DNA from: Thermoanaerobaculia bacterium
GTDB lineage: Bacteria > Acidobacteriota > Thermoanaerobaculia > Multivoradales > UBA5704
Reading direction: 5' to 3'
Length of the DNA: 64,000 nt
NCBI GenBank assembly: GCA_036275055.1
Contig: DASUEN010000170.1
Span: 8,118-72,117, forward strand
Part shown: positions 1-64,000 of the stretch, in pieces
Numbering within the stretch: position 1 is the stretch's first letter
Layout of the letters: the number at the start of each line of letters is the position of its first letter
Made by a program: the position numbers and the translations under genes
The notes under the pieces: generated by a model
What the model was told of the DNA's origin: nothing
Seen by the model: the letters and a program-made list of their open reading frames with translations, nothing else
Databases searched by the model: none

Positions 1-1352
1 TCGCCACGGAGCTCGCGGCGATCATCCTCATCTTCACCTCCCAGGCCTGGAACATGACGTACAGCTTCTATCAGTCCGTCACCACCGTGCCGCAGGAGAT
101 CCGCGAGGCGGCGGCCATCTTCCGCCTTTCCCCCTGGCTGCGCTTCCGGGTGCTGGAGCTCCCCTTCGCCGCCGTAGGGCTGATCTGGAACAGCATGATG
201 AGCTGGGCCGGCGGCTGGTTCTTCCTCATGGCCGCGGAGATCTTCAAGGTGGGAAGCCGCGACTTCCGGCTGCCGGGCCTCGGTGCCTATCTGCAGACGG
301 CGGCGGATGCCAACGACCTCAGGGCCGTCGCCGCCGGCGTGCTGACGCTGGTCCTCACCATCGTGCTCCTCGATCAGCTCCTCTGGCGGCCGATCCTCGC
401 CTGGGCGGACAAGTTCAAGGTGGAAATGGTTTCGAGCGACGCGCCGCCGCTGCGGTCGTGGTTCTTCGGCGTCCTCAACCGCTCGCATTTGATCGAATGG
501 CTGCGGCACCGCTTCTGGGCGCCTTTGACCGAAGCCCTCGATCGCCGCGCCGTCCTGCCTGCCGAGGCCGGCGAGAGCACGCGGACGAAAGTCCTCTGGC
601 GGCGCCTGGGCGCCGGGCTCGCGGCTGCCCTCGGGGTGAGCGCGGCCGGAGGGCTGCTCTACGGCGTCTATCGCGCGATCGAGGCCCTCGCGGGGATGAC
701 GGCGGCCGCCTGGGGTGGGATCGGCACCGGCGTGCTGGCGACGTTCGGGCGGGTGGTGGCCTCGCTGATCCTGGCGCTCTTGTGGACGATTCCGGTGGGA
801 GTGGCGATCGGCACCAACCGGCGGCTGGCGGGAGTCCTCCAGCCGGTGGTGCAGGTGGTGGCCTCGATCCCGGCGACGGCCCTCTTCCCCGTGCTCGTCC
901 TGGCCCTGCTGCGGGTGCCGGGAGGGCTCAACCTGGCGGCCGTGGTGCTGATGCTGGCGGGCACGCAGTGGTACCTGCTGTTCAACGTCATCGCGGGCAC
1001 GGCGGCCATTCCCCAGGACCTGCGGGACTCCGCGGACCTGCTGCGGCTCTCCCGCTGGCAGCGCTGGCGCACCCTGACGCTGCCGGCCCTCTTCCCCTTC
1101 CTCGTCACCGGCGCCATCACGGCCGGCGGCGGCGCCTGGAACGCCAGCATCGTGGCGGAGTACGTGACCTTCGGCGGCAAGGTCCACAGCACGACGGGGA
1201 TCGGCGCGCTGATCGCCCAGGCCACCGCGACCTCCGACTACCGGCTGCTTCTGGCCTCGACGCTCGCCATGATCCTCGCCGTGGTGGGGCTCAACCGCAC
1301 CTGGTGGCGCTGGCTCTATCATCAGGCCGAGGTGCGCTTCAAACTGGAGTGA
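1..1352 (+). CDS. ABC transporter permease, NitT/TauT (nitrate/sulfonate/bicarbonate) type; 5' end outside window
   Basis: Track ORF 54..1352. The same frame stays open back to base 3 (..ILIFTSQAWN-MTYSFYQS..). Many hydrophobic helices. The stop lies 4 nt before the cognate ATPase gene. Confidence 0.8.
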   Translation, partial: ATELAAIILIFTSQAWNMTYSFYQSVTTVPQEIREAAAIFRLSPWLRFRVLELPFAAVGLIWNSMMSWAGGWFFLMAAEIFKVGSRDFRLPGLGAYLQTAADANDLRAVAAGVLTLVLTIVLLDQLLWRPILAWADKFKVEMVSSDAPPLRSWFFGVLNRSHLIEWLRHRFWAPLTEALDRRAVLPAEAGESTRTKVLWRRLGAGLAAALGVSAAGGLLYGVYRAIEALAGMTAAAWGGIGTGVLATFGRVVASLILALLWTIPVGVAIGTNRRLAGVLQPVVQVVASIPATALFPVLVLALLRVPGGLNLAAVVLMLAGTQWYLLFNVIAGTAAIPQDLRDSADLLRLSRWQRWRTLTLPALFPFLVTGAITAGGGAWNASIVAEYVTFGGKVHSTTGIGALIAQATATSDYRLLLASTLAMILAVVGLNRTWWRWLYHQAEVRFKLE

Positions 1353-1355
1353 GGC

Positions 1356-2657
1356 ATGACGACGACCCTGACGAGCGAAGACCTGCTGACCGTGCACGGC
1401 GTCACCAAGTCCTACGGCGCGGCCGGCAATACTTTCCTTGCCGTCAAGGATGTCGACCTGCGGATCGCGGAAGGGGAGTTCGTCTGCCTCCTCGGCCCCT
1501 CGGGCTGCGGCAAGTCCACGCTGCTGCGCATCATCGCCGGGCTGATGCCGGCAACCTCCGGCGAGGTGCTCTACTGCGGCCGCCATATCGAGGGGGTCAA
1601 TCCGTACGCCACCATCGTCTTCCAGACCTTCGCCCTGTTCCCCTGGCTGACGGTGGAGCAGAACGTGACCGTTGCGCTCAAAGCGCGCGGCGTCGATCCG
1701 CCCACGCGGCACGCCACGGCCCTGCGGCTGATCGACACCGTGGGGCTCGACGGCTTCGAGAAAGCCTATCCGCGGGAGCTTTCCGGCGGCATGCGCCAGA
1801 AAGTGGGGTTCGCCCGCGCCATGGCCGTGGAGCCCGAGCTCCTCTGCCTGGACGAGCCGTTCTCCGCCCTCGACGTGCTCTCCGCCGAAGCCCTGCGCGG
1901 CGAGCTCATGGAGCTGTGGCTGGGCAAGAAGCTCCCCACCCGCGCCATCCTCATGGTGACCCACAACATCGAGGAAGCGGTGCTGATGGCGGACCGCATC
2001 GTGGTGATGGGCAAGAACCCGGGGCACGTGGTGACGGAGATCCCGGTGACCCTGCGCCACCCCCGGGCGCGCAAGGACACGGCGTTTCAGGCCCTGGTCG
2101 ATCGCGTCTACGCCGCCGTCGCCGGCCACACCCCGTCGGAGGCCGAAGCCCTGGGCACGGCCCCCGGCCAGCCCGGCCTCACCCGCCGCTTGCCGCCGGC
2201 CCGCATCAACGCCCTGAGCGGTCTCATGGAGAGGCTCAACGAAGAAGGGGGACGCAGCGACCTCTACCGCCTGGGCGCCGACCTCCAGCTCGAGCTCGAC
2301 GACCTGCTCCCCGTGCTCGAAGCCGCGCAGCTCCTCGGTTTCGCCCAGGTCACGGAAGGGGACGCCGTGCTCACGCCGCTGGGCAAGGCCTTCGCCGAGG
2401 CGAGCATCCTCACCCGCAAGCAGCTTGTGGCCGGCCGCATCCTGCGCCAGCCCACGGTGCTGTGGATCTTCGAGACCTTGGAGAAGGACGACAACCAGCG
2501 GGTGGCGCAGTCCTACTTCCTCGACAAGCTCCGCGCCGACTTCGGCGACGAAGCCCCCCGCCAGCTCGAGCTCGCCATCAAGTGGGCCCGCTACGCGGAG
2601 CTGTTCGCCTTCGACGACGATACGGACGAGCTGTTCTTGGAGCGGGGGCAGGAGTAG
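1356..2657 (+). CDS. ABC transporter ATP-binding protein (NitT/TauT family) with extra C-terminal domain
   Basis: Walker A GPSGCGKST, signature LSGGMRQKV, Walker B LLCLDEPFSALD. About 180 aa follow the ATPase core. Confidence 0.9.
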   Translation: MTTTLTSEDLLTVHGVTKSYGAAGNTFLAVKDVDLRIAEGEFVCLLGPSGCGKSTLLRIIAGLMPATSGEVLYCGRHIEGVNPYATIVFQTFALFPWLTVEQNVTVALKARGVDPPTRHATALRLIDTVGLDGFEKAYPRELSGGMRQKVGFARAMAVEPELLCLDEPFSALDVLSAEALRGELMELWLGKKLPTRAILMVTHNIEEAVLMADRIVVMGKNPGHVVTEIPVTLRHPRARKDTAFQALVDRVYAAVAGHTPSEAEALGTAPGQPGLTRRLPPARINALSGLMERLNEEGGRSDLYRLGADLQLELDDLLPVLEAAQLLGFAQVTEGDAVLTPLGKAFAEASILTRKQLVAGRILRQPTVLWIFETLEKDDNQRVAQSYFLDKLRADFGDEAPRQLELAIKWARYAELFAFDDDTDELFLERGQE

Positions 2658-2679
2658 GGGCCTGCCCCTTCCAGACTCC

Positions 2680-3207
2680 TCAAACGCGCAGAAACTCGCT
2701 GGCGCTCAACGGTGCGCGGAACGTGGCCGAGCCGTTGCCGGCGGGGATGGCTTTGCCGGCCGGCCGGCGGAGCTGCTCCTGGCCGAAGAGGCGTTTCAGG
2801 AACTTCATCGCCTCCTCCTCGACGAGCGCCTGGGTGACGTCGGCGAGCCGCAGCTTGTCGGCAACGAGGCCGAAGCCGATCCCCTCGTGGGTAATTTTTA
2901 CGATCTGGGTGGAGTCGTCGCCATAGAACAACAGGGAGCGATCGTAGTCCTCCCAGCGGTCGAGCTTGACCTTCAAGCCGGCGGCGGTGGAGTGGTGGAA
3001 GATCGAGGCGGACTCCACCTTGCCCACCATCACGTCCTTGACCATCTCCAGTACCGGCACGATCATGGAACGCACCACGCGATTGAAGTCCCCCCGAAAG
3101 GGGTCGTTCTGCCGGAGAAGCCCCTCCGCCCAAGCCCTCTTCTCCTCCAGCAGCTCCGTATGTCCCTTGAGGAGGCTCCGCAGCCTTTCGAGATTGGCCT
3201 TGTCCAT
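2680..3207 (-). CDS. hypothetical protein (175 aa)
   Basis: Clean ORF with non-repetitive composition, convergent with the ABC operon. No motif recognised. Confidence 0.55.
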   Translation of the reverse strand: MDKANLERLRSLLKGHTELLEEKRAWAEGLLRQNDPFRGDFNRVVRSMIVPVLEMVKDVMVGKVESASIFHHSTAAGLKVKLDRWEDYDRSLLFYGDDSTQIVKITHEGIGFGLVADKLRLADVTQALVEEEAMKFLKRLFGQEQLRRPAGKAIPAGNGSATFRAPLSASEFLRV

Positions 3208-3320
3208 GGGAAACTGTCCTTTCGTTCCGCCCGAACGCAGCGGCTGTATAGGGCTGGGAAGACTGCGAAGAGCGTGCCAGGGGCGACACCTGCTAGGCTA
3301 TCCCCACCGAGGAGGCCCCC

Positions 3321-3827
3321 ATGGAGATCCAGCGCGTCGAGCCGTTCCTGGACTACTTCGAGAAGGTGCGCGAGCGCACCCGCCGCGTCGTCCTCTGCGT
3401 TCCCCCCGAGCGCCTGGAGTGGACCCACAAGCCGGGGGCCTTCACCTTCGGCGACTTGATCCGCCATCTCGCCGCCATCGAGCGCTACATGTTCGCCGAG
3501 AACGCGCAGTGCCGGCCCAGCCGCTACCCTGGCCACGGCAAGGAGCTGGCGGACGGCTGGAGCGCCGTGCTCGCCTACTTCGACGAACGGCACCGGGAGT
3601 CGGTGGAGATCTTCACCCGCCTCACCCCCGAAGACCTCACCCGCCGCTGCGAGACCCCGGGCGGCGCCAAGATCGCCGTCTGGAAATGGTTGCGATCGAT
3701 GATCGAGCACGAGATCCACCATCGCGGGCAGATCTACCTCATGCTCGGAATCCTCTGGATTCCCACGCCGCCACTGTATGGCCTCACCTCCGAAGAGGTG
3801 TACGCCCGATCCATGGGAGAAACCTGA
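3321..3827 (+). CDS. DinB-family (DinB_2-like) metal-dependent protein
   Basis: Four-helix-bundle-type sequence ending in ..MIEHEIHHRGQIY.., typical of DinB/YfiT-like proteins. Confidence 0.75.
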   Translation: MEIQRVEPFLDYFEKVRERTRRVVLCVPPERLEWTHKPGAFTFGDLIRHLAAIERYMFAENAQCRPSRYPGHGKELADGWSAVLAYFDERHRESVEIFTRLTPEDLTRRCETPGGAKIAVWKWLRSMIEHEIHHRGQIYLMLGILWIPTPPLYGLTSEEVYARSMGET

Positions 3828-5113
3828 TGCGAACGAAGAAGCTCCGGAAGTGGGCGCTGCTCCTGGCCGCCGCTGTCCTCGCCGCCGCCGCGGGACGAGC
3901 GCAAACGCCCCCGCCTTCGGCTCCAGCCAAACCGAGCTTCGAGGAGCGCCTGGCCGCGAAAGCCGCGCAGAACCGCTATGCCGTAACTTACAAGGACGGC
4001 GCCTTCTCCGGTCCGGGTTGGGACCTGCTCCTCACTCAGGGACGGGCCTCCCGCTTCTTCCTGGTAGGCGAGGAGCACGGCATCGCCGAGGTGCCCGCGG
4101 TCGTACGCGAGCTGTTCCGCGCCCTGGCGCCGGCCGGCTACCGCCACCTGGCGCTGGAGATTTCGCCTCCCGTGGCCGCGGCGCTCGACGAAACGGCCCG
4201 CGGCGGCTTCGCGAATCTCACGAAGTTCTATGCCGACCATCCACCGGGAGTCGTCTTCTACACCCTGCGCGAGGAGACCGAGCTCCTGGCCGCGGTGCGC
4301 GCGGCGGTGCCCGGGCCCGACGCCGTGCTCTGGGGTTTCGATTACGAAATACTGGCCGATCATTACCTCTTGGGCGGTGTGCGCGACCGCGCGCCCGAGG
4401 GGCCGGCGAAAGCCGCGGCCACGGCGCTCTACGAAAAATCCGGCGCCGCCTTCAAAACCGTGAAGGAGACGGGGAATCCCGCCGCCTTCTTCTCCTTCGG
4501 CAACCCGCCCGAGATCTTCGCCGGCCTGAAAGCCGCGTGGCCGCACCCCGACGCCGAGAGCGCCCTGGTGATCGACGTGCTCCAGGAGACGCTCGCCATC
4601 AATCAGATGTTTGTTCACGATCAGAACTGGGAGTCGAACCAGCGGCGCGCCCAGCTCAACCGGCGCGATTTCCTGCGCTACTGGAACGCGGCCAAAGCCA
4701 AGGGCGAGCCGCCGCGGGTGATGTTCAAATACGGCGGCAACCACATGGTGCGGGGTTTGAACATGGCGGAGGTCTTCGACCTCGGCAACCTCGCCTCGGA
4801 GATCGCCAACGCCGAAGGCTCGCAGTCCTTCCACCTCCTCGTCATCGGCGGCGCCGGCACCGAGCACGCCATCTTCAATCCCGTGAAGGTGACCTATGAG
4901 CCCGCGCCCATCGAGGAGATGGCGGAAAAATACTTCCAACCCATCGGCAGCCAGGCCCTGCCCGAGGGATTCACCTTGATCGACCTGCGCGCGCTACGCC
5001 CGCTTTTGACCGCCAACGTGGCGGCGAAAGTCGATCCCGACCTGATGCGCTTCGTCCAGGGCTTCGACGCCGTCCTCATCCTGACCGGCAGCCACCCGTC
5101 GAAACCGCTGTAA
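3827..5113 (+). CDS. secreted protein, tentatively Tiki/ChaN/erythromycin-esterase-like superfamily
   Basis: ATG at 3827 overlaps the DinB stop (TGATG). Signal peptide MRTKKLRKWALLLAAAVLAAAAGRAQ. FLVGEEHG motif. The upstream part of track ORF 2966..5113 is discarded. Confidence 0.6.
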   Translation: MRTKKLRKWALLLAAAVLAAAAGRAQTPPPSAPAKPSFEERLAAKAAQNRYAVTYKDGAFSGPGWDLLLTQGRASRFFLVGEEHGIAEVPAVVRELFRALAPAGYRHLALEISPPVAAALDETARGGFANLTKFYADHPPGVVFYTLREETELLAAVRAAVPGPDAVLWGFDYEILADHYLLGGVRDRAPEGPAKAAATALYEKSGAAFKTVKETGNPAAFFSFGNPPEIFAGLKAAWPHPDAESALVIDVLQETLAINQMFVHDQNWESNQRRAQLNRRDFLRYWNAAKAKGEPPRVMFKYGGNHMVRGLNMAEVFDLGNLASEIANAEGSQSFHLLVIGGAGTEHAIFNPVKVTYEPAPIEEMAEKYFQPIGSQALPEGFTLIDLRALRPLLTANVAAKVDPDLMRFVQGFDAVLILTGSHPSKPL

Positions 5114-5130
5114 GCTGAAAGGACCGGAGA

Positions 5131-5703
5131 GTGGCCATGACCCGCAGCGACAACCTTTACGCCCTGCCCGAAGGGCTTCCCGTCCCGGTGGACGACGGCG
5201 CCTGCGATCATCTCCCCGGGCTCCGCATTCCCGCGCTCCTCCTCCCCTCGACCTCCGGAGGCCGGGTCGATCTGTCATCGTTACCAGGTCGGACCGTCGT
5301 CTACCTCTATCCTCACACCGGCCGGCCCGACCGCGACGCCCTCCCTGGCTGGAACGACATTCCCGGCGCCCGCGGCTGCACGCCGCAGACCTGCGCTTTC
5401 CGCGACCATCACGCCGAGCTGCGCGGTCTCGGGGCCGCCGTCTTCGGTCTCAGCACGCAGAATACGGACTATCAGAAAGAAGCCGTCGAGCGTCTCCACC
5501 TCCCCTTCGAGCTGCTGAGCGACGAGCGCTTCGAGCTGATCGAGGCACTGCGCCTCCCCACCTTCGAGCTGGCGGGGATTCGCTTCGTGAAAAGGATCAC
5601 GCTCATCCTGCGGGACGGCGTGATCGAAAAGGTTTTCTATCCGGTGTTCCCGCCCGATCAGAACGCCGAAGAGGTGGCGGCGTGGTTGCGGGAGAATCCA
5701 TGA
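5131..5703 (+). CDS. peroxiredoxin (Bcp/AhpC-TSA family)
   Basis: ..GARGCTPQTCAFRDH.. peroxidatic/resolving Cys block; thioredoxin-fold length. Confidence 0.8.
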   Translation: MAMTRSDNLYALPEGLPVPVDDGACDHLPGLRIPALLLPSTSGGRVDLSSLPGRTVVYLYPHTGRPDRDALPGWNDIPGARGCTPQTCAFRDHHAELRGLGAAVFGLSTQNTDYQKEAVERLHLPFELLSDERFELIEALRLPTFELAGIRFVKRITLILRDGVIEKVFYPVFPPDQNAEEVAAWLRENP

Positions 5704-5720
5704 GGAGAGGAGGCAGGATC

Positions 5721-6497
5721 ATGACCCTTCACCGCACGTCGTTCTTGGCCGTGATGATGCTCGCGCTGGCTGGGCCTGCTATGGCCTGGGGTCCCACGGG
5801 ACACCGTGTCGTGGGACGGATCGCCGAGCATCACCTGACCCCGGAAGCGCAGCGGGCCGTGGCGGCGATCCTCGGTCCCGAGAGCCTCGCCCGCGTGAGC
5901 ACCTGGCCGGACGACATTCGCTCCGACCCGAACTGGAAGCAGTCGACGCCCTGGCACTTCCTCAGCATCGACGACAACGAGACCCTGGAGACCACCGCGC
6001 GAGCCCCGGAAGGGGACGTCCTTTCGGCCATGCAGCGCTTCGAGAAAGTCCTGCGCGATCCGCAAGCCGACCGTAAATCGAAAGCCGAGGCCCTGAAGTT
6101 CCTGGTGCATTTCGTGGGCGACGTGCATCAACCCCTGCACGTGGGCCGCCGCGCCGACCGCGGAGGCAACGAGATCATCGTCCTCTGGTTCAGCCAGCCC
6201 TCGAACCTTCATTCCGTCTGGGACGGCGGCATGATCGATGCGACCAAGCTCAGCTTCTCCGAGCTCGCCGAGTTCATCGATCACCCGACAGCGGAAGAGA
6301 TCACGACCTGGCAGAGTGCCCCCTACGCGGACTGGATCAAAGAATCCTTCGACGCCCGCCAGCAGGTCTACGACATCGGCAAGCGGGACCTGAGCTACGA
6401 CTACGCCTTCCGCCAGATGCCCCTGGTGGAACGCCGGCTCGTGCAGGCCGGCGTGCGGTTGGCAGGGCTGTTGAATTCGATCTTCAAGGGGCAGTAG
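5721..6497 (+). CDS. S1/P1 nuclease family protein, secreted
   Basis: GGAGAGGAGG RBS then ATG at 5721. Signal peptide ..LALAGPAMA-WGPTGHRVVG (mature N-terminal Trp typical of S1/P1). HFVGDVHQPLH. Confidence 0.85.
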   Translation: MTLHRTSFLAVMMLALAGPAMAWGPTGHRVVGRIAEHHLTPEAQRAVAAILGPESLARVSTWPDDIRSDPNWKQSTPWHFLSIDDNETLETTARAPEGDVLSAMQRFEKVLRDPQADRKSKAEALKFLVHFVGDVHQPLHVGRRADRGGNEIIVLWFSQPSNLHSVWDGGMIDATKLSFSELAEFIDHPTAEEITTWQSAPYADWIKESFDARQQVYDIGKRDLSYDYAFRQMPLVERRLVQAGVRLAGLLNSIFKGQ

Positions 6498-6515
6498 GTC
6501 CTCCCAGCCAGGCCC

Positions 6516-6704
6516 TCAAGTTGGGCATGGAGGCTGGCTGCAGACCACTCCGCTCGGCGTGGTGCAGCAGAAATCGCAGCAGATGAGCTGGCCGACCTCG
6601 TGGCAGGTGGTCCTGCAACTGGCTTCGGCGGGGCGGACTCCCACAGCCAGGGCGGCGGCGGTGAGGAGCAGCAGGAGACCGAGGTGGATCAGCTTCTTGT
6701 ACAT
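6516..6704 (-). CDS. small secreted cysteine-rich peptide (62 aa, 8 Cys in mature part)
   Basis: GAAGGAGGA RBS 5 nt before the ATG. Signal peptide MYKKLIHLGLLLLLTAAALAVGVRPAEA. Mature peptide SCRTTCHEVGQLICCDFCCTTPSGVVCSQPPCPT. Confidence 0.6.
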   Translation of the reverse strand: MYKKLIHLGLLLLLTAAALAVGVRPAEASCRTTCHEVGQLICCDFCCTTPSGVVCSQPPCPT

Positions 6705-6814
6705 GGCGTCCTCCTTCACGGGTTGAAGTGCCCTCCAAGAAGACAGGTGCTCCCCAAGGGGGGAAAGCGAGCAGGCGGAGGTGGACGGAGACGCGCGGGT
6801 TCGCCGGGCGGCTC

Positions 6815-7177
6815 TCAGATCCGCTCGAGGTTCTTGCGGGTCAGCCCGCTCTCTTCGGCGTTGCCGGTATTGAGAGTGGAAGCCGGCTCGAAGAGGAGGA
6901 TGTGTACCTCTTCCTCGGCCACGGGCCGGTGCTCGACGCCGCGGGGCACAACGAGGAATTCCCCCTCTTCCACCCAGACGTCGCGGTCCCGAAACTCCAT
7001 CCGGAAGCGCCCCTTGACGACGAGGAACAGCTCGTCCTCCGCCTCGTGATGGTGCCAGACGAACTCCCCCTTGGCCTTGACCAGCTTCACCTGCTGGCCG
7101 TTCAGCTCCCCGGCGATGCGCGGGTTGAAGTAGTCGGTGAAGGTGGCGAATTTCTGTGCGAGGTTCACCTTGTCCAT
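6815..7177 (-). CDS. cupin domain protein
   Basis: ..GEFVWHHHEAEDELFLVVKG..VVPRGVEHRP.. two-motif cupin signature. Confidence 0.85.
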   Translation of the reverse strand: MDKVNLAQKFATFTDYFNPRIAGELNGQQVKLVKAKGEFVWHHHEAEDELFLVVKGRFRMEFRDRDVWVEEGEFLVVPRGVEHRPVAEEEVHILLFEPASTLNTGNAEESGLTRKNLERI

Positions 7178-7325
7178 GCGGTCCCCCTTGGGGGCAACTC
7201 TACTCCGGGAGGAGATCCCTCGACATGACGTCGAGCGATCTCAGGGACGGATCGTTATCCGCCGCTTCGAGGCCCTCATCATCCAGACCTCCTCTCCCGT
7301 AAACTCTCCAGAAAGGAGACTCCTC

Positions 7326-7481
7326 ATGATCTCGATCCGGGTGATCCTGCTCGCCCTCCTTGCCGCGGCTCCGGCCCAGGCCCAAGCCCCGGTCCCCGCA
7401 CAGCCGGCCGCCGTCGAGCGGCTCGCGCACGTCGTCAAGCTGTGGACCTGGGGGAAGGCTACGAAGCCCTGGTGCGGATGA
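7326..7481 (+). CDS. signal-peptide ORF fragment, probable displaced N-terminus of the downstream S41 peptidase
   Basis: AAGGAG RBS then ATG at 7326. MISIRVILLALLAAAPAQAQA. It ends at 7481 inside the start of ORF 7442..8893, in a different frame. Confidence 0.4.
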   Translation: MISIRVILLALLAAAPAQAQAPVPAQPAAVERLAHVVKLWTWGKATKPWCG

Positions 7482-8893
7482 CCGAGATCGTCCCTTTCCC
7501 CGGCTGGAAGGGGCTCCACGCCGATGCGGAGGTGCCGCAGGCCGGGCCGGGCCAGCCGGACGCAGCCTTCGCCGCAGCCCTCCGCCTGGCGAAAGAAGCC
7601 GCGCCGCCGGCCGCCGCCGCCAGCCTCTCCTCGGGTGAGCCGCCACAGGAAGCCGTCTGGCGTCCGGACAAGACCTATCCCGAGATGAAGGACCCGTCGC
7701 CGGAGTACCGGCTGCTGGCCGTGGCCCGGATGTGGAACGTCATTCATTTCTTCTATCCCTACAAGCACCTGATCGGCGACTGGGACGCCGTCCTGCCGGA
7801 GTCGATCGCCAAGATGGAGGCGTCCAAGGGCGCCCGCGGCTATGCCCTCGCCCTGGCGGAGATGGCCGCCCACGTGGCCGATGGGCATACGAGGCTCTCC
7901 GGGCTCCCCGAGCTGGACCGAGTCCTCGGCGAGGATTGGCCGCCGGTCGGTGTGCGCTGGATCGCAGGCGCCTGCGTGATCACCGGCGTATTCGGCGATC
8001 CGGCCGATCCGGCCCCGGGAGCTGCGGAGATTGCCGCCGGCGACGTCGTCCTGAGCGTGGACGGCAAGAGTGTGGCGGAGCGGTTCGCCGAGCTGCGTCC
8101 CTATGTGACGGCCGCCACCGAGGGCGCACTGCAGTCGAAGCTCTGCACGCACGCCCTCGCCGGGGCCAAGGGCTCGCAGGCGGTGCTCAGCGTGCGGGGG
8201 CGAGAGGACAAGGTGAAGGAGGTCAAGCTCCAGCGTGGAGCCTGGAAACGGGGCCTGACTGGAGACGTCGTCCGCCTCCTGCCTGGCAATCTCGGCTACG
8301 TCGATCTCACCCGCCTCACCGTGCCCGAGGTGGACGGCATGTTCGAGAAGCTCAAGGCGACCCGCGGCATCGTTTTCGACATGCGCGGCTATCCCCGCGG
8401 CACGGCGTGGGCGATCGCGCCGCGGATCAATACCCGCGGCACCGTCTATGGCGCCACGTTCCGGCGGGCCGAGGTCTCCGCCATGACGGACGCCGACCTC
8501 GCCGAGACCGGTTTCCACTTTTCCCAGCCGCTCCCGGTGTCGCCGAAGTGGAAGTACACCGGCAAGACGGTGATGCTGATCGATGAACGGGCGATCAGCC
8601 AATCCGAGCACAGCGGCCTCTTCTACGAAGCGGCGAACGGCACGAAATTCGTGGGCACTCCCTCGGCGGGCGCCAACGGCGACGTGACCGATCTCACCTT
8701 GCCGGGCGGCGCCGACATGTTCTTCACCGGCCACGACGTGCGCCACGCCGACGGCCGCCAGCTCCAGCGCATCGGCCTGGTTCCGGACGTGCTCGTGGCG
8801 CCCACGATCCAGGGCCTGCGGGATGGTAAAGACGAAGTGCTGGACCGGGCGATGGAGGTCCTCAACCAGGACCTTGCAGAGCACCGCCCTTGA
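7442..8893 (+). CDS. S41-family (tail-specific-protease-like) peptidase; N-terminus probably frameshifted
   Basis: ..LAVARMWNVIHFFYPYKHL.., ..MLIDERAISQSEHSG.. (Ser nucleophile block), ..FVGTPSAGANGD... No signal peptide in this frame. Confidence 0.7.
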   Translation: MDLGEGYEALVRMTEIVPFPGWKGLHADAEVPQAGPGQPDAAFAAALRLAKEAAPPAAAASLSSGEPPQEAVWRPDKTYPEMKDPSPEYRLLAVARMWNVIHFFYPYKHLIGDWDAVLPESIAKMEASKGARGYALALAEMAAHVADGHTRLSGLPELDRVLGEDWPPVGVRWIAGACVITGVFGDPADPAPGAAEIAAGDVVLSVDGKSVAERFAELRPYVTAATEGALQSKLCTHALAGAKGSQAVLSVRGREDKVKEVKLQRGAWKRGLTGDVVRLLPGNLGYVDLTRLTVPEVDGMFEKLKATRGIVFDMRGYPRGTAWAIAPRINTRGTVYGATFRRAEVSAMTDADLAETGFHFSQPLPVSPKWKYTGKTVMLIDERAISQSEHSGLFYEAANGTKFVGTPSAGANGDVTDLTLPGGADMFFTGHDVRHADGRQLQRIGLVPDVLVAPTIQGLRDGKDEVLDRAMEVLNQDLAEHRP

Positions 8894-8980
8894 GTGTCCC
8901 GGCATCTCAAGGGTCCGCCGGGCCTCCGTAGTAGAATCGTGCTCTCGGATCCCAAGAGCGCCCTTCGAAAGGAGGCCCGG

Positions 8981-9397
8981 ATGTTTTGCCCCGAGTGTCA
9001 AGGAGAGTACCGGGAGGGGTTCGTCAAATGCGCGGACTGCGGCGTTCCGCTGGTCGAAAAGCTCCCCGAGCCGGAGCAGGAGAAGGATGAGTTTCCGGAC
9101 GCGACGCTGGTGACGCTGCTGCAAACGGCGGACCCCAACGAGCTCGCCTTCGCGGAGGCCGTGCTGACCGATGCGGAAATCCCATTCGTGAAGAAGGGAG
9201 AAGGCGTGCAGGACCTCTTCGCGCTGGGACGCGTGGGGCTCGGCTTCAATCCCCTCACCGGACCGATCGTCCTCATGGTCTCGGAGGAGCACGCCGAGGA
9301 AGCGGCCAGGCTCCTCGAGGAATCCGAACAGGCGGAGCTCGATGGCATGGAGGAGCTCGCGGAATCGGATCGGTACGACGACGAGGAGGAGGCTTGA
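8981..9397 (+). CDS. DUF2007-like protein with N-terminal zinc ribbon
   Basis: GGAGG RBS then ATG at 8981. MFCPECQGEY..CADCGVPL. Acidic C-terminus. Confidence 0.6.
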   Translation: MFCPECQGEYREGFVKCADCGVPLVEKLPEPEQEKDEFPDATLVTLLQTADPNELAFAEAVLTDAEIPFVKKGEGVQDLFALGRVGLGFNPLTGPIVLMVSEEHAEEAARLLEESEQAELDGMEELAESDRYDDEEEA

Positions 9398-10104
9398 ACG
9401 ACGCTCTGGAGGAACCGGCGGAGACTGAGATCCCCGCGGAGCCGGAGACCACGACCCCGGCCCCGGAGTCCCGAAGGCTCCGGATCTGCGAGCTGGCCCT
9501 CGTCCTGGGTGTCGGTTTCCTGAGGTCGAGTCTCTCTTCGCTGCGCGACTGGTGGAACGGTTCCTCGACGTACGTTTCGACGACGTTCGGTGAGCTGCAC
9601 CGCATCTTCGATGCGGGGCTGGCCATCGCGGTGCTCGCCTACGTCCTCTACCGGCAGGGACGAAACCTGCGAACCCTCGGGCTCACCTTCCGGGCCTCGG
9701 ACGTCGCCTGGGCACTGCCCATCGCGTTCCTCTCGCACCTGCTCACCATCGCCGTCGTCAATCTCCTCCATGCCTACGCGGTCCACTTTCCCAAAGGGCC
9801 TGCCGCTACCACTCCGAGCGGGCTAATCTGGTTGGCGATCCTGCCTCTGGCCGCCAAGGAGGAGCTCCTCGTCCGCGCCTATCTGATGACGGAAGTTTCC
9901 GCGCTGACGGGCAGCATGCCATTCGCCGTTTTCGCCAGTATCGGCTTTCAGTCGTTCTATCACCTGTATCAGGGGACGCCGGCGTTCTTCCTCCACCTCG
10001 GAGGTTTTTTCGCCTTCGCGGTTTACTACGCCACCACACGGCGAATCACCCCCGTGATCCTCGCCCACGCTTTTTATAATTTCTGGCTTCTCGCCAGCCG
10101 GTGA
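9394..10104 (+). CDS. CPBP family intramembrane glutamic endopeptidase (CAAX protease-like)
   Basis: AAKEELLVRAY, FQSFYHLYQG and LAHAFYNF motifs in TM helices. 4-nt overlap with the previous gene. Confidence 0.8.
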   Translation: MNDALEEPAETEIPAEPETTTPAPESRRLRICELALVLGVGFLRSSLSSLRDWWNGSSTYVSTTFGELHRIFDAGLAIAVLAYVLYRQGRNLRTLGLTFRASDVAWALPIAFLSHLLTIAVVNLLHAYAVHFPKGPAATTPSGLIWLAILPLAAKEELLVRAYLMTEVSALTGSMPFAVFASIGFQSFYHLYQGTPAFFLHLGGFFAFAVYYATTRRITPVILAHAFYNFWLLASR

Positions 10105-10105
10105 T

Positions 10106-11395
10106 TCATCCCGCCACGATCTGCCGCAGCAGCGCGATGTTGTCGCGGTGTCCCGTCAAGCGGGCGGTGACTTTGCCGCGGATGGGATAGCCCAGCAGGT
10201 AGAGGTCGCCCACGATGTCGAGGATCTTGTGGCGCACGAACTCGTCGGGGAAACGGAGCTCGGTGTTGATCACTTCGTCCTCGCCCACCAGGATGAAGTT
10301 ATCGAGCCGGCCGCCGGAGCCCAGCCCCAGCTCGTTGAGCATCTTCAGGTCCTTCATGAAGCCGAAGGTGCGGGCCGGGGCGATCTCCCGCTTGTAGTCC
10401 TCGGCCGAGGTGAGGGTGAAGTCGAACGACTGCTCCCCCACCGGCGGCGGATAGCGCAGAAGATAAGAGACGGAGAAGCGGTCCGCGGGCTCGATCGCCA
10501 AAACCTTTTCACCCGATCCCACCTCGTAGCGCCGGTCGATCACCACCTCGCGCTGGAGCTCGTCCTGCTCGGTGACGCCGATCTCTTCGAGGATCTTGCA
10601 GAACTCCAGGGCCGAGCCGTCGAGCACCGGGATCTCGCCGTGCACCTTGATCAGCAGGTTCCCCACGCCGTACGCGTGCAGCGCGGAGAGGAGGTGCTCG
10701 ACGGTGCGGATGCTCTCGCCGTCGCGGGAGAGGGTGGTGGCATAGTCCGTTTCGGCCACGGCGCGGACGTGGGCCGGGATCTCCAGCCCCGTGGGGAGGG
10801 AGACGAAATGAATGCCGCTGTTTTCCGGCAGGGGCTGGAGGACCATGCCGGTGCGCTGGCCCGAGTGGAGGCCGAGGCCGTAGACCACGGTCGATTGGCG
10901 GATCGTCCGCTGCCGCCGGCCGGTGCCGGCGAGGAGGGGCAGGGCGGGAGCGGCCTCGAAGCGGCGCTCGCCTTCCGCACGGTCGGCGTGGCGCTCCGGC
11001 CGGGCTGCGGCCTCCCCCGCCTCCAGCGAGCGCTTCCACGCCAGGGCTCCCGTGGCGGCGTCCACGGCCCGCTTGTAGGAGAGGGGCTTTTCCAGGTAGT
11101 CGAAGGCCCCCATCTTGATGGCTTTGACGGCGGTCGCCGTGGTGCCGTGGCCGGACATCATGACCACGGCCGCCGCCGGATCGGCCTCGCGCAGGGCCTG
11201 CAGGGTCTCGAGGCCGTCGCGGTCCGCCAGCCAGATGTCGAGGAACACCACGTCCGGCCGCTTCTCACCGTAGAGGGTCAGGGCCTCTTCGCCGCTGGTG
11301 GTGACGAGGGTCGAATAACCTTCGTCGGAAAAGATCCCCCCCAGGGTGGAAAGGATCCCCGGCTCGTCGTCCACGATCAGAATCAGCTCGGGCAT
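10106..11395 (-). CDS. lpxC: response-regulator receiver domain fused to UDP-3-O-acyl-GlcNAc deacetylase (REC::LpxC)
   Basis: REC: LIVDDEP.., ..VVFLDIWLADRDG.., ..FDYLEKP. LpxC: ..TVEHLLSALHAYGV.., ..FVRHKILDIVGDLYLLG.., ..LTGHRDN.. Confidence 0.85.
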   Translation of the reverse strand: MPELILIVDDEPGILSTLGGIFSDEGYSTLVTTSGEEALTLYGEKRPDVVFLDIWLADRDGLETLQALREADPAAAVVMMSGHGTTATAVKAIKMGAFDYLEKPLSYKRAVDAATGALAWKRSLEAGEAAARPERHADRAEGERRFEAAPALPLLAGTGRRQRTIRQSTVVYGLGLHSGQRTGMVLQPLPENSGIHFVSLPTGLEIPAHVRAVAETDYATTLSRDGESIRTVEHLLSALHAYGVGNLLIKVHGEIPVLDGSALEFCKILEEIGVTEQDELQREVVIDRRYEVGSGEKVLAIEPADRFSVSYLLRYPPPVGEQSFDFTLTSAEDYKREIAPARTFGFMKDLKMLNELGLGSGGRLDNFILVGEDEVINTELRFPDEFVRHKILDIVGDLYLLGYPIRGKVTARLTGHRDNIALLRQIVAG

Positions 11396-11437
11396 GGGTC
11401 AGGCGGCCTCCGGGGGGAAGCATAGCAGGCCGCAAGA

Positions 11438-11486
11438 CCAGCAAAGAAGGGACGAAAGGGACAGCAGGGACAACAGGGACGAGGGA
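11438..11486. repeat. 9-bp tandem repeat GGGACNNCA (x4) with conserved CCAGCAA(A)GAAG flank
   Basis: CCAGCAAAGAAGGGACGAAAGGGACAGCAGGGACAACAGGGACGAGGGA. A near-identical element in inverse orientation lies at 17052..17103. Confidence 0.8.
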
Positions 11487-11615
11487 GAATTGCGAGACCG
11501 CCCCAACCGCGCCCCCTTCTCCCGGTGAGGGGGGCTGGGAGGGGGCGGGAGAAGGGGCAGGGGAGAGGGTCTTGGGTGATGGAAGCCCTTGCCCGGAGAT
11601 GAATCGCCGGGCTAG

Positions 11616-11643
11616 GAACAACGCCCCCTGAAAGGGGGCTTTT
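11616..11643. terminator. GC-rich hairpin plus T-run (possible terminator downstream of the BlaR1-like gene)
   Basis: GCCCCCTGAAAGGGGGCTTTT, about 30 nt beyond the minus-strand stop at 11671. The T-run is better on the + strand. Confidence 0.45.
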
Positions 11644-11670
11644 GAGCCGGATTCATCAACCAGGGACGAC

Positions 11671-13803
11671 TCAGCGCGAACCGTCGTCCTCGTCCACGTC
11701 TTTCTCCTTCTCCTTGTCCTTCTGCTGCTTCTCCTTCGCCTTCTCCTTCTCGTGCACCTTCTTCGCCTTGTCCTTCTCCTTCGCCTTCTCGTGCGCCCGG
11801 TCCTTCAGTGCCTTTTCCCGCATCTCCCGCCGCTCTTCACGGCCGAGCTGGTGCCTCTGCTCCATGGCGCGGTGGAGCTCTTCGCGGACGCCACGCATTT
11901 CGCGCTCGATTTCTTCACGCATCTCGGCCTGCGCCTTGCGGATCTGCTCCCGGTTTTCGGCGGTGAACTCGTGGGCCATTTCCTCGTGCCGCTTGTGCAG
12001 CTCTTCACGCAGGGCCTCCATCCGCCGGCGCTGTTCCTCCGTCGGCTTCATCGACTCGGCCATGCGGCGCGCCTCGGCCCGCAGCTTCTCCCGTTGCTCC
12101 GCGGTGAGGGCCTCGCCGCGCATCTTGTAGGCCTCGGCCCGCATCTTGTCGAGAGCTTCCTGCGAGGGGCGCATCTGGGAGGCGAGCTTCTCCATCTCCC
12201 GCTGGAGCTTCTCCATCTCCGGATCCAGCGCCTTGAGGTGCGCCATCTTCTCGCTCATCTCGCGCGAGAGCTGTTCGAGGCGAGGCTGAAGACGCTTTTG
12301 CACGTCCTCGTTGATGCGCTCGATGTCCATCTCCAGCTTCTTCTGCTGTTCCCTGGAGAGACCGGCGTCGCCGAGCGAGGCGAGCTGATCGTTCATCCTC
12401 TCCAGGCTGGCGTCCAGGTAGGCGCTCGCCTGGCCCATAGCCTCGGAATCCATGGCCTCTTCCATGGCCTCGGCGGTGCCGTCCCCAACGTTGCCGACGT
12501 CGAAGTTGTGAGGATCGATGACCTCACCGTCCTCCACGTCCACGTCCTCCGCGTCGGCCTCGCCGTGATCCTTGTCCCGCATCTCGGCGACTTCCTGCAT
12601 TTCCCGGTCGTGCTCGGGGCGGGCGTCCAGCCAGGAGTCGTCCTTCTCGTGGTTGGCAGGCTGCGGCGACTCGGCCGCCTGGGGAGCCGGTGCGGCCTGC
12701 GGCGTCTTGGGAGGCTGGAGAGCCTCGGACCGGGCGGCGGAGACGGCCGGTGCCGCGGCGACGACGGCGATCAGCAGCGCCACCATGGCGGCGCCGAGCC
12801 ACAACCGGCGAGCCGGATGCTCAGGCCGCCGGGTCTCGTCGAGAAGGCGGCGAATTCGCCGCGCGAGGTTCGACGGGCGATCCGCCATTCCTGGCAAAGG
12901 AAGGGAGCGCAGGCTCACGGACCAGCCGGCGACCTCGGCCAGGCAGCCCGCCAGCGAGAGGGGACGCCCGGTGTTTTCCACCGCCCACTCGTCGCTCAGC
13001 ATCTCGGAGATCTCCCGCAGCCGGCGGCGGGCCACCCAGTTGAGCGGTTGGAAGAAGAAGACCGCGGCCATCAGATGACTAACGGCGAGCCAGACCGGAT
13101 CGCGCCGCACCAGGTGAGCCAGCTCGTGCGCCAGGAGCCCCTGCTGCTGCTCCTCGCTGAGCCCGGCGAGGGCGCGCGGGGGAATGCAGATCTCCGGCTG
13201 GCGGACTCCAAGAGCGAGCGGCACCGGCACCCGCGAGGAGCAGGAGAGGCGGACAGGCTCGTTCAGCCCCGCCCCGGCGGCCAGGTCGCGAAGCTGGGTG
13301 AGGAGGCTCCCCCCCACCACGCGGGGACGGGTCCGCAGCCGGCGGCGGATGCGCGAATAGGAGCGCACGTAAGCCCCCGCGAGCACCGCTGCGCCCAGCG
13401 CCCAAAGCCCAAGCAGAGCCGTTGGGATCGTGCTATTGGAAGCCGCTTCCGGCGCGCTCGGTACCGCCGCAGCCGGCGGATTCATCCGGGCGAAGCGGTG
13501 CGGCGCAGCCACGCTCCGAGTGACCGGAGCCGTCGTTACCGTCCCTTCGATCTCCGCTGGTATTCCTGCAACCGCCGGCCGTTCCTGCGCCAGCCGCCAG
13601 GTTCCAGCCGCGGGCTGCCAGCCGGCGCCGAGCTGAATCGAGGCCGTGACGAGCGCCCCCACGAGAGCGACCTTCCACACCGCCTCCTCCGCCGCCACGG
13701 ACCAGCGGGCGAGGGGCTTCGACGCGAGCCAGGCGAGGCTCAGCAGCAGGGTGCTGTGCAGGAGATAAGTGAGCAACCAGGCGAGAGCTTGCTGGGCGAG
13801 CAT
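11671..13803 (-). CDS. BlaR1/M56-family membrane metalloprotease with very long charged coiled-coil C-terminus
   Basis: N-terminal TM helices; HELAHLVRRDPVW (HEXXH); about 330 C-terminal aa of E/K/R/M-rich heptad-like sequence. Abuts the blaI-like gene. Confidence 0.8.
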   Translation of the reverse strand: MLAQQALAWLLTYLLHSTLLLSLAWLASKPLARWSVAAEEAVWKVALVGALVTASIQLGAGWQPAAGTWRLAQERPAVAGIPAEIEGTVTTAPVTRSVAAPHRFARMNPPAAAVPSAPEAASNSTIPTALLGLWALGAAVLAGAYVRSYSRIRRRLRTRPRVVGGSLLTQLRDLAAGAGLNEPVRLSCSSRVPVPLALGVRQPEICIPPRALAGLSEEQQQGLLAHELAHLVRRDPVWLAVSHLMAAVFFFQPLNWVARRRLREISEMLSDEWAVENTGRPLSLAGCLAEVAGWSVSLRSLPLPGMADRPSNLARRIRRLLDETRRPEHPARRLWLGAAMVALLIAVVAAAPAVSAARSEALQPPKTPQAAPAPQAAESPQPANHEKDDSWLDARPEHDREMQEVAEMRDKDHGEADAEDVDVEDGEVIDPHNFDVGNVGDGTAEAMEEAMDSEAMGQASAYLDASLERMNDQLASLGDAGLSREQQKKLEMDIERINEDVQKRLQPRLEQLSREMSEKMAHLKALDPEMEKLQREMEKLASQMRPSQEALDKMRAEAYKMRGEALTAEQREKLRAEARRMAESMKPTEEQRRRMEALREELHKRHEEMAHEFTAENREQIRKAQAEMREEIEREMRGVREELHRAMEQRHQLGREERREMREKALKDRAHEKAKEKDKAKKVHEKEKAKEKQQKDKEKEKDVDEDDGSR

Positions 13804-14190
13804 CTAACGATCCTCCTTCCGCTCCCGGGACGCGATCATCTCCCGAAGCTGCGCCAGCTCCCCGGAGTCGATGTCGTGCTCGGACAATAAGTGATTGACC
13901 AGGGCGGTGACGTCCCCGCGGAAGAGCTGCGAGGTGAGGTCCGACACCATCGAGCGGCGGACCTGGCCCTCGCTGACGAGGGGACGATAAATGAAGCGGC
14001 GGCCTTCGGCGCGGTGGTCGACCACGCCCTTCTTTTCCATCTTGGTGAGCATGGTGGCGATGGTGGTGAGGGCGAGCCCGCGCTCGGGTTCCAGCGTCTC
14101 GTGCACGTCCGACACCGTGGCCTCGCCGTGGTTCCACAGCACCCGCATGATGGCGAGTTGCAGGTCTCCGAGGTGGTGGGATGTCTCCAT
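13804..14190 (-). CDS. BlaI/MecI/CopY-family transcriptional repressor
   Basis: METSHHLGDLQLAIMRVLW..ATVSDVHETL..LALTTIATMLTKMEKKGVV.. winged-helix pattern. Internal ATG chosen (14190). Confidence 0.85.
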   Translation of the reverse strand: METSHHLGDLQLAIMRVLWNHGEATVSDVHETLEPERGLALTTIATMLTKMEKKGVVDHRAEGRRFIYRPLVSEGQVRRSMVSDLTSQLFRGDVTALVNHLLSEHDIDSGELAQLREMIASRERKEDR

Positions 14191-14343
14191 GTCCGTGTTC
14201 TCCTTGGCGTCAACTACCAGGATAGTACTACCCGAGTCGTTGACTGTCAAGGGGGAGGTACGGAGGTGGAGGGGAGAAGGTTGCAGAGAATTCCCTCAAC
14301 CAAACGGTTGACAATCGTCACGCACCCGACTATCCTCAACCAT

Positions 14344-14682
14344 ATGGTTGAGCAACAGCCCGAGCACCTCGATTCCGTCTTCCACGCCTTGGCCGATCCC
14401 ACCCGGCGGCAGATGCTGCGCAGCCTGGCCCTGCAGGAGCGCACGGTCAGCGAGCTCGCCGGTCCCTTCCACATGTCGCTGGCGGCGGCCTCCAAGCACG
14501 TCAAGACCCTGGAGCGCGCCGGCTTGGTGCAGCGCACCATCCAGGGGCGCACCCACCTCTGCCGGCTCGATCCCAAGCCCCTGGCGGAAGCCAGCGGCTG
14601 GCTCCGGTACTACGAACGCTTCTGGACCCAGAGCCTCGACGCCCTCGAAGCCCTGTTCCCAAACCCCGACAAGGAGCAATGA
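14344..14682 (+). CDS. ArsR/SmtB-family transcriptional regulator
   Basis: ..VFHALADPTRRQMLRSLA..ERTVSELAG.. HTH pattern. Confidence 0.85.
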   Translation: MVEQQPEHLDSVFHALADPTRRQMLRSLALQERTVSELAGPFHMSLAAASKHVKTLERAGLVQRTIQGRTHLCRLDPKPLAEASGWLRYYERFWTQSLDALEALFPNPDKEQ

Positions 14683-14685
14683 CCT

Positions 14686-15162
14686 ATGGAAACCTCGACC
14701 ACCGCCGTCACCCAGACCCGCACGATCAAGGCTACAGCGCAGGAGGTCTTCGCGGCCTGGACCGATCCCGCGCTGATCCCCCTCTGGCTGGGGGCCGGCC
14801 CCAACGTCGTCACGACCGCGGAAGTCGATGCGCGCGTGGGCGGCCACTACCGCATCGAAACGCGGGTCGCCGAGGACGTGCACGTGACGACCGGAGAATA
14901 CCGGGAGCTGGAGCCGGGCCGCCGGCTGGTGAAGACCTGGATCTACCGGGGTCCGCTCGCCGAGTTCGAGCACCACGAAACCCTGGTGACCGTGGACTTC
15001 CGGGAAACCGGGCCGGGAGTCACCGAGCTGACCCTCAAGCACGAGCGCCTCCCGAGCACCAAGTACGCCGACTCCGTCCGCCAAGGCTGGGCCGCCTGCT
15101 TCGACAACCTGGAAACCCTCGCCAGCGAAGGCCGCCTGGCACCGGCGCGGTCGGGGGCGTGA
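14686..15162 (+). CDS. SRPBCC/AHSA1-like domain protein
   Basis: Classic partner of ArsR. ..FAAWTDPALIPLWLG..TGEYRELEPGRRLV.TW.. Confidence 0.75.
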   Translation: METSTTAVTQTRTIKATAQEVFAAWTDPALIPLWLGAGPNVVTTAEVDARVGGHYRIETRVAEDVHVTTGEYRELEPGRRLVKTWIYRGPLAEFEHHETLVTVDFRETGPGVTELTLKHERLPSTKYADSVRQGWAACFDNLETLASEGRLAPARSGA

Positions 15163-15240
15163 GAGGGGGAGCCCAGCAAGTCCGCCTCAGCCAGGACCAG
15201 CCCGTCAGCAAGTCGCCGCGCCGCCGTCCCTCTCCGTGAG

Positions 15241-15382
15241 CCCGTAGGGCGGCAGATTCGTAGCCCAGGCCGTGAGCCCTGGGCGACCGGGCGGGGCCCG
15301 GACGAACCCTCCCCGGCGAGTCGTCGATGCCGCCTGCCGCCCAGGGCTCACGGCCTGGGCTACGAATCTGCCGCCCTACGGG
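15241..15382. repeat. perfect 43-bp inverted repeat with 56-bp spacer (REP/MITE-like palindromic element)
   Basis: 15241-15283 CCCGTAGGGCGGCAGATTCGTAGCCCAGGCCGTGAGCCCTGGG is the exact reverse complement of 15340-15382. Confidence 0.9.
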
Positions 15383-15480
15383 CTGGGGTTGCCCAGCCCC
15401 CCACAATCCCCCCTCCCGGCGTAGAATCTCCTCGTCCATTGACGTCAGGCCGGGCGGACCCGGCGAAAGGGGGCCTCATC

Positions 15481-16698
15481 GTGCGGTTCAACGTGCTGAA
15501 GATCGCCATCCTGTTGCTGCTGGCCGCGGTCGCGGCTCAGGCGCAGATCTGGCAGGGAGCGGCGGCCCTCGAGATCCGGGTCGAGGACCAGAAGGGGAAG
15601 CCCTTGGCGGGGGCTCAGGTCCAACTCCAGTACACCCTCCTCAATCCCCCGGATGGGCCGCCCCCCGTCCTCACCGACGCCAAGGGGCACGCCACGGTGA
15701 GCGGCCTCATTGAAGGAGCCTGGCGCCTCTCGGTCAGCCACGACGGTTTCATGACTTACCAGGTCGAGGTGAACGTGCGCAGCGGCCGGCCGGCACTGTC
15801 GGGAGCGACGCAGATCAAGGTCTCGGGCTCCCTGACCCCGATGGAGGTCCGGGTCTCCCGCGGCACCCCTTCGGCGGCTCCCGCTCCGCGCCCGGCGGCC
15901 CCGGCTCCGGCGCCCGCCCCGGTGCGGCCGGTCCAAGTGGAGCCCGCGCCGCGGCCGGAGCCCACACCGCAACCGCCGGCTCCCAAGCCGCAGCCGCCTC
16001 CTCCCACTCCGGCCCCAACTCCAGCACCGATGCCCAAGCCGGTCCAGGAAACTCCGGCCACGGTTCCTCCTGCCAAGCCGCCTGCGCCGGCTCCGGCTCC
16101 AACTCCGAAGCCTCTACCTCCACCGCCGGCCCCGGCACCCAAACCCAAACCTTTGCCGCCTCCGGCTCCCGCTCCTACTCCCAAGCCCGTGCCTCAGCCG
16201 CCAGCCCCCGCTCCGGCTCCGGCCGCTCCAGCCGCACCTGCGCCCACGCCGGCTCCGGCGGCTCCTCCTTCCGCGGAGCGCCTGCTGACCTCCAAGGACC
16301 GTAACTGCGTGGAGTGCCAGCCGGGCGAGTCCGCCCTGTCGCTCGAGTGGACGGTCTCCCCAGGCACGGCAACCGGTTGCAGCGCGGACGTGGCGAAGCG
16401 GCTGGCGGGAGGCGACGTGCCCGCGGACCTCTCCGCCGGTTGCCACGTGCTGCGGATCGCCCTGCCGGCCGGGATGAAGTACGTGGCCTATCGCTACGAG
16501 ATCCTTGCCGGCGGCGACAGCCTCGACTGCCCCACGGGCAAGGACTGCCCGCGGAACATGGGACGCTGGCCCATCGATCCCGTGCTCTTCCGCGGCGATC
16601 AGGGGACGGTGATCCTCGCGCCCTTCGAGCCCGGCTCCTCCCAGGCCGAGCGGAGGGCCATCCTCACCGTCTACTTCACGGCGGCGAAGCGGCGCTGA
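15481..16698 (+). CDS. secreted protein: carboxypeptidase-regulatory-like N-domain, about 150-aa Pro/Ala linker, Cys-containing C-domain
   Basis: GTG at 15481 after AAAGGGGG. Signal peptide ..LLLLAAVAAQAQ. PAPAP.. repeats. Track ORF starts at 15439. Confidence 0.6.
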   Translation: MRFNVLKIAILLLLAAVAAQAQIWQGAAALEIRVEDQKGKPLAGAQVQLQYTLLNPPDGPPPVLTDAKGHATVSGLIEGAWRLSVSHDGFMTYQVEVNVRSGRPALSGATQIKVSGSLTPMEVRVSRGTPSAAPAPRPAAPAPAPAPVRPVQVEPAPRPEPTPQPPAPKPQPPPPTPAPTPAPMPKPVQETPATVPPAKPPAPAPAPTPKPLPPPPAPAPKPKPLPPPAPAPTPKPVPQPPAPAPAPAAPAAPAPTPAPAAPPSAERLLTSKDRNCVECQPGESALSLEWTVSPGTATGCSADVAKRLAGGDVPADLSAGCHVLRIALPAGMKYVAYRYEILAGGDSLDCPTGKDCPRNMGRWPIDPVLFRGDQGTVILAPFEPGSSQAERRAILTVYFTAAKRR

Positions 16699-18002
16699 GG
16701 GCGCATCTCCCGCACCTGAAGGCCGAAGTGGACGAGGGAGAGGATGGGGACGAGGGACGAGGAGAGCCAGAGCCAGGGGAGGTTCGCGGCCGTCCAGCCG
16801 TAGCGGCCGAGGTACGAGCCAACCCCGATCAGGTCGGTGCGGGTAAGGCCGTCGGCCAGCGCCGCCAAGGCCAGGAGCCCGAAGAGCACCTGCCGCCAGG
16901 TCGTGGCGCGCGCCGTCCAGCGGCAGGCGAGGAGGGCCAGCCCCGGCAACTGTAAGAGCTGGTAGTGATACCAGGAGATCGGGGAGGCCGCGAGGGCCAA
17001 GGAAACGGCGGCGGCGAGGGCGAAGAGCTGGGCGTCTCCCACCTTGAAGCGTCCCCCTGTTGTCCCTGCCGTCCCTGTTGTCCCTGTCGTCCCTTCTTGC
17101 TGGCGCCCCGCAAGCCACAGAGCCGCGCCACCCATCACCAGGAGAAAACCCGCCACCGCCGCCGAGAGCAGTCCCTGGCCACGCGAGAGCTGGAAGGCCA
17201 GCGGATCGTTGCCGCTGCGCCAGCTCGCGGGGAGCGCCTCACCCGCTGCGGGGGGATCGGCGAGCCGGAGCGCCACGGCCGGCAGAGAGAAGTTGAGCAG
17301 GGCCGGCGTGCCGAGCCAGTAATCCTTCGTCGTGGGTGAATGGGGCGGCGGCACTCCGAGCAGGGGGAGCCAGGAGAGGACTACGAAGGCGACCGCCGCT
17401 CCTCCGGCTGCCACGGCTCGCCGCCGGTGGAACGGGGCCACGGCTGCCAGCAGCACCCCCGGCCAGAGCTTGAGCGCCGTGGCGAAGCCGATCGCCATTG
17501 CCGCGAGCCCACTGCGGTTGCGGCGGGCTCCCCACCACGCCGCCACGACAAGAAGGAGCAGCACCGGATTCACCTGGCCCAGGACGAGGTTCTCCGGCAC
17601 GGTGCCACCGAGCGCCCAGAGGGCCACCACCGCCAGCGCAGCCCTGCGGTCCCCTCCTAGGAGCCGCACCAAGACCACGCCGCTCCCGGCCAGGCAGAGC
17701 CAGTTGACGATCAGCCAGGCCACCCGCGCTTGCGGATAGGGAAGCCAGGCCACCGGCATCACGATCAGGGCGGTCAGCGGCGGATAGTCGAAGCGGCCGA
17801 CCTCGTACGGCGAGAGGCCAGCCAGCCAGCGGGCCGCGGCTTGGTAATAATTCTGGAAGTCGGCGTCGAAGAGGCGAAGGGCTTGGAACGGCAGCCACAG
17901 GCTGCGATAGAGGAAGACGGCGGCGAGCCCGGCGATCAGGATATCGATGCCCAGCCGGCGGCCCGAGGGCACCGGCGAGCCGGCCGCCGCGCCCTCAAGC
18001 AT
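16671..18002 (-). CDS. GT87/DUF2029-like polytopic membrane glycosyltransferase
   Basis: ..FDADFQNYYQAAARWLAG..PY....FDYPPLTALI.. and more than 10 TM helices. Contains an in-frame GTTGTTGTAGTTGG insert. Confidence 0.65.
   Translation of the reverse strand: MLEGAAAGSPVPSGRRLGIDILIAGLAAVFLYRSLWLPFQALRLFDADFQNYYQAAARWLAGLSPYEVGRFDYPPLTALIVMPVAWLPYPQARVAWLIVNWLCLAGSGVVLVRLLGGDRRAALAVVALWALGGTVPENLVLGQVNPVLLLLVVAAWWGARRNRSGLAAMAIGFATALKLWPGVLLAAVAPFHRRRAVAAGGAAVAFVVLSWLPLLGVPPPHSPTTKDYWLGTPALLNFSLPAVALRLADPPAAGEALPASWRSGNDPLAFQLSRGQGLLSAAVAGFLLVMGGAALWLAGRQQEGTTGTTGTAGTTGGRFKVGDAQLFALAAAVSLALAASPISWYHYQLLQLPGLALLACRWTARATTWRQVLFGLLALAALADGLTRTDLIGVGSYLGRYGWTAANLPWLWLSSSLVPILSLVHFGLQVREMRPQRRFAAVK
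17052..17103. repeat. 9-bp tandem repeat (GGGACNNCA x5 on minus strand) inside the GT87 CDS
   Basis: TCCCCCTGTTGTCCCTGCCGTCCCTGTTGTCCCTGTCGTCCCTTCTTGCTGG. Its reverse complement aligns with 11438..11486, including the flank. Confidence 0.8.
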
Positions 18003-18037
18003 CCGTTCCCCGCATCAGGGCATTCTAGACCGGGGGG

Positions 18038-19297
18038 CTACGCCTTGAGGAGAGGAAGGCGCTTGCCCGTCCAGCCCGGGAAGAGGCGGGCGTCGTCCTT
18101 GATCCCCAGGTGCTTGCCCGCGAGCTCGCAGAAGACGGCGCGGAAATCCGTCGTCACCGGCAGGTCCCTCCCCTCGTAGAGGGCTGCCGTGGAGAGGCCG
18201 GGGAAGCTGCCGTGCACCTTGCCGCCATCCACCTGGTTGCCGAGCACGAAGAGGCAGGAGCCGTGGCCGTGATCCGTGCCGCCGGAGCCGTTCTCGCGCA
18301 CGGTGCGGCCAAACTCGGTCATCGTGGTCAGCAGGACCTGGTCCTGGTAAGGGCCGAGGTCCGTCCAGAACGCCTGGATCGACTCCGCGAGATCGCGCGC
18401 CTGCCGGTTGAAAGTGCCCACCTGCTGCACGTGCGTGTCCCAGCCGCCGGATTCGGCGAAGGCCACCTCCAGCCCCACGTCGGACTTGACGAGGATGGCG
18501 ATCTGCCGCAGGGCATTGCCGAGCGGGCTTTGCGGATACTCCGCTCCGTTCGCCGGCTTGTAGCCACGGATCTCGGCGGCCGAAAGCATGTGGACGGCGC
18601 GGAAGGTCTCGTTTCCCGTGTCGCGCAGGAGCCCCTGGGAGGTCTGCTGATAGAGGGTCTCGAATCCTTGCCCCGCCGCCGCGGCCGTGCGGTCCGCGCC
18701 CGGCAGCTCGACGCGGAAATCCGCGAGGTTGGTCACCGCCAGCGCCGGCTCGTCGCCGTAGAGGGAACGCGGGAGCGAGGTGGTGAGGGCCACGGCGCGG
18801 AAGGGCGAGCTGTCGTGCCCAAGGAGCCCCACGGCGCGATTGAGCCAGCCATTGGGAGTCCCCTTGCGGCCGGGAGTGCCCGTCTCCATGAAGTCCTGCG
18901 CGTCGAAATGGGAGCGGGTCGGGTCCGGCGACCCCACGGCGTGGACGATCGCGAGGCGCTTGTCCTGCCACAGGGGATAGAGGGGCGCGAAACCCGGATG
19001 GAGGCCGAAACCCGTCTGGAGATCGAGCAGGCCCGGCTCCGTCGACCCTTGAGCCGCGCTCAAAGCGAGCCGCGGCCGGAGCGACTTCAGGCTGTCGTCC
19101 ACCGGAGGCACGGCGGCCAGGCCGTCCATGGCGCCCCGCTGGAAAATTGTCACCAAAACCTTGCGTTTGCGTGAAGGGGTCGCGCCCGTACCCGTCGCCG
19201 CCTCCGCCGTGCGGGTGAGGAAGCTCGGGTTGCCAGCCACGCCAAGGGCGAAAAAGGCGATGCCGCCGCCTTTGAGAAACATTCTGCGAGTGAACAT
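18038..19297 (-). CDS. DUF1501 domain protein (sulfatase-like fold), Tat signal
   Basis: MFTRRMFLKGGGIAFFALG.. twin-Arg leader. ..GGWDTH.., ..GSGGTDHGHG.. Confidence 0.85.
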   Translation of the reverse strand: MFTRRMFLKGGGIAFFALGVAGNPSFLTRTAEAATGTGATPSRKRKVLVTIFQRGAMDGLAAVPPVDDSLKSLRPRLALSAAQGSTEPGLLDLQTGFGLHPGFAPLYPLWQDKRLAIVHAVGSPDPTRSHFDAQDFMETGTPGRKGTPNGWLNRAVGLLGHDSSPFRAVALTTSLPRSLYGDEPALAVTNLADFRVELPGADRTAAAAGQGFETLYQQTSQGLLRDTGNETFRAVHMLSAAEIRGYKPANGAEYPQSPLGNALRQIAILVKSDVGLEVAFAESGGWDTHVQQVGTFNRQARDLAESIQAFWTDLGPYQDQVLLTTMTEFGRTVRENGSGGTDHGHGSCLFVLGNQVDGGKVHGSFPGLSTAALYEGRDLPVTTDFRAVFCELAGKHLGIKDDARLFPGWTGKRLPLLKA

Positions 19298-19319
19298 CGG
19301 GTGCTCCTATGAGTCTTCT

Positions 19320-19366
19320 CGTTGCTGATCGGTCCGATCCGTCCAATCCGTCTGATCCGTCCGATT
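19320..19366. repeat. 9-bp tandem repeat CCGTCYRAT (x4) in the DUF1800-DUF1501 intergenic spacer
   Basis: gatcggtccgatccgtccaatccgtctgatccgtccgattg. Confidence 0.7.
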
Positions 19367-19371
19367 GCCCC

Positions 19372-21381
19372 TCACCGCCGCTGAAACTCCGGCGAGCCCA
19401 AAATCACCCCCACCACCTGCTCCAGCGGCGTGGGCGGCCTGCGGTCGATGGGCTCCTTTGTTTCATCCCCCAGCTTGCCGCGCACCTTCACGGTTTTGAT
19501 CCCGCTGGCGCCCATCGTCTCCGGGCCGCCGCTCAGGACCTCGTCCTCCGCGTCGCCGCCGCCCGGCGCGCCCTTGGCGTCTTTCGGCGAGGCTTTGTCC
19601 ACCTTCTTCGCCAGATTGGGATCGGTCACCATGGGGGTGAGGAGCTTCAGGGTGGAGGCCAGGTCGCGCCCGGGCATCAAGAGGCCGCTGTAGGTCTTGA
19701 GAGCCGCCTCCCGCGACTCGGGCTCCCGGCCGCCGTCGAGGGCCGGGAGATCGAGATCGACCCCCTTCACCCGGCCGGCGGCGAGTTGGAGGCCGAAGTT
19801 CATCCGGTTGAGGAGCGAGCCCGTGTTCACCCAGGCCTCGGCGCGGTCGGGATAGCCCGTGGGCGCCTGGTAGGCGTAGAGGGGCTGGCCCATACGGGCG
19901 ATCCACTTCAGGGTCTCCTTGGGATCGTCCAGCCGGCTCCCCGTGGCGCGCAGAGCCGAGGCCGCGAGCTCGAAGGGAGACTTGACCTTGGCGCCCACGG
20001 CCTCCTTGCTCCAGAACTCCGGCGACTCGGCGATGGCGATCAGCAGCCGGCGGGAATCGCCCCCCGTCTTGAGATAGACGTCCGTCAGCCGATCGACCAG
20101 CGTCTGCGGCGGATGGTCCGAAACGAAGCGGACGGCGAGCTGCGAGGCGATGTGGCGCGCCGTGGCCTTGTGCGCGGCGAGCAGGTCGAGCACGGCGTCG
20201 CCGTCCTCGATGCCGCGGCCGGCAGGGAAACGGGTGCCGAGGACGGTTTTCTCGCCCGCGTCGTGCTGATCGGCCCGGAAGAGGAACTCCCCTTCGGAAA
20301 CGAAGCCGAGGCCGCCGGCCTTCTCAACCCGGGCGAGGCGGTTCTCCGCCTGCTCGCGGGCCTTACCCGGGGGGAGCACGGTCCAGCCGGTAAAGGCGCG
20401 GGCCACCTCGATCACGTCCTGCTGGCTGTAGCCGCCGTCCACTCCCAGGGTGTGGAGCTCCATCAGCTCGCGGGCATAGTTCTCGTTGAGTCCCTTCGGT
20501 CCCTTCTTCCCCGCACCCGCGGCTTCCCCGGCCTGCTGCTGCCGTTGTTGCTGCGCTTGTTGCATCTTCGCGAACCTGCCGCCGGCACGCCCCTGGAGGC
20601 GCGGCCGGCGGGCGATCTCGTCCTGCATCGTCGTGGTGGCGCCGGCCGGAGCCGCGGACTGGGCATTATCGAGATAGATGAGCATGGCCGGGCTCTTCGC
20701 CGTGGCCTCCAGGAGGTCGCGGAAACGGGCCAGCGAGTAGGGGCGAATGGCGTCCCGCTCATAAGGAAGGAGGTAGGCGCGGGCGCGGCCGTTGGTCAGC
20801 GAGACGTTGAAGTGATTGAACCAGAAGTCAGTCATCACCTCGTTGAGCTGGTTCTCGGACTCCACCGCCCGCGTCAGCTTCTGCACCATGAGCTGACCCG
20901 TGAGCTCCTTCTCCGGGTGATACCCCTGCTCGCGGGCCCAATCCATCACCTTCTGGCGCAAGGCCTTCTTGTCGTCTTTCTGGAGATCCTTGGGATCCGT
21001 GTCCTGGGGCAGGACGCCAGCCTCGCGCGCCTGGCGAAAGACGAGCCCGGGGGGCGGATAGGTGCGGACGATCTCGGCGGTCGCCATGTGCAGGGCCGGC
21101 AGCGTATGGAGGTCCTCCTCCACCTTGCCATCCGGCAGATCGCCGCCAAGCTGGCGCTCGAACCAGCGGTCGAGGCCCATCTTCACGACCGCGTCCACCT
21201 CCCCCGGACGGGGGCCGAACGCGAAGCGATTCAAGAGGTGAGCTGCCGCCTGGCGCTCGCTGAGCCCCGCGGCCTTCCAAGGCAGATGAACCGACGCCGG
21301 CTTGTCGTCGGCAGCCAAGCCGCCCCAGGCCACGAAAGCGGCGAGGGAAACAGCGGTCAAAGCGGTGAGGATGGTTTTCAT
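19372..21381 (-). CDS. DUF1800 domain protein, secreted
   Basis: Start set at MKTILTALTAVSLAAFVAWG (cat at 21379-21381). ..LLNRFAFGPRPGEVD... Usual upstream partner of DUF1501. Confidence 0.8.
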   Translation of the reverse strand: MKTILTALTAVSLAAFVAWGGLAADDKPASVHLPWKAAGLSERQAAAHLLNRFAFGPRPGEVDAVVKMGLDRWFERQLGGDLPDGKVEEDLHTLPALHMATAEIVRTYPPPGLVFRQAREAGVLPQDTDPKDLQKDDKKALRQKVMDWAREQGYHPEKELTGQLMVQKLTRAVESENQLNEVMTDFWFNHFNVSLTNGRARAYLLPYERDAIRPYSLARFRDLLEATAKSPAMLIYLDNAQSAAPAGATTTMQDEIARRPRLQGRAGGRFAKMQQAQQQRQQQAGEAAGAGKKGPKGLNENYARELMELHTLGVDGGYSQQDVIEVARAFTGWTVLPPGKAREQAENRLARVEKAGGLGFVSEGEFLFRADQHDAGEKTVLGTRFPAGRGIEDGDAVLDLLAAHKATARHIASQLAVRFVSDHPPQTLVDRLTDVYLKTGGDSRRLLIAIAESPEFWSKEAVGAKVKSPFELAASALRATGSRLDDPKETLKWIARMGQPLYAYQAPTGYPDRAEAWVNTGSLLNRMNFGLQLAAGRVKGVDLDLPALDGGREPESREAALKTYSGLLMPGRDLASTLKLLTPMVTDPNLAKKVDKASPKDAKGAPGGGDAEDEVLSGGPETMGASGIKTVKVRGKLGDETKEPIDRRPPTPLEQVVGVILGSPEFQRR

Positions 21382-21483
21382 GGGCTTCGGCTCCTGGTGG
21401 CTGGCGAGTGTCTCCATTCTGAACCTGAAACCCTGGAGGGGGGTAATTCCTGCGGGGGTGGGCGGGCCTGATATCCTCCCTCC

Positions 21484-23376
21484 GTGAGCGAACCGGCCGA
21501 CCTCCACGAAGAAGAAGTCCTCGGCAAGGCCTACGACGCGCGCCTCATGCGCCGGCTGCTGGCCTACCTGCGTCCCTACCGGGGGATGACGGTGGGCGCC
21601 CTGGCGCTGATCCTGGCTTCGTCCCTCTTCCAACTCGTGGGACCGCTCGCCACGGCCGTGGCGCTCGACCTCTTCATCCGGCCGCGGGGGACCGAGGCGC
21701 AGATCTCGGCGCCCAGCCTCTTCATCCGCCACCAGCTCCTGGCGCGCGGGATCGACCCGGCGCAGATCGCCGTGCCGGGCTTGACCGTCACCTCCCTCAT
21801 CTTCCTGGCGGCGCTGATCCTCACCTTCATCTCCCTCTATGCCCAGGGCTACGTGTTGCAGCTCATGGGGCAGTACATCATGAACGACCTGCGCCGGCAG
21901 ATCTTCGGCCATCTCCAGCGCCTCCCCCTCGCTTTCTTCGACCGCAACCCCATCGGCCGCCTGGTGACGCGGGTGACCACCGACGTCGACGCCCTGAACG
22001 AGATGTTCACGGCCGGCATCGTCACCATCTTCGGTGACGTCCTGGTCCTCGCCGGCATCGCGACCATCCTTTTCTGGCTCGACTGGCGCCTCGCCCTGGT
22101 GGCGTTCTCGATCGTCCCCCTGCTCCTGCTGCTGACCTCCTGGTTCAAGACCAAAGTGCGGGAGAGCTTCCGTGAAGTGCGGGTGAAGATCGCTCGCATC
22201 AACGCCTACCTTCAGGAGCACATCACCGGCATGCCCGTGGTGCAGCTCTTCAACCGCGAGGCGCGGGCCTATGAAGACTTCGACGGGATCAACGCCGCGC
22301 ATCGCGACGCGAACATCCGGTCGATTTTCTACTACGCCGTCTTCTTCCCCGGCGTCGAGCTGATCACCTCCGTCGGCACCGGCCTGCTGATCTGGGTGGG
22401 CGGCGGCCGGGTGCTGGTGAGCGCCCTTTCCATCGGCGGCCTGATCGCCTTCCTTCAGTATGCCCAGCGGTTTTACCAGCCGCTTTCGGACCTCTCGGAG
22501 AAATACAACATCCTGCAAGCGGCCATGGCCAGCTCCGAAAGGATCTTCCGGCTGATCGATACATCGGTGACCATTGCCACGCCGCCGGACGCCTACAGCC
22601 CGGAGCGGGTGAAAGGGGACGTCGAGTTCGAGGACGTCTGGTTCTCTTATAAAGAGGACGAGCCGGTGCTGAAGGGCGTCTCCTTCCACGTCCGCCCGGG
22701 CGAGACCCTGGCCGTGGTGGGACACACGGGCGCCGGCAAGAGCACACTGGCGAGCCTGCTGCTCCGTTTCTACGACATCGACCGCGGCGCGCTACGGGTG
22801 GACGGCGTGGACGTGAAGCAGTGGGACCTCGCCAAGCTGCGGCGCAGCGTCGCCATGGTGTTGCAGGACGTCTTCCTCTTCTCCGGCAGCGTCGGCGCCA
22901 ACATTCGCCTGGGAGAAGAGTCGATCGACGACGAGCGGGTGCGCTGGGCAGCGGGAGAGGTGCACGCCCTCCCCTTCATCGAGCGCCTGCCCGGGGGCTT
23001 CGACGCCGCCGTCCGCGAGCGCGGGGCCGGCCTCTCCGTGGGTCAGAAGCAGCTCATCGCCTTCGCCCGCGCCCTGGCCTTCGACCCCAGCATCCTGATC
23101 CTCGACGAGGCCACCTCCTCGATCGACACCGAAACCGAGCAGCTCATCCAGAAAGCCCTGGACCGTCTCCTCGTAGGCCGCACCAGCGTCGTCATCGCCC
23201 ACCGCCTCTCCACCATCCAGAAAGCCGACCGCATCCTCGTCCTCCACAAAGGAGAAGTCCGCGAGTACGGAACCCACCAGGAGCTGCTGGCCTTGCGGGG
23301 GATCTACTACAGGCTTTACCTGCTCCAGTACAAGGATCAGGAGGGGGCGGCGGTGCGGGTGGGGGTGGGGTCGTAG
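21484..23376 (+). CDS. ABC exporter, fused permease/ATPase (MsbA-like)
   Basis: GTG start. Six-TM domain. GHTGAGKST, LSVGQKQLIAFARAL, ILILDEATSSID. Confidence 0.9.
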   Translation: MSEPADLHEEEVLGKAYDARLMRRLLAYLRPYRGMTVGALALILASSLFQLVGPLATAVALDLFIRPRGTEAQISAPSLFIRHQLLARGIDPAQIAVPGLTVTSLIFLAALILTFISLYAQGYVLQLMGQYIMNDLRRQIFGHLQRLPLAFFDRNPIGRLVTRVTTDVDALNEMFTAGIVTIFGDVLVLAGIATILFWLDWRLALVAFSIVPLLLLLTSWFKTKVRESFREVRVKIARINAYLQEHITGMPVVQLFNREARAYEDFDGINAAHRDANIRSIFYYAVFFPGVELITSVGTGLLIWVGGGRVLVSALSIGGLIAFLQYAQRFYQPLSDLSEKYNILQAAMASSERIFRLIDTSVTIATPPDAYSPERVKGDVEFEDVWFSYKEDEPVLKGVSFHVRPGETLAVVGHTGAGKSTLASLLLRFYDIDRGALRVDGVDVKQWDLAKLRRSVAMVLQDVFLFSGSVGANIRLGEESIDDERVRWAAGEVHALPFIERLPGGFDAAVRERGAGLSVGQKQLIAFARALAFDPSILILDEATSSIDTETEQLIQKALDRLLVGRTSVVIAHRLSTIQKADRILVLHKGEVREYGTHQELLALRGIYYRLYLLQYKDQEGAAVRVGVGS

Positions 23377-23509
23377 GGCCCTCGCGGGGTAGCCGATCGG
23401 TCTCTGGCTTCGTAGCGAGGCGGCTCAGGTTTTGGTAAGCTCAACGGCGAACGAGGGCTCGGGTGAAGCATCGTGCTCGGCCGGATTACGAAATTCAGGA
23501 GAGGTTCGG

Positions 23510-23737
23510 ATGAGCGCTTCCACTGCTGCTTCGGTGTTTGACCTCAGCCCATCGGAGAAGCTTCAACTCGTTGAGGATCTATGGGATGACCTTGCGAGTA
23601 CCTCCAATGCCGTGCCGGTCCATGATTGGCAGAAGCAAGAGCTCGCCCATAGGAAGGCAAACCTGGCGGAGAATCCAGCGTCTGGCCTGACCTGGGAAAA
23701 AGTGAAGCGACGGTTTCGTGACCGCTATGGCCGCTGA
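23510..23737 (+). CDS. putative addiction-module antitoxin (75 aa), orphan
   Basis: AGGAGAGG RBS. ..LSPSEKLQLVEDLWDDL..VPVHDWQKQEL..R... Its stop overlaps the ATG of a truncated downstream ORF. Confidence 0.6.
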   Translation: MSASTAASVFDLSPSEKLQLVEDLWDDLASTSNAVPVHDWQKQELAHRKANLAENPASGLTWEKVKRRFRDRYGR

Positions 23738-23925
23738 GTTGATCGTCGCGCCGGCCACCTCCTCGACCGAAACCGAGCAACTCATCCAGAAAGCCCTGGA
23801 CCGTCTCCTCGTGAGACGTGCCCGTGTCGTCATCGACCGCCACCTCTCCACCATTCAGAGAGCCGACTGCGTCCTCGTCCTCTAAAAAGGAGAAGCCCGC
23901 GAGTACCGGCCTCCACCAGGGACTC
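23727..23925 (+). pseudogene. chimeric remnant: about 8 codons of a toxin-like start fused to a degenerate copy of the ABC-exporter 3' end
   Basis: 23753-23925 aligns with 23109-23287 (roughly 85% by eye) with a 6-bp deletion and an in-frame TAA at 23883. Confidence 0.75.
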
Positions 23926-23944
23926 CGCATTTCATGGCATGGAC

Positions 23945-24496
23945 TCAGCCTTCGAGTTCGCGGATTCTCTCCTTGGCTTCTTCGATCTGTTTCCTCAGAG
24001 CAAACTTCTGAGAGGAGTCAGCGGCGATAGCCTCTTGCTCTTGGAAAAAAGCCAACTTCTCCTTCCAAAGAGTCAGCGCGCGGCCCTTTGGACTCTCCTC
24101 GGCGGTGGGCGAGATGGTTGCTGGTCTACTTGCATGTGCATCGTGGCCTAGTAGATCAGCGATTTCGCCGGCGAGAGAGGAGAGGTCCTTCTCGATCTGG
24201 ACCGCGCTGCCGTCGGCAAGCGGCCGGCCGTCCTTGGGCCGGGCCTGGATCCCCGCCAGCCAGGCAACTCGTTGCCAAGGGCAAGGCCAAAGGATCAAAG
24301 GGATGATTCGCAAGCCTTCTTCTGCTCGGCGCTCAAGCAGACGGGGCACTTCGGTGCCGCGGATGAAACCGGAGGTCAAAAAGTCGGCCGAGATTAGTAG
24401 AACGGCGATACCGGCTCCCCCCATGGCTACCTCGATCTCGGTTTGCCAAGCATCGCCTGCGGCGATCCTTCGGTCATCCCAGACTTCGAAGACCCC
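23945..24496 (-). CDS. remainder of the TIR domain plus coiled-coil tail (frame B, continuation of 24427..27699)
   Basis: Frame is open from 24496: GVFEVWDDRRIAAGDAWQTEIEVAMGGAGIAVLLISADFLTSGFIRGTEVP..RIIPLILWPCPW.. then ..LWKEKLAFFQEQEAIAADSSQKFALRKQIEEAKERIRELEG. Confidence 0.75.
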   Translation of the reverse strand, partial: GVFEVWDDRRIAAGDAWQTEIEVAMGGAGIAVLLISADFLTSGFIRGTEVPRLLERRAEEGLRIIPLILWPCPWQRVAWLAGIQARPKDGRPLADGSAVQIEKDLSSLAGEIADLLGHDAHASRPATISPTAEESPKGRALTLWKEKLAFFQEQEAIAADSSQKFALRKQIEEAKERIRELEG

Positions 24497-27400
24497 TCAA
24501 GCTCCAGGACACGCAACTGGCGGAGGAGCTTATCTTTCCATACCTCGTCTTGGTGGCTATAGCTAATGAAGACTTTGGGCTTCGATCGCTCAGTCATAGG
24601 GTGCCGATCTCCTTTAGTCAATGGAACCGAATGCAAGGCAACATGCGTCATAGCGCTGTGGACGAAACTCGAGAGGCGGAGAGACTCGCCAGGTTGTATT
24701 GCAGACCCTTTTGCTACAGTTAGGACCGCCTCTCGGCCCAGCCGGCGGTAGCTCTCGAACTGCGCCTCGCTGCTCCACGACTCGATCTTCTCCTGAGGAA
24801 ACTCAGGGTAGGACCGGGCATAGGTGACTATTTCGTAAGGCTCGCTGCCACAAAGCATCGGCTTGAAAAAGATTAGTGTGCCATCCCTCGCCCCGGGTCC
24901 ATCAACTGCGGAGTAGCGAATTAGGCCGAGTGCGCAGTAACGAGGCGCACTGTTTGCGTTTGTGAACGAAGGCATCTGCTCTTTCAGGTCGATTGGCACC
25001 CCGGTCTCAACCTGCGTCCTTTGCAGGGCTATGACCAATGCCTCGTAGGTGTAGTTCGGGTCGTATCCCGCGTCGCATACAACAATTACTCGGCAACGGC
25101 GTCGGATCATTTCGGTTAGGCCGAGGGGGTCGAGCCGGGCTCCGCTCGATAGTTTTATATAAGGGGTCTGTTCGCCCGCCGTACCGAAGGCATGCCTTAG
25201 TAGCAGGGTCACGCGGTTCCTCGGCCCGTTATAGCGGGAGGATCGACGCCCGCAAGGCCCCGGATTGCCCATCCATCTCCCAATCCCCACACTCAAAATC
25301 GCGAGCGCAAACCTGAAGACTGGTGGTTGGTATGGCTCCGCATCCACTCCCGCGATCGCCGTTGTCCGCTCCAAGGACAGTCCCTGCTCTCCGCCGTAGA
25401 CCTGGGTTCGCCGGTAGCCGAGCCCCGCGCTACCGCAGTGCAGTGGAGACGCCGTGAAATTCTCTAGCCGGCGTTCATTCCAAGAGAGTTCGCCTACATC
25501 CATTACCTCCATTGCCATTTGAGTCAACAGTAGAGGCCGGTTACGCTGCAGGTCGTGGAGATAAAGAGGGTCCGTTGGACCTGTACTCGAGTTCAGGCCG
25601 CGAAGTCGGTGGCTGGCAGCGAGATAAGCACGGGCAACGCGCTCCCGCAACATCATCTGAACCGAAAACCGGCTACCACTGGCCAAACGCCCTAGCGCAA
25701 TGCCAAACCCTAAAAGGGAGAGAATGACAATCAGTAAGAAGAACGTATATAAGGAAAGTTCCCGTAGTTCCCGTGGATAGTAATAGTAGAAGGCATAGCC
25801 ACTCCAACTTGCGGGGAACGCACGAAGATAGCTCTGTGCACAAATCGAAATGAAGGCGAGGAATGTTCCCCAGAAAAAGGGGGGCACGACGACGAGCAGG
25901 AGTCTTCTCCCCAGGAGGCCTATTGCTGCCCTTTCCTTCTGTCCTGCACCTGGCCGGCAGAGCCAGAGCATCACTCCGCCGAAGCCCACTGCAGCCATCA
26001 GCAGAGCGCACTTCTTTAACAAGGTCCAAAATATACTTGGCGCGTAGAATGCTAGAATGCTAGCGCTCGACCAAAGAAGAATGGCAACGGCGATCCACTT
26101 CGACCAACGGAGCCACAACTCGCGGCTGACGGTAGCAACCTCGGTGGGATAGCGACCTCCTTCAGCGAGGCCGGTCACGGCAACGAACACCGCATTGCCG
26201 ATCAACATGGGTCCAAGCACAAGCCCAGGTCCCAGGATTTCGTAAAGCGAATGGGGGGCGCTTACGATCCAGGGAAGCCAGCCTTTGAGGGCCAAGGTGT
26301 ATATCGCCATCTCCACCACGCCGCGGCAAAGCAGAGCGACGAGATCCACCCAAAGAAAAGAGAGTTGGCGCCCAAACGGCCATCTTTGGGCTAGGACCCC
26401 GGCCACCAGAGCCACCATTGGCACAACGATTGACCACATCAGGCAGCACAGCAGCACATCAGGTGTGTACAGCACGTGCCCGGGATGTCGACTGCTGAAA
26501 AAAGAGACAGAAAGAATAATTAGAGACGTGGCCAAAAGCGTCAAATGGAGCGCTAGTTTGAGGCGCAGTGGTCGGGGCAGAATCCTCTCCAGGGATTTGT
26601 GCACCGGGTGGGCACTGACTCGCAGGGAGTTCATGAAGAAAAGTGCAACGCCGTGGAGGCAGATAGCTATCCACCAAAGACTCTTTGGGCTCGGAATCAG
26701 TTCTTGCATCCAAATTGGCTTAGAGATGGTAAGAAGCGGCACCACCAGAGCCGCGGCTAGGATCGGCAGGAGGACGAACAGGTCGAATGCGAAGTCCACC
26801 AAAGACGCCAGGAAATTTCCTTTCTGTGTGAGGACGTTGCGGTGATGGCGCAGGAACCTGACTGCCTCCTCTTCTTGGCTCTCCCCTCCGAGGTCGCTTG
26901 GTATTCTTTGCGCAGTCTGATCAGAGCTTCCAGCTCGGTGGGTCAGAGCGACGAACCAACTTGCGATAAAGCTTCCGCCCGAAACACTCGACAGGTAGTC
27001 GAATCTTGAGAGCAGACCGATCTTAGCTAGACCCTGCATGACTCCGAGACCAAAGATCGCGCCTCGCACCCCGTCCCCTGCTAGGCAAAGCCCAGCAAGG
27101 CCATCCGTGTCAACGTCCTCCGAAGATCGCCTGTGTATAATCCGGCGTAGCGCGGCAAGCCTCTCTTTCTCGTTTGCCCGAGGATCACTGACCATAGAAT
27201 CGGCTGCGAGTTCCACCCTCCAGCGCGGTCGGAGCGCTTCATACTCCTCTCGAAGCACCTCGGCAGCAGTGAGAACCCGATTGACTCCTGCCACTAGGCC
27301 CACCGCGATTCTGCGCGGCTCCGAGCCATAGACAGTAACCTGGATCCTGATCACGGCCTTGGCTTCTTGTCCCTCCTTGCCGCCGCGGCATGCGACAGGG

Positions 27401-27699
27401 ATCGTGACTCGAACTGGCTGCTGGGAGTCGAGCGCTACGATCTTTGCTGCCTCCACCGCAAAGCGAAACAGACCGACCTCCTGTATCGGCTCAACCTCGA
27501 CCCGGAGATCCTTCACCGCTTCCGGTGCACAGCCAACAAGAAGGATGATCTCCCGTCGTTCGTGCCCGCCCTCTATCCCGAGTTCGAACACCACAGGGTC
27601 CGAAACGGCCCTCAGGGAGAAGTTTTGTGTCTCCAAAGGTACCTCCGAAACAAGTATGGCTCTGTGTGAGTGTAACTCACCAGCCAGAGCGTGCAGCAA
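24427..27699 (-). CDS. patatin-like lipase domain split by a polytopic membrane region, then the first part of a TIR domain (frame A of a frameshifted gene)
   Basis: GLCLAGDGVRGAIFGLGVMQGL; FDYLSSVSGGSFIASW; about 10-12 hydrophobic helices; ..RRRCRVIVVCDAGYDPNY..; KVFISYSHQDEVWKDKLLRQLRVLELEG followed by 20 junk codons. Confidence 0.75.
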   Translation of the reverse strand: MLHALAGELHSHRAILVSEVPLETQNFSLRAVSDPVVFELGIEGGHERREIILLVGCAPEAVKDLRVEVEPIQEVGLFRFAVEAAKIVALDSQQPVRVTIPVACRGGKEGQEAKAVIRIQVTVYGSEPRRIAVGLVAGVNRVLTAAEVLREEYEALRPRWRVELAADSMVSDPRANEKERLAALRRIIHRRSSEDVDTDGLAGLCLAGDGVRGAIFGLGVMQGLAKIGLLSRFDYLSSVSGGSFIASWFVALTHRAGSSDQTAQRIPSDLGGESQEEEAVRFLRHHRNVLTQKGNFLASLVDFAFDLFVLLPILAAALVVPLLTISKPIWMQELIPSPKSLWWIAICLHGVALFFMNSLRVSAHPVHKSLERILPRPLRLKLALHLTLLATSLIILSVSFFSSRHPGHVLYTPDVLLCCLMWSIVVPMVALVAGVLAQRWPFGRQLSFLWVDLVALLCRGVVEMAIYTLALKGWLPWIVSAPHSLYEILGPGLVLGPMLIGNAVFVAVTGLAEGGRYPTEVATVSRELWLRWSKWIAVAILLWSSASILAFYAPSIFWTLLKKCALLMAAVGFGGVMLWLCRPGAGQKERAAIGLLGRRLLLVVVPPFFWGTFLAFISICAQSYLRAFPASWSGYAFYYYYPRELRELSLYTFFLLIVILSLLGFGIALGRLASGSRFSVQMMLRERVARAYLAASHRLRGLNSSTGPTDPLYLHDLQRNRPLLLTQMAMEVMDVGELSWNERRLENFTASPLHCGSAGLGYRRTQVYGGEQGLSLERTTAIAGVDAEPYQPPVFRFALAILSVGIGRWMGNPGPCGRRSSRYNGPRNRVTLLLRHAFGTAGEQTPYIKLSSGARLDPLGLTEMIRRRCRVIVVCDAGYDPNYTYEALVIALQRTQVETGVPIDLKEQMPSFTNANSAPRYCALGLIRYSAVDGPGARDGTLIFFKPMLCGSEPYEIVTYARSYPEFPQEKIESWSSEAQFESYRRLGREAVLTVAKGSAIQPGESLRLSSFVHSAMTHVALHSVPLTKGDRHPMTERSKPKVFISYSHQDEVWKDKLLRQLRVLELEGSSKSGMTEGSPQAMLGKPRSR

Positions 27700-27771
27700 A
27701 GGCTGCGGCGCTTACTTGCCAGTAGGAATACACTCAGCGATCGAGCGGCTGTCCGTGCCTCACTGCCCACC

Positions 27772-27960
27772 TTACGGTTCGAGCCACTTGGCCATCCGAC
27801 GGTCAAACTCTTCTTCGGAAACCGTACGCCCCGCTTCCACGTCCTCGAGCCCATACTCAATCTTCTGTCGAACGTAGATGTGGTACTGGATGTCGTCGAA
27901 GGAGGCGTCTTCCGGCAGGCCCTCCAGGATGCGCATGACTTCTTCTTTGGCAGCGTTCAT
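27772..27960 (-). CDS. small acidic protein (62 aa), antitoxin-like, unassigned
   Basis: MNAAKEEVMRILEGLPEDASFDDIQYHIYVRQKIEYGLEDVEAGRTVSEEEFDRRMAKWLEP. Lies 72 nt upstream of, and co-oriented with, the giant gene. Confidence 0.5.
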   Translation of the reverse strand: MNAAKEEVMRILEGLPEDASFDDIQYHIYVRQKIEYGLEDVEAGRTVSEEEFDRRMAKWLEP

Positions 27961-28206
27961 GGGGAGATTCTAGCTCAGTTAGGCCCGCCTGGCAGGAGTA
28001 GCCGGTGAACTCGGCCAGGTGCCGCTGCCTCAGGGTGATGATCAAGCGGTCGCCTACCCCGCGAGGGTGAGGGCGGTTTCGTTCTCAGCCTGTCCTGGAT
28101 TAGAGGAAAAGCCGACCTTTTTCGCCGCGGCTCAGGCACCCTAACACCGGGGATGGTTTTCGGTCCCACGATGGGGCAGAGAGAAGCGCCCTCACAGGAG
28201 GTTCCT

Positions 28207-28371
28207 GTGGGCCGCCGAGCTTCTGTACGTGCCGCTCTCCCTCTCGCCGCCCTCACCCTTGTTGCCTCGCCCTCCGTTGCGCTCGCACCTCAAGGCGGAG
28301 GCGACCACGGAGGACGGCGTTTGCCCAATCCACGGAAGGCCCGCGATTGCCGGCGATGCCATGGACGCTGA
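28207..28371 (+). CDS. possible small exported peptide (54 aa)
   Basis: AGGAGG then 6 nt then GTG at 28207. VGRRASVRAALPLAALTLVASPSVALA-PQGGGDHGGRRLPNPRKARDCRRCHGR. Speculative. Confidence 0.25.
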   Translation: MGRRASVRAALPLAALTLVASPSVALAPQGGGDHGGRRLPNPRKARDCRRCHGR

Positions 28372-28460
28372 TACGATACCGGCTCAGCTTGGCAGACGAC
28401 GAGGCGGCTCTTATCCGGAAGACGATACCGCGCGATGGACCGCCGTACCCTTGGATGGCC

Positions 28461-28735
28461 CGAAATAACCATAGACAGCCCAGAATATCGATAGATGGCC
28501 CAGAATAAGAATCGATGAGCCATCGATCGATCGATGAGCCGAAATAAGGATCGATGGCGCAAACTAAGGATCGATGGGCCGTCGATCCATAGATGAGGCA
28601 AAATAAGAATCGATGAGGCGTCGATTAATCGACGGCTCAGAATAAGAATCGACGGGGCGTCGATCGATCGACAGACAAAAATAAGAATCGATGAGCCATC
28701 CTATCAATAGACGAGGCGTCGATCGATCGACAGCT
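28461..28735. repeat. iteron-like array: 8 copies of a roughly 20-bp direct repeat interleaved with four palindromes (three GTCGAT(C/T)(G/A)ATCGAC, one ATCGATCGATCGAT)
   Basis: Direct repeats (consensus cAGAATAAGAATCGATGAGCC) start at about 28462, 28481, 28501, 28541, 28561, 28600, 28638 and 28677. Palindrome cores at 28523-34, 28621-32, 28660-71 and 28719-30. AT-rich relative to the genome. Confidence 0.85.
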
Positions 28736-29093
28736 CATCGATGGATCGATGCCGCATCGTATCGATCGGCGGCGTCTCGTAAGGATCGGTGAGGCTCGTA
28801 GCGATCGGGAGGTCCGCGCCGGAGCAAGTCTCCCAGGGAAACAGCGAGGAGGGATCAGAGCTTGACGCTGGCGTATAGTTCAGCGATCCGGCACCATCTG
28901 CATATCGTCTCGCGAATATCGCATAACTCCGGCCAGGCTGTCAAGAGGCCCTGCCTGGAGAGGGGACCCGGCCGGGGAGGGCTCCAGGTCTGCTGGGGCT
29001 CGACGCTTGGAGCTACTTGTATATGCTTGCAAGTCCATGCCCGGACGAAGGGGCTGGCAACGGTTGCCAACTCCAGCCGGGAGGAGGAAAGCC

Positions 29094-29345
29094 ATGAACC
29101 GGAAGTGGATGCGCGTCACCCTTCTCCTCGCCGCCGTGTTCCTCTCTCTTGCCGCCGTCGCTCCTGATGCCCAAGCCTGCCTCTTCTCCTGCACGACGGA
29201 AGGAGACACCATGAACCTCCAGGACGGCTGCTGCAACGTCGGGCTGTTTGGACCCACCTACCGCTATCGCCTCTACGTTTGCCATAGCGGCTGCTTCCAG
29301 CGGACCAACACCACGAAGTGCAGCCTCACCGATCCGTGCGTGTGA
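29094..29345 (+). CDS. small secreted cysteine-rich peptide (83 aa, 8 Cys in mature part)
   Basis: GGAGGAGG RBS. Signal peptide MNRKWMRVTLLLAAVFLSLAAVAPDAQA. Mature peptide CLFSCTTEGDTMNLQDGCCNVGLFGPTYRYRLYVCHSGCFQRTNTTKCSLTDPCV. Confidence 0.6.
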   Translation: MNRKWMRVTLLLAAVFLSLAAVAPDAQACLFSCTTEGDTMNLQDGCCNVGLFGPTYRYRLYVCHSGCFQRTNTTKCSLTDPCV

Positions 29346-29394
29346 GAAGGGAAGCGACGGAATCGCGGCCGCCATGGGAAGGGTCGAATCAAAC

Positions 29395-29793
29395 TCATCG
29401 AATGGGCTCCGAATTCGCTCGGAGCCAGCCGGCGAGATCCGATTCGGTGCGTTGGCCGTCTGCTGCTGCGATCACGGTGTCGTAGGCCTCGGTTTCCGAT
29501 GCCGTCAACCTCCAGCCGTTGAGCCGCAGGAAGGTGGCGGCGGCCGCAAAGGCCACGCGTTTGTTGCCATCCATGTAGCCATGGTTCTTGACGAGGCCGA
29601 AGAGGTAGGCGGCGGCCAGAGTAGCCAGATCCGAGGTGGGCTCGTAGGCGAGACGATTCTTCGGACGCGCGAGGGCCGACTCGAGGAGATCGTCACCTCC
29701 GGCCCTGACGCCGGCTGTGCCACCATGCTCCATGAGGAGCTCGGAATGAATCGCGTCCACGATCCACCGGGTCAGCCAGCGAGGCTCCTCCAC
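29395..29793 (-). CDS. doc: death-on-curing (Doc/Fic) family toxin
   Basis: ..IHSELLMEHGG..GVRAGGDDLLESALARP.. and Fic motif HGYMDGNKRVAFAA. Confidence 0.85.
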   Translation of the reverse strand: MEEPRWLTRWIVDAIHSELLMEHGGTAGVRAGGDDLLESALARPKNRLAYEPTSDLATLAAAYLFGLVKNHGYMDGNKRVAFAAAATFLRLNGWRLTASETEAYDTVIAAADGQRTESDLAGWLRANSEPIR

Positions 29794-29796
29794 GGG

Positions 29797-30024
29797 TCAT
29801 TCCGCCAACTTTTTGAGCGTGTTGCGATATTGCCGGCGGACCTCGGAAAAGGCTTCCATGGCGTCATGAAAGTCGGGATCATACGGAGTCAGCAGGACTC
29901 CGTTCTTCGTCTCAACCGCGAACATCCGGTCTCCCGGCCGGACCTGAAGCCGCTCCGCCATCTCTTTGGGCAGCGTCGCCGTCACCGATCCTCCCGCCTG
30001 CCTCAAGGTGATTTCCTTGATCAT
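29797..30024 (-). CDS. AbrB/MazE/SpoVT-fold antitoxin (Doc partner)
   Basis: MIKEITLRQAGGSVTATLPKEMAERLQVRPGDRMFAVETKNGVLLTP. Ends 3 nt before doc. Confidence 0.75.
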   Translation of the reverse strand: MIKEITLRQAGGSVTATLPKEMAERLQVRPGDRMFAVETKNGVLLTPYDPDFHDAMEAFSEVRRQYRNTLKKLAE

Positions 30025-30142
30025 CGGCTCACCTCCACTCAAGAAGTGTAGCACAGAAGTAGCACAGAGTACATTCTTGCTGGCCGCGCCTCCTGTCTGA
30101 GCTCCTGGCTGACCGGTTGGGTGTACGGGGCTCGAAAGGATT

Positions 30143-31624
30143 TCACCGCCCATCCACCTCAGCGGAGAGATCGAACATCCTGCGCGCCGCGGTGGAGACT
30201 CCCGCCAGCACGGCTCCTCCAGGGTCCGCGGCGCGCAGGCGCGGAGAGATCACGTCCCGGACGATCTCCAGGCTCACTCGGGAATTGACCGGAGTGCCGA
30301 CGTCGCGGCCGAGGAGGAGCTCGACTCTCTGATCGTCGAGCGACACCAAAAGGAAGATGCCGCGCTCGCTGACCCTCCAAGCCTTGAAAAGCTCGGAGGA
30401 GAGGGTCTGCGACGGGGCGTTCCGCATCGTGCCGACCACCAACACGGCGATCTCGCCGTTGCGCCTGGCCTTGACCGCGTCGCCCAAACGATCGATCTGC
30501 GCCAGGGTCTCCCGGGGAATGCGCCCGCTGAGGTCTACGCACCAGCCGTTGGGGCGAGGGCTGGGAATTTCCCGGGCGGCAGGGGCCACCCGGGCCGGCG
30601 AGGGTACGGCGGCGCGGACGTCAGAAGACGGAGATGGCGACGGCGGCGCAGTGGTTTGCGCCGTAGCGGCCTGCTCCCGGCGGGCGTCCGCAGCCGCCAT
30701 GCCGAGCCATACCGCGAGGCCGGCGTGGGAGGCGATCAGCAGGAAGATCGCCGCCCCCAGCTTCTGACGCATTGCGCTCTTCGTATGCGCTATGACGCCG
30801 AACGGATTGCCGCGGATGAGCTTCAGCACTTTCCGGGGTTGCGGAACGAGCTCGCGCTGCGCCGCCCGGTACAAGCCAATAGCGCAAACTCTTTCGCCGG
30901 GCGGGATGATCGTTTCCTCCAGCGTGTGCTTTCCGGGATCTAGGATGAATCCCGCACCCTCCGCCGTGGTCCGCCAATCCGAGCGCAACTCCCCATCGCG
31001 GGCGGCCGAGGCGTTCCAGGCATACACGTCCGAGACTGCGTCGGCCATCTTCCAACCGCTCCGGTCGACGAATCGGGTCACCTGGAGATAGTCGCCGGCA
31101 TGGGCATAATGGGAGGGCTCCTCCAGGTGCGTGGGCAAGAAACCCTGCGGCATGTGGTTCGGGCTGAGACGGACCTCTCCGGTGCGGGTCCGAACGATCA
31201 GCGGCGCAGTGGCGCTGCCGATGAAGTCCGTGCGAGTGCGAGTTACGGGTCCCTCGTCCGTTTCGACTTTTTCCCGGTGGGAGATCTTGTAGGAGTAGGA
31301 CGCGCACAAGGTGCGGCTGAAGGGCGAGGTGAGAGCCGGCCCCAGAGTCTGCAGCGTACCCACGACGGCTGAGCGCTGGCCGTCGGCCGGCGGCTTTCCC
31401 GCCAGGGCCGCACTGACCAGGCCGTGGTCCTCCCGGGACCGCAGGATGCTGCGCACGGCACCGATCGCGAGGAGGACGAAGATCGCCATCACCAGGGCGC
31501 CCCTCGTGGCGATCTCCGTTCCGTAGCCGCGCAAGGCGAGGTAATACCCCCCGGCGATCGCCAGGTAGAGCGCAAGCCACGGACCCAAGCTCTGTTTCAT
31601 CGCAGCCCACGAAAAATCTAGCAC
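30143..31624 (-). CDS. membrane protein with GIDE-like domain and C-terminal TPM (TLP18.3/Psb32/MOLO-1) domain
   Basis: Two N-terminal TM helices; ..VVGTLQTLGPALTSPFSRTLCASYSYKI..; mid TM helix; ..GEIAVLVVGTM..ELFKAWRV..RGIFLLVSLDDQRVELLLG... GTG start (an ATG alternative lies at 31600). Confidence 0.55.
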   Translation of the reverse strand: MLDFSWAAMKQSLGPWLALYLAIAGGYYLALRGYGTEIATRGALVMAIFVLLAIGAVRSILRSREDHGLVSAALAGKPPADGQRSAVVGTLQTLGPALTSPFSRTLCASYSYKISHREKVETDEGPVTRTRTDFIGSATAPLIVRTRTGEVRLSPNHMPQGFLPTHLEEPSHYAHAGDYLQVTRFVDRSGWKMADAVSDVYAWNASAARDGELRSDWRTTAEGAGFILDPGKHTLEETIIPPGERVCAIGLYRAAQRELVPQPRKVLKLIRGNPFGVIAHTKSAMRQKLGAAIFLLIASHAGLAVWLGMAAADARREQAATAQTTAPPSPSPSSDVRAAVPSPARVAPAAREIPSPRPNGWCVDLSGRIPRETLAQIDRLGDAVKARRNGEIAVLVVGTMRNAPSQTLSSELFKAWRVSERGIFLLVSLDDQRVELLLGRDVGTPVNSRVSLEIVRDVISPRLRAADPGGAVLAGVSTAARRMFDLSAEVDGR

Positions 31625-31691
31625 GCGGCGAGGGGAGGGCGAATGGCGTTCGTGTGACAGGAACCCCGGGCCTGCCTTTGGGCTGCACGCT

Positions 31692-32696
31692 TCAGCGCAG
31701 CGTGACGGTCGGGTTGCGGCTGAAGCGGGTGCGGTGGGGCAGGCGGTCGTTGAGGGCGAGGAGGAGCCGGAACAGGCGGGGCCTCTGGATCCACAACAGC
31801 TTCCAGCGCAGGCGCAGGCCCGGGTGGCGCAGGGCCGCGAAGTGGTTGACCGATGCGAGGGCCAGCCGCGCGCCCTGCCAGTCGCGCGCCGAACAGGCCC
31901 GCACGTAGTCGTCGAGCGAGGTGAGGAAGAAGCGCGGCGCGATGGCTTTGCTCACGTAGTAGCGAAACATGCGCGAGTCGTCCGGAAGGATCGACACGAG
32001 CTTCGCCGCGTAGCGCAGGCGGCTCTCCAAAAAGCGGGGGGACGCCGACGAGCCGGCGGCGTGGACCCGGAAACGCAGCAACGGGCGAGGCACGAAGACG
32101 TGGTCCCAGCCGAGCCGGAAAAAACGTACGAACAGGTCGTCGTCCTCGTAGCCGCAGAGCGTTTCGTCGAAGCCGCCCACCTGCTCGAAAGCGGCGCGCC
32201 GTATCACGCTCGCCGAAGGGAGCACCATCAGGTCGCCGGCCACGCATTCGTAGATGGTGCGCTTGGGATGGGGCGCGCCCAGCGTCGCGAGGAACGCGCG
32301 GGTCACCAGGTTGCCTTCGAGGTCCATCTCGTCGAAATCGCAGTAAGCCCAGCCCACGTCAAGGCCGGCGGCGAAGGGAACGAAAAGCTCCTCGAGGTGG
32401 CGCGGGTGCCAATAGTCATCCTGATCGATGAAAGCCAGAAATTCCCCCTCGGCCTCGCGGGCGGCGGCGTTGCGCGCCGCCGACTGGCCGGCGTTGGCCT
32501 GCCGCAGCACGCGCACCGGAAACGGCGCCGGAGGGAGACCCTCGAGCTCTTCCAGCGAGCCGTCCGTCGAGCCGTCGTCCACAATGATTAGCTCGCAAGG
32601 CGGCAGCGACTGCGCGAGCACGCTGCGCACCGCGCCGAGCAGGAAGCGGCGGCCGTTGAAAACCGGCAGGATGGCCGAAATTCGGGGGGTCGTCAT
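31692..32696 (-). CDS. family-2 glycosyltransferase
   Basis: Start MTTPRISAILPVFNG..; ..ELIIVDDGSTDGS..; ..FIDQDDYW... Upstream extension of the track ORF rejected. Confidence 0.85.
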   Translation of the reverse strand: MTTPRISAILPVFNGRRFLLGAVRSVLAQSLPPCELIIVDDGSTDGSLEELEGLPPAPFPVRVLRQANAGQSAARNAAAREAEGEFLAFIDQDDYWHPRHLEELFVPFAAGLDVGWAYCDFDEMDLEGNLVTRAFLATLGAPHPKRTIYECVAGDLMVLPSASVIRRAAFEQVGGFDETLCGYEDDDLFVRFFRLGWDHVFVPRPLLRFRVHAAGSSASPRFLESRLRYAAKLVSILPDDSRMFRYYVSKAIAPRFFLTSLDDYVRACSARDWQGARLALASVNHFAALRHPGLRLRWKLLWIQRPRLFRLLLALNDRLPHRTRFSRNPTVTLR

Positions 32697-35446
32697 GGCG
32701 GATCTCCCCGCGGCCCCGGCGCCACACGCAGGCCCGCGACCGGATACCGCCGCGCCCGCTCCGCGCTCTCCCCCGCTCTCGAGGGCCACGCCACGGCACC
32801 CGGCGGGATCTCTTCGACCTTGCGGGCGAGGATCTCGGCCATCGCGAAGACCGGGACGGTCGGCATCTCGAGATGTTGTTGCCGCCACCGCGGACTGGGG
32901 ATCAGTGCCGCCGTTCCGGAATCCTGGGCATCCAGTACCTCGAAGCCGCTCGCCGGCCCGAACAGCACGCGCAACCCCTCGGCCGACATGCGCCAGAAGT
33001 CGTTCGGCTGCGCGTGAGCCGGCCAGGCTCCAGGCGCCGCGTGATAGACGAGCCCGCCGGGTTTGAGCACGCGGTTGGTCTCGGCCGCGAAAAGCCATGG
33101 CGCCTGGAGGTGCTCCAGGACCGAGGCGGAGACCACGGCATCGACGGAGCGTGCGCGCAGGAATCCGCTCAAAGAGTGGGCGTCGCCCACGAGATCGACA
33201 CAGAACCCAGGGTGGATGTCGAGCCCGGTCACCGGGCCGCGCAGCAACGGCCGCGGCGGCGCCGCTTCGTGGCCCGCCGGAGAGCGAGCCCCGACCTGAA
33301 GCACGCGGCCACCGCGGACGTTGGCGAGCTCGACGAAGCGGCGCAGCATCGGCGACACGACGTCGAAGTCCTCGTGGGCTCCGGGCCAGGGAGGCAGAGG
33401 CCCTTCCGGCAAGCGGAGGGGGATTCTCGCGAAGCCGCCGTCGGTCTCCAGCGTCAAGCTCACGGGATGGCCGGGTGGGCAGGCGAGGTAGACGGTGAAG
33501 CCGCCGTAGCGAACGTGCTCGTGCTCGGGATAGTGAGCGAGCAGGTCGGGACGGTCCGTGAAGGTGTCCACCCGGGCGGAGCGGCCCGCGGATTCGATGC
33601 GCAGCGCCCGCACCCGGTGCTCATGGGCATGCACCCAGCCGTGCAGGTAGAGGCCATGCGCATCGCACCAGAACGCGTCCAGCCAGTAGGCGGCGCGGAC
33701 CCCGGAGCGGCCTGCGGATGCGATGCGAAACGCTGCGATGCCGCGCTCGTCGGTCAGCGGGTCCGTGGCCTCGCGTCCCGTTCCTTCCCCTGGGCCCCGG
33801 CAGACGAGGGTGATCGGCGGACGGACGGCGGCGGCGGCACGGATCGCCCGGAGATCGGCCTCGACCGGGGCCGCGGCCTCGCCGGACAGATCGAGGACGC
33901 CGAGGAAGTACGAGGCGCCAGGCAAGCCGTCGAAAGGCGCGAATTCGAGACGCAGGGACTCCTCCGGCGAGAGGCGCGGATTGGAGAGAGTCGCGGCACG
34001 ATAATCCGGAGACCGGTCCGTTCCGCCCTCGGCGAGGAGGAGAACGCGCAGCCGCGTCGCCGGCTGGCGGGCGATCACGTCCAGCGGCAGGGCCACTCCG
34101 GAGAGCCGCGCGACGGAGGCGACGAAGCGTTCGGCGATCACCAGGGGCCGCCGGCGGCGGAAACGATCGAAGAGACTCGTGGCCCTGGCCCCCTCCCGGG
34201 CCGGCTCCGTGGCCGCGAGCGCCATCGGCAGGTGCTTGCGGCTCTGGGCCACGAGCTCTCCCGTTTCCCCGTCGTGAAGCCCGAAGGGGTTTTGACGCCC
34301 CTGCAGGAGGTCGCCGGCAGCCACGGCCGCGGCAAAATGGCTGGCGGCCCGGCCGGGGCGGCCGAGGCCGTTGAGCTCCAGGATGCCCGAGAAGAAAAGA
34401 GCGCCCGTCAGGTTGAAGGGGAGGGTCCGCTCAGCTTCCAGGTTCGGCTTCTCCAGGTCGAGGCCGAAGCGTTCGCGATAGATCCGCGCCAGCCGGGCCC
34501 GGCTCGCCTCCGCCTCCCCGTAGAGGCCGGCGTTGACGCACTCCTTGAAGTGCCGGTAGGCGAAGCCGCAAGCGAAGGCGGAAGCGAAGGCGGAAGCGGG
34601 AGGAGAGCTCTCCGCCCGGGCCGCGAAATAGTCGCGCAGGAGGGCTCGCTCCGCCGCCGGATCGGCCGGGCGCAGCCGTTCGAGCGCCGCCGGAGAGCGG
34701 GAAGCGAAGGCGCGGAGCGTCTCCGGCGACTCCTCGACGCGGACGGCGGCAAAGCCGGCGCTTTCGAGCACCCGGACGAGAGCGTCGCGGCTGTAGAGCA
34801 CCATGTGGAACCCGGGGCTGAGGGCGCGGCCGAGCGCCGCCGGCTCCGCTTCCGGCCGGACGATCGCGAGGTTCGGAGTCGAGAGGACGAGAATCCCATC
34901 CGGGGACAACCGGTCGCGGATCGCGGCGAGCAATCCGTGAGGCTCGGCGACATGTTCGAGGATCTCCGAGCAGATCGCCAGGTCGAAAAGCTCGGGGCCG
35001 AGATCGAGATCGGCGCTGAAGTAGGCGCGGCGGACGGGAAAGCCCAACACCTCGGCGCCCGCCGCGGCGAGCGGCGAGGGGTCCACTCCGAGCACCTCCC
35101 AGCCGAAAGCGAAACGGCTGAAATCGAGCGCGAAGCCCACGCTGCAGCCGATCTCCAGGCAGCGCCGGACCATTCCAGGCGGCACGCGCAGAAGCGGCGC
35201 CACGATGAGGTCGATTCCAGCTCCCTGCTCGACGTAATAGTCGAGCATCACGGCCACGTCCCGCTCGTAGTCGGGAGGCGTCAGCTCCTGGAGGAAGGCG
35301 GCGCCGCAGACCGAACAAGCCAAAAGGGTGATGGGCGGCTGCCCAGGCACGACGTGATCCGTGGACAGCACCGCCTTCTTCGTCCCCGTCACGCTGCAGA
35401 GCGGGCAGTGGGCCTCGACTTCATGCTGGAGCCAATGGAGACGCAT
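32693..35446 (-). CDS. large protein with two class-I SAM-methyltransferase domains flanking an unassigned central region
   Basis: N-terminus: CPLCS..CSVCG zinc ribbon, CLEIGCSVGF..ICSEILEHV..PDGILVLSTPN. C-terminus: RVLQVGA..VSASVLEHLQ..LKPGGLVYH. ATGA overlap with the GT2 gene. The track start at 35521 is a TTG. Confidence 0.65.
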   Translation of the reverse strand: MRLHWLQHEVEAHCPLCSVTGTKKAVLSTDHVVPGQPPITLLACSVCGAAFLQELTPPDYERDVAVMLDYYVEQGAGIDLIVAPLLRVPPGMVRRCLEIGCSVGFALDFSRFAFGWEVLGVDPSPLAAAGAEVLGFPVRRAYFSADLDLGPELFDLAICSEILEHVAEPHGLLAAIRDRLSPDGILVLSTPNLAIVRPEAEPAALGRALSPGFHMVLYSRDALVRVLESAGFAAVRVEESPETLRAFASRSPAALERLRPADPAAERALLRDYFAARAESSPPASAFASAFACGFAYRHFKECVNAGLYGEAEASRARLARIYRERFGLDLEKPNLEAERTLPFNLTGALFFSGILELNGLGRPGRAASHFAAAVAAGDLLQGRQNPFGLHDGETGELVAQSRKHLPMALAATEPAREGARATSLFDRFRRRRPLVIAERFVASVARLSGVALPLDVIARQPATRLRVLLLAEGGTDRSPDYRAATLSNPRLSPEESLRLEFAPFDGLPGASYFLGVLDLSGEAAAPVEADLRAIRAAAAVRPPITLVCRGPGEGTGREATDPLTDERGIAAFRIASAGRSGVRAAYWLDAFWCDAHGLYLHGWVHAHEHRVRALRIESAGRSARVDTFTDRPDLLAHYPEHEHVRYGGFTVYLACPPGHPVSLTLETDGGFARIPLRLPEGPLPPWPGAHEDFDVVSPMLRRFVELANVRGGRVLQVGARSPAGHEAAPPRPLLRGPVTGLDIHPGFCVDLVGDAHSLSGFLRARSVDAVVSASVLEHLQAPWLFAAETNRVLKPGGLVYHAAPGAWPAHAQPNDFWRMSAEGLRVLFGPASGFEVLDAQDSGTAALIPSPRWRQQHLEMPTVPVFAMAEILARKVEEIPPGAVAWPSRAGESAERARRYPVAGLRVAPGPRGDPP

Positions 35447-35590
35447 CGCGGAGCGCAAACGTAGCACGGTTCGCCGGAGAGGCGCCTCCTCTGCCGGTCT
35501 CCAGAGGCATTTTTTTTGCAAGTACGGCCAGGGCTGAGCATCAGCTTGGCGAGACGCTCACCTGGTCCTACCCGCGAAAGGAGATTGCTC

Positions 35591-36076
35591 ATGAAGTCGA
35601 AGCTTCAAAGGCCGGCCACGATCATGATCCTTGGCCTCGCCCTCCTCATGTTCCTGGTCGCCGCCGCTCCCAATCCCATCACGCAGCCGTCCCGGGTCGT
35701 CCACAACCAGGTCATCGTGCCCGAGGAAGATCGCTTCACGCCCTTTTCACAGACGATCCACGCCGGCGATGCCGTGCGCTGGATCAACATGGACACCGAT
35801 GACCATTCGGTGGTGAGCGACGACGCCTTCAACACGGCCGGCAACCGCAAGATCGATATCGTACTGCCAGGAACCGACAACAACGGCGGCAAGCCGGGGA
35901 CGCTGGTCCTCCACTTCGGCCACCCCGGAACCTTCGTCTACTACTGCCGGTTCCACGCTCATCTGGATGGGGACAACCAGCCGGTGGCCCCCGGTCCCGA
36001 AGGCGGAATCGAGGACCCCGACGGCAACCACGGCACGCCTATGATGGGGATCATCACGGTCCTGCCCAGAGACTGA
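35591..36076 (+). CDS. cupredoxin (plastocyanin/azurin-like) copper protein, exported
   Basis: AAGGAG RBS. TM/signal segment. ..DDHSVVSDD.. and ..YYCRFHAHLDG..MMG.. (His/Cys/His/Met ligands). Confidence 0.75.
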   Translation: MKSKLQRPATIMILGLALLMFLVAAAPNPITQPSRVVHNQVIVPEEDRFTPFSQTIHAGDAVRWINMDTDDHSVVSDDAFNTAGNRKIDIVLPGTDNNGGKPGTLVLHFGHPGTFVYYCRFHAHLDGDNQPVAPGPEGGIEDPDGNHGTPMMGIITVLPRD

Positions 36077-36142
36077 GCAGCTCAGCGGGGTGTCTGAAAG
36101 GGCGTCCCGTCTCCTGATGGGATGCCCCTTATGAACAAGCCC

Positions 36143-38569
36143 TCAGTCCCGCGCCAGGATCTCGCCGTAGGCGTTGAGCAGGACCTTTTTGGGGGCCTTC
36201 GGGAGCTTGAGCTTCACGTCGATCGGTACGGTGGCCTCTCCCCTCATCGGTATCGTCCCGATGCGGGCCAATTCGTTCTTGTCGAATTCGACCTCGAGCG
36301 GGACGAGGGTGCGGAAATCCTTTCCGACGCCCTGCTGGGAGACCTGGCCATGGAGCCGGTACTCGCCACCGTCCGCCTTCTCGATTTTCAGGTCGGAGAC
36401 GAAGCGGGGCACCTCGGTGCCGTAGACCCATTGGCTGAAAAACCAATCCATCCTGCCGTCGCCCGTGAGGTTCAGGGCCGGCACCATGTGCCGCTCCACC
36501 ACGCGCTGGAAATCGGCGGTGGTGGCCGATTTGCCGCCATAGGTGGAGGTGAAGTCCTTCATCATGGCGATGAAGTTGGCGTCCGGCGTCTTCGATTTCT
36601 GGTCCCACATCTGGGTGCGCAGCATGTGCAGGACGTAACCCCCCTTGGAATAGATCATGGCTTGTGGCGCCGAGCGGCTGTGTGGCGTGCCGAGCCGCCA
36701 GCCCTGGCTGATGGGGCCCGCCTGGTCATGGGGGACCGCATTGCCCGGGTACTTCCCGAAGATGAACTTGCGGGCGTTGCGCCAGAAGCCGTTGTAGCCG
36801 TCCCAGCCTTGAGTGTGCTGCACGGCCAGGGCTGACGAGAACTCGGCAAAGCCCTCTTCCAGCCACTCGTCGCGGTAGGTGGCGGCGCCCACGAGATGAC
36901 CCCACCACTGGTGGGCGAACTCATGAAAACCCACCTGATTGATGAAATCGGTCGCCGAGGTCAGGCTCAGGGCAGCCCGCTGGGTACTGGTCAGGAAGGC
37001 CATGTAAGGCAGGAAGATCAGCGACGGCCAGGACTGGCCGAAGGACCACTGCGCCTGCTGGGTGATGGCGACATGGGTCTGCGGCAACGGGCCGAAGTAC
37101 GTGGTGAAGATCCGCGCCGAGTTGAGCCCGTCCACGGCGGCGCTGTCGGCCAGCCGGGAGGCGGATACCAACCCCACCTCGGGTCCCAGGTCGGGGTGGT
37201 CGTCCCCGGTGAAGACTTCGACCTGGATGCCGCTGACGTCGTCTTTCCGTTCGAGCCGGTTGAACTTGCCATAGTTGAAGCCGGCGACCTGGACCGGAGT
37301 TTCGGTCCGCCACTCCGAGACCCGCTGTTTCCCTTCGGCGTGCTCCTCTACCTTGCTCCCCACGGAGACGATGTCGAACCCGGCAGGAATCCGGTAGACG
37401 AGATCGAATTTCGCCGGGTCGGAGAAAATGTTGAGGTTGGGGTACCAGCTTTCGCGAGCGGCGACCACGAAGGTTTTGCCCTCGACGTTTTGCAGCACGT
37501 CGCCACCCTGGTACGCGAGACGGAGCTTCACGGTCGCCCCTTTGGCCAGAGGCTCGGGGAAGACGACCGCGGCATCGGCGTCCTTCTTTTCGTCCTCCTG
37601 AACCCAGGCGAGCGGCTTCCAAGCGGGCTCGGTCCCCGCCACCTCGACGGCATAGGAAGCGTCGCCGATCCGGAGCTTCGACATCAGGTTCACCGGCAGG
37701 ACGCGCAGACCCTCCACCAGGGTCTGGAAGCGGACGGTGGCCTTCCCCGCGATGTCGGCGTCGCGTTTGACCTCGGTTTCGATCCGGTAGTCGAGGGCGT
37801 CGGCGAGCCGTTTTTCCGGCGAGGCCTGCCGCCGCGCCACTTCCTCTTTGCGATCACAGAGATACCAGATCCCTCCCTTGTACGTATCGGCGACGTAGAA
37901 AACGGTATCCTCTCCGCCCAGACGCGGGGAGATGTGCAGCGCCTCGGCGCCGTCGGGGTCCACGGCCGCGAGCGCAGGGGGATTCTTTCGGCCGTCGATC
38001 AGGGCCAGGAAGACGCCGTCGGTCCGCCCCGGAGTGTTCAACAGGTCCTCGAGAATCCGCAGATGGAAGTTGGTCCGGAAGTCCTTCTGCTGCCGCTTGA
38101 GCCATCGCTCGTAGGCATCGACGGCGTGGGGGTCGGGAGCGCCGGTCTGAATGGCGGCATGGTGCTCCAGCTCGGCCAGAGTGCCATCGGTAAAAAGAAG
38201 GAACAGGTTCTCGAACGTATCGGTCAGCGCCTCGAAGCCCTTGTCGGCCGCGGAGGAAAGGGCGAGCTGCCGCGACTCGTAGGGCGTGGCGGGGCTCAGC
38301 CGGTAGCTCCCCTTGCCCACGAAGACCGCGCCGATCGTGCGCCCTTCGACCGGAGCGAGCAGGTAGAGGGCTCCGGAGTCGAGCTGGAAACGGAACGCGT
38401 CGCGCTCCAGGACCAGGTTCTGGACGGGGATCTTCCGTCCATCCGGCTTCGCGCCGCGGAGCGCGGCATACGTCGGATCGGTGGCCGCCTGGAGAGGGGC
38501 GGCCAGCGCGGCAACCAAGAAGGAGATGGCGAGGACGCCGCTCAGGCGGAGACGCGAGGGAAGGGACAT
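36143..38569 (-). CDS. M1-family zinc aminopeptidase-like, secreted
   Basis: Start MSLPSRLRLSGVLAISFLVAALAAPLQA. GFHEFAHQWWGH..(18 aa)..WLEEGFAEF. Confidence 0.8.
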   Translation of the reverse strand: MSLPSRLRLSGVLAISFLVAALAAPLQAATDPTYAALRGAKPDGRKIPVQNLVLERDAFRFQLDSGALYLLAPVEGRTIGAVFVGKGSYRLSPATPYESRQLALSSAADKGFEALTDTFENLFLLFTDGTLAELEHHAAIQTGAPDPHAVDAYERWLKRQQKDFRTNFHLRILEDLLNTPGRTDGVFLALIDGRKNPPALAAVDPDGAEALHISPRLGGEDTVFYVADTYKGGIWYLCDRKEEVARRQASPEKRLADALDYRIETEVKRDADIAGKATVRFQTLVEGLRVLPVNLMSKLRIGDASYAVEVAGTEPAWKPLAWVQEDEKKDADAAVVFPEPLAKGATVKLRLAYQGGDVLQNVEGKTFVVAARESWYPNLNIFSDPAKFDLVYRIPAGFDIVSVGSKVEEHAEGKQRVSEWRTETPVQVAGFNYGKFNRLERKDDVSGIQVEVFTGDDHPDLGPEVGLVSASRLADSAAVDGLNSARIFTTYFGPLPQTHVAITQQAQWSFGQSWPSLIFLPYMAFLTSTQRAALSLTSATDFINQVGFHEFAHQWWGHLVGAATYRDEWLEEGFAEFSSALAVQHTQGWDGYNGFWRNARKFIFGKYPGNAVPHDQAGPISQGWRLGTPHSRSAPQAMIYSKGGYVLHMLRTQMWDQKSKTPDANFIAMMKDFTSTYGGKSATTADFQRVVERHMVPALNLTGDGRMDWFFSQWVYGTEVPRFVSDLKIEKADGGEYRLHGQVSQQGVGKDFRTLVPLEVEFDKNELARIGTIPMRGEATVPIDVKLKLPKAPKKVLLNAYGEILARD

Positions 38570-38704
38570 CGGGAGCACCTCCTGGGAAACCGGAAATCCG
38601 CTTGACAGGAAGTGCTTCCAGAGTCCAATCCATTTCGCGAAGGTCCCTCGGCCGCCCCCAATCGCGGTATCCTCGGAGAAATCTCTCTTCCGGGGAGGAA
38701 GCCG

Positions 38705-39160
38705 ATGAGCCCGAACAAGCTCGCAGCCTGGTATGACAGAGTCCTGGTCTTGCTGGAGAGGACGAATTGGGTGCCTATCCTCCTGGCTCGGCTCACCCTG
38801 GGGATCGTCTTTGCCGAGTCGGGCTGGGGAAAGCTCCACAACCTGCCCAAAGTGGTGGCGTTCTTCACCGAGCTCGGCATCCCCGCTCCCGGCATTCAAG
38901 CTCCCTTCGTGGCCGGCGTGGAATTCGTCGGCGGGCTGCTGCTTCTCGCGGGCCTGCTGACGCGGCTCGCGGCCATCCCACTCTCGATCACCATGCTGGT
39001 GGCCATCGCGACGGCCAAGATGAGCGACGTCCACAGCCTCGGCGACTTCGCCGGCCTCACCGAATTCGCCTACTTCGTCCTCCTGCTCTGGATCGCCTGG
39101 TCAGGCGGCGGCAAGGTCTCCCTGGATCATCTCCTCTGGGGACGCCGCAGGAAGGTCTGA
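38705..39160 (+). CDS. DoxX-family membrane protein
   Basis: GGGGAGGAAG RBS. ..LARLTLGIVFAESGWGKL..FVGGLLLLAGLLTRLAA.. Confidence 0.8.
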   Translation: MSPNKLAAWYDRVLVLLERTNWVPILLARLTLGIVFAESGWGKLHNLPKVVAFFTELGIPAPGIQAPFVAGVEFVGGLLLLAGLLTRLAAIPLSITMLVAIATAKMSDVHSLGDFAGLTEFAYFVLLLWIAWSGGGKVSLDHLLWGRRRKV

Positions 39161-39191
39161 GATGGGGGCGCCGACGGCGGCATGGAGCGAT

Positions 39192-39270
39192 CGACGCCGG
39201 CTTGGAGCTACAGACATCGGCTTGGCGCCGCAGACACCGGCTTGGATCCAAAGACGCCGGCTCCGGGGGT
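39192..39270. repeat. 4 x 20-bp degenerate tandem repeat between convergent genes
   Basis: cgacgccggcttggagcta / cagacatcggcttggcgccg / cagacaccggcttggatcca / aagacgccggctccgggggt. Confidence 0.75.
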
Positions 39271-39276
39271 GCCGCT

Positions 39277-39558
39277 CTACTTCTCCGTCGGGTGACCGAG
39301 GACCGCTGCCGCCGCTTCCGAGGAGGTGATCACTGGAATCACCTCGAAGTCGACCAAGTCCGCCCAGTTGGCCATCCATTCCTCCAGGAGCGCCCGATCT
39401 TCGCACTCCATCACCTGGAAGCACTGGTGAAGGTCCGCCGTCACCCAGATTCCCACGTACCGGAGCCCCTCCGGCGCCAGCCGGCCCTGCTCGCGGAAGC
39501 GCTGATATACCGGCCGCGCATCGCCGCCGCGAAAGCGCTCGACGATCATGTACAGCAT
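39277..39558 (-). CDS. DUF3303-like small protein
   Basis: MLYMIVERFRGGDARPVYQRFREQGRLAPEGLRYVGIWV..CFQVMECED.. Confidence 0.7.
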   Translation of the reverse strand: MLYMIVERFRGGDARPVYQRFREQGRLAPEGLRYVGIWVTADLHQCFQVMECEDRALLEEWMANWADLVDFEVIPVITSSEAAAAVLGHPTEK

Positions 39559-39591
39559 GATGCCCATCGCGGCGCAGGAACGGCGCCACAC

Positions 39592-40566
39592 TTACCACCC
39601 TGTTTGTTGATAGGTTTCACCGCGAGTCGCCCTTTTGTTGTAGAAAAAAGATAGAGCAAAGTTGGCGCAAGGCACCACACAAAGGAGAAAGAAGGTAAGA
39701 ATTGTCAGTTCGTTCGAAGCGGCAGCAGATCCGGTCACTGCACCAACGTGCACCAGTCCAGACAACAGTAGGCTTCGTGAAGTGCCGCGAAAGCTGAGCA
39801 CAGTCAGCCCCAAAGCAACAAGCGTGAGAAAAAAGCCCAGGACCGGGAGCACGAGAAGAAATCCTGGAGGATTTTCCACTTCGACCATGAGGGGAAATAC
39901 CTGGAGAAAGCCGGATACAGCGATCAGCCATAGTAGGGCTAACACGCGCCGGCCGGGTCGAACGAGTGACAGCCAGTTTCCCAGTCGATAGGCGAAGGAG
40001 TTGGGATTTGAGGCGGTCGTACTTGGTACGTCTGCTCCGACCTCCGATACGTTAGGCTTCGGCGTCGCAGATGGCTCCGGTGAGCCTTTGGGTACAATCC
40101 GCTTGAGCTCTTCGAATAAAAGATGCATGTCGGATTTGAGCCGGTCAGAGCGAATCTCGACTGCGTTCAGGCGTACGAATCGAGACAAGTCAGCCGGCAA
40201 TTCCTCGGACCGGGGCATCGCCGTGCCCTCGAGCAGGATCGGAATAATTCGGGATCCGCGCTCCAAGGCCGCCATCAACTCGAGACGGACGAAGTCGCCG
40301 GGATCGTGAAGGCCCCCCGGTTCCCAGTTCCACCCGATCAGTACCAAGACGACGACCGATTCGGCGATGGCTTTGGTAATAGCTTCGACGAAGTCAATTC
40401 CCGCGCCGATGGAGTCAACGTCAATGAAAACACTATCGGTACCGAACTCCTGCTCCAATCGATTGTGGAGAAGGTGGGCAAAAAAAGTGGAGTCAGCACG
40501 ACGATAGCTGATGAAAATTTTGTTGGTCACGGCATGCACCGAATGGCGTGCCTTCCGGAATGTCAT
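39592..40566 (-). CDS. TIR-domain protein with C-terminal 4-TM membrane anchor
   Basis: KIFISYRRADSTFFAHLLHNRLEQEFG..VFIDVDSI..VVVLVLIG..DFVRLELMAALERGSRIIPILLEG. C-terminal helices LALLWLIAVSGFLQVFPLMV, FLLVLPVLGFFLTLVALGLTVL, LLLSGLVHVGAVTG, ILTFFLLCVVPCANFALSFF. Confidence 0.8.
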   Translation of the reverse strand: MTFRKARHSVHAVTNKIFISYRRADSTFFAHLLHNRLEQEFGTDSVFIDVDSIGAGIDFVEAITKAIAESVVVLVLIGWNWEPGGLHDPGDFVRLELMAALERGSRIIPILLEGTAMPRSEELPADLSRFVRLNAVEIRSDRLKSDMHLLFEELKRIVPKGSPEPSATPKPNVSEVGADVPSTTASNPNSFAYRLGNWLSLVRPGRRVLALLWLIAVSGFLQVFPLMVEVENPPGFLLVLPVLGFFLTLVALGLTVLSFRGTSRSLLLSGLVHVGAVTGSAAASNELTILTFFLLCVVPCANFALSFFYNKRATRGETYQQTGW

Positions 40567-40877
40567 CGAACATCGAGCGCCACCTTGATGGCCTGATTCA
40601 GTTCTTTCACTTTCGGGGTGTCACAGGCGCCCATCAGCCGCTTGAGATGATTGCGCGGAACCGTGAGGATGTTGTCGAGATTCGCAACGCATCGGATGGG
40701 TAACCCCTGCTGACGGCCGAGCTCCACTTCACTCGGGAGCTCACGGATGGTTCGAGTCACAAGGGTCACTACGATGGAGCCGATCGAGTGGAGGACGGCA
40801 TCACGGGTCAGAATCACTACTGGCCGGTCGCCGACCGGTGGGGGCAGCTCAGCCCACCAGACCTCTGCACGTCTCAC
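40563..40877 (-). CDS. mazF: MazF/PemK-family toxin (endoribonuclease)
   Basis: MRRAEVWWAELPPPVGDRPVVILTRD..VVTLVTRT... 4-nt overlaps with both neighbouring genes. Confidence 0.8.
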   Translation of the reverse strand: MRRAEVWWAELPPPVGDRPVVILTRDAVLHSIGSIVVTLVTRTIRELPSEVELGRQQGLPIRCVANLDNILTVPRNHLKRLMGACDTPKVKELNQAIKVALDVR

Positions 40878-41095
40878 TCACGGCCGTCCTTCCACGGTGC
40901 GATTCCGCGAAGCTCACTAGCCAGTGCAAGCTGAGTCTCGGCAACCTGTGCGGCGTCCAGGTCGGTAATGGCCTCGGCTTCGAGATATTGGCGGACTGCC
41001 TCTTCCACGAGGGCTCCAACATCCCGGTTTTGCCTTTCGGCGAGACTTCGCAGGGGCTTTTCCACGTTGCCCGGAAGCTCGATAGTCATGTACAT
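40874..41095 (-). CDS. ribbon-helix-helix-type antitoxin (MazF partner)
   Basis: MYMTIELPGNVEKPLRSLAERQNRDVGALVEEAVRQYLEAE.. Confidence 0.65.
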   Translation of the reverse strand: MYMTIELPGNVEKPLRSLAERQNRDVGALVEEAVRQYLEAEAITDLDAAQVAETQLALASELRGIAPWKDGRE

Positions 41096-41142
41096 AGATT
41101 ACAAGAACTTCGGGCTGGCTGCAAGGTAGTTGGTGAGGCCTC

Positions 41143-42594
41143 CTACGGCAACGGCAGCACGCTGTGCTTGGCGAGCTCGATGAAGGGCCCGGGGAAGATT
41201 CCGAGGGCCAGGGTCGCCAGGGCGCAGAAAGCGATGGTGCCGACCAGGGCCGGGGCTTGGAGGGGGACCGGGGTGGTCTGGTCCGAGTCCTTCAGGTACA
41301 TGTAGAGGACGATGCGGAAATAGTAGTAGAGGGAGATGGCGCTGGTGAGGACGCCGATCACCGCCACCCAGCCCCAGCCCCCCTGCACGGCCGCGGCGAA
41401 GAGGTAGAACTTGCCCACGAAGCCGCCGGTGGGGGGAATGCCGGTGAGCGCCACCATGAAGAGGAGCATCATCGCCGCCAGGAACGGTGAGCGGCGCGCG
41501 AGGCCGGCGTAGTCGGCGCACGTCTCGCCCGCGTACTCCCGCCGCTCCAGCAGGACCACCGTGCCGAAGACGCCGAGGGTGATGAACGTGTAGGCCAGGA
41601 GGTAGAAGAGCACGGACCACAGCCCCACCTCGGACACCGTCAACACACCGATCAGGATGTAGCCGGCGTGGGCGATCGAGCTGTAGGCGAGCATCCGCTT
41701 GACGTTCTCCTGGGTCAGCGCGGCCACGTTTCCCCACACCATGGTGATCACGGAGACGATGGCCACGATCATCTGCCAATCGGCCCGCACGCTCCACAGA
41801 CCCTCATAGAAGATGCGCAGCAGGATGGCGAACGAGGCCGCCTTGGAGGCCACCGCCAGCCAGGCCGTCACCGGCGTGGGCGCGCCCACGTAGACGTCCG
41901 GCGTCCAGACGTGGAACGGCACCGCCGCCACTTTGAAGAACAGCCCCGCCGCCAGCAGCAGCCAGCCGAGCGGCACCAGGGTATTTCCCTGCGCGGTGTG
42001 CAGCCCCTCGGAGAGCTCGCTGAGCTGCACCGTGCCGGCCGCACCGTAGAGCAGCGAGATGCCGTAGAGCAGGATGCCGGACGACAGGGCGCCGAGGATG
42101 AAATATTTGAGCGCCGCCTCGTTGCTCCGCCGCTCACGCTTGAAGTAGCCGGCCAGCACGTAGCTCGCGAGCGCCATGGTCTCGAGCGAAATCCAGATGG
42201 TTAGCAGCGTATAGCCGCTCGCCATGAACATCATCCCCGAGGCCGCGAGCAGGAGCAGGGCAAAGTACTCGGAGGCGCGGTACTGGGCCTCTTCGAGGAA
42301 ACGGACGGAGAGGAGCACCGTCAGCGCCGTGGCACCCAGCACCAGCAGCTTCATGTAGAAAGAGAAGCCGTCCAGCACGAAGGTGCCACCCAGGATCAGC
42401 AGCCGCGGAGTGCTCAGCACCGAGTGGACGCGCCACAACACGCCGCCCGTCAGCGCGAGGCTCACGACGGTCACCAGCGCCGAATCCCGGGTTCCCATGC
42501 CGCGGCCGATGGCGCCCGCGAGCAGCATCAGCAAGCCCGCCGCGGCGAGCAGGATCTCCGGAGAGAGCAGCAGGTACTCTTGCGCGTTCGGCAC
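41143..42594 (-). CDS. nuoN: NADH-quinone oxidoreductase subunit N
   Basis: 483-aa polytopic antiporter-like subunit, last gene of the nuo operon. Confidence 0.9.
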   Translation of the reverse strand: MPNAQEYLLLSPEILLAAAGLLMLLAGAIGRGMGTRDSALVTVVSLALTGGVLWRVHSVLSTPRLLILGGTFVLDGFSFYMKLLVLGATALTVLLSVRFLEEAQYRASEYFALLLLAASGMMFMASGYTLLTIWISLETMALASYVLAGYFKRERRSNEAALKYFILGALSSGILLYGISLLYGAAGTVQLSELSEGLHTAQGNTLVPLGWLLLAAGLFFKVAAVPFHVWTPDVYVGAPTPVTAWLAVASKAASFAILLRIFYEGLWSVRADWQMIVAIVSVITMVWGNVAALTQENVKRMLAYSSIAHAGYILIGVLTVSEVGLWSVLFYLLAYTFITLGVFGTVVLLERREYAGETCADYAGLARRSPFLAAMMLLFMVALTGIPPTGGFVGKFYLFAAAVQGGWGWVAVIGVLTSAISLYYYFRIVLYMYLKDSDQTTPVPLQAPALVGTIAFCALATLALGIFPGPFIELAKHSVLPLP

Positions 42595-42597
42595 GGG

Positions 42598-44178
42598 CTA
42601 TTCCCCCGCCGCCGCGACGGGAGCCGGCACAGAGGCCGGTGAAGCGGCCACCGCCGTGGCGTAGTGCGGATCGACTTTCGCCACCACGTAGTTGACCGGC
42701 TTCTCCAGCACCTCCAGGAAGGGCTTCGGGTAGAGACCGATCCAGAAGCAGAGGATGATCAGCGGCGCCAGGTACAGGACCTCCCGCTTGTTGAGGTCCT
42801 GCAGCCCCTTGTTTTCCGGGTTGGTCAGCGGCCCGAAGAAGACCCTCTGATACATCCACAGCATGTAGGCCGCCCCGAGCACGATCCCCAGCGCCGCCAC
42901 CAGACCCCACCACCAGACGCGGTTGAAGGCGCCCACCAGGATGGTGAACTCGCCCACGAAACCATTGAGCGTCGGCAGACCGATGGACGACATGGTGATG
43001 ATCAGGAACACGATGGCGAAAACCGGCATCACCTGCGAAAGGCCGCCGTACTCGGCGATCAATCGCGTATGCCGCCGCTCGTAGATGACGCCCACCAGGA
43101 GGAACAGGGCGCCGGTCGAAAGACCATGATTGATCATCTGCAACACGCTGCCGTTCAAGCCCGGGCCGTTCAGGGCTAACATCCCCAGCATGACGAACCC
43201 CAAGTGGGAGACGGACGAATAGGCCACCAGCTTCTTCATGTCCTTCTGCGCCATGGCCACCAGCGCGCCGTAGATGATGCCGATGAGCGAAAGCCCGGCC
43301 ATCCACGGCAGCAGCTTCATCGTGGCGGCAGGAAGGATAGGGAGCGAGAAGCGGACGAAGCCGTACGTGCCCATCTTCAGCAGGACGCCCGCCAGGATCA
43401 CCGAGCCCGCCGTGGGTGCTTCGACGTGCGCGTCGGGCAGCCAGGTATGGAACGGGAACATCGGCACCTTGATGGCGAAGCCCACGAAGAAGGCGAGGAA
43501 GATCCAGAACTGCAGGTCGGGCGGAATCGAGGCGCCGATCTTGTGGAACTGCTCGATCGAGAACGACGGCGCATTGCCCAGCCCCTTCCAGCCGAGCAGG
43601 CCGGTCGAGTTGTAGAAGTAGAGCGCCAGGATACCCAGGAGCATCAGCACGGAGCCCACCAGGGTATAGAGGAAGAACTTGATCGCCGCGTAGAGCCGGC
43701 GTCCGCCGCCCCAGATGCCGATCAGGAAGTACATTGGCACCAGCATGACTTCCCAGAAGACGTAGAACAGGAAGAAGTCCATGGCCATGAAGACGCCGAG
43801 CATGCCCGTCTGCAGCAGGAGGAGGAAGATGTAATATTCCTTCTCGCGCTCGTGAATGGCGCTCCAGGAGGAGAGGAAGGCCAGCACGCCCAAGAGCGTC
43901 GTCAGCAGCACCAGCAGCAGGGCGATGCCATCGATCCCGAACTCGTAGCGCACGCCGATGGAATCGATCCACGGCACGCTCTCGCGGAACTGGAACAGCT
44001 CGCCTTTGCGCTCGAAGAGGAACCAGAGCGGAATCGACAACAGGAAGTCGACGAACACGAAGCCCGTCGCCACTTTCCGGATCAACGCCGCCTGGCTGCC
44101 CTTCATCCCGAAGGCGATGAGCAGCGCTCCCGCGAGGGGCAGGTAGCAAATGATCGAGAGGATCGGAACGTTGTGCAT
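42598..44178 (-). CDS. nuoM: NADH-quinone oxidoreductase subunit M
   Basis: 526-aa antiporter-like subunit. ..FHTWLPDAHVEAPTAGSVILAGVLLKMG.. Confidence 0.9.
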   Translation of the reverse strand: MHNVPILSIICYLPLAGALLIAFGMKGSQAALIRKVATGFVFVDFLLSIPLWFLFERKGELFQFRESVPWIDSIGVRYEFGIDGIALLLVLLTTLLGVLAFLSSWSAIHEREKEYYIFLLLLQTGMLGVFMAMDFFLFYVFWEVMLVPMYFLIGIWGGGRRLYAAIKFFLYTLVGSVLMLLGILALYFYNSTGLLGWKGLGNAPSFSIEQFHKIGASIPPDLQFWIFLAFFVGFAIKVPMFPFHTWLPDAHVEAPTAGSVILAGVLLKMGTYGFVRFSLPILPAATMKLLPWMAGLSLIGIIYGALVAMAQKDMKKLVAYSSVSHLGFVMLGMLALNGPGLNGSVLQMINHGLSTGALFLLVGVIYERRHTRLIAEYGGLSQVMPVFAIVFLIITMSSIGLPTLNGFVGEFTILVGAFNRVWWWGLVAALGIVLGAAYMLWMYQRVFFGPLTNPENKGLQDLNKREVLYLAPLIILCFWIGLYPKPFLEVLEKPVNYVVAKVDPHYATAVAASPASVPAPVAAAGE

Positions 44179-44207
44179 GGCTCCCCCTAATACAAACTCT
44201 CGAGTGC

Positions 44208-46289
<2,082 letters not shown>

Positions 46290-46290
46290 G

Positions 46291-46599
46291 CTATCCCTTG
46301 AGCTCCGAGGCCCGGTCGAGCGCCGTGGTCTCGCGCAGGCGGAAGTAGGCGATCAGGATGCCGAGCCCCACCGCGGCCTCGCCGGCGGCGACGGTGATGG
46401 TGAAGATGGAGAAGATCTGCCCCGTCAAATCCGAGTGCTGGTAGGAGAAGGCGATCAGGTTCAGGTTCACCGAGTTGAGCACCAGCTCGATCGACATCAG
46501 CACGGTGATCATGTTCTTGCGGGAGGCGATCCCGAAGATGCCGATGGCGAAGAGCAGGAAGCTCACCACCAGGTAGTGCGTCGTCGTCACCGCGAACAT
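46291..46599 (-). CDS. nuoK: NADH-quinone oxidoreductase subunit K
   Basis: 102 aa, 3 TM helices. ..MSIELVLNSVNLNLIAF..AAGEAAVGLGIL.. Confidence 0.9.
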   Translation of the reverse strand: MFAVTTTHYLVVSFLLFAIGIFGIASRKNMITVLMSIELVLNSVNLNLIAFSYQHSDLTGQIFSIFTITVAAGEAAVGLGILIAYFRLRETTALDRASELKG

Positions 46600-46609
46600 G
46601 GAAGCCCTC

Positions 46610-47143
46610 CTATTGCCGCCGTCCCAGCACCACCGCTCCGATCATCGCCACCAGCAGGAAGATGGAGGCGATCTCGAAGGGGAGGAGGGCCTGGGTGAAG
46701 AGACCGAAGGCCACGGCCTGGGAGTTCCCCTTGGCCACGCCCTCGACGTTCTGGAACGTCTCCGGCCGGGCGAAAGCGGGGCCGAAGGCGACGTGCACGA
46801 AGAAGTAGCCGAACAGGGCCAGCAAGGCCACGGAGAGCGCCAGCACGAACGGCGACTGGCCGTGGAACAGCCGCAGATCCGGCAGCTTGTGCAGGTTCAC
46901 CAGCATGATGACGAAGAGGAACAGCACCATGATGCCGCCGCCGTAGACGAAGATCTGCACGATCCCCACGAACTCGGCGCTGCGCAAGAGGAACAGCACC
47001 GCCACCGAAAGGAACGTCACCAACAGCGAAAGCGCGCCATACATGGGGTTTCGCAGCGTCACCACGCCGAGAGCTCCGCCCACCGCCAGGAGAGCGAAAA
47101 CGTAGAACACCAGGTCCGCGCCATGCGCCGTCACGAATTCCAT
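46610..47143 (-). CDS. nuoJ: NADH-quinone oxidoreductase subunit J
   Basis: MEFVTAHGADLVFYVFALLAVGGALGVV..; internal ATG preferred over the track start at 47164. Confidence 0.85.
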   Translation of the reverse strand: MEFVTAHGADLVFYVFALLAVGGALGVVTLRNPMYGALSLLVTFLSVAVLFLLRSAEFVGIVQIFVYGGGIMVLFLFVIMLVNLHKLPDLRLFHGQSPFVLALSVALLALFGYFFVHVAFGPAFARPETFQNVEGVAKGNSQAVAFGLFTQALLPFEIASIFLLVAMIGAVVLGRRQ

Positions 47144-47147
47144 GGTT

Positions 47148-47627
47148 TTACGCGATCTCCTCATCCGTGTAGGCGGGCCGCGTCTTCCACTCCTGCAGCT
47201 CGTCCATGTCCACGTACAGGTTGTTCCAGCGGTCGTAGGAGGCGAGCTCGTAGGTCTTGGTGGTGAGCCAAATTGATTTGGGCTCCGTCGGGCACCCCTC
47301 CTCGCACAGGCCGCAGAACATGCAGCGCTGCACGTCGATGTCGAAGCGGTCCAGGAGCTTCTCTTTCTTGTTCGTCTCCGGGTTCACTTCCTGGTGCCAG
47401 TCGATGTAAATGATGTCGATCGGGCAGTCGCGGGCGCAGATGGTGCACTTGATGCACCGGTCCTCGTCCAGCCGGAACATGCCGCGGAAGCGGTGCGCGG
47501 GCTCCCAGCGCTCTTCTGGATATTGCACCGTGGCCTTCTTTTTGAACATGTGCTTGAAGGTAATCCCGAGCCCCGCGAAGAGGTCCAGGAGCATGATCTT
47601 GTCGGCGAACCGTTTCAGCGCGCTCAA
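47148..47627 (-). CDS. nuoI: NADH-quinone oxidoreductase subunit I (2x[4Fe-4S])
   Basis: CIKCTICARDCP and CMFCGLCEEGCP. TTG at 47627 follows GGGAGG; an ATG alternative lies at 47594. The track ORF extension is rejected. Confidence 0.85.
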   Translation of the reverse strand: MSALKRFADKIMLLDLFAGLGITFKHMFKKKATVQYPEERWEPAHRFRGMFRLDEDRCIKCTICARDCPIDIIYIDWHQEVNPETNKKEKLLDRFDIDVQRCMFCGLCEEGCPTEPKSIWLTTKTYELASYDRWNNLYVDMDELQEWKTRPAYTDEEIA

Positions 47628-48697
47628 TGGAAGCCTCCCGAAACCCACAGCTTGACGAGACCGGTGACGAAGATGTTCAGCAACGAGAGCGGGATCATCC
47701 ACTTCCAGCCCAGGTCCATGAGCTGATCGAAGCGGTAGCGCGGGAACGTGCCGCGGAACCAGATGTAGGAGAAGAGGAAGACCAGCGCCTTGAGGATGAA
47801 CCAGATCGGCCCCGGGATGACGGACAGCCACGGCAGCAGGTGCGGGAACGGCGGCAGCCAGCCGCCGAAGAAGAGCGTCGTCGCCACCGCCGAGATCACG
47901 ATCATGTTGGCGTACTCGCCGAGGAAGAAAAGGGCGAAGCGCATGCCGCTGTACTCGGTGTGGAACCCCGCCACCAGCTCCGACTCCGCCTCCGGCAGGT
48001 CGAACGGGTTGCGGTTCGATTCCGCGACCCCGGCCACGAAATAGATGAAGAACGCCACGATCTGCGGAATGACGTACCAGATCTTCTGATCGCGCTGCGC
48101 CTCGACGATCCCCACCAGCGACAGCGTGCCGGCGAGCATCAGCGGCCCCACCAGCGCCAGCCCCTGCGGCACCTCGTAGGAGATCATCTGCGCCGCCGAG
48201 CGCAGGCCGCCCATCAGCGAGAACTTGTTGTTCGACGCCCAGCCGCCGATGATCAGTCCGTAGACGCCGATGGTCGCCATGGCGACGATGAACAGCAGCC
48301 CCGTGTTGACGTCGGTGATGAACCAGTTGAGGTGCCCCAGCTCGCCCTCGCGCGGGCCGACGGGGATCACGGAAAAGATGATGAACGCGGGCCCCACCAC
48401 GAGGCAGGGGGCGAGGATGAAGGCCCACTTCACCGCCTGGCGAGGGAGCGTATCCTCCTTGACCAGCAGCTTCATCACGTCCGCGATCGGCTGCAGGAGC
48501 CCCCACGGCCCCACCCGGTTGGGGCCGAGCCGGGCCTGCATGTAGCCCAGGATCTTGCGCTCGGCAAACGTGAGATAGGTGATGAGCGGCAGGATGCCGA
48601 GGAACAGCAGGACCACGATCTTGATCACCGGCGACACGGCCCAGTAGAAGAGCGTGTCACCCACCGCCTTGTGGAGCGACTCGAACAGCCCGGTCAT
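47624..48697 (-). CDS. nuoH: NADH-quinone oxidoreductase subunit H
   Basis: Start MTGLFESLHKAVG.. overlaps the nuoD stop by 1 nt (ATGA). ..ERKILGYMQARLGPNRVGP.. Confidence 0.9.
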   Translation of the reverse strand: MTGLFESLHKAVGDTLFYWAVSPVIKIVVLLFLGILPLITYLTFAERKILGYMQARLGPNRVGPWGLLQPIADVMKLLVKEDTLPRQAVKWAFILAPCLVVGPAFIIFSVIPVGPREGELGHLNWFITDVNTGLLFIVAMATIGVYGLIIGGWASNNKFSLMGGLRSAAQMISYEVPQGLALVGPLMLAGTLSLVGIVEAQRDQKIWYVIPQIVAFFIYFVAGVAESNRNPFDLPEAESELVAGFHTEYSGMRFALFFLGEYANMIVISAVATTLFFGGWLPPFPHLLPWLSVIPGPIWFILKALVFLFSYIWFRGTFPRYRFDQLMDLGWKWMIPLSLLNIFVTGLVKLWVSGGFH

Positions 48698-49851
48698 CAG
48701 CGGTCGACCTCCCCGAGCACGATGTCGGTGGTGCCGATGATCGCCACGAGGTCGGCGATCAACGCCCCCTTGCACAGCTCGGGGACGGATTGCAGGTTGA
48801 CGAACGACGGCGGACGCACGTGGCAGCGGTAGGGATTCGGCGTGCCGTCGCCCACGATGTAGAAGCCGATCTCCCCCTTGGGGCCTTCGATGCCGTGATA
48901 GACCTCGGCGTCCTTGCCGGCCTTCATCACGCGCGGCCGCTTGGCCATGATCGGCCCCTCGGGGAGCTTGTCCAGGCACTGCTTCAGGATGCGGTTGGCC
49001 TGCCGCATCTCCTCCATGCGCACGAGATAACGGTCGTAGGTGTCGCCGTTCTTACCCAGGGGCACGTCGAACTCCACCTCGGGATACGCCTCGTAGGGCA
49101 TGGCCTTGCGGATGTCCCACGAGATGCCGCTGCCGCGCAGCATGGGGCCGGTGATGCCGTAGTCGATCGCCGTCTCCGGATCGAGCACGCCCACGCCCAC
49201 CGTGCGCTTCTTCCAGATGCGGTTCTCGGTGAGGAGCCCCTCGTACTCGTCGATGCGCGGCAGGAAGCCGTCCACGAACTCGCGGCACTTCTCCGTCCAG
49301 CCCACGGGGAGGTCGTGCGGCTGGCCGCCGGGACGCATGCAGTTGAGCGTCAGCCGGGCGCCGCAGTACTGCTCGAAGAGGTCGAGGATCAGCTCGCGCT
49401 CGCGGAAGGTGTAGAAGAACGGCGTCATGGCGCCGATGTCGATGGCATGGGTGGCGAGCCACAGCAGATGCGACGAGATGCGCTGCAGCTCCGCCAGCAT
49501 CGTCCGGATGTAGCGCGCCCGCGGCGGCACCACCAGCCCCATCAGCTTCTCCACCGCCCCCACGTAGGCGAGGTTGTTGGTCGCCGCCGCCACGTAGTCC
49601 ATGCGGTCGGTGTGGGGGATGTTCTGGAAGTAGGGGTGGAGCTCGAACAGCTTCTCCGTGCCGCGGTGGAGGTAGCCGATGATCGGGTAACAATCGATGA
49701 TCCGCTCCCCGTCCACCCGCAGCTTGAGGCGCAGCACGCCGTGCGTCGACGGGTGCTGGGGGCCGAAGTTCAGCTCCATCTCCTCGGAACGGTTGAGGAG
49801 GTTGTCGCCGAGCGACGGATCGTCGAAAGGCTGGACGAAGGGCTCGCTCAT
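48697..49851 (-). CDS. nuoD: NADH-quinone oxidoreductase subunit D
   Basis: ..NFGPQHPSTHGVLRL.., ..IIGTTDIVLGEVDR C-terminus. Confidence 0.92.
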   Translation of the reverse strand: MSEPFVQPFDDPSLGDNLLNRSEEMELNFGPQHPSTHGVLRLKLRVDGERIIDCYPIIGYLHRGTEKLFELHPYFQNIPHTDRMDYVAAATNNLAYVGAVEKLMGLVVPPRARYIRTMLAELQRISSHLLWLATHAIDIGAMTPFFYTFRERELILDLFEQYCGARLTLNCMRPGGQPHDLPVGWTEKCREFVDGFLPRIDEYEGLLTENRIWKKRTVGVGVLDPETAIDYGITGPMLRGSGISWDIRKAMPYEAYPEVEFDVPLGKNGDTYDRYLVRMEEMRQANRILKQCLDKLPEGPIMAKRPRVMKAGKDAEVYHGIEGPKGEIGFYIVGDGTPNPYRCHVRPPSFVNLQSVPELCKGALIADLVAIIGTTDIVLGEVDR

Positions 49852-50846
49852 GACGGCTTCTCCGATGTCGGCGGGGCCGGTTCCGCGGGCGGTTTCGCCG
49901 GCTTCCAGCCGGTGCCGGTGCCGGCGACGGGGCCTGCCGTCTCCTCGTAATACTCGGGATAGATCGCCGAGCCCGTGTCGATCCCCTCGACGGGGAAGTC
50001 CTTGCGCAGCGGGTAGCCGTTGAACCCTTCCCAGAGGAGAATGCGGGTCATGTCCGGATGGCCGGCGAAGCGCACGCCGTACATGTCGTAGACCTCACGC
50101 TCCGACCAGTTCGCCGCGCGCCACACCCCGCAGACCGTGGGGACGGGAGACTCCTCATCCGTGACCACCCGCAGCCGGATGCGGCGGTTCGTCTCGAAGG
50201 TGTGGAGGTGGTAAACGACGTCGAAGCGCGGCGTGCGCTTCGGGTAGTCGGCGCCGCAGACGTCGATCAGATAGGTGAACCCGTGCTTCGTCTTCAAGGA
50301 GGCGGCGACCTCGGCCAAGGCGTTGCGCTGGATCTGGAGGGTGAGGTCGCCGGCGAAGGTGCGGGCGGACTCGATCTTCTCCCCGAACTCCTCTTTGAGC
50401 GCCGCGGCCAGGGGATCGTCCCCGGCGTCCTTCCAATCGGGGACGATAGGGTCCCGCTCCCAGAGCGGCTTGTTCTCGTCCTCGGCCGGCTTCGGCTTGG
50501 CGGCTGCGGGAGCGGCGGCTCCGGCGGCAGGAGCCGGCTGGCCCGCGGCGGCAGCGGCGGCTTTCGCGGCGGCGGCAGCCTTCGCCTTCTCCAGGGCCGC
50601 GGCCTTGGCGGCAGCTTTCGCCTCGGCATCCGAGGCCGGGGCGGGAGCGGCGGCTGGAGCGGCCGGTTGCTGCACGTCGCCCACGGCGGCTTCCGAGCCC
50701 GCAGCGGTCACCGCGGTATCCGTCTTGGCCTCGGCGACCTCGCGGGCCTTCTGGGCTTCCTCGGTGGGAGCCGCGGCCTCGGCGGGAGCCGCAGGCTGCG
50801 CGGGATCGGGTCCTCCTCCCGCAGGCTTCTCCGGCTCGTCGCTCAT
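49848..50846 (-). CDS. nuoC: NADH-quinone oxidoreductase subunit C with about 150-aa Ala/Pro/Lys-rich N-terminal extension
   Basis: C-terminal 180 aa match the NuoC pattern (..FDVVYHL....N.RIRLRV.., ..[22 protein letters not shown]..). The N-terminus is low complexity. Confidence 0.85.
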
Positions 50847-51355
50847 GCGCGGACCTCAGAGGAGGCCGCCGACGCGGCCTTGGGCTTGGCCACCGTCATG
50901 CGGTCGATCTTGCGTTGCAGGTGGAGGAGCCCCCAGAGGAGGGCCTCCGGCCGCGGCGGGCAGCCGGGCACGTAGACGTCCACCGGGATCACGCGGTCCA
51001 CCCCCTGGGTGACGGCGTAGGTGCGATAGGGGCCGCCGCAGGTGGCGCAGGCGCCCATGGCGAGGGCCCACTTCGGCTCCGGCATCTGGTCCCAGAGGCG
51101 GCGCACGATGGGGGCCATCTTCTCCGTCACCGTGCCGGCGACGATCATGAGGTCGCTCTGGCGCGGCGTGGCGCGAAAGACCTCGGCGCCGAAGCGGGAC
51201 ATGTCGTGCCGCGGGTCGAGGACGGCCATCATCTCGATGGCACAGCAGGCGAGGCCGAACTGCATCGGCCAGATGGCCGAGCGGCGCGCCCAGTTGAAGA
51301 TCTTGTCGTACGTGGTGGTGAGGACGTTCGCCTCGACCGAATCCATCAGGCCCAA
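50843..51355 (-). CDS. nuoB: NADH-quinone oxidoreductase subunit B
   Basis: ..[11 protein letters not shown].., ..[10 protein letters not shown].., ..[11 protein letters not shown].. (N2 cluster cysteines). Confidence 0.92.
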
Positions 51356-51702
51356 CGCAGCGCCCCCCGATTCCAGATGTAGGCGTACCCCGTGATCAGG
51401 ATGACCAGGAACACGGCCATCTCGATGAACCCGAAGAGGGCCAGGCGGTTGAACATCACCGCCCAGGGGAAGAGGAAGATGGTCTCGACGTCGAAGATGA
51501 CGAAGAGGACGGCGATCAGGTAGTAGCGGATGCTGAAACGGTGGTCATGGGCGAAGGTCTCGGGCTCGTTGCCGCACTCATAGGGGTCGAGGTTGGTATC
51601 GACCGAGCTCCCATGGCGCAGCATCCGGGCAGCCACCAGCGAGACCACCACGAAGACGATGGCCACCAGCGTGAACACGAGGATCGGCAGATAGCTCGTC
51701 AT
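51346..51702 (-). CDS. nuoA: NADH-quinone oxidoreductase subunit A
   Basis: 118 aa, 3 TM helices. ..YECGNEP......[18 protein letters not shown].. Confidence 0.9.
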
Positions 51703-51867
51703 GGTAGACCGCCTTCACCTCCGTAGATACGACTTGGGGACTCCCCTTTCGCGTGACGCGGCGTATTCTTACCCGGGGGCTGGGGGGTGTGTCAAGGAAG
51801 GGGAACCCCGGGGACCCGATCTCCACCAGGGCTGGAGGGTTCCGCCAGCAACGCCGTACCCGAGAGA

Positions 51868-52202
51868 CCGTAGAGACGACACAGGCCGTAACGATATCCG
51901 TTCCTCTACCACGGGGACGGCGGGTCGTCTCCGGGGCGGGCTGGGACGTTTCGAACCCCTCCAACCGGGGACGGGGCGCCGAACGTCGTCCCACCGTCAA
52001 CCGGGGCGTTCCGCATGCACGTCATCCAAATCGTGGGATAGGGCATTCCGCACCTTCGCGGGAACCCCTAGAGGATAGTAAGGGTCGTCCTCGTGCCGCC
52101 GCTACGCCAGGGTGAGGCCGGCCTGTTCCTCCGATCCGGAGACGACCCGCCGTCCCCGTGGTAGAGGAGAGGATATCGTTACGGCCTGTGTCGTCTCTAC
52201 GG
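51868..52202. repeat. MITE-like element: 67-bp terminal inverted repeats flanking a 201-bp core
   Basis: 51868-51934 ccgtagagacgacacaggccgtaacgatatccgttcctctaccacggggacggcgggtcgtctccgg matches the reverse complement of 52136-52202 except for about 3 mismatches. Confidence 0.85.
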
Positions 52203-52326
52203 ACACGGTGTCGATGGGCTCTGCGGTGGCGAGTCTACGGATCGTCCTCGAGCTCCAATTCGTCCGGCAGGTCCTCCAGATAGGGAATCCTCGCAGCTCG
52301 TCCAGAGAGAAGGGGCAATACAACGC

Positions 52327-52809
52327 TCATTCTTCTTCAGCAAGGATTTCAAAAGCTTCCGCAAACGAGACGCTTCGGGTTTCGCGTAATTCGTTCACAA
52401 CCTCGAACGCTCGAAATAGTGCGGCCTTTCCGGCAGGCACCCACTTCCCTGTTGCCCAATCCTCCTGTACCTCAAGGGCGCCAGCACGGCACTCCACGAA
52501 ACGGAGTTTCCCTTCTCGGTAGTCTTTACCGGGCCTTTCGCGGGCCAGTCGAAGCACCTCTTCAGCCTTCAAATCTAATGCCGCGAGAAAAAATGCGTCA
52601 GGATGGAAAGAATGCAGATCAAAACCGAGCCCCAAGAGCTTAATCGCATTGGGCCGTATATACTTAAGAAGGTCTCGAGAGATTTCTTCCCCTATCCCTC
52701 GCTCTACAGATGCGAAAGGGTGAGGAATACCCCGAGGTGTGTAGCCTTCCTGCTTCGCCTCCTCCGGCAATTCATCCGTCTCAATTCGGTTGACTCTCAC
52801 GAATGGCAT
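52327..52809 (-). CDS. hypothetical protein (160 aa), translationally coupled partner of the TIR gene
   Basis: ATG at 52809 lies 13 nt inside the end of the TIR ORF. Low GC. No family recognised. Confidence 0.6.
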   Translation of the reverse strand: MPFVRVNRIETDELPEEAKQEGYTPRGIPHPFASVERGIGEEISRDLLKYIRPNAIKLLGLGFDLHSFHPDAFFLAALDLKAEEVLRLARERPGKDYREGKLRFVECRAGALEVQEDWATGKWVPAGKAALFRAFEVVNELRETRSVSFAEAFEILAEEE

Positions 52810-53813
52810 AATACTCTCAACATTTCGTCCAAATAGCGGTTTATGTTTTCGGCCACCGACGATGTCAGGAGCTTAGGAACGGCAGAGATCCTGCTGCTTC
52901 GCGCTTGATACCCGCAGAAGCCATCGCTCGTCAATATTGTAGTGGCCGTATCCAGGATATTTGACAGCTTAGAACCTCGGACTGAACCCTCGTCAACAAT
53001 CTTCGAAAGACTCAGGTACTCCTCACAGGCTTCGAGAAGCCCCGGCTCACCGACCAACTCCCTAAATGCTGCGTTCAAGCCCTCGAAGTCAAACCAACTC
53101 ACTGGGCCAAGTCTTAACTCGATCGAATAACGTTCCAGAGTGCTATCGACTCCGGACATTGGATTCTCTCTCCAATCTAAAAGCCTGACGTTTGGTCCGT
53201 TGAAAAACACAGCGCCACGCGCCTTGGTCTCGGCTTCCTTTTTGGCGAGAATTTTTTTCATGTGGCCATAGAGCGCAACGGGTGGGTTGAACGGATCGTT
53301 ATCGTAAACTATTTGCACTCGCGAGATATTGTAGAATCTATCGCCGGCTCCGACGAGCCGGATCTCTGGAATATCACGAAACAAGCTATTGCTGGCAAAA
53401 TTCTCGACCGAACCCATTTTGTCATATTCTCTGGCTCTTGAAACAAAGAGCATTCTTGCCGCTTCGTTCTTCAGCTCTGCAAGATTTTGCAGATATTTAA
53501 GATGGCCAACCGGAGCTGGAGGCTTCAGATTGAGTTCGGCAAGCAGGCACCAGATCTCGCGCCTCAATGCCCATGCTATTCCAAGCTCAAATAGTACCCA
53601 CTCTGACTTCAAGCTCTCACGAGAGACAATGACTACAAGATGGGTCGCGCTTCTGACTAACTCTCGAAGTGCCTCTGAGACTGCCTGGCCAGGCACCATA
53701 TTCAGCTCATCCATAAGCACACGAAGACCGACAGCCTCCAGGCATTCTCGTACTTCCTTTGCAAATATGGCGTCCTTGCGTGAATAGCTCAAGAGAAACA
53801 ATGGGGCAGCCAT
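52797..53813 (-). CDS. TIR-domain protein with unassigned 200-aa C-terminal domain
   Basis: LFLLSYSRKDAIFAKEVRECLEAVGLRVLMDELNMVPGQ..THLVVIVSRESLKSEWVLFELGIAWAL... Low GC. Confidence 0.75.
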   Translation of the reverse strand: MAAPLFLLSYSRKDAIFAKEVRECLEAVGLRVLMDELNMVPGQAVSEALRELVRSATHLVVIVSRESLKSEWVLFELGIAWALRREIWCLLAELNLKPPAPVGHLKYLQNLAELKNEAARMLFVSRAREYDKMGSVENFASNSLFRDIPEIRLVGAGDRFYNISRVQIVYDNDPFNPPVALYGHMKKILAKKEAETKARGAVFFNGPNVRLLDWRENPMSGVDSTLERYSIELRLGPVSWFDFEGLNAAFRELVGEPGLLEACEEYLSLSKIVDEGSVRGSKLSNILDTATTILTSDGFCGYQARSSRISAVPKLLTSSVAENINRYLDEMLRVLCHS

Positions 53814-53829
53814 CTTGGATCGTACCTCT

Positions 53830-54081
53830 CTATAGTCCAGGCACGTCGTGATTTCTCGACAAACCGCCGACGGTCAAGCCCCAGTTCGCCTGCCAAGATT
53901 GCGAGCCCGATTCGGCGATGTCGCCCGACACGGCTACGAGATCTATGCGGGAGCCCTTGGCGAAGGTCCCCCTGGCGGCTCCGAGATCCTTGAAGAAGGC
54001 CTTTCCCAGTTTGGTGAGGTCCTCGCCCTTGAAGCGACTGTGGGCGCCGAAGTGGAGGTCGGAGAGATGGAGGATGAGCAT
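53830..54081 (-). pseudogene. truncated, frameshifted duplicate of the 5' end of the metallophosphoesterase::TIR gene
   Basis: MLILHLSDLHFGAHSRFKGEDLTKLGKAFFKDLGAARGTFAKGSRIDLVAVSGD.. matches the first residues of 56458..58332. ..LAGELGLDRRRFV.. continues in another frame. Homology ends just after the GNHD codons at about 53838. Confidence 0.85.
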
Positions 54082-54229
54082 GCGGTACCCCGGGTCTTGG
54101 TTCGTGTCTCAGTCCGTTCGCAGACCATTCTATCCTGGACTTTGGGAGGGGCGACTGCTGAGGTCGGCGCCTGCGTGGCCAGCGGAGTGTCGTCTCGTGG
54201 TACTCTCTAAGTGGAAGGAGATCGTGCCG

Positions 54230-54466
54230 ATGAATGACCAAGTCGTGATCCGGGTCGTGCAGTTCCAGGAGGGTGGATGGCTCGTCGCACAGTGTCTGGA
54301 GGTAGACATTGCTGCCCAGGGCAAGACGGAGAGCGACCTCCACTACCAGTTGGGCCGCCTGCTGGTGGGGCGGATCCTGGCGAGCGAGATGCTTGGAGTC
54401 GAGCCCTTCGCTACCCTGCCTCCTGCGCCGAAGCGGTATTGGGACATGTACACCGGGGCAGGATAA
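54230..54466 (+). CDS. small protein, tentatively HicB-like antitoxin fold
   Basis: GGAAGGAG RBS. MNDQVVIRVVQFQEGGWLVAQCLEVDIAAQGKTESDLHYQL.. Confidence 0.4.
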   Translation: MNDQVVIRVVQFQEGGWLVAQCLEVDIAAQGKTESDLHYQLGRLLVGRILASEMLGVEPFATLPPAPKRYWDMYTGAG

Positions 54467-54513
54467 GGGGGCTGGTACTATACTGGCTTGGGTAGGCACC
54501 ATCTGGAGGCGGT

Positions 54514-54762
54514 ATGGCTAGAACCAGAGAAGCACAGGTTTTGCTGGAATCCGAGGAGTACGAATGGTTGGAAGCCATTGCGGCTCAACGCCGGACCTCC
54601 GTCTCGGACTTGATTCGCGAAGCCGTTCGGGACCGGTATCTCTCACTCGCCGAACAGCGTAAGAGAGCCTTCGAGGCAATCTGTCAGATCCACATTCCGA
54701 TCCCAGATTGGGACACACTGGAAAAGGAGATCGCAGAAGCCCATGACAGCGATCTTCCTTGA
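54514..54762 (+). CDS. ribbon-helix-helix antitoxin (VapB-like)
   Basis: ..EYEWLEAIAAQRRTSVSDLIREAVRDRYL... Its end overlaps the start of a PIN-like ORF. Confidence 0.65.
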   Translation: MARTREAQVLLESEEYEWLEAIAAQRRTSVSDLIREAVRDRYLSLAEQRKRAFEAICQIHIPIPDWDTLEKEIAEAHDSDLP

Positions 54763-54841
54763 CGCGAACGTCTTTTTCTATGCGGTCGGGGCTGATCATC
54801 CTCTGCGCGACGCAAGCCAGCAAGTTCTGCGCCGTGCATGA
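54743..54841 (+). pseudogene. truncated PIN-domain (VapC-like) toxin, 32 codons only
   Basis: MTAIFLDANVFFYAVGADHPLRDASQQVLRRA* is the N-terminal PIN strand with its acidic residue, then a stop. Confidence 0.65.
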
Positions 54842-54883
54842 CCATCCGAGGACGTTGAGTTGACCACTCGCCGGAGGAGCCGA

Positions 54884-55045
54884 ATGTCCACATCGCCACG
54901 CCTGAGCCTCGAAGAGCGGCTCCGCCTGTTCGACGAGGCCACGGAGCGACAGCAGGCACGGGAGGCGGGCAGACCCCCGGTGGACAGGGTGACGGAGCGG
55001 GATTGGCGGCGGGAGGATCTCTATATCCGTAGCAGCTCTCGTTGA
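54884..55045 (+). CDS. small hypothetical protein (possible orphan antitoxin fragment)
   Basis: GGAGGAG RBS. MSTSPRLSLEERLRLFDEATERQQAREAGRPPVDRVTERDWRREDLYIRSSSR. Confidence 0.3.
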   Translation: MSTSPRLSLEERLRLFDEATERQQAREAGRPPVDRVTERDWRREDLYIRSSSR

Positions 55046-55275
55046 CTGCCCCGAAGGGGCAAAGGCATGTAGCCTGGGCGGACGCGAAGCGCTGAGCCCC
55101 GGGAAAAGCCGATCCATCCATCCGTTAAAGCCCTGAAAGGGCGACGGCAGCTCATCGTTCGACAGGACTGCCGCCGCCCCTTCGGGGCTTTAGGGGTTTG
55201 TTGGGCCACATCTACCCGGGGCTGGCAAAAGGCGCCAGCCCCGGGCTACATGCCGTCGCCCCTTCGGGGCTGGCG
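55046..55275. repeat. cluster of REP-like palindromic units (GCCCCTTCGGGGC hairpins with GGGCTACATGCC arms)
   Basis: 55046-55078 is an inverted copy of 55238-55270. A third partial unit lies at 55168-55188. The family resembles the 15241..15382 palindrome. Confidence 0.75.
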
Positions 55276-55334
55276 CAACAGCGCCTTTCTATTTTGTCTC
55301 AGAGCTCGGTGAGAGTCCTCCACGCCGATCTCCG

Positions 55335-55600
55335 AGCCCCTCTTGCCAAACTCCAGATCCTCCAGATCGATCTCCAGGTTGTCCTGGAGGGAGGTCTGGA
55401 GCTTCCAGACCTCGGCGTAGATCCTCCACAGCAAGCTCCAGGTCTTCCTGATCAAGGTCTGGACCCTCTGGACCCTGATGCGGGTCCTCCAGACCTCGGT
55501 CTGGGTCGTCCGCAGCAATCTCCCGGTCATCTGCAGCGAGGTCTGGATCCTCGAGAGCAAGGTCCAAGGCTTCTGGAGCAAGGTCTGGACCGCTTGGAAT
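55335..55600. repeat. degenerate 42-bp tandem repeat (about 5-6 units) built around GGTCTGGA/TCCAGACC
   Basis: GGTCTGGA-like cores at 55456, 55498, 55540 and 55582 (42-bp spacing), plus 55393. On the minus strand this encodes 14-aa repeats (V/I)QT(L/S)L.K.W.LL.R. Confidence 0.75.
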
Positions 55601-55820
55601 TCGATTCAGATTATCTGGCCGGTCTTCGCCAGCACAGAACGACCGAGAGCGAGAATCCCGGCGGAGATCAGCACTTTCCAGATATCCTCTGAGGAGGCTT
55701 TCTCCGCCAGCGGGGAAGGCTGCGGGTTTTGATACGGTCCGCTGCCCGCGTAATAGGTCAAAATCATACAAGGGACCGTCTCTCGCGTCCAGACCTGAAG
55801 CTCATGATCGTGCAGACTGA

Positions 55821-55917
55821 TGGCGGAGAGGGCGGGATTCGAACCCACGCGGCGACTTCGAAAGCCGCCGGCTTCCGGGTAGCAACCGGACACTTTGCCA
55901 GGCTCAGTCACCTCTCC
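55821..55917 (-). tRNA. tRNA-Ser (anticodon GCU), class II, 3'-CCA encoded
   Basis: Acceptor GGAGAGG/CCTCTCC. Anticodon arm TCCGG-TTGCTAC-CCGGA. Long variable arm. T arm GTGGG-TTCGAAT-CCCGC. Confidence 0.88.
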
Positions 55918-55918
55918 A

Positions 55919-55995
55919 TGGTGGCTCCGGTGGGATTCGAACCCACACGGGACGGGTTTTGAAGCCGATGCCTCTGCCGGTTGGGCTACGGAGCC
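55919..55995 (-). tRNA. tRNA of uncertain identity: class-I shape, best-fit anticodon CAA, imperfect anticodon stem, CCA encoded
   Basis: Acceptor GGCTCCG/CGGAGCC-A-CCA. D arm GCCCAACCGGCAGAGGC. T arm GTGGG-TTCGAAT-CCCAC. Anticodon region TCGGC-TTCAAAA-CCCGT forms only 3 central base pairs. Confidence 0.55.
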
Positions 55996-55998
55996 AGG

Positions 55999-56077
55999 TG
56001 GTGCCCCTCCTCGGATTCGAACCGAGAACCTCCGGTTTCTGAGACCGGCGCCTCTGCCAAGATTGGGCTAGAAGGGC
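55999..56077 (-). tRNA. tRNA with Leu anticodon CAG but a 5-nt variable loop (class-I shape), CCA encoded
   Basis: Acceptor GCCCTTC/GAGGGGC-A-CCA. D arm GCCCAATCTTGGCAGAGGC. Anticodon arm CCGGT-CTCAGAA-ACCGG (perfect). Variable loop AGGTT. T arm CTCGG-TTCGAAT-CCGAG. Confidence 0.7.
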
Positions 56078-56132
56078 GTGGTTGGTGGGAGTGGAATACG
56101 CTCCCTTTGGCAAAGAACCAAAACGTGAACGA

Positions 56133-56225
56133 TGGCGGAGGGTGAAGGAGTCGAACCCTCGCCGAGGATCACCCGGCGCCCCGGTTTTCGGGACCGGTTG
56201 CCGCACCATCGCAGCGGCACCCTCC
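56133..56225 (-). tRNA. tRNA-Ser-like (anticodon CGA) with Sec/allo-tRNA-like 8/4 architecture, CCA encoded
   Basis: 8-bp acceptor GGAGGGTG/CACCCTCC. 2-nt linker. 6-bp D stem GCTGCG/TGCGGC with 4-nt loop ATGG. Anticodon arm CCGGT-CCCGAAA-ACCGG (C at position 33). 7-bp variable stem. 4-bp T stem AGGG/CCTT. Confidence 0.7.
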
Positions 56226-56252
56226 GGTACTCTCCGGTACTCTCCAGAATGC

Positions 56253-56288
56253 AAAAAGCCCCCGCGGCTCATCACCGGGGGGCTTTTT
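56253..56288 (-). terminator. rho-independent terminator (bidirectional form) downstream of the metallophosphoesterase::TIR gene
   Basis: AAAAAGCCCCC-gcggctcatcacc-GGGGGGCTTTTT. Confidence 0.7.
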
Positions 56289-56457
56289 GGCGTATAAGCT
56301 GATGGCTCTTCAGGTTACACGTCAATCCCCCTGGCGGTGGCCAGCGAAAGGTAGTAACTTGAAGAGAGTCGCAAGCAGCGCATAGCGAAGTCAGTAAACC
56401 ATGTCGAAGCGCGGATGTCAAGAGGGATTTCGATTCTCTTCGCCGGCAGAGGCCGTT

Positions 56458-58332
56458 TCATGTGAGACCTGCCGCCATCCGCCGCCGTAGGGCTTCCCGG
56501 ACAACCTGGAAGTCATCGTCGAGATAGACCTCGAGCTTGCGGGGCATGAGAACGTCCTGAAGGAAGACGAGAATGTCGTCCACGTGATTGGCAAAATCTT
56601 GGACCAGTTTAAACTCCTTCCAGGACTCGGAGCTGGGCTGGAGATTCGGATTGCGGATCAGGACTCCGAGCTTCACCGCTCGCTCGGACCAGTATTCCAG
56701 GTAGGGCGCCCTTTCCTCGAAGCTTCCGGTCTTCACTTCCGGCAGCATGATTGGCACCAGACGCTGGACCAGGTCGTCGGCTTCGCCCTGGCAGCTCTGC
56801 CAGAGCTTGTAGATCTCGTACATGCAGTAGGAAGATCGGAGGTACTTATTGCTGATCACAGCCACGATGTGATCAGCGTGGGTGAGGCGGCGGATGAATG
56901 CCGAGATCTGCTCCCCGGGGAGGATCTGGTCGCGGTCTCGGACGGGGAGGAAGCCGTCCGCGACGAGAGCCGCACAGAGACCCTCGACGGCCTGCGCACG
57001 GATCCTGCCCTCGGGAGTCTCGTCATCTCCCCAGGCATAGGAGATGAAGACCTCTCGGGGCTTCTCGGGGGGCTTCTCGCCCGGGGTGGGGGCAAGGGGG
57101 GTAGTGCCAGGCTCGGAGGTTTTCCCGGTCGCGCGGGTTTCTGCGGGGCGGTGCTCCCGGCCATCGAAGAAAGTGGCGAAGGCTGCGGCGGGGACCGGCT
57201 TCTCGAGGTCGAGCACGCGGCCGTCGCTTCCCGGTGGCAGGTAAAGGGAAAGCTCCTGCCAATACCCACCCGGCTCCATGGGATCAGGAATGAACGCTCC
57301 ATGTCGCAGCTCACCTTTGGCTCTGGCGCGTGGATCGAAGACAAGGCTCCGGGCGCGGATTTCTTTCTCCCTGGTGTCCAGTGCGATGAGACGCACGGAA
57401 AGCGGCTCGTCTTCGGGTAAATTGTCTGGCGTCAGGCTGAGGCTTCCTGCGGAGAGCACCGCCGCGCGACCCTTGATTCTGCTCTGCCAGTCCCAGCTCT
57501 GCTCGTCTTTGGCATGATGGTGGCCATGAAGGATGAGCTGAACGTGCGAGTCCTCGACGATCGCCCGCAGGCGCTCCTGCCCCTCGAAACCCACAATGTC
57601 GCTCTCATACCGCGCGACCAGCTCCGGGTCCAGCCCCTTCTCCTCCATCTCCTTCCGCCACTTTGCAAGGTTCCCGGGCACGGTGACTCCGGGATTGTGG
57701 TGGACAGTCACGATCTTCAGCCATCCGGATCTCTGCGGGGTCAGCCATTCCGTCATCAACGCTTCGGCCTGTTCGCGGCTCAGGAAACCGACGTGATCGG
57801 CCGGGCGGTGCGACTCCTTCTCGCACGAATTCAGTGCAGCCACGGAGAGGTGGAGATCCGGAAAGTCGTACAGGAAGGCTCCCCGGCCCAAGGGGAGGGC
57901 CACCTCGGCGAGGTCCTTCACGCCGTAGAAGCTGAGGAGGAACTCCTCGTAACGATCCAGTTTCACGGCGTCGAGCCGTTTCCGGAGCTCGGCCTCGTCA
58001 AAGCCCTCCTCTTCCTGATCGGCTGCAACCTTCTTGCAGGCGGACCAGGAGACGTCGTGATTGCCGGGCACGAATACGAACCGCCGGCGGTCGAGCCCAA
58101 GCTCTCCTGCCAGAGCGGCGAGGAACAGCTCCCCTTCCTGGAGCTCCGGAGGCTTGCCGGATTCGGACACGTCGCCGGTCACGGCCACCAGATCGATGCG
58201 GGAGCCCTTGGCGAAGCCCCCCCTTGCCGCTTCGAGATCCTTGAAAAAGGCCTTCCCCAGCTTCGTGAGGTCCTCTCCCTGCAAGGGGCTGTGTGCGCCG
58301 AAGTGAAGGTCGGAGAGATGCAGGATGAGCAT
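56458..58332 (-). CDS. calcineurin-like metallophosphoesterase fused to a C-terminal TIR domain
   Basis: MPE motifs LHLSDLHFG, VTGDVSESG, VPGNHDVSW, VHHNP, LHGHHHAKD. TIR: REVFISYAWGDDE..HIVAVISNKYLRSSYCMYEIYKLWQ. Confidence 0.8.
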   Translation of the reverse strand: MLILHLSDLHFGAHSPLQGEDLTKLGKAFFKDLEAARGGFAKGSRIDLVAVTGDVSESGKPPELQEGELFLAALAGELGLDRRRFVFVPGNHDVSWSACKKVAADQEEEGFDEAELRKRLDAVKLDRYEEFLLSFYGVKDLAEVALPLGRGAFLYDFPDLHLSVAALNSCEKESHRPADHVGFLSREQAEALMTEWLTPQRSGWLKIVTVHHNPGVTVPGNLAKWRKEMEEKGLDPELVARYESDIVGFEGQERLRAIVEDSHVQLILHGHHHAKDEQSWDWQSRIKGRAAVLSAGSLSLTPDNLPEDEPLSVRLIALDTREKEIRARSLVFDPRARAKGELRHGAFIPDPMEPGGYWQELSLYLPPGSDGRVLDLEKPVPAAAFATFFDGREHRPAETRATGKTSEPGTTPLAPTPGEKPPEKPREVFISYAWGDDETPEGRIRAQAVEGLCAALVADGFLPVRDRDQILPGEQISAFIRRLTHADHIVAVISNKYLRSSYCMYEIYKLWQSCQGEADDLVQRLVPIMLPEVKTGSFEERAPYLEYWSERAVKLGVLIRNPNLQPSSESWKEFKLVQDFANHVDDILVFLQDVLMPRKLEVYLDDDFQVVREALRRRMAAGLT

Positions 58333-58381
58333 GTGGTACCCCTGAGTCGGTATGTCTTTTCCAGCCCGTTAGGAGATCATT

Positions 58382-59455
58382 CTACCCTGAGAGATTTTCG
58401 ATTTCCTTCGCCGGCCGGGCTCCCAACATTTTCAGGTCGAGCACCGCCGCGGGATCGATCCCCTTCGCCTGGACGAGGACGCGGATCTCCTCGCCCATTC
58501 CTTCCCCATCCAGCAGGGCCATGGCGCCGTGGCGGGTGGCGACGTCGGCGCCCTGGAGCTCCTCGAAGAGGCCGCAGGCGGTGAGCCAGAGGGCCTGGCG
58601 CGTGAGGACCACGGTGGTGAGGCCCGCCGCCTCGCCTTCGCGGATCAGGGTGGTGAAGTCCACGTGGGCCGTCAAGTCCTGCTCCCCCACCTTCACGAAG
58701 GGATTGCGATGGACCCGCTGGCGGGTGTAGCAGGCGAGCGTGCCGTGAAGCCGTACCCGGGGGTCGAAGAGGCGCTCCCTCTCGAAGCCGTAGTCGCAGG
58801 TCACCAGCAGCCCCCGCCCCAGCCGCCGCGCCAGATCGCCGTAGAGAGGTCCCCATCCAGGAGACACGTCTGCGACCTGCCCGGGCTGGAGGGAGACGCC
58901 GTGCAGCAGGCCAAGAAGAGCGGGATCGGACAGCTCTCCCTCCCGCCAGGCGAACGCCCCTTCCTGATCGACGTCCACCCACAGCTCCCCCACCGCCCCG
59001 TCCCCCTTTCCCAGGAAGCGATGGACCGGCAGGGCGTCGAAGAGCTCATAGGAGAAGATCAGCCCCTCGACCTCCCCCTCCCCGATCGCCTCCAGGCTGC
59101 CGATCTGCTCCACCCCGGCCGGCACCTTGCGAGCGATCCGGTCCCAGGCCCGCACCTTCCGCCCCCTATCTACTAAGGAGGAGACCACGTTCGCGAGGTG
59201 CACCCCGGTCCCAAACCCCGCCTCGAACATCTCCGCCGGCTGCCCGAGGGCTTCGTCCAGCCGCCTGAGCAGACGCGCCGTCACCCGTCCGAAGAGAGGC
59301 GAGAGCGAGGCGCCGGTAACGTAGTCCCCGGGCTCGCCGATGGGGACGTCCTCCCGGTTGTAGTAGCCGCCCTCGCCGTAGAGGGCCTCTTCCATGAAGG
59401 CGGCGAAGGGGATGGGGCCTTGGGCGCGGATGCGGGAGTGGAGGCGGGGGAACAT
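58382..59455 (-). CDS. MidA/NDUFAF7-family class-I SAM-dependent methyltransferase (DUF185)
   Basis: ..GPIPFAAFMEEALYGEGGYY.., ..EAGFGTGVH.. Confidence 0.75.
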   Translation of the reverse strand: MFPRLHSRIRAQGPIPFAAFMEEALYGEGGYYNREDVPIGEPGDYVTGASLSPLFGRVTARLLRRLDEALGQPAEMFEAGFGTGVHLANVVSSLVDRGRKVRAWDRIARKVPAGVEQIGSLEAIGEGEVEGLIFSYELFDALPVHRFLGKGDGAVGELWVDVDQEGAFAWREGELSDPALLGLLHGVSLQPGQVADVSPGWGPLYGDLARRLGRGLLVTCDYGFERERLFDPRVRLHGTLACYTRQRVHRNPFVKVGEQDLTAHVDFTTLIREGEAAGLTTVVLTRQALWLTACGLFEELQGADVATRHGAMALLDGEGMGEEIRVLVQAKGIDPAAVLDLKMLGARPAKEIENLSG

Positions 59456-59623
59456 GGGAGGGGAAGCTTAGCCCATGGGCTGGACCCTTCAGACTGACGG
59501 AGGGATGCCGGTGGTTCCTGGGGCGGCGGCTGAGGCAGGACGGACACGGACGGGCATGGACGGCTCTTGAGGCAGAGGGAGCGCCTATGCCCGATCCCCT
59601 CTTCTCCGGTACCATCCCGCCTC

Positions 59624-60670
59624 ATGCACGTCCAGATCCTCCCCACCACCGACCGGCTCCTGCGCCTGGTGGACGCCATGGCCGGGCAGCCCGTGGTGTT
59701 GCTCGCCGATCTGGTGGCGGACGTGTTCATCACCGGAGTCCCCAAGCGGATCAGCCGCGAGGCTCCCGTGCTCATCCTCTCCTATCAGGACGAGCGCCTC
59801 ATCCCTGGCGGCGGGGCCAATGCCGTGGCCAACGTGGCGGCCCTCGGCGGCCGGCCGCTGCCGCTGGGAGTAGTGGGGGACGACCCTCACGGTCAGGGCC
59901 TGCTTCAGGATCTGGAGGGCCGGGGGATTCCCACCGAGGGAATCGCCGTCCGCGCCGGCTATCGCACCCCCACCAAGGTGCGCATCCTGGGCGGCGGTAA
60001 GCACTCGATCAAGCAGCAGATCGTGCGCTACGACGTGGAGGAGACGCTCACCCTCTCGGGGGAGGAGCGCGGGCGGTTTTCCGATCTCCTCGCCCGCTGG
60101 GCCGGGGAGGCGCGGGTGGCGATCCTCTCGGATTACGGTTACGGCGCCGTGGAGCCCGGGATGCTGCCGCAGGTGCGCGCCGCCCTGGGCGAGCGGGCCA
60201 CGATCCTCGCCGACAGCCGCTACCGGCTGGGCGATTTCTCCGGCCTGGACGGGGCCACGCCCAACGAGGAGGAGGCCGAGGCGCTCCTGGGGACGCGGAT
60301 CAACGACGATCCCGAGCGCCTGGAGGAGGCCGGCCGGCGGCTGCGCGAAAGCCTGCGCGCGCGCTTCCTCCTCATCACCCGCGGCAGCCGGGGGATGAGC
60401 CTGTTCCGGCCGGAGCTTTCCGCTCACCTCCCGGTTTCGGGAACGGACCAGGTCGCGGACGTCACCGGCGCGGGCGATACGGTGATCGGCACCTTCGCCC
60501 TCGCCCTGGCCGCCAAGGCGGACCCGCTGGAGGCGGCGCTCCTCGCCAATTATGCCGGCGGCGTGGTGGTGATGAAGACCGGGACGGCCACCTGCTCGCC
60601 CGAGGAGCTGAAGCAGGCCGTGCAGCGAGACCCCCGTCCTCTCGAGGAGCTGCGATGGGGATTGCCCTGA
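59624..60670 (+). CDS. hldA: D-glycero-beta-D-manno-heptose-7-phosphate kinase (RfaE domain I, PfkB family)
   Basis: ..[28 protein letters not shown]...LGG.., ..[11 protein letters not shown]... Confidence 0.75.
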
Positions 60671-61131
60671 CCATCCCGGAGCTCAAGGCGCGGGTGGCGG
60701 CCCTTCAGAAGGAGGGGAAGAAGGTCGCCTTCGCCAACGGCCATTTCGACCTCCTGCACGTGGGGCACCTGCGCTACCTTCAGGCGGCGCGGGCCGCGGG
60801 GGACGTCCTGGCGGTGGGGATCAACGACGACGACTCGGTGGCGCGCCTCAAAGGCCCCGGCCGCCCGGTGGTGCCGGCGGCCGAGCGCGCCGAGCTCCTC
60901 GCCGCCTTGGAGCCGGTCGATTTCGTGGTGGTCTTCCCGGGGGACTCCCCCGCTCCCCTCCTCGCGGAGCTGAAGCCGGACGTCCACTGCAAGGGGACGG
61001 ACTACGGCACCCCGGAGCGCGTCCCCGAATACGACGTGGTCCAGGCGTACGGCGGCCGCACGGCCCTGGTGGGCGATCCCAAGGACCATGCCACGAGCGA
61101 CCTGATCGCCAAGGTCAAGGCGCTGCCGTGA
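60655..61131 (+). CDS. hldC: D-glycero-beta-D-manno-heptose-1-phosphate adenylyltransferase (RfaE domain II)
   Basis: ..[23 protein letters not shown].. cytidylyltransferase HxGH motif. 16-nt overlap with the kinase gene. Confidence 0.8.
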
Positions 61132-62144
61132 GGGTGCTGATCGTCCGCACCAGCGCGATGGGCGACGTCGTCCACGCCCTGCCGGTGCTGACGGCTCTGC
61201 GCCGCCACCTCCCTGCGGCGAAGATCGGCTGGGTGGTGGAGGAATCCATGGCCCCCCTCCTCCAGGGGCATCCCGATCTCGACGAGCTGCTGGTGGTGCG
61301 CCTGCGGCACTGGCGGCGGTCGCTGGCCCCGGAGAGCCTGCGCGAGCTGGGCGCCTTCCTCTCCGCGCTCGACCGCTTCGCTCCCGATACGGTTCTCGAC
61401 CTCATGGGCAACCACAAGGCAGGGGCGATCGCCGCGCTCACCCTCGCCGACCGGCGGATCGGCTTCGCCCGCGCATCCCGGCGCGAGCCGTCGAGCGCGA
61501 TCTGGATCAGCCAGCCCGTGATGCCCCGGGGGCTCCATGCCGTGGACCGCATGCTCTCGCTGCTCGATCCCCTCGGCCTGCCCCCCGAGCCCGCGGACTT
61601 CGGCCCGGAGAAGCTCTTCCGGGAGGAGCCGCCGGCGGCGAGGGAGATCGCGACGGAGGAACCGGAGCCGTTCGTCCTCCTCCACCCGGGGGCGGGATGG
61701 GCCAACAAGCGCTATCCGCCGGCCTGGTGGGGGAAGGCGGCCCGGGAGATCCACGCCGTGGCTGGGGTGCCCACCTGGGTGGCGGTGGCTCGCGGCGAGG
61801 AGGAGCTGGCGGCGGGGGTGGAAGTGGCGGGAGGGGGGGCGGTCCGCCTCGTGCCGGCTGCGGATCTCCCCACGCTGGCCGCGCTCCTGCGCCGGGCACG
61901 GCTGGTGCTGGGAGGCGACTCCGGCCCCACCCACCTCGCCCACGCCCTGGGCACGCCGGTGCTCATGGTGATGGGACCCACGGACCCCGAGCGCAGCGGC
62001 CCCTATGGCGCTCCGGATCACGCCCTCTTCCGGCGGCTGCCGTGCAGCTTCTGCTACAAGCGCCTCGAAGAGACCAAGGCCTGCCTGCTGGAGATCCCTC
62101 CCCGCCGGGTGGCGGAGAAGGCGGCGGAGATCCTGGCGGCATAG
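61128..62144 (+). CDS. lipopolysaccharide heptosyltransferase (GT9)
   Basis: [24 protein letters not shown].., ..[17 protein letters not shown].. Confidence 0.85.
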
Positions 62145-62162
62145 GCGCTATTTTGCCTCAGC

Positions 62163-63464
62163 CTACGCCCGCCGCCGCGCCGGCCGCGGCCGCCGGGGAC
62201 GCTCAGGCAACTCGCCTTCCTGCGGCGGCGTGGTGACGTTGACGGGAGGCCGCGACGCGCGCTCCGGAGCGCCAGAGCCCCCTGACAGCTTCCCCGGCTT
62301 CCCCTTGCGCCACCTGCCGTTGACCCCGAACAGGCTCTCCCACAGCAGGGCGAACGGGCTCGCTACGTAGATCGACGAGTAGGTGCCGACGATGATGCCC
62401 ACCACCAGGACGAACGCGAAGCCCTTCAGCACGTCGCCGCCGAGGATGAACACGGCCAGCACGGTGAGGAAGGTCAGGCCGCCCGTCATGATGGTTCGCG
62501 ACAGCGTCTCGTTGATGCTCTCGTTCATCACCTCGATCAGCGGCTTGCGGCGGCTCTTCCGCATGTTCTCGCGCACGCGGTCGAAGATCACCACCGTGTC
62601 GTTGGTCGAGTAGCCGATCAGGGTGAGGAAGGCGGCGATGGTCGTCAGGTTGAACTCATAGCCCATCAGGGTGAAGAGGCCGAGCGTCACCATCACGTCG
62701 TGGAGCGAGGCCATGATGGCGCCGATGCCGAAGCGCAGCTCGAAACGGAAGCCGATGTAGATCAGCATCGCGGCCAGCGACAGGATCACCGCCCAGAACC
62801 CCTGCTGGCTGAGCTCCTTTCCCACCTGGGGACCGACGTTCTCGGTCGCCAGCACGGCGAAGGTGCCAAGGTAGGTCCCCTTCCGCAGCGCCTCGGCCAC
62901 GGCCGGCGAGACTCCCGGCAGGTGGCCGATGCGGTCCAGGTTGGTGAAGATCCCGTTGCGCGTCCGCTCCTTGAAGATGGCGTCGGCGATCGGGCGGTAG
63001 TGGGCGTTGGCGGCCTCGGGTCCTTGGGCCGCCACGTGGTCCGGGTCCGACTGGATGAGGAACTGCGTGATCGCGTCGCCGCCGATCTCGTTCAGGTCCA
63101 GCCCCTGCGCGCCCTGGTTGAAAACGCCGCTCAGGGCCTTGACGACGCGTTCGCGGCTCCCTTCCTCCGAGCCCTTGGTCACCGCCGTCTTGATGATGAC
63201 CTGGTTGTCCACCTCTTTGCCGAAGCGCTGGATCACCGCCTCGCGCATCCCCTGCTGCTCCAGCACCGTGCGGATGCGGTCCACGTCCGGCTTGGTGCGA
63301 AAACCGAGGGTGAGCTGCGTGCCGCCCGCGAAGTCGATGCCGAGGTTCAGCCTGTGGGGGCCGAAGATGGTGTAGAACCCCACCACCACCAGCACGAAGG
63401 ACACGATGATCCAGAACCGGCGGTACTTCATGAAGTCGATATGAGTGTCGTGCAGGATTTGCAT
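62163..63464 (-). CDS. secF: protein translocase subunit SecF with basic/Pro-rich C-terminal tail
   Basis: ..IDFMKYRRFW..LGIDFAGGT.., ..TNDTVVIFDRVREN.. Confidence 0.9.
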   Translation of the reverse strand: MQILHDTHIDFMKYRRFWIIVSFVLVVVGFYTIFGPHRLNLGIDFAGGTQLTLGFRTKPDVDRIRTVLEQQGMREAVIQRFGKEVDNQVIIKTAVTKGSEEGSRERVVKALSGVFNQGAQGLDLNEIGGDAITQFLIQSDPDHVAAQGPEAANAHYRPIADAIFKERTRNGIFTNLDRIGHLPGVSPAVAEALRKGTYLGTFAVLATENVGPQVGKELSQQGFWAVILSLAAMLIYIGFRFELRFGIGAIMASLHDVMVTLGLFTLMGYEFNLTTIAAFLTLIGYSTNDTVVIFDRVRENMRKSRRKPLIEVMNESINETLSRTIMTGGLTFLTVLAVFILGGDVLKGFAFVLVVGIIVGTYSSIYVASPFALLWESLFGVNGRWRKGKPGKLSGGSGAPERASRPPVNVTTPPQEGELPERPRRPRPARRRA

Positions 63465-63496
63465 GGCTTGCTCCTAATGTCGCGCCGGCGGCGCCC

Positions 63497-64000
63497 TCAG
63501 ATCGACAGCCTCTGGACCCGGCGTCGCGACAGCACGAGGTCGAAGAGCCAGCGGCTCACGAAAACCGCGGTGAACAGGGAGGCGAGGAGACCGATGAACA
63601 GGGTGATCGCGAACCCCTTGATCGGACCCGTGCCGAACTGGAAGAGGAGCAGGGCCGAGACCATGGTGGTGACGTGGGTGTCGATGATCGACGAGAAGGC
63701 GCGGTCGAAGCCCTGATCGATCGACGAGCGCACCGTGCGGCCGGCGCGCATCTCTTCCCGGATACGTTCGAAGACCAGCACGTTGGCGTCCACCGCCATG
63801 CCGATGGTCAGGATGATGCCGAAGATGCCGGGCAGGGTCAGCGTCGAATGGAACAGCCCCATGCCGCCGAAGAGGATGAGGATGTTGAGCACCAGCGCCG
63901 CCACCGCGTTGACGCCCGAGAGCTTGTAGTACACCAGCATGGTGAGGATCACCAGCAGCGTGCCCAGGATGCCGGCGCGCAAGCCGTCGCGGATCGAGTC
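63497..64000 (-). CDS. secD: protein translocase subunit SecD, C-terminal part (5' end outside window)
   Basis: ..GIILTIGMAVDANVLVFERIREE..; frame open to the window end. Confidence 0.9.
   Translation of the reverse strand, partial: DSIRDGLRAGILGTLLVILTMLVYYKLSGVNAVAALVLNILILFGGMGLFHSTLTLPGIFGIILTIGMAVDANVLVFERIREEMRAGRTVRSSIDQGFDRAFSSIIDTHVTTMVSALLLFQFGTGPIKGFAITLFIGLLASLFTAVFVSRWLFDLVLSRRRVQRLSI

Follow-up and report, generated by a model that had tools for sequence, protein, structure and literature searches.

We show here that the unusual tRNA-Ser(CGA) gene of this Thermoanaerobaculia genome heads a cassette of four tRNA genes, and that the cassette lies behind a conserved upstream element comprising a promoter, a short reading frame packed with serine, leucine and tyrosine codons, and an intrinsic terminator (Table 1). 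Nothing else at the locus is as unusual as the leader peptide and the terminator; like the restriction of the cassette to class II tRNA families, they are absent from the preliminary description of this DNA. On balance we think it probable that the element is a leader-peptide attenuator, which would induce spare, structurally divergent tRNAs when the ordinary tRNAs for serine, leucine and tyrosine run short. The window is the whole stretch of 64,000 nucleotides that was analysed, and all positions refer to it.

Table 1. Features of the tRNA cassette and its upstream element in the window.
Feature	Position	Strand	Evidence
Sigma-70-type promoter: TTGACA (56421-56416), 17 nt, TTTACT (56398-56393), preceded by an A/T-rich stretch	56393..56421	-	orthologue alignment
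Leader-peptide ORF, 22 codons plus stop, MRCLRLSSSYYLSLATARGIDV	56315..56383	-	translation; in-frame conservation
Candidate antiterminator strand UCGCUGGCCACCGCCAGGGGG, 3' part of the ORF	56327..56347	-	RNAalifold, masked-ribosome folding
Intrinsic terminator GCCCCCCGG UGAUGAG CCGCGGGGGC (56283-56258), then UUUUU (56257-56253)	56253..56283	-	terminator scan
Two tandem near-copies GGAGAGTACC of the tRNA 5' end	56226..56245	-	sequence, orthologue alignment, spacers
(8/4) tRNA-Ser(CGA), C33, G73, CCA encoded; cassette gene 1	56133..56225	-	ARAGORN, RF01852, family and orthologue covariation
tRNA-Leu(CAG), A73, Leu-type D arm, 5-nt variable region (class I-like)	55999..56077	-	ARAGORN; RF00005 55.7 bits; orthologues
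tRNA-Leu(CAA), class I-like, conserved flanking mismatches in the anticodon stem	55919..55995	-	ARAGORN; RF00005 48.7 bits
tRNA-Ser(GCU), canonical 7/5 class II, last cassette gene	55821..55917	-	ARAGORN; RF00005 53.5 bits

The tRNA-Ser(CGA) is 93 nt long, with its 5' end at 56225 and its 3' end at 56133 on the reverse strand, exactly where the preliminary description had placed it. Written element by element, its sequence is GGAGGGUG CC GCUGCG AUGG UGCGGC AA CCGGU CCCGAAA ACCGG GG, continuing as CGCCGGG UGAUC CUCGGCG AGGG UUCGACU CCUU CACCCUCC G CCA. A fold check verified every element of the hand fold given at that time, with zero non-standard pairs: an 8-bp acceptor stem, a 2-nt connector, a 6-bp D stem that includes two G-U pairs and carries a 4-nt loop, a 5-bp anticodon stem with the loop CCCGAAA (C32, C33, C34, G35, A36), a 7-bp variable stem, a 4-bp T stem, G73 and an encoded CCA. 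ARAGORN reports the locus as tRNA-Ser(cga). The general tRNA model RF00005, at its 29-bit threshold, leaves the gene unreported and scores the three neighbouring tRNAs at 48.7-55.7 bits. The top clan model is that of tRNA-Sec, RF01852 (41.1 bits, below the gathering threshold of 47 bits), and it aligns the gene with 8 bp in the acceptor and 4 bp in the T stem. Covariance models thus do not turn the gene into an ordinary 7/5 tRNA, an outcome that had initially been allowed for.

The window sequence alone would also accommodate a 7/5 fold, in which G66-C82 replaces G8-C82 together with C48-G66, and this alternative is just 0.8 kcal/mol worse (-43.7 against -44.5 kcal/mol for 8/4); only relatives decide between the two. 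Among 36 distinct family members, 97.4% of the cells of the 8/4 structure are paired. Pair 8:84 is kept in all 36 (GC in 34, AU in two) and the outer variable-stem pair 48:68 is likewise always formed, by four pair types, whereas the 7/5-specific pair 68:84 is unpaired in 22. Given that the 7/5 pair is broken in 22 of 36 relatives and the 8/4 pairs persist with compensatory changes in all of them, the fold is 8/4. In a separate sample of tRNAs in which positions 8 and 82 were unconstrained, 49:65 is paired in 70 of 72 U8 tRNAs versus 9 of 28 G8 tRNAs, and every one of the G8 tRNAs has C82. The 12 Thermoanaerobaculia orthologues agree: eight pairs show compensatory changes, the variable stem contains four compensatory pairs, 96.3% of cells are paired, and the base contested by the 7/5 fold covaries with the variable stem (CG in eight, UA in four). 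No change occurs among them in the acceptor stem, the anticodon loop, the T loop or the CCA. Kept with compensatory changes at 12 orthologous loci, the fold is above chance. Five pairs of the D stem are supported across the family and the sixth, a G-U pair, is present in 7 of the 12 orthologues; in the D arm GCUGCG-AUGG-UGCGGC a U comes after GG, in line with the allo-tRNA rule of Y20 after G18G19.

We rejected a canonical 7/5 class II tRNA-Ser in view of the missing RF00005 match at 29 bits or more, the G8-C82 pair, the equivalent of 49:65 being unpaired in 22 of 36 relatives, and C33. It appears to us extremely improbable that the gene is such a tRNA with a connector of 3 nt, or that it is related to selenocysteine tRNAs or recodes. 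Its best Rfam match is indeed tRNA-Sec, with which it shares the 8-bp acceptor stem, the 6-bp D stem with a 4-nt loop, the long variable arm and G73. However, the anticodon is CGA rather than UCA, the acceptor/T branch measures 12 bp (EF-Tu type) instead of 13 bp (8/5, SelB type), the score stays below the tRNA-Sec threshold, and no selA, selB or selD was present among the ORFs of the 64-kb window scanned with Pfam.

On comparative grounds, the tRNA-Ser(CGA) belongs to the (8/4) tRNA-Ser/allo-tRNA group (Mukai et al., Nucleic Acids Res 2017, PMC5389517). The 8-bp acceptor, the 4-bp T stem and the long D stem with its tetraloop are all seen here, as are the long variable arm, G73 and serine anticodon that make up the SerRS identity set. 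The 8/4 architecture, the Sec- or allo-like D arm, the serine anticodon and the connection to the allo-tRNA literature therefore stand as originally described. The hint of a recoding role has to be given up, since the gene falls in the (8/4) tRNA-Ser subgroup (PMC5389517), membership of which implies that it reads serine. This subgroup is already known from phages and proteobacteria, and the acidobacterial allo-tRNAs reported so far have non-serine anticodons (PMC5389517). Unlike known (8/4) tRNA-Ser, the window copy resides in Thermoanaerobaculia (Acidobacteriota), has a fixed C33 and belongs to an operon of class II families only, preceded by a leader peptide and terminator; taken alone, it extends a known oddity to another phylum. 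Identity is about 76% to the tRNA-Ser of Sphingobium phage Lacusarx, Streptomyces phage WRightOn and Salmonella phage Arash, the same acceptor stem occurs on 29 IMG/VR viral contigs, and the family is abundant in phage tRNA arrays. Judged from sequence, its ancestry is phage-type, and it forms a stable part of the chromosome in this Thermoanaerobaculia lineage.

U33 is the near-universal U-turn base of tRNAs, which C33 breaks; the substitution could weaken ribosome binding. It is genuine and not the sequencing error that had been considered, as C33 is present in all 12 Thermoanaerobaculia orthologues. It is also found in alphaproteobacteria and phage contigs, and the loop CCCGAAA recurs in all seven cassettes recovered with position 33 left free. 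A literature search found no report on C33 in bacterial or phage tRNAs, and the main text of Mukai et al. 2017 (PMC5389517) does not mention it. In the collected loci, C33 is carried by 19 of 42 family members and 5 of 29 viral family members, compared with 54 of 787 other tRNAs, or about 7% in these mostly phage-derived loci. Near-identical phage copies interchange U33 and C33, so that one of the most invariant bases in biology swaps freely with C in the 8/4 scaffold.

Across the lineage the cassette begins with Ser(CGA), continues with a variable interior of zero to four genes drawn from Tyr(GUA), Leu(CAG), Leu(GAG) and Leu(CAA), and ends with Ser(GCU), which closes every complete Thermoanaerobaculia cassette. 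All of its tRNAs thus belong to the serine, leucine and tyrosine families, the three with a long variable arm (class II). The cassette Leu tRNAs are themselves without that arm, a form for which a literature search found no report in phages, and the anticodon-stem mismatches of Leu(CAA) are identical in L134, L149 and L138. In the window genes, the codons read by the cassette anticodons account for 34% (UCG), 28% (AGC), 46% (CTG) and 73% (TAC) of the codons for their amino acid. In the alphaproteobacterial loci L145 and L148 the Ser(GCU) partner has decayed.

The promoter of the upstream element is our own reading of the alignment and was not listed by a consensus promoter scan; its -35 element is invariant among orthologues, and its -10 element and spacing are conserved. 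Because the leader ATG follows 9 nt past the -10 element, the message is leaderless or nearly so, and because most leaders carry no Shine-Dalgarno sequence, translation of the ORF depends on the assumption of leaderless initiation. Ten of the 22 codons specify serine, leucine or tyrosine (TTG CTC TCT TCA AGT TAC TAC CTT TCG CTG). The ORF is conserved in frame at 12-13 loci, with 20-24 codons of which 8-12 are Ser/Leu/Tyr codons, and it begins at a conserved ATG whose distance from the -10 element is constant and closes with a conserved stop. Its variation consists of in-frame 3-nt indels and wobble changes (TAC/TAT, CTC/CTT/CTA, GCC/GCT, ATT/ATC, TAA/TAG). The commonest run, TTG CTY TCT TCA AGT TAT CTA TCG CTG, which is found in sister species, amounts to nine consecutive codons for nine class II isoacceptors, once each, and except for TAT, TCG and CTG these codons are rare in the window genes (1-5% of their amino acid). 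In L139 a cassette devoid of Leu tRNA goes with a leader devoid of Leu codons. Leader and cassette do not correspond perfectly: in L144 the leader retains Leu and Tyr codons ahead of a Ser-Ser cassette, and that of L150 contains a single CTG.

The terminator has a GC-rich stem of 9-10 bp and five U residues, and ends 27 nt upstream of the tRNA-Ser(CGA). It is invariant in close orthologues and shows a compensatory change from GG/CC to AG/CU in the L150/L155/L156 group. A strong terminator thus separates the first tRNA gene from the only visible promoter, and if it were not read through, the cassette genes would be nearly silent. The strand UCGCUGGCCACCGCCAGGGGG is complementary to the 5' arm and loop of the terminator and can alternatively form a local hairpin, CUGGC-CACC-GCCAG, which has compensatory changes among orthologues. 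The extended antiterminator pairing has zero covariation support, and in our reading of the alignments L150 and L155 have lost the complementarity beyond the G-run. We do not treat the extended 20-bp antiterminator as a proven helix, given that the L150/L155 group compensates in the terminator and in the local hairpin, and not across the antiterminator. Folding with a masked ribosome predicts a stall-dependent antiterminator in the window, L144, L138 and L139. The predicted loss of the terminator peaks exactly over the Ser/Leu/Tyr run, at 0.67-0.74 in the window and with values reaching 0.99 in L144 and L138. A ribosome at the stop codon brings the predicted loss to 0, and RNA free of ribosomes gives about 0.01. 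In L134 the predicted antitermination is weak (0.1-0.3), and in L155 and L156 it is brief.

This arrangement resembles the attenuators of trp, leu, his, thr, ilv, pheA and pheST, in which an intrinsic terminator follows a short ORF containing a series of regulatory codons, and sequence within the 3' portion of that ORF is able to pair with the terminator 5' arm. In contrast to these classic cases, the regulated genes encode tRNAs where the others encode biosynthetic enzymes or synthetases, the three amino acids named by the regulatory codons are metabolically unrelated and have only class II tRNA structure in common, and the window message is leaderless-like. Leader-peptide control of tRNA operons did not come up in a literature search. 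The element is also reminiscent of a T-box riboswitch, in that a choice between terminator and antiterminator in a leader would report tRNA status and UGGCCACCGC resembles the T-box motif UGGNACCGC; however, sensing here would pass through a translating ribosome. A T-box reading was rejected, as positions 55700-56400 gave no RF00230 match at E values up to 10 and contain no Stem I and no specifier loop. The same interval matched no known sRNA or riboswitch in Rfam above noise.

From these features we infer a chain of events that would make the cassette inducible. SerRS would charge the tRNA-Ser(CGA) by way of G73 and the long variable arm, EF-Tu would deliver it by virtue of its 12-bp acceptor/T branch, and the tRNA would read UCG as serine. 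The operon, having no promoter of its own behind the terminator, would be transcribed from the consensus promoter upstream of the leader, and the near-leaderless transcript would encode first the peptide packed with serine, leucine and tyrosine and then the strong terminator. With ample tRNAs for these amino acids, the ribosome would reach the stop codon and cover the G-rich strand, so that the terminator forms and the cassette stays off. Should any class II tRNA become scarce or damaged, the ribosome would stall in the Ser/Leu/Tyr run, the downstream strand could pair with the C-run of the terminator, and RNA polymerase would read into the tRNA genes. The cassette would then provide backup tRNAs for the Ser, Leu and Tyr codons in heaviest use, and with their altered architecture (8/4 branch, C33, short-arm Leu) these may evade whatever agent had disabled the ordinary class II tRNAs.

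A comparable pairing of leader and cassette recurs outside Thermoanaerobaculia. In Hyphomonadaceae (L140), in Rhizomicrobium (L147) and on the viral contigs L007 and L012, tRNA clusters restricted to class II families are preceded by unrelated mini-ORFs rich in Ser, Leu and Tyr codons. Each cluster was scored by the stop-free 10-codon window, in whichever frame and at most 150 nt upstream, that contained the most Ser/Leu/Tyr codons; a score of at least eight was reached by 15 of 30 class II-only clusters versus 6 of 364 other clusters. Tentatively, and with more doubt than assent, we propose that bacteria and phages carry an inducible module for class II tRNA rescue: the leader would call the roll of the Ser, Leu and Tyr isoacceptors, and a missing one, for instance after enzymatic attack at the long variable arm or the anticodon loop, would switch on a cassette resistant to that attack (8/4 Ser with C33, short-arm Leu). 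If so, this tRNA operon would be the first to be controlled by ribosome-mediated attenuation, and what it senses directly would be the integrity of tRNAs and not the supply of amino acids. The roll-call leader with its Ser/Leu/Tyr-only cassette offers a testable answer to why genomes and phages retain deviant tRNAs, and to how cells might sense a loss of tRNA function. Confirmation would place attenuation among the mechanisms of tRNA homeostasis and of the arms race around tRNA-targeting toxins, and would provide a compact natural sensor of decoding capacity as well as orthogonal-looking tRNA scaffolds for synthetic biology.

Phage-encoded tRNAs reportedly serve as counter-defence, according to work by Azam et al. 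and by Burman et al. from 2024. VapC toxins cleave Ser tRNAs at the anticodon, phage tRNAs bear escape mutations in the anticodon loop, and phage-encoded tRNAs with loops unlike those of the host have been proposed or shown to withstand tRNA-targeting nucleases (van den Berg et al. 2023, PMC10264068). The tRNA-Ser(CGA) is similar in that its kind is carried in phage tRNA arrays and its anticodon loop departs from standard tRNAs. Unlike the phage tRNAs, however, it is chromosomal and vertically inherited, its entire architecture is altered beyond the loop, and its expression is apparently conditional on ribosome stalling. Among the scanned ORFs of the 64-kb window no tRNA-targeting toxin of the PIN/VapC, DUF1814/MenT, HEPN or Schlafen type was found; the scan yielded only TIR-domain proteins.

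A more conservative explanation would dispense with toxins and phages altogether: the 8/4 tRNA would be the cell's only tRNA-Ser(CGA), Ser(GCU) the only reader of AGY codons, and the attenuator a homeostatic feedback on class II supply. Such a housekeeping role accords with the presence of Ser(CGA) and Ser(GCU) in every cassette, with a strong consensus-like promoter preceded by an A/T-rich stretch, with anticodons that match the most used codons (UCG, AGC, CTG, TAC), and with synteny across species, the adjoining Methyltransf_28 and PfkB genes being common to L134, L144 and L149 at 80-85% amino-acid identity. We nonetheless regard it as rather unlikely. The interior Leu and Tyr genes are gained and lost between close relatives, and while 43% of the Leu codons in the window genes are CTC, the window cassette has no Leu(GAG), so that other copies must presumably exist. 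In a scan of a genome collection, only six Thermoanaerobaculia species representatives matched the pattern invariant in all known copies; distant carriers hold leader and cassette in differing genomic contexts, one beside a serine recombinase, and the tRNAs are phage-like and not specific to Acidobacteria. The surroundings themselves had been called a mobile or defence patch, which holds only in part. TIR-domain genes do flank the cassette, the neighbouring TIR-phosphoesterase gene being an insertion specific to the window, but the cassette with its leader occupies the same chromosomal site in three other species. No integrase was found between 51.6 and 56.3 kb, and a check for att sites gave no convincing direct repeat of tRNA ends.

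Alternatively, the upstream element might be an independent small RNA gene of promoter, about 130 nt and terminator, with the cassette transcribed otherwise and the Ser/Leu/Tyr frame a by-product of RNA structure. Its helices are conserved with some covariation, a Shine-Dalgarno sequence is missing from most copies, this GC-rich DNA leaves the other two frames mostly free of stops as well, and the leader covariance model R1 matches only 12 Thermoanaerobaculia loci and none in phage or alphaproteobacterial loci. However, the frame spans a conserved ATG and stop with in-frame indels and wobble changes, and its rare codons cover each class II isoacceptor once; unrelated sequences before class II cassettes in other phyla and on viral contigs show this Ser/Leu/Tyr bias too, and the 27-nt spacer is too short for a second promoter. 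We consider this account improbable. Less probable still, and in our judgement very unlikely, is that the tRNA-Ser(CGA) has no use in translation, whether as a decaying phage remnant or as a decoy or regulatory tRNA-like RNA, a role proposed for many copies of allo-tRNA(UAU). The unusual C33 and the decayed Ser(GCU) partners of L145 and L148 would fit, as would the inactive allo-tRNAs found near toxin-antitoxin systems (Mukai et al., PMC5389517). Against this, all stems are intact with compensatory changes in 12 orthologues, the acceptor stem, both loops and the CCA are invariant as described above, and the SerRS identity elements are present. We retain the leader-peptide attenuator as our probable reading of the locus.

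The two near-copies GGAGAGTACC directly 5' of the tRNA-Ser(CGA), at 56245-56226, are present as first noted and sit inside the spacer between terminator and tRNA. Their number varies among orthologues (two in the window, L149, L165 and L181; one in L134, L144 and L213), as does their sequence, and they look like slippage duplications of the junction.

The tRNA-Ser(CGA) gene at 56133-56225 had been put forward, in a preliminary description made from the sequence alone, as an allo-tRNA-like gene with an 8/4 architecture (base pairs in the acceptor and T stems) and C33. This finding is real and was correctly interpreted. On refolding, every element came out as it had been drawn by hand: an 8-bp acceptor stem (GGAGGGUG/CACCCUCC), a CC connector, a 6-bp D stem with loop AUGG followed by AA, a 5-bp anticodon stem with loop CCCGAAA (C33, anticodon CGA), a 7-bp variable stem, a 4-bp T stem (AGGG/CCUU), and G73 before the encoded CCA. 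ARAGORN likewise called tRNA-Ser(cga). The general tRNA model of Rfam matched the three neighbouring tRNAs at 48.7-55.7 bits and left this one unmatched, while the tRNA-Sec model was the best of its clan, aligning it as 8/4 with a score of 41.1 bits (threshold 47). For the window tRNA alone, a 7/5 fold in which G66-C82 replaces the variable-stem closure costs only 0.8 kcal/mol, and the architecture was therefore decided by comparison with relatives.

Blastn against phage genomes found tRNA-Ser genes of about 76% identity in Sphingobium phage Lacusarx (CGA), Streptomyces phage WRightOn (AGA) and Salmonella phage Arash (UGA, unannotated), a pattern scan showed that 29 IMG/VR viral contigs share its acceptor stem, and a scan restricted to C33 had hits in 17 species genomes, with six loci in Thermoanaerobaculia, one in Ilumatobacteraceae and ten in Alphaproteobacteria. 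When 36 distinct members were aligned, 97.4% of the cells of the 8/4 structure were paired and 18 pairs had changed on both sides; pair 8:84 was G-C in 34 and A-U in 2, and the outermost variable-stem pair was formed in 36/36 with four pair types. The pair required by the 7/5 fold was unpaired in 22/36. In the 12 orthologues from Thermoanaerobaculia, the base at issue and the one that opens the variable stem change together (C-G in 8, U-A in 4), compensatory changes affect eight pairs in total, and no variation occurs in the acceptor stem, the anticodon loop or the T loop. An independent sample, scanned with positions 8 and 82 unconstrained, splits cleanly into U8 tRNAs, with 49:65 paired in 70/72, and G8 tRNAs, with 49:65 paired in only 9/28 and C82 always present. 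The ordinary 7/5 reading is thus contradicted by the unpaired 22/36 and by the covariation of the contested base with the variable stem. Pairing and covariation among relatives show that the tRNA is conserved and that purifying selection maintains its 8/4 structure; the gene very probably encodes a functional 8/4 tRNA-Ser. The connector nucleotides C9 and C10 also covary with the two nucleotides after the anticodon stem (pair 9:47 is CG in 20, GC in 15 and other in 1), implying that two more base pairs form a helix and leave no base unpaired in the four-way junction.

The tRNA itself belongs to an already known class. The "(8/4) tRNA-Ser" of Mukai et al. (PMC5389517), filed under allo-tRNAs, was described in phages, proteobacteria and Clostridia, and the window tRNA has all of its sequence-level features. 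A recoding role is ruled out by the serine anticodon. Two viral contigs carry tRNAs with the same acceptor stem and G73 and with Cys or Leu anticodons, making them candidate phage-borne missense allo-tRNAs.

C33 is genuine and not a sequencing error. When metagenomes were scanned for the upstream terminator together with the start of the tRNA, leaving position 33 unconstrained, seven true cassettes were recovered, and every one reads CCCGAAA. Two near-identical viral tRNA bodies differ only at position 33, CTTGAAA in contig L011 and CCTGAAA in contig L025, indicating that U33 and C33 interchange repeatedly. In a census of 835 unique ARAGORN tRNAs from all collected loci (L001-L150, L153-L213), C33 occurred in 19/42 members of the 8/4 Ser family and in 54/787 tRNAs outside it, mostly from viral contigs: Leu(GAG), including that of the sister cassettes, Ile(GAU), Val(GAC/UAC), Ser(GCU), Thr, Pro, Gln, Ala, His, Tyr and Met. 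Cellular elongator tRNAs almost invariably have U33, which makes such a frequency of C33 among phage-type tRNAs notable; C33 is not discussed in Mukai et al. (PMC5389517) or in the other literature searched.

ARAGORN places four consecutive tRNAs here: 8/4 Ser(CGA), Leu(CAG), Leu(CAA) and canonical Ser(GCU). In all related Thermoanaerobaculia loci Ser(CGA) comes first and Ser(GCU) last, whereas the interior varies (see table) and its genes are evidently dispensable. These cassettes contain only Ser, Leu and Tyr tRNAs, in bacteria the three families whose variable arm is long (class II). Bacterial tRNA-Leu normally has such an arm, and both window Leu tRNAs have a short one. Short-arm tRNAs with Leu anticodons CAG, CAA, GAG, UAA and UAG (74-79 nt, variable region 4-5 nt, A73, Leu-type D arm) are also found in L134, L149, L156, L165, L181, L006, L015 and L143; Leu tRNAs in these arrays are nearly all of this kind, Leu(GAG) of Lacusarx (L001) having 85 nt, and in the Leu(CAA) copies conserved mismatches flank a 3-bp anticodon stem. 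CTC makes up 43% of window Leu codons, yet the window cassette lacks Leu(GAG), which means that the genome must have further copies. The window, L134, L144 and L149 share the flanking Methyltransf_28 and PfkB genes at 80-85% amino-acid identity, so that inheritance of the locus in that group is vertical, and the TIR-phosphoesterase gene is a window-specific insertion. Distant carriers hold the module in other contexts, one adjoining a serine recombinase; in several Alphaproteobacteria MAGs a Ser(GCU)-Ser(CGA) pair adjoins uvrD, with the Ser(GCU) partner decayed in two, and one alphaproteobacterial copy lies inside an Ancylobacter prophage. A partial junction copy in L149 may be the scar of an insertion at a tRNA.

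The stretch of about 190 nt that precedes tRNA-Ser(CGA) is conserved above the level of the flanking genes. This leader contains an invariant TTGACA, 17 nt, TTTACT or TTTAAT, an ATG 9 nt past the -10 element, an ORF of 20-24 codons, and a GC-rich terminator hairpin followed by UUUUU that ends 27 nt before the tRNA, a spacer too short for a second promoter. The window ORF translates as MRCLRLSSSYYLSLATARGIDV*. All 12-13 loci have the ORF, with 8-12 Ser/Leu/Tyr codons in each; its indels keep the frame, codons change at wobble positions and the stop is conserved. The terminator and an internal hairpin show compensatory changes. In five species the leader carries the run TTG CTY TCT TCA AGT TAT CTA TCG CTG, whose nine codons call, by standard wobble rules, on nine isoacceptors (Leu CAA, GAG, UAG, CAG; Ser GGA, UGA, GCU, CGA; Tyr GUA), the complete class II set expected for a genome never using TTA. 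Most are rare in window genes (as shares of their own amino acid, TCT 3%, TCA 2%, AGT 1%, CTA 1%, TTG 5%, CTT 5%). Leader codons track cassette content in part: L139 has no Leu tRNA and no Leu codon in its leader, and in L155 the sole Leu tRNA is GAG and the three leader Leu codons are CTC, CTT and CTT.

We imitated the ribosome in folding by masking the RNA from its 5' end to 10 nt past the A-site codon, codon by codon. Predicted terminator loss in the window was 0.67-0.74 with codons 4-8 (L R L S S) in the A site and 0 from codon 14 up to and including the stop; free RNA gave about 0.01. Such behaviour would follow the logic of classical leader-peptide attenuation. L144, L138 and L139 resemble the window, and L134, L155 and L156 do so weakly. 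A translated leader probably gates the cassette. The best-supported reading is that tRNA-Ser(CGA) would be a working serine tRNA, expressed with the rest of the cassette when ribosomes stall at leader Ser/Leu/Tyr codons. What unites serine, leucine and tyrosine is class II tRNA structure and not a common biosynthetic pathway; the sensor thus looks built for tRNA availability rather than amino-acid supply.

The cassette tRNAs deviate from standard tRNAs in exactly those features read by known tRNA-directed enzymes: VapC toxins cleave Ser tRNAs at the anticodon and phage tRNA loop mutations avoid cleavage (PMC10264068), and type II tRNAs are preferred by eukaryotic SLFN11, as cited in PMC13462974. 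We infer that the cassette tRNAs might resist such an enzyme. A role for the cassette as a toxin-resistant spare is a tentative proposal, somewhat on the doubtful side, and no tRNA-directed toxin of these kinds was found within the 64-kb window. Its main rival makes the cassette simply a housekeeping gene set that supplies the lineage with these tRNAs and is controlled by homeostatic feedback. The context makes an odd tRNA part of a testable regulatory module. What is new is that C33 is fixed, that the operon is class II-only and has Leu tRNAs with short arms and, above all, that a leader-peptide attenuator stands ahead of tRNA genes, an arrangement unreported in the open-access literature searched, although a prior description is possible.

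Unrelated Ser/Leu/Tyr-rich ORFs precede class II-only tRNA clusters in other lineages. As a control, we scored the 150 nt before each tRNA cluster by the maximum number of Ser/Leu/Tyr codons per stop-free 10-codon window in any frame; scores of at least 8 were reached by 15/30 class II-only clusters, eleven of these 15 being mutually non-independent Thermoanaerobaculia copies, versus 6/364 others. The alphaproteobacterial mini-ORF (ATG TCA TCT GAC AGC TCA TCA..., ribosome-binding site GGAG) enters the 5' end of tRNA-Ser(GCU) with no intervening terminator, so that its mechanism, if regulatory, must differ from the window attenuator.

Features of the window and of related loci (L numbers: individual collected loci)
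Feature	Locus	Position	Strand	Remarks
tRNA-Ser(CGA)	window	56225 to 56133	-	93 nt; encoded CCA
tRNA-Leu, short arm	window	55999-56077	-	A73, Leu-type D arm, 5-nt variable region
tRNA-Leu, short arm	window	55919-55995	-	A73, Leu-type D arm, 5-nt variable region
Pair C9-G47	window	56217/56179		
Pair C10-G46	window	56216/56180		
Acido-Lenti-1 RNA motif (RF01687)	window	55215-55271	+	39.6 bits, threshold 37; ~550 nt downstream of cassette
Second Acido-Lenti-1 3' hairpin	window	55169-55189		82 nt upstream of first copy
Repeat, 21-nt period	window	55355-55598		six or more units, within possible ORF
Possible 111-codon ORF	window	55246-55581	-	no Pfam or PADLOC match
TIR-domain gene	window	23945-24424		ThsB-like
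TIR-domain gene	window	39592-40566		
TIR-domain gene	window	52797-53813		
TIR-domain gene	window	56458-58332		fused to calcineurin-like phosphoesterase
Patatin-like protein	window	24427-27699		1090 aa; adjoins ThsB-like gene
LpxC	window	10106-11395	-	UDP-3-O-acyl-GlcNAc deacetylase
Partial Leu(CAA) 3' end/Ser(GCU) 5' half junction, second copy	L149	5421-5481		85% identity to window 55865-55925; ~550 nt downstream of cassette
Viral tRNA, anticodon GCA (Cys)	L014	513-596		
Viral tRNA, anticodon UAA (Leu)	L029	476-559		
Cassette interior: none	L144			
Cassette interior: Leu(GAG)	L150, L155			
Cassette interior: Tyr	L139			
Cassette interior: Leu(CAG) + Leu(CAA)	window, L213			
Cassette interior: three Leu	L134, L149, L156, L165			
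Cassette interior: Tyr + three Leu	L181			
Upstream mini-ORF MFALRLHLLRYLSRSSS*	L140			Hyphomonadaceae
Upstream mini-ORF MPMNTRLPLHSSSYSS*	L147			Rhizomicrobium
Upstream mini-ORF MIVAADTRSSSSRSRSSLGRYLALRLR*	L007			viral contig
Upstream mini-ORF MRWRDYHYRSSSASS*	L012			viral contig
Mini-ORF MSSDSSS..., continuing into tRNA	L136, L141, L142, L145, L146			Alphaproteobacteria; ~40 nt upstream of tRNA-Ser(GCU)
Mini-ORF MSSDSSS..., continuing into tRNA	L137	1760-1808		Alphaproteobacteria

No complete known defence system was recognised around the four separate TIR-domain genes of the window. The ThsB-like gene and its patatin-like neighbour lie in a low-GC (57%) island at ~23.4-29 kb, and LpxC is unusual in being fused at its N terminus to a response-regulator receiver domain.

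What the first reader, a model, noticed from the sequence alone, without database searches (positions are those of the whole stretch)
56458..58332. Calcineurin-like metallophosphoesterase fused to a C-terminal TIR domain, next to the tRNA cluster
- All five metallophosphoesterase metal-binding motifs are intact: DLH, GD, GNHD, H and GHHH.
- A roughly 130-aa Pro-rich middle region follows.
- The C-terminus is a TIR domain: REVFISYAWGDDE.., ..AVISNKYLRSSYCMYEIYKLW...
- One polypeptide therefore combines a phosphoesterase, which could make or destroy nucleotide signals, with a TIR, which could make NAD-derived signals or deplete NAD. That would be a self-contained signalling/effector defence protein.
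- I do not recognise this as a named system.
- It has its own strong terminator (56253..56288) and lies in an accessory patch with toxin-antitoxin debris.
Basis: partly seen in the sequence, partly recalled or inferred. Interest (0 to 1): 0.72.

Follow-up and report, generated by a model that had tools for sequence, protein, structure and literature searches.

The report
One-off phosphoesterase–TIR immune-gene chimera
The gene is real, but it is a one-of-a-kind splice of the "weapon" ends of two known bacterial immune-sensor families with both sensors lost, so it shows immune-gene shuffling rather than a new defence system.

Summary
The 624-aa ORF at 56458..58332 (-) exists as described. It has a complete calcineurin-like metallophosphoesterase (MPE) and a true TIR fold with an invariant catalytic-type Glu506.

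It is a chimera:
- Residues 1-368 are the N-terminal effector module of a metallophosphatase-NACHT protein. This is the architecture of the validated anti-phage system DS-8. Intact 1280-1347-aa orthologues (77-83% identical) sit at the same locus in three related Thermoanaerobaculia MAGs.
- Residues 370-624 are the C-terminal linker-TIR module of LRR-Roc-COR-TIR proteins (60-73% identical).
- The junction (LPPGS|DGRVLD) shares at most 2-5 nt between the parents.
- NACHT, Roc-COR and all repeat sensors are absent.

No other protein has both halves among 5.8 billion clustered and 1.84 billion representative proteins, and a junction-pattern scan of JGI metagenome contigs found none.

The gene lies in a variable hotspot between a methyltransferase gene and nuoA, which are 46 nt to 8.1 kb apart in relatives. 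It is bracketed by a 20-nt direct repeat and sits near a decayed second MPE 5' fragment and a frameshifted TIR gene. The "own terminator" belongs to a conserved small unit upstream of the tRNAs.

Both domains look intact, but nothing shows conservation or regulation.

Verdict: a real, lineage-specific, sensor-less effector fusion of modest interest.

The parts
56458..58332 (-). MPE-TIR chimeric ORF, 624 aa
   Evidence: ORF list. Pfam Metallophos and TIR_2, both above their gathering scores.
57229..58332 (-). MPE effector module, aa 1-368, derived from a metallophosphatase-NACHT gene
   Evidence: 77-83% aa and about 84% nt identity to the 5' parts of the syntenic 1280-1347-aa MPE-NACHT genes in L001, L006 and L045. 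AlphaFold2 pLDDT 91.5. Foldseek neighbours are YydB, GpdQ, Rv0805 and SMPDL3A/B. NCBIfam DS9_1 anti-phage phosphoesterase, E 2e-29.
57058..57228 (-). Junction and Pro-rich linker, aa 369-425; breakpoint LPPGS|DGRVLD at about nt 57225-57240
   Evidence: Alignment A1, tblastn limits and codon view. From DGRVLD onwards the linker is the post-COR linker of LRR-Roc-COR-TIR proteins. Model confidence is low here.
56461..57057 (-). TIR domain with its C-terminal helices, aa 426-624, derived from an LRR-Roc-COR-TIR gene
   Evidence: 60-73% identity to the C-termini of 70+ Roc-COR-TIR proteins. AlphaFold2 pLDDT 87.7. Foldseek matches plant NLR TIRs, SPARTA, AbTir and SpbK.
56815..56817 (-). Codon of Glu506 (YCMYEIY), the candidate catalytic glutamate of the TIR
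   Evidence: Invariant in all 76 aligned TIR modules. Aligns with the Glu of the WCLDEL motif of RUN1, RPS4 and L6.
58396..58415 (-). Direct repeat copy 1, the true 3' end of the methyltransferase gene
   Evidence: The 20-mer occurs twice in the window at 2 or fewer mismatches; 0.01 expected by chance.
56428..56447 (-). Direct repeat copy 2, 10 nt after the MPE-TIR stop codon and abutting the conserved TTGACAT box
   Evidence: In the empty-site relatives L002 and L004 the methyltransferase 3' end abuts this box directly.
56245..56425 (-). Conserved small unit (promoter-like box, 22-codon micro-ORF, intrinsic terminator 56253-56288) upstream of tRNA-Ser; not part of the MPE-TIR gene
   Evidence: Conserved in L002-L005, which lack MPE-TIR. 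Terminator scan. Fold z-score -4.67.
58382..59455 (-). Methyltransf_28 gene, the upstream border of the variable hotspot
   Evidence: Pfam E 4e-33. 60 related loci found.
51346..51702 (-). nuoA, start of the nuo operon and downstream border of the hotspot
   Evidence: ORF translations. The distance from the methyltransferase gene to nuoA ranges from 46 nt to 8149 nt in 31 relatives.
53835..54081 (-). Second, decayed MPE 5' fragment (copy B): two deletions and a frameshift, truncated at the GNHD motif
   Evidence: 86% nt identity to the start of the MPE-TIR gene over 187 nt. Sequence reading. 85-87% identical to all other copies, so a paralogue or xenologue.
52327..53813 (-). Second TIR gene (TIR plus an unknown domain of about 390 aa), split into 338-aa and 160-aa ORFs by a 1-nt deletion in an A-run near 52822
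   Evidence: The two ORFs align to residues 3-333 and 352-493 of the single 497-aa protein P0244.

Best explanation
**Origin (shown)**
- The gene is a lineage-specific chimera made by illegitimate recombination.
- It lies in a variable hotspot between a methyltransferase gene and the nuo operon of a Thermoanaerobaculia (Acidobacteriota) genome.
- The resident gene was a metallophosphatase-NACHT NLR-like immune gene with DS-8-type architecture.
- That gene kept its N-terminal effector module (aa 1-368).
- Its NACHT NTPase and C-terminal sensor were replaced in frame, at the natural inter-domain linker, by the last roughly 255 residues of an LRR-Roc-COR-TIR protein (post-COR linker plus TIR).

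**Function (inferred)**
- The product carries two immune effector enzymes and neither parent's NTPase switch or repeat sensor.
- The first effector is a di-metal phosphodiesterase or diphosphatase of the GpdQ/Rv0805/SMPDL3A/MisA type.
- The second is a TIR NAD+ glycohydrolase with Glu506.
- In the parents these effectors are thought to switch on through NTPase-driven oligomerisation.
- The orphan fusion is therefore most likely either kept inactive, as a tolerated by-product of immune-gene turnover, or weakly and constitutively active.
- It is not an established, regulated, self-contained defence system.
- It is probably co-transcribed with the upstream methyltransferase gene and terminated at the small unit's terminator.
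For: **Two separate ancestries**
- Hits divide cleanly into MPE-NACHT/STAND proteins covering aa 1 to about 370 and Roc-COR-TIR proteins covering about aa 370-624. None covers both.
- Breakpoint LPPGS|DGRVLD: L001 continues into the NACHT Walker A region. P0010 shows DGRVLD directly after COR.
- Only 2-5 nt of microhomology lie at the junction.

**Synteny**
- L001, L006 and L045 carry intact 1314-, 1347- and 1280-aa Metallophos+NACHT genes directly downstream of the same methyltransferase gene.
- Over the first 177 nt, copy A is 90-91% identical to the L001 and L006 genes.
- L002 and L004 show the empty site, with the methyltransferase gene followed directly by the tRNAs.
- A 20-nt direct repeat flanks the gene; 0.01 expected by chance.
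- The distance from the methyltransferase gene to nuoA ranges from 46 nt to 8.1 kb in 31 relatives. Cargo includes TPR-CHAT and DndB-like genes.

**Gene turnover nearby**
- A decayed MPE fragment B and a frameshifted TIR gene lie in the same hotspot.
- Decayed family members exist elsewhere: P0002, P0004, P0093 and P0095.

**Enzymatic capacity retained**
- All metal ligands and the invariant Glu are present.
- Both modules fold with high confidence.
- Deviations at conserved sites are not elevated: 6 of 78 for the MPE and 3 of 65 for the TIR, each at about the family median.

**Parent families known**
- DS-8 needs both its metallophosphatase catalytic residues and its NACHT (PMC13092281).
- Calcineurin-like domains and TIR are described as interchangeable effectors on NACHT and AP-GTPase-COR scaffolds (PMC8195603).
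Against: **Points suggesting the product may be selected**
- The ORF is intact over 1875 nt.
- The junction falls exactly in both parents' linkers.
- dN/dS of the MPE part against its orthologues is 0.11-0.16, which indicates purifying selection. That divergence mostly predates the fusion, however.
- Some TIR proteins, such as SpbK, work without an NTPase (my own knowledge).

**Limits of the data**
- No read-level data were available to confirm the assembly.
- No closely related strain was available to date the event.
- Whether the protein is inactive or active cannot be told from sequence.
Confidence: 0.62

Rival explanations
1. A functional, autonomous anti-phage protein. It would be a sensor-less dual effector that attacks NAD+ or NAD-derived nucleotides. 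The TIR would cut the nicotinamide-ribose bond. The MPE would cut the pyrophosphate bond (as MisA does) or process TIR products. Activation would come from direct binding of a phage factor or from concentration-dependent self-association.
For: - The ORF is intact and all catalytic residues are present.
- There is no excess loss at conserved sites.
- dN/dS is 0.11-0.16.
- The MPE is homologous to the DS-9A/MisA anti-phage phosphoesterase, NCBIfam E 2e-29. MisA is an NAD+ diphosphatase.
- A Macro-MPE relative (P0229) hints at ADP-ribose-type substrates for this MPE family.
- The gene sits in a hotspot that carries conflict genes in relatives.
Against: - It is unique among 5.8 billion clustered and 1.84 billion representative proteins, and absent from the JGI metagenome contig scan.
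- It has no sensor domain and no partner gene.
- DS-8 loses defence when its NACHT is mutated.
- It carries R16P and F17L at positions that are 100% conserved in the family.
- Its lineage accumulated about 1.7 times more amino-acid changes than expected from the neighbouring methyltransferase gene.
- Adjacent immune genes are pseudogenes.
Confidence: 0.22
2. A trans-acting accessory of full-length paralogues. Its TIR or MPE module would co-assemble with activated Roc-COR-TIR or MPE-NACHT oligomers encoded elsewhere in the genome. It would add a second enzymatic activity or dampen them as a decoy, in the way truncated TIR-only or TX proteins do in plants.
For: - The TIR module, including the conserved post-COR linker helix (aa 379-389), is 60-73% identical to many full-length Roc-COR-TIR proteins from the same class of bacteria.
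- TIR enzymes act through self-association (established knowledge).
- Multiple paralogues of both families exist in Thermoanaerobaculia metagenome-assembled genomes (MAGs).
Against: - No full-length paralogue lies in the 64-kb window.
- There is no conservation of the fusion.
- The idea is inferential with no direct evidence.
Confidence: 0.1
3. An assembly or binning chimera that wrongly joins an MPE-NACHT gene to a Roc-COR-TIR gene.
For: - The fusion is seen in one contig only.
- The source is evidently a metagenome-assembled genome, since all close relatives are MAGs.
- Both gene families are multi-copy in this clade.
Against: - The parents share no repeat at the junction, with 5 nt or less of microhomology. 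A k-mer mis-join is therefore unlikely.
- The frame is preserved.
- GC and GC3 are the same in both halves: 0.629/0.772 and 0.627/0.786.
- Both flanks are collinear with relatives. The methyltransferase gene lies upstream, and the conserved small unit and tRNAs follow 10 nt after the stop codon.
- The insertion is bracketed by a significant direct repeat.
Confidence: 0.05

Closest known systems
DS-8, a metallophosphatase-NACHT single-protein anti-phage system (DefensePredictor, Science 2026, PMC13092281); bacterial NACHT/NLR-related proteins with calcineurin-like effectors (bioRxiv 10.1101/2022.07.19.500537; PMC8195603)
   Same: - The N-terminal metallophosphatase effector is homologous: NCBIfam NF053861, E 6e-10 over aa 5-102.
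- The syntenic orthologues of the MPE half (L001, L006, L045) have exactly this MPE-NACHT architecture.
- Structural neighbours include SMPDL3A, as reported for DS-8.
   Different: - The window protein has no NACHT and no C-terminal sensor; a TIR stands in their place.
- The score is far below the equivalog cutoff (37.5 against 790 bits).
- DS-8 defence requires its NACHT.
Metis / DS-9 MisA, a PUA-like sensor plus a calcineurin-like NAD+ diphosphatase, partnered with the HAD phosphatase MisB (bioRxiv 10.1101/2025.11.05.686725)
   Same: - The MPE domain matches the DS9_1 'anti-phage phosphoesterase' model over almost the whole catalytic domain. Aa 3-299 match profile positions 196-474 of 486, E 2.1e-29.
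- This makes NAD+ or another dinucleotide pyrophosphate a plausible substrate.
   Different: - There is no PUA-like m6dAMP sensor and no adjacent HAD gene.
- The score is 102.7 bits against a cutoff of 420.
- The substrate has not been tested.
LRR-Roc-COR-TIR proteins (bacterial ROCO / AP-GTPase conflict systems, PMC8195603)
   Same: The last 255 residues (post-COR linker, TIR, C-terminal helices) are 60-73% identical to the C-termini of more than 70 such proteins. The invariant Glu is included.
   Different: - LRR, Roc GTPase and COR are all missing.
- No member of this family appears to have been tested experimentally (literature searches).
Enzymatic TIR domains (plant TNL TIRs RUN1/RPS4/L6/RPP1, SPARTA TIR-APAZ, AbTir, SpbK)
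   Same: - The fold matches, with Foldseek probability 1.0 and target-normalised TM-score up to 0.64.
- The Glu aligns with the catalytic Glu motif.
   Different: - Sequence identity is only 10-20%.
- The partner domain is an MPE rather than an NB-ARC, Argonaute or coiled coil.
- No activity data exist.
Class III cyclic-nucleotide and glycerophospho-diesterases (Rv0805, GpdQ, CpdA) and B. subtilis YydB
   Same: These are the best structural neighbours of the MPE module, with Foldseek E 1e-15 to 1e-11 and weak PDB sequence hits. The metal-binding motifs are the same.
   Different: - Identity is 17-19%.
- The family has its own nearly invariant AALNSCEKESH insert.
- Mre11/SbcD-type nucleases match much less well.

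Membership tests
Calcineurin-like metallophosphoesterase superfamily (PF00149) | Profile match above the curated threshold | tested here: met
   54.6 bits against a cutoff of 21.5, aa 1-274.
Calcineurin-like metallophosphoesterase superfamily (PF00149) | Five metal-binding motifs: DxH, GD, GNH[DE], H, GHxH | tested here: met
   D8/H10, D54, N91/H92, H211/H212 and H271/H273 are present. They are nearly invariant in the 40-sequence family alignment.
Calcineurin-like metallophosphoesterase superfamily (PF00149) | Alpha/beta sandwich fold | tested here: met
   AlphaFold2 pLDDT 91.5. Foldseek matches GpdQ, Rv0805, SMPDL3A and YydB at probability 1.0.
TIR domain (PF13676 / PF01582) | Profile match above the curated threshold | tested here: met
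   TIR_2 scores 47.8 bits against a cutoff of 28, aa 428-535.
TIR domain (PF13676 / PF01582) | TIR (flavodoxin-like) fold | tested here: met
   AlphaFold2 pLDDT 87.7. The top 29 PDB matches are all TIR domains.
Enzymatic (NADase) TIRs | Catalytic glutamate at the conserved position | tested here: met
   E506 is invariant in 76 homologues. It aligns with the Glu of the WCLDEL motif of RUN1, RPS4 and L6. That this Glu is the catalytic one in plant TIRs is from my own knowledge.
Enzymatic (NADase) TIRs | NAD+ cleavage activity | not testable with these tools
   Needs biochemistry.
DS-8 (metallophosphatase-NACHT anti-phage protein) | N-terminal metallophosphatase homologous to that of DS-8 | tested here: met
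   NF053861, E 6.1e-10 over aa 5-102.
DS-8 (metallophosphatase-NACHT anti-phage protein) | NACHT NTPase, which is essential for DS-8 defence | tested here: not met
   No NACHT or other P-loop domain was found in the protein or the window. The syntenic orthologues do have one.
DS-8 (metallophosphatase-NACHT anti-phage protein) | NCBIfam equivalog score | tested here: not met
   37.5 bits against a cutoff of 790.
Metis / DS-9 (MisA + MisB) | Calcineurin-like catalytic domain homologous to that of MisA | tested here: met
   NF053862, E 2.1e-29, aa 3-299 against profile positions 196-474. The score of 102.7 bits is below the cutoff of 420.
Metis / DS-9 (MisA + MisB) | N-terminal PUA-like nucleotide sensor and an adjacent HAD phosphatase gene | tested here: not met
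   The MPE starts at residue 1. The neighbours are a methyltransferase gene and tRNAs.
LRR-Roc-COR-TIR (ROCO / AP-GTPase conflict proteins) | C-terminal linker-TIR module of this family | tested here: met
   60-73% identity over aa 370-624.
LRR-Roc-COR-TIR (ROCO / AP-GTPase conflict proteins) | LRR repeats, Roc GTPase and COR domain | tested here: not met
   None is present.
Thoeris (ThsB TIR + ThsA effector) | ThsB-type TIR with an adjacent ThsA (SIR2/SLOG, Macro or TM) gene | tested here: not met
   PADLOC gives no ThsB hit for this protein, and there is no ThsA-like neighbour.
bSEFIR single-gene system | Full-length match to the bSEFIR model | tested here: not met
   Only a 70-residue match, E 3e-6, profile positions 38-106 of 412.

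The most novel reading that the evidence does not exclude
The chimera is a working anti-phage effector that arose recently and needs no NTPase switch.
- Its two domains would destroy NAD+ at two different bonds. The TIR would release nicotinamide and ADP-ribose. The MisA-like MPE would release NMN and AMP, and perhaps cleave ADP-ribose.
- Phage NAD+-reconstitution pathways that rebuild NAD+ from ADP-ribose and nicotinamide could then not rescue infection.
- It would be a caught-in-the-act example of a new immune protein born by shuffling effector modules between NLR-like and ROCO-like receptors.
Probability: 0.1. Interest if true: 0.65.

Novelty: new variant of a known kind. Interest (0 to 1): 0.35.

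Why it matters
Its main value is as a clean natural example of how bacterial NLR-like and ROCO-like immune genes exchange effector modules at linker boundaries.
- The ancestral state is documented by intact MPE-NACHT genes at the same locus in sister genomes.
- The empty site and leftover debris are also visible in the same hotspot.

If the protein proved active, two things would follow:
- A metallophosphatase and a TIR can operate without an NTPase switch.
- The two known ways of destroying NAD+ in defence would be combined in one protein.

As it stands it is a single occurrence in one metagenome-assembled genome, with no evidence of conservation, regulation or phenotype. It does not define a new system.

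Tried and rejected
- **Named defence systems.** PADLOC gave only partial N-terminal hits (PDC-S60; an 'Effector/Endonuclease' model over about 100 aa) and a 70-aa bSEFIR hit. The protein is not a member of any of these.
- **Thoeris.** There is no ThsB hit and no ThsA neighbour.
- **Mre11/SbcD-type nuclease reading of the MPE.** The NCBIfam sbcd model scores 33 bits against a cutoff of 77.65. Mre11 ranks far below GpdQ and Rv0805 in Foldseek. Rejected in favour of a phosphodiesterase or diphosphatase.
- **Other MPE-TIR fusions.**
  - The word-indexed search found none among its best 120 hits.
  - The exhaustive phmmer search found none among its best 150 hits. The one two-stretch hit carrying a TIR, P0182, is TIR-TIR.
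  - The degenerate junction pattern in JGI metagenome contigs gave 10 chance matches, none encoding a relative.
  - Distant MPE-TIR fusions from other subfamilies, scoring below about 180 bits, cannot be excluded.
- **Source record.** An exact-sequence look-up of the window protein found nothing on record.
- **Literature on an MPE-TIR architecture.** Nothing was found.
- **Simple deletion between neighbouring genes.** No Roc-COR-TIR gene lies within 10 kb of the MPE-NACHT genes in L001, L006 or L045, nor anywhere in the window. The donor's location is unknown.
- **The terminator as the gene's own.** Rejected.
- **The small unit as a structured sRNA.** There is no Rfam hit and no covariation support.
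- **Dating the fusion by dN/dS.** The signal is confounded by divergence that predates the fusion.
Full report
**1. Observation**

The ORF 56458..58332 on the minus strand encodes 624 aa.
- Pfam finds Metallophos on aa 1-274 (54.6 bits, cutoff 21.5) and TIR_2 on aa 428-535 (47.8 bits, cutoff 28).
- All five metallophosphoesterase (MPE) motifs are present: D8-x-H10, G53-D54, G90-N91-H92-D93, H211/H212 and G270-H271-x-H273. The quoted TIR strings are at aa 429 and 502.
- The tRNA cluster lies at 55821-56225.

Two details of the finding are wrong.
- The MPE module is folded with high confidence to about aa 360, and the first TIR strand begins at aa 427. The Pro-rich flexible linker is therefore about 60 residues, not 130.
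- The terminator at 56253-56288 belongs to a conserved small unit upstream of tRNA-Ser. That unit is present in relatives that lack this gene.

**2. The protein is a chimera of two families**

A search of 5.8 billion clustered proteins returned two classes of hits that do not overlap.
- Proteins matching aa 1 to about 370 are an MPE fused to NACHT, NB-ARC, AAA_16 or nSTAND1 NTPases.
- Proteins matching about aa 370-624 at 60-73% identity are LRR-Roc-COR-TIR proteins, with this segment at their extreme C-terminus.

The alignment fixes the breakpoint:
- window: ...LSLYLPPGS|DGRVLDLEKPVPAAAF...
- MPE-NACHT relatives: ...LPPGF EPKKSK..., continuing into the Walker A region
- P0010: ...SALGSVI DGRVLDIEDKPVPAAAF..., directly after COR

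At the nucleotide level the parents share at most 2-5 nt at the junction. No NACHT, Roc, COR or LRR sequence occurs anywhere in the 64-kb window.

**3. Genomic history**

The neighbouring Methyltransf_28 gene recovered 60 loci from Thermoanaerobaculia and other Acidobacteriota MAGs.
- In L001, L006 and L045 the same position downstream of the methyltransferase gene holds an intact 1314-, 1347- or 1280-aa Metallophos+NACHT gene. Its first ~363-370 residues are 77-83% identical to the window protein, and about 84% identical at the nucleotide level.
- Over the first 177 nt the window copy is 90-91% identical to the L001 and L006 genes, so it belongs to their lineage.
- In L002 and L004 the methyltransferase gene is followed directly by the small unit and the tRNA cluster. 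This is the empty site.
- In the window the gene, with a 49-nt leader and a 10-nt trailer, is bracketed by a 20-nt direct repeat of the methyltransferase 3' end. The copies lie at 58396-58415 and 56428-56447, with 0.01 matches expected by chance.
- The whole interval between the methyltransferase gene and nuoA is a hotspot. It ranges from 46 nt to 8149 nt in 31 relatives, and ten have 150 nt or less.
- Cargo in relatives includes TPR-CHAT, a subtilase, a DndB-like protein, glycosyltransferases and a histidine kinase.
- The same interval in the window holds a second, decayed MPE 5' fragment at 53835-54081. It is 86% identical over 187 nt, carries two deletions and is truncated at the GNHD motif.
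- That fragment abuts another TIR gene that a 1-nt deletion in an A-run has split into 338-aa and 160-aa ORFs.
- Decayed MPE-NACHT and Roc-COR-TIR genes are common in the databases, for example P0002, P0004, P0093 and P0095. This fits rapid birth-and-death turnover.

**4. Uniqueness**

- Apart from the window's own protein, no hit carries both domains.
- An exhaustive phmmer scan of 1.84 billion representatives gave 4514 hits. The best 150 each match only one half. The one two-stretch hit carrying a TIR, P0182, is TIR-TIR.
- A degenerate pattern for PPGSDGRVLD in 241 million metagenome records gave 10 chance matches. None encodes a relative.
- I still judge the join to be biological. There is no shared repeat at the junction, the frame is preserved, and GC/GC3 is equal in both halves. 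The flanks are collinear with relatives, and a significant direct repeat brackets the gene.

**5. Integrity**

- In the 40-sequence MPE alignment the metal ligands are nearly invariant and are retained.
- In the 76-sequence TIR alignment Glu506 is invariant. It aligns with the Glu of the WCLDEL motif of RUN1, RPS4 and L6.
- At columns conserved at 80% or more, the window deviates at 6 of 78 MPE positions and 3 of 65 TIR positions. Both are at about the family median.
- Two of the MPE deviations, R16P and F17L, hit 100%-conserved positions.
- dN/dS of the MPE half against its orthologues is 0.11-0.16. Among intact MPE-NACHT genes it is 0.08-0.10.
- The window lineage has about 1.7 times more private amino-acid changes than expected from the methyltransferase gene.
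- This amounts to mild acceleration, not decay, and most of the divergence predates the fusion.

**6. Structure**

- The TIR module model (pLDDT 87.7) matches plant NLR TIRs, SPARTA TIR-APAZ, AbTir and SpbK. The C-terminal helices are part of the TIR fold and not an extra sensor domain.
- The MPE model (pLDDT 91.5) is closest to B. subtilis YydB, GpdQ, Rv0805, Lmo2642 and SMPDL3A/B. Mre11 matches far less well.

**7. What is known**

- NCBIfam places the MPE nearest two experimentally validated anti-phage proteins.
  - DS9_1 'anti-phage phosphoesterase': E 2e-29 over aa 3-299.
  - DS8: E 6e-10 over aa 5-102.
  - Both scores are far below the equivalog cutoffs.
- DS-8 is a metallophosphatase-NACHT single-protein system. 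Both its catalytic residues and its NACHT are needed (PMC13092281).
- DS-9 has the same metallophosphatase-plus-HAD gene composition as Metis. The Metis protein MisA is an NAD+ diphosphatase yielding NMN and AMP (bioRxiv 10.1101/2025.11.05.686725).
- Calcineurin-like and TIR domains are described as interchangeable effectors on NACHT/STAND scaffolds (PMC8195603; bioRxiv 10.1101/2022.07.19.500537). LRR-AP-GTPase(Roc)-COR scaffolds carry at least 24 alternative C-terminal effector domains.
- I found no description of an MPE-TIR protein.

**8. Mechanism**

Shown: an in-frame replacement of the NACHT-sensor part of a resident DS-8-like gene by the effector tail of a Roc-COR-TIR gene. The result is a protein with two effector enzymes and no switch.

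Inferred:
- The MPE is a phosphodiesterase or diphosphatase, possibly acting on NAD+ or ADP-ribose-type nucleotides. A Macro-MPE relative, P0229, points the same way.
- The TIR is an NAD+ glycohydrolase.
- Without NTPase-driven assembly the fusion is most likely an inactive or weakly active orphan that is tolerated in a turnover hotspot.
- No promoter-like site on the coding strand was found upstream of it. It is therefore probably co-transcribed with the methyltransferase gene.

Rivals, with my confidence in each:
- an autonomous dual NAD+-directed defence protein, about 0.22
- a trans-acting partner or decoy of full-length paralogues, about 0.1
- an assembly artefact, about 0.05

**9. Verdict**

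The 'self-contained defence system' reading is only partly supported. This is a new domain combination built from two known kinds, seen once. Interest is modest (0.35). It would rise if read-level validation and activity or phage assays showed that a switch-less dual effector functions.

Noticed in passing
window 56245-56425 (-): A conserved small unit lies directly upstream of the tRNA Ser/Leu cluster. It has a TTGACAT promoter-like box, a 22-codon micro-ORF (MRCLRLSSSYYLSLATARGIDV*) and a strong terminator. Ten of its 22 codons are Leu, Ser or Tyr, and several are exactly those read by the downstream tRNAs (TTG, CTG, TCG, AGT; CTC and TAC in relatives). Differences among the 5 copies include an in-frame 3-nt indel and several synonymous changes. 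It could be a leader-peptide attenuator of a tRNA operon. There is no Rfam hit and no covariation support for the large hairpin.
   Followed up: partly
window 53835-54081 (-): A second copy of the MPE gene's 5' end. It is 86% identical over 187 nt, carries two deletions and a frameshift, and is truncated at the GNHD motif. It lies about 20 nt upstream of another TIR gene, so MPE and TIR sequences are juxtaposed twice in this hotspot.
   Followed up: yes
window 52327-53813 (-): A TIR gene with an unannotated C-terminal domain of about 390 aa, split by a 1-nt deletion in an A-run near 52822. The intact form is the 497-aa protein P0244. Other family members replace the TIR with a transmembrane or HTH N-terminus. 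The family has no Pfam, NCBIfam or PADLOC assignment beyond the TIR.
   Followed up: partly
window 51868-51939 and 52131-52202: A 72-nt inverted repeat, 94% complementary with 191 nt between the arms. It lies between the split TIR gene and the nuoA promoter region and may be a MITE-like element or insertion scar.
   Followed up: no
window 55048-55271: A palindromic element containing an Acido-Lenti-1 RNA match (55215-55271, 39.6 bits, gathering score 37). The element recurs at 90.7% identity just upstream of the MPE-NACHT gene in L006 (11997-12220).
   Followed up: no
window 55420-55598: Six copies of a degenerate repeat with 21-nt periodicity (heptad-like if translated), inside overlapping ORFs of unclear coding status.
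   Followed up: no
window 55821-56225 compared with L002 and L004: The window's tRNA cluster is Ser(CGA)-Leu(CAG)-Leu(CAA)-Ser(GCT). Relatives carry an extra tRNA-Leu(GAG), and L005 also carries tRNA-Tyr, so the cluster itself varies.
   Followed up: no
Interval between the methyltransferase gene and nuoA: window 51702-58382; loci L001-L058: This intergenic site is a variable hotspot across Thermoanaerobaculia. It ranges from 46 nt to 8.1 kb, with cargo including MPE-NACHT, TPR-CHAT plus a subtilase, a DndB-like protein, GT4 glycosyltransferases and a histidine kinase.
   Followed up: partly
P0229, a relative of the MPE module: A Macro-MPE fusion (Macro on aa 27-111, E 1e-4; MPE on aa 240-516) within the same MPE family. 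It hints that the family acts on ADP-ribose-type nucleotides.
   Followed up: no
window 54514-54762 (+): A ribbon-helix-helix (CopG-type) antitoxin-like ORF of 82 aa with no recognisable intact toxin partner. Homologous DNA is present in L003.
   Followed up: no
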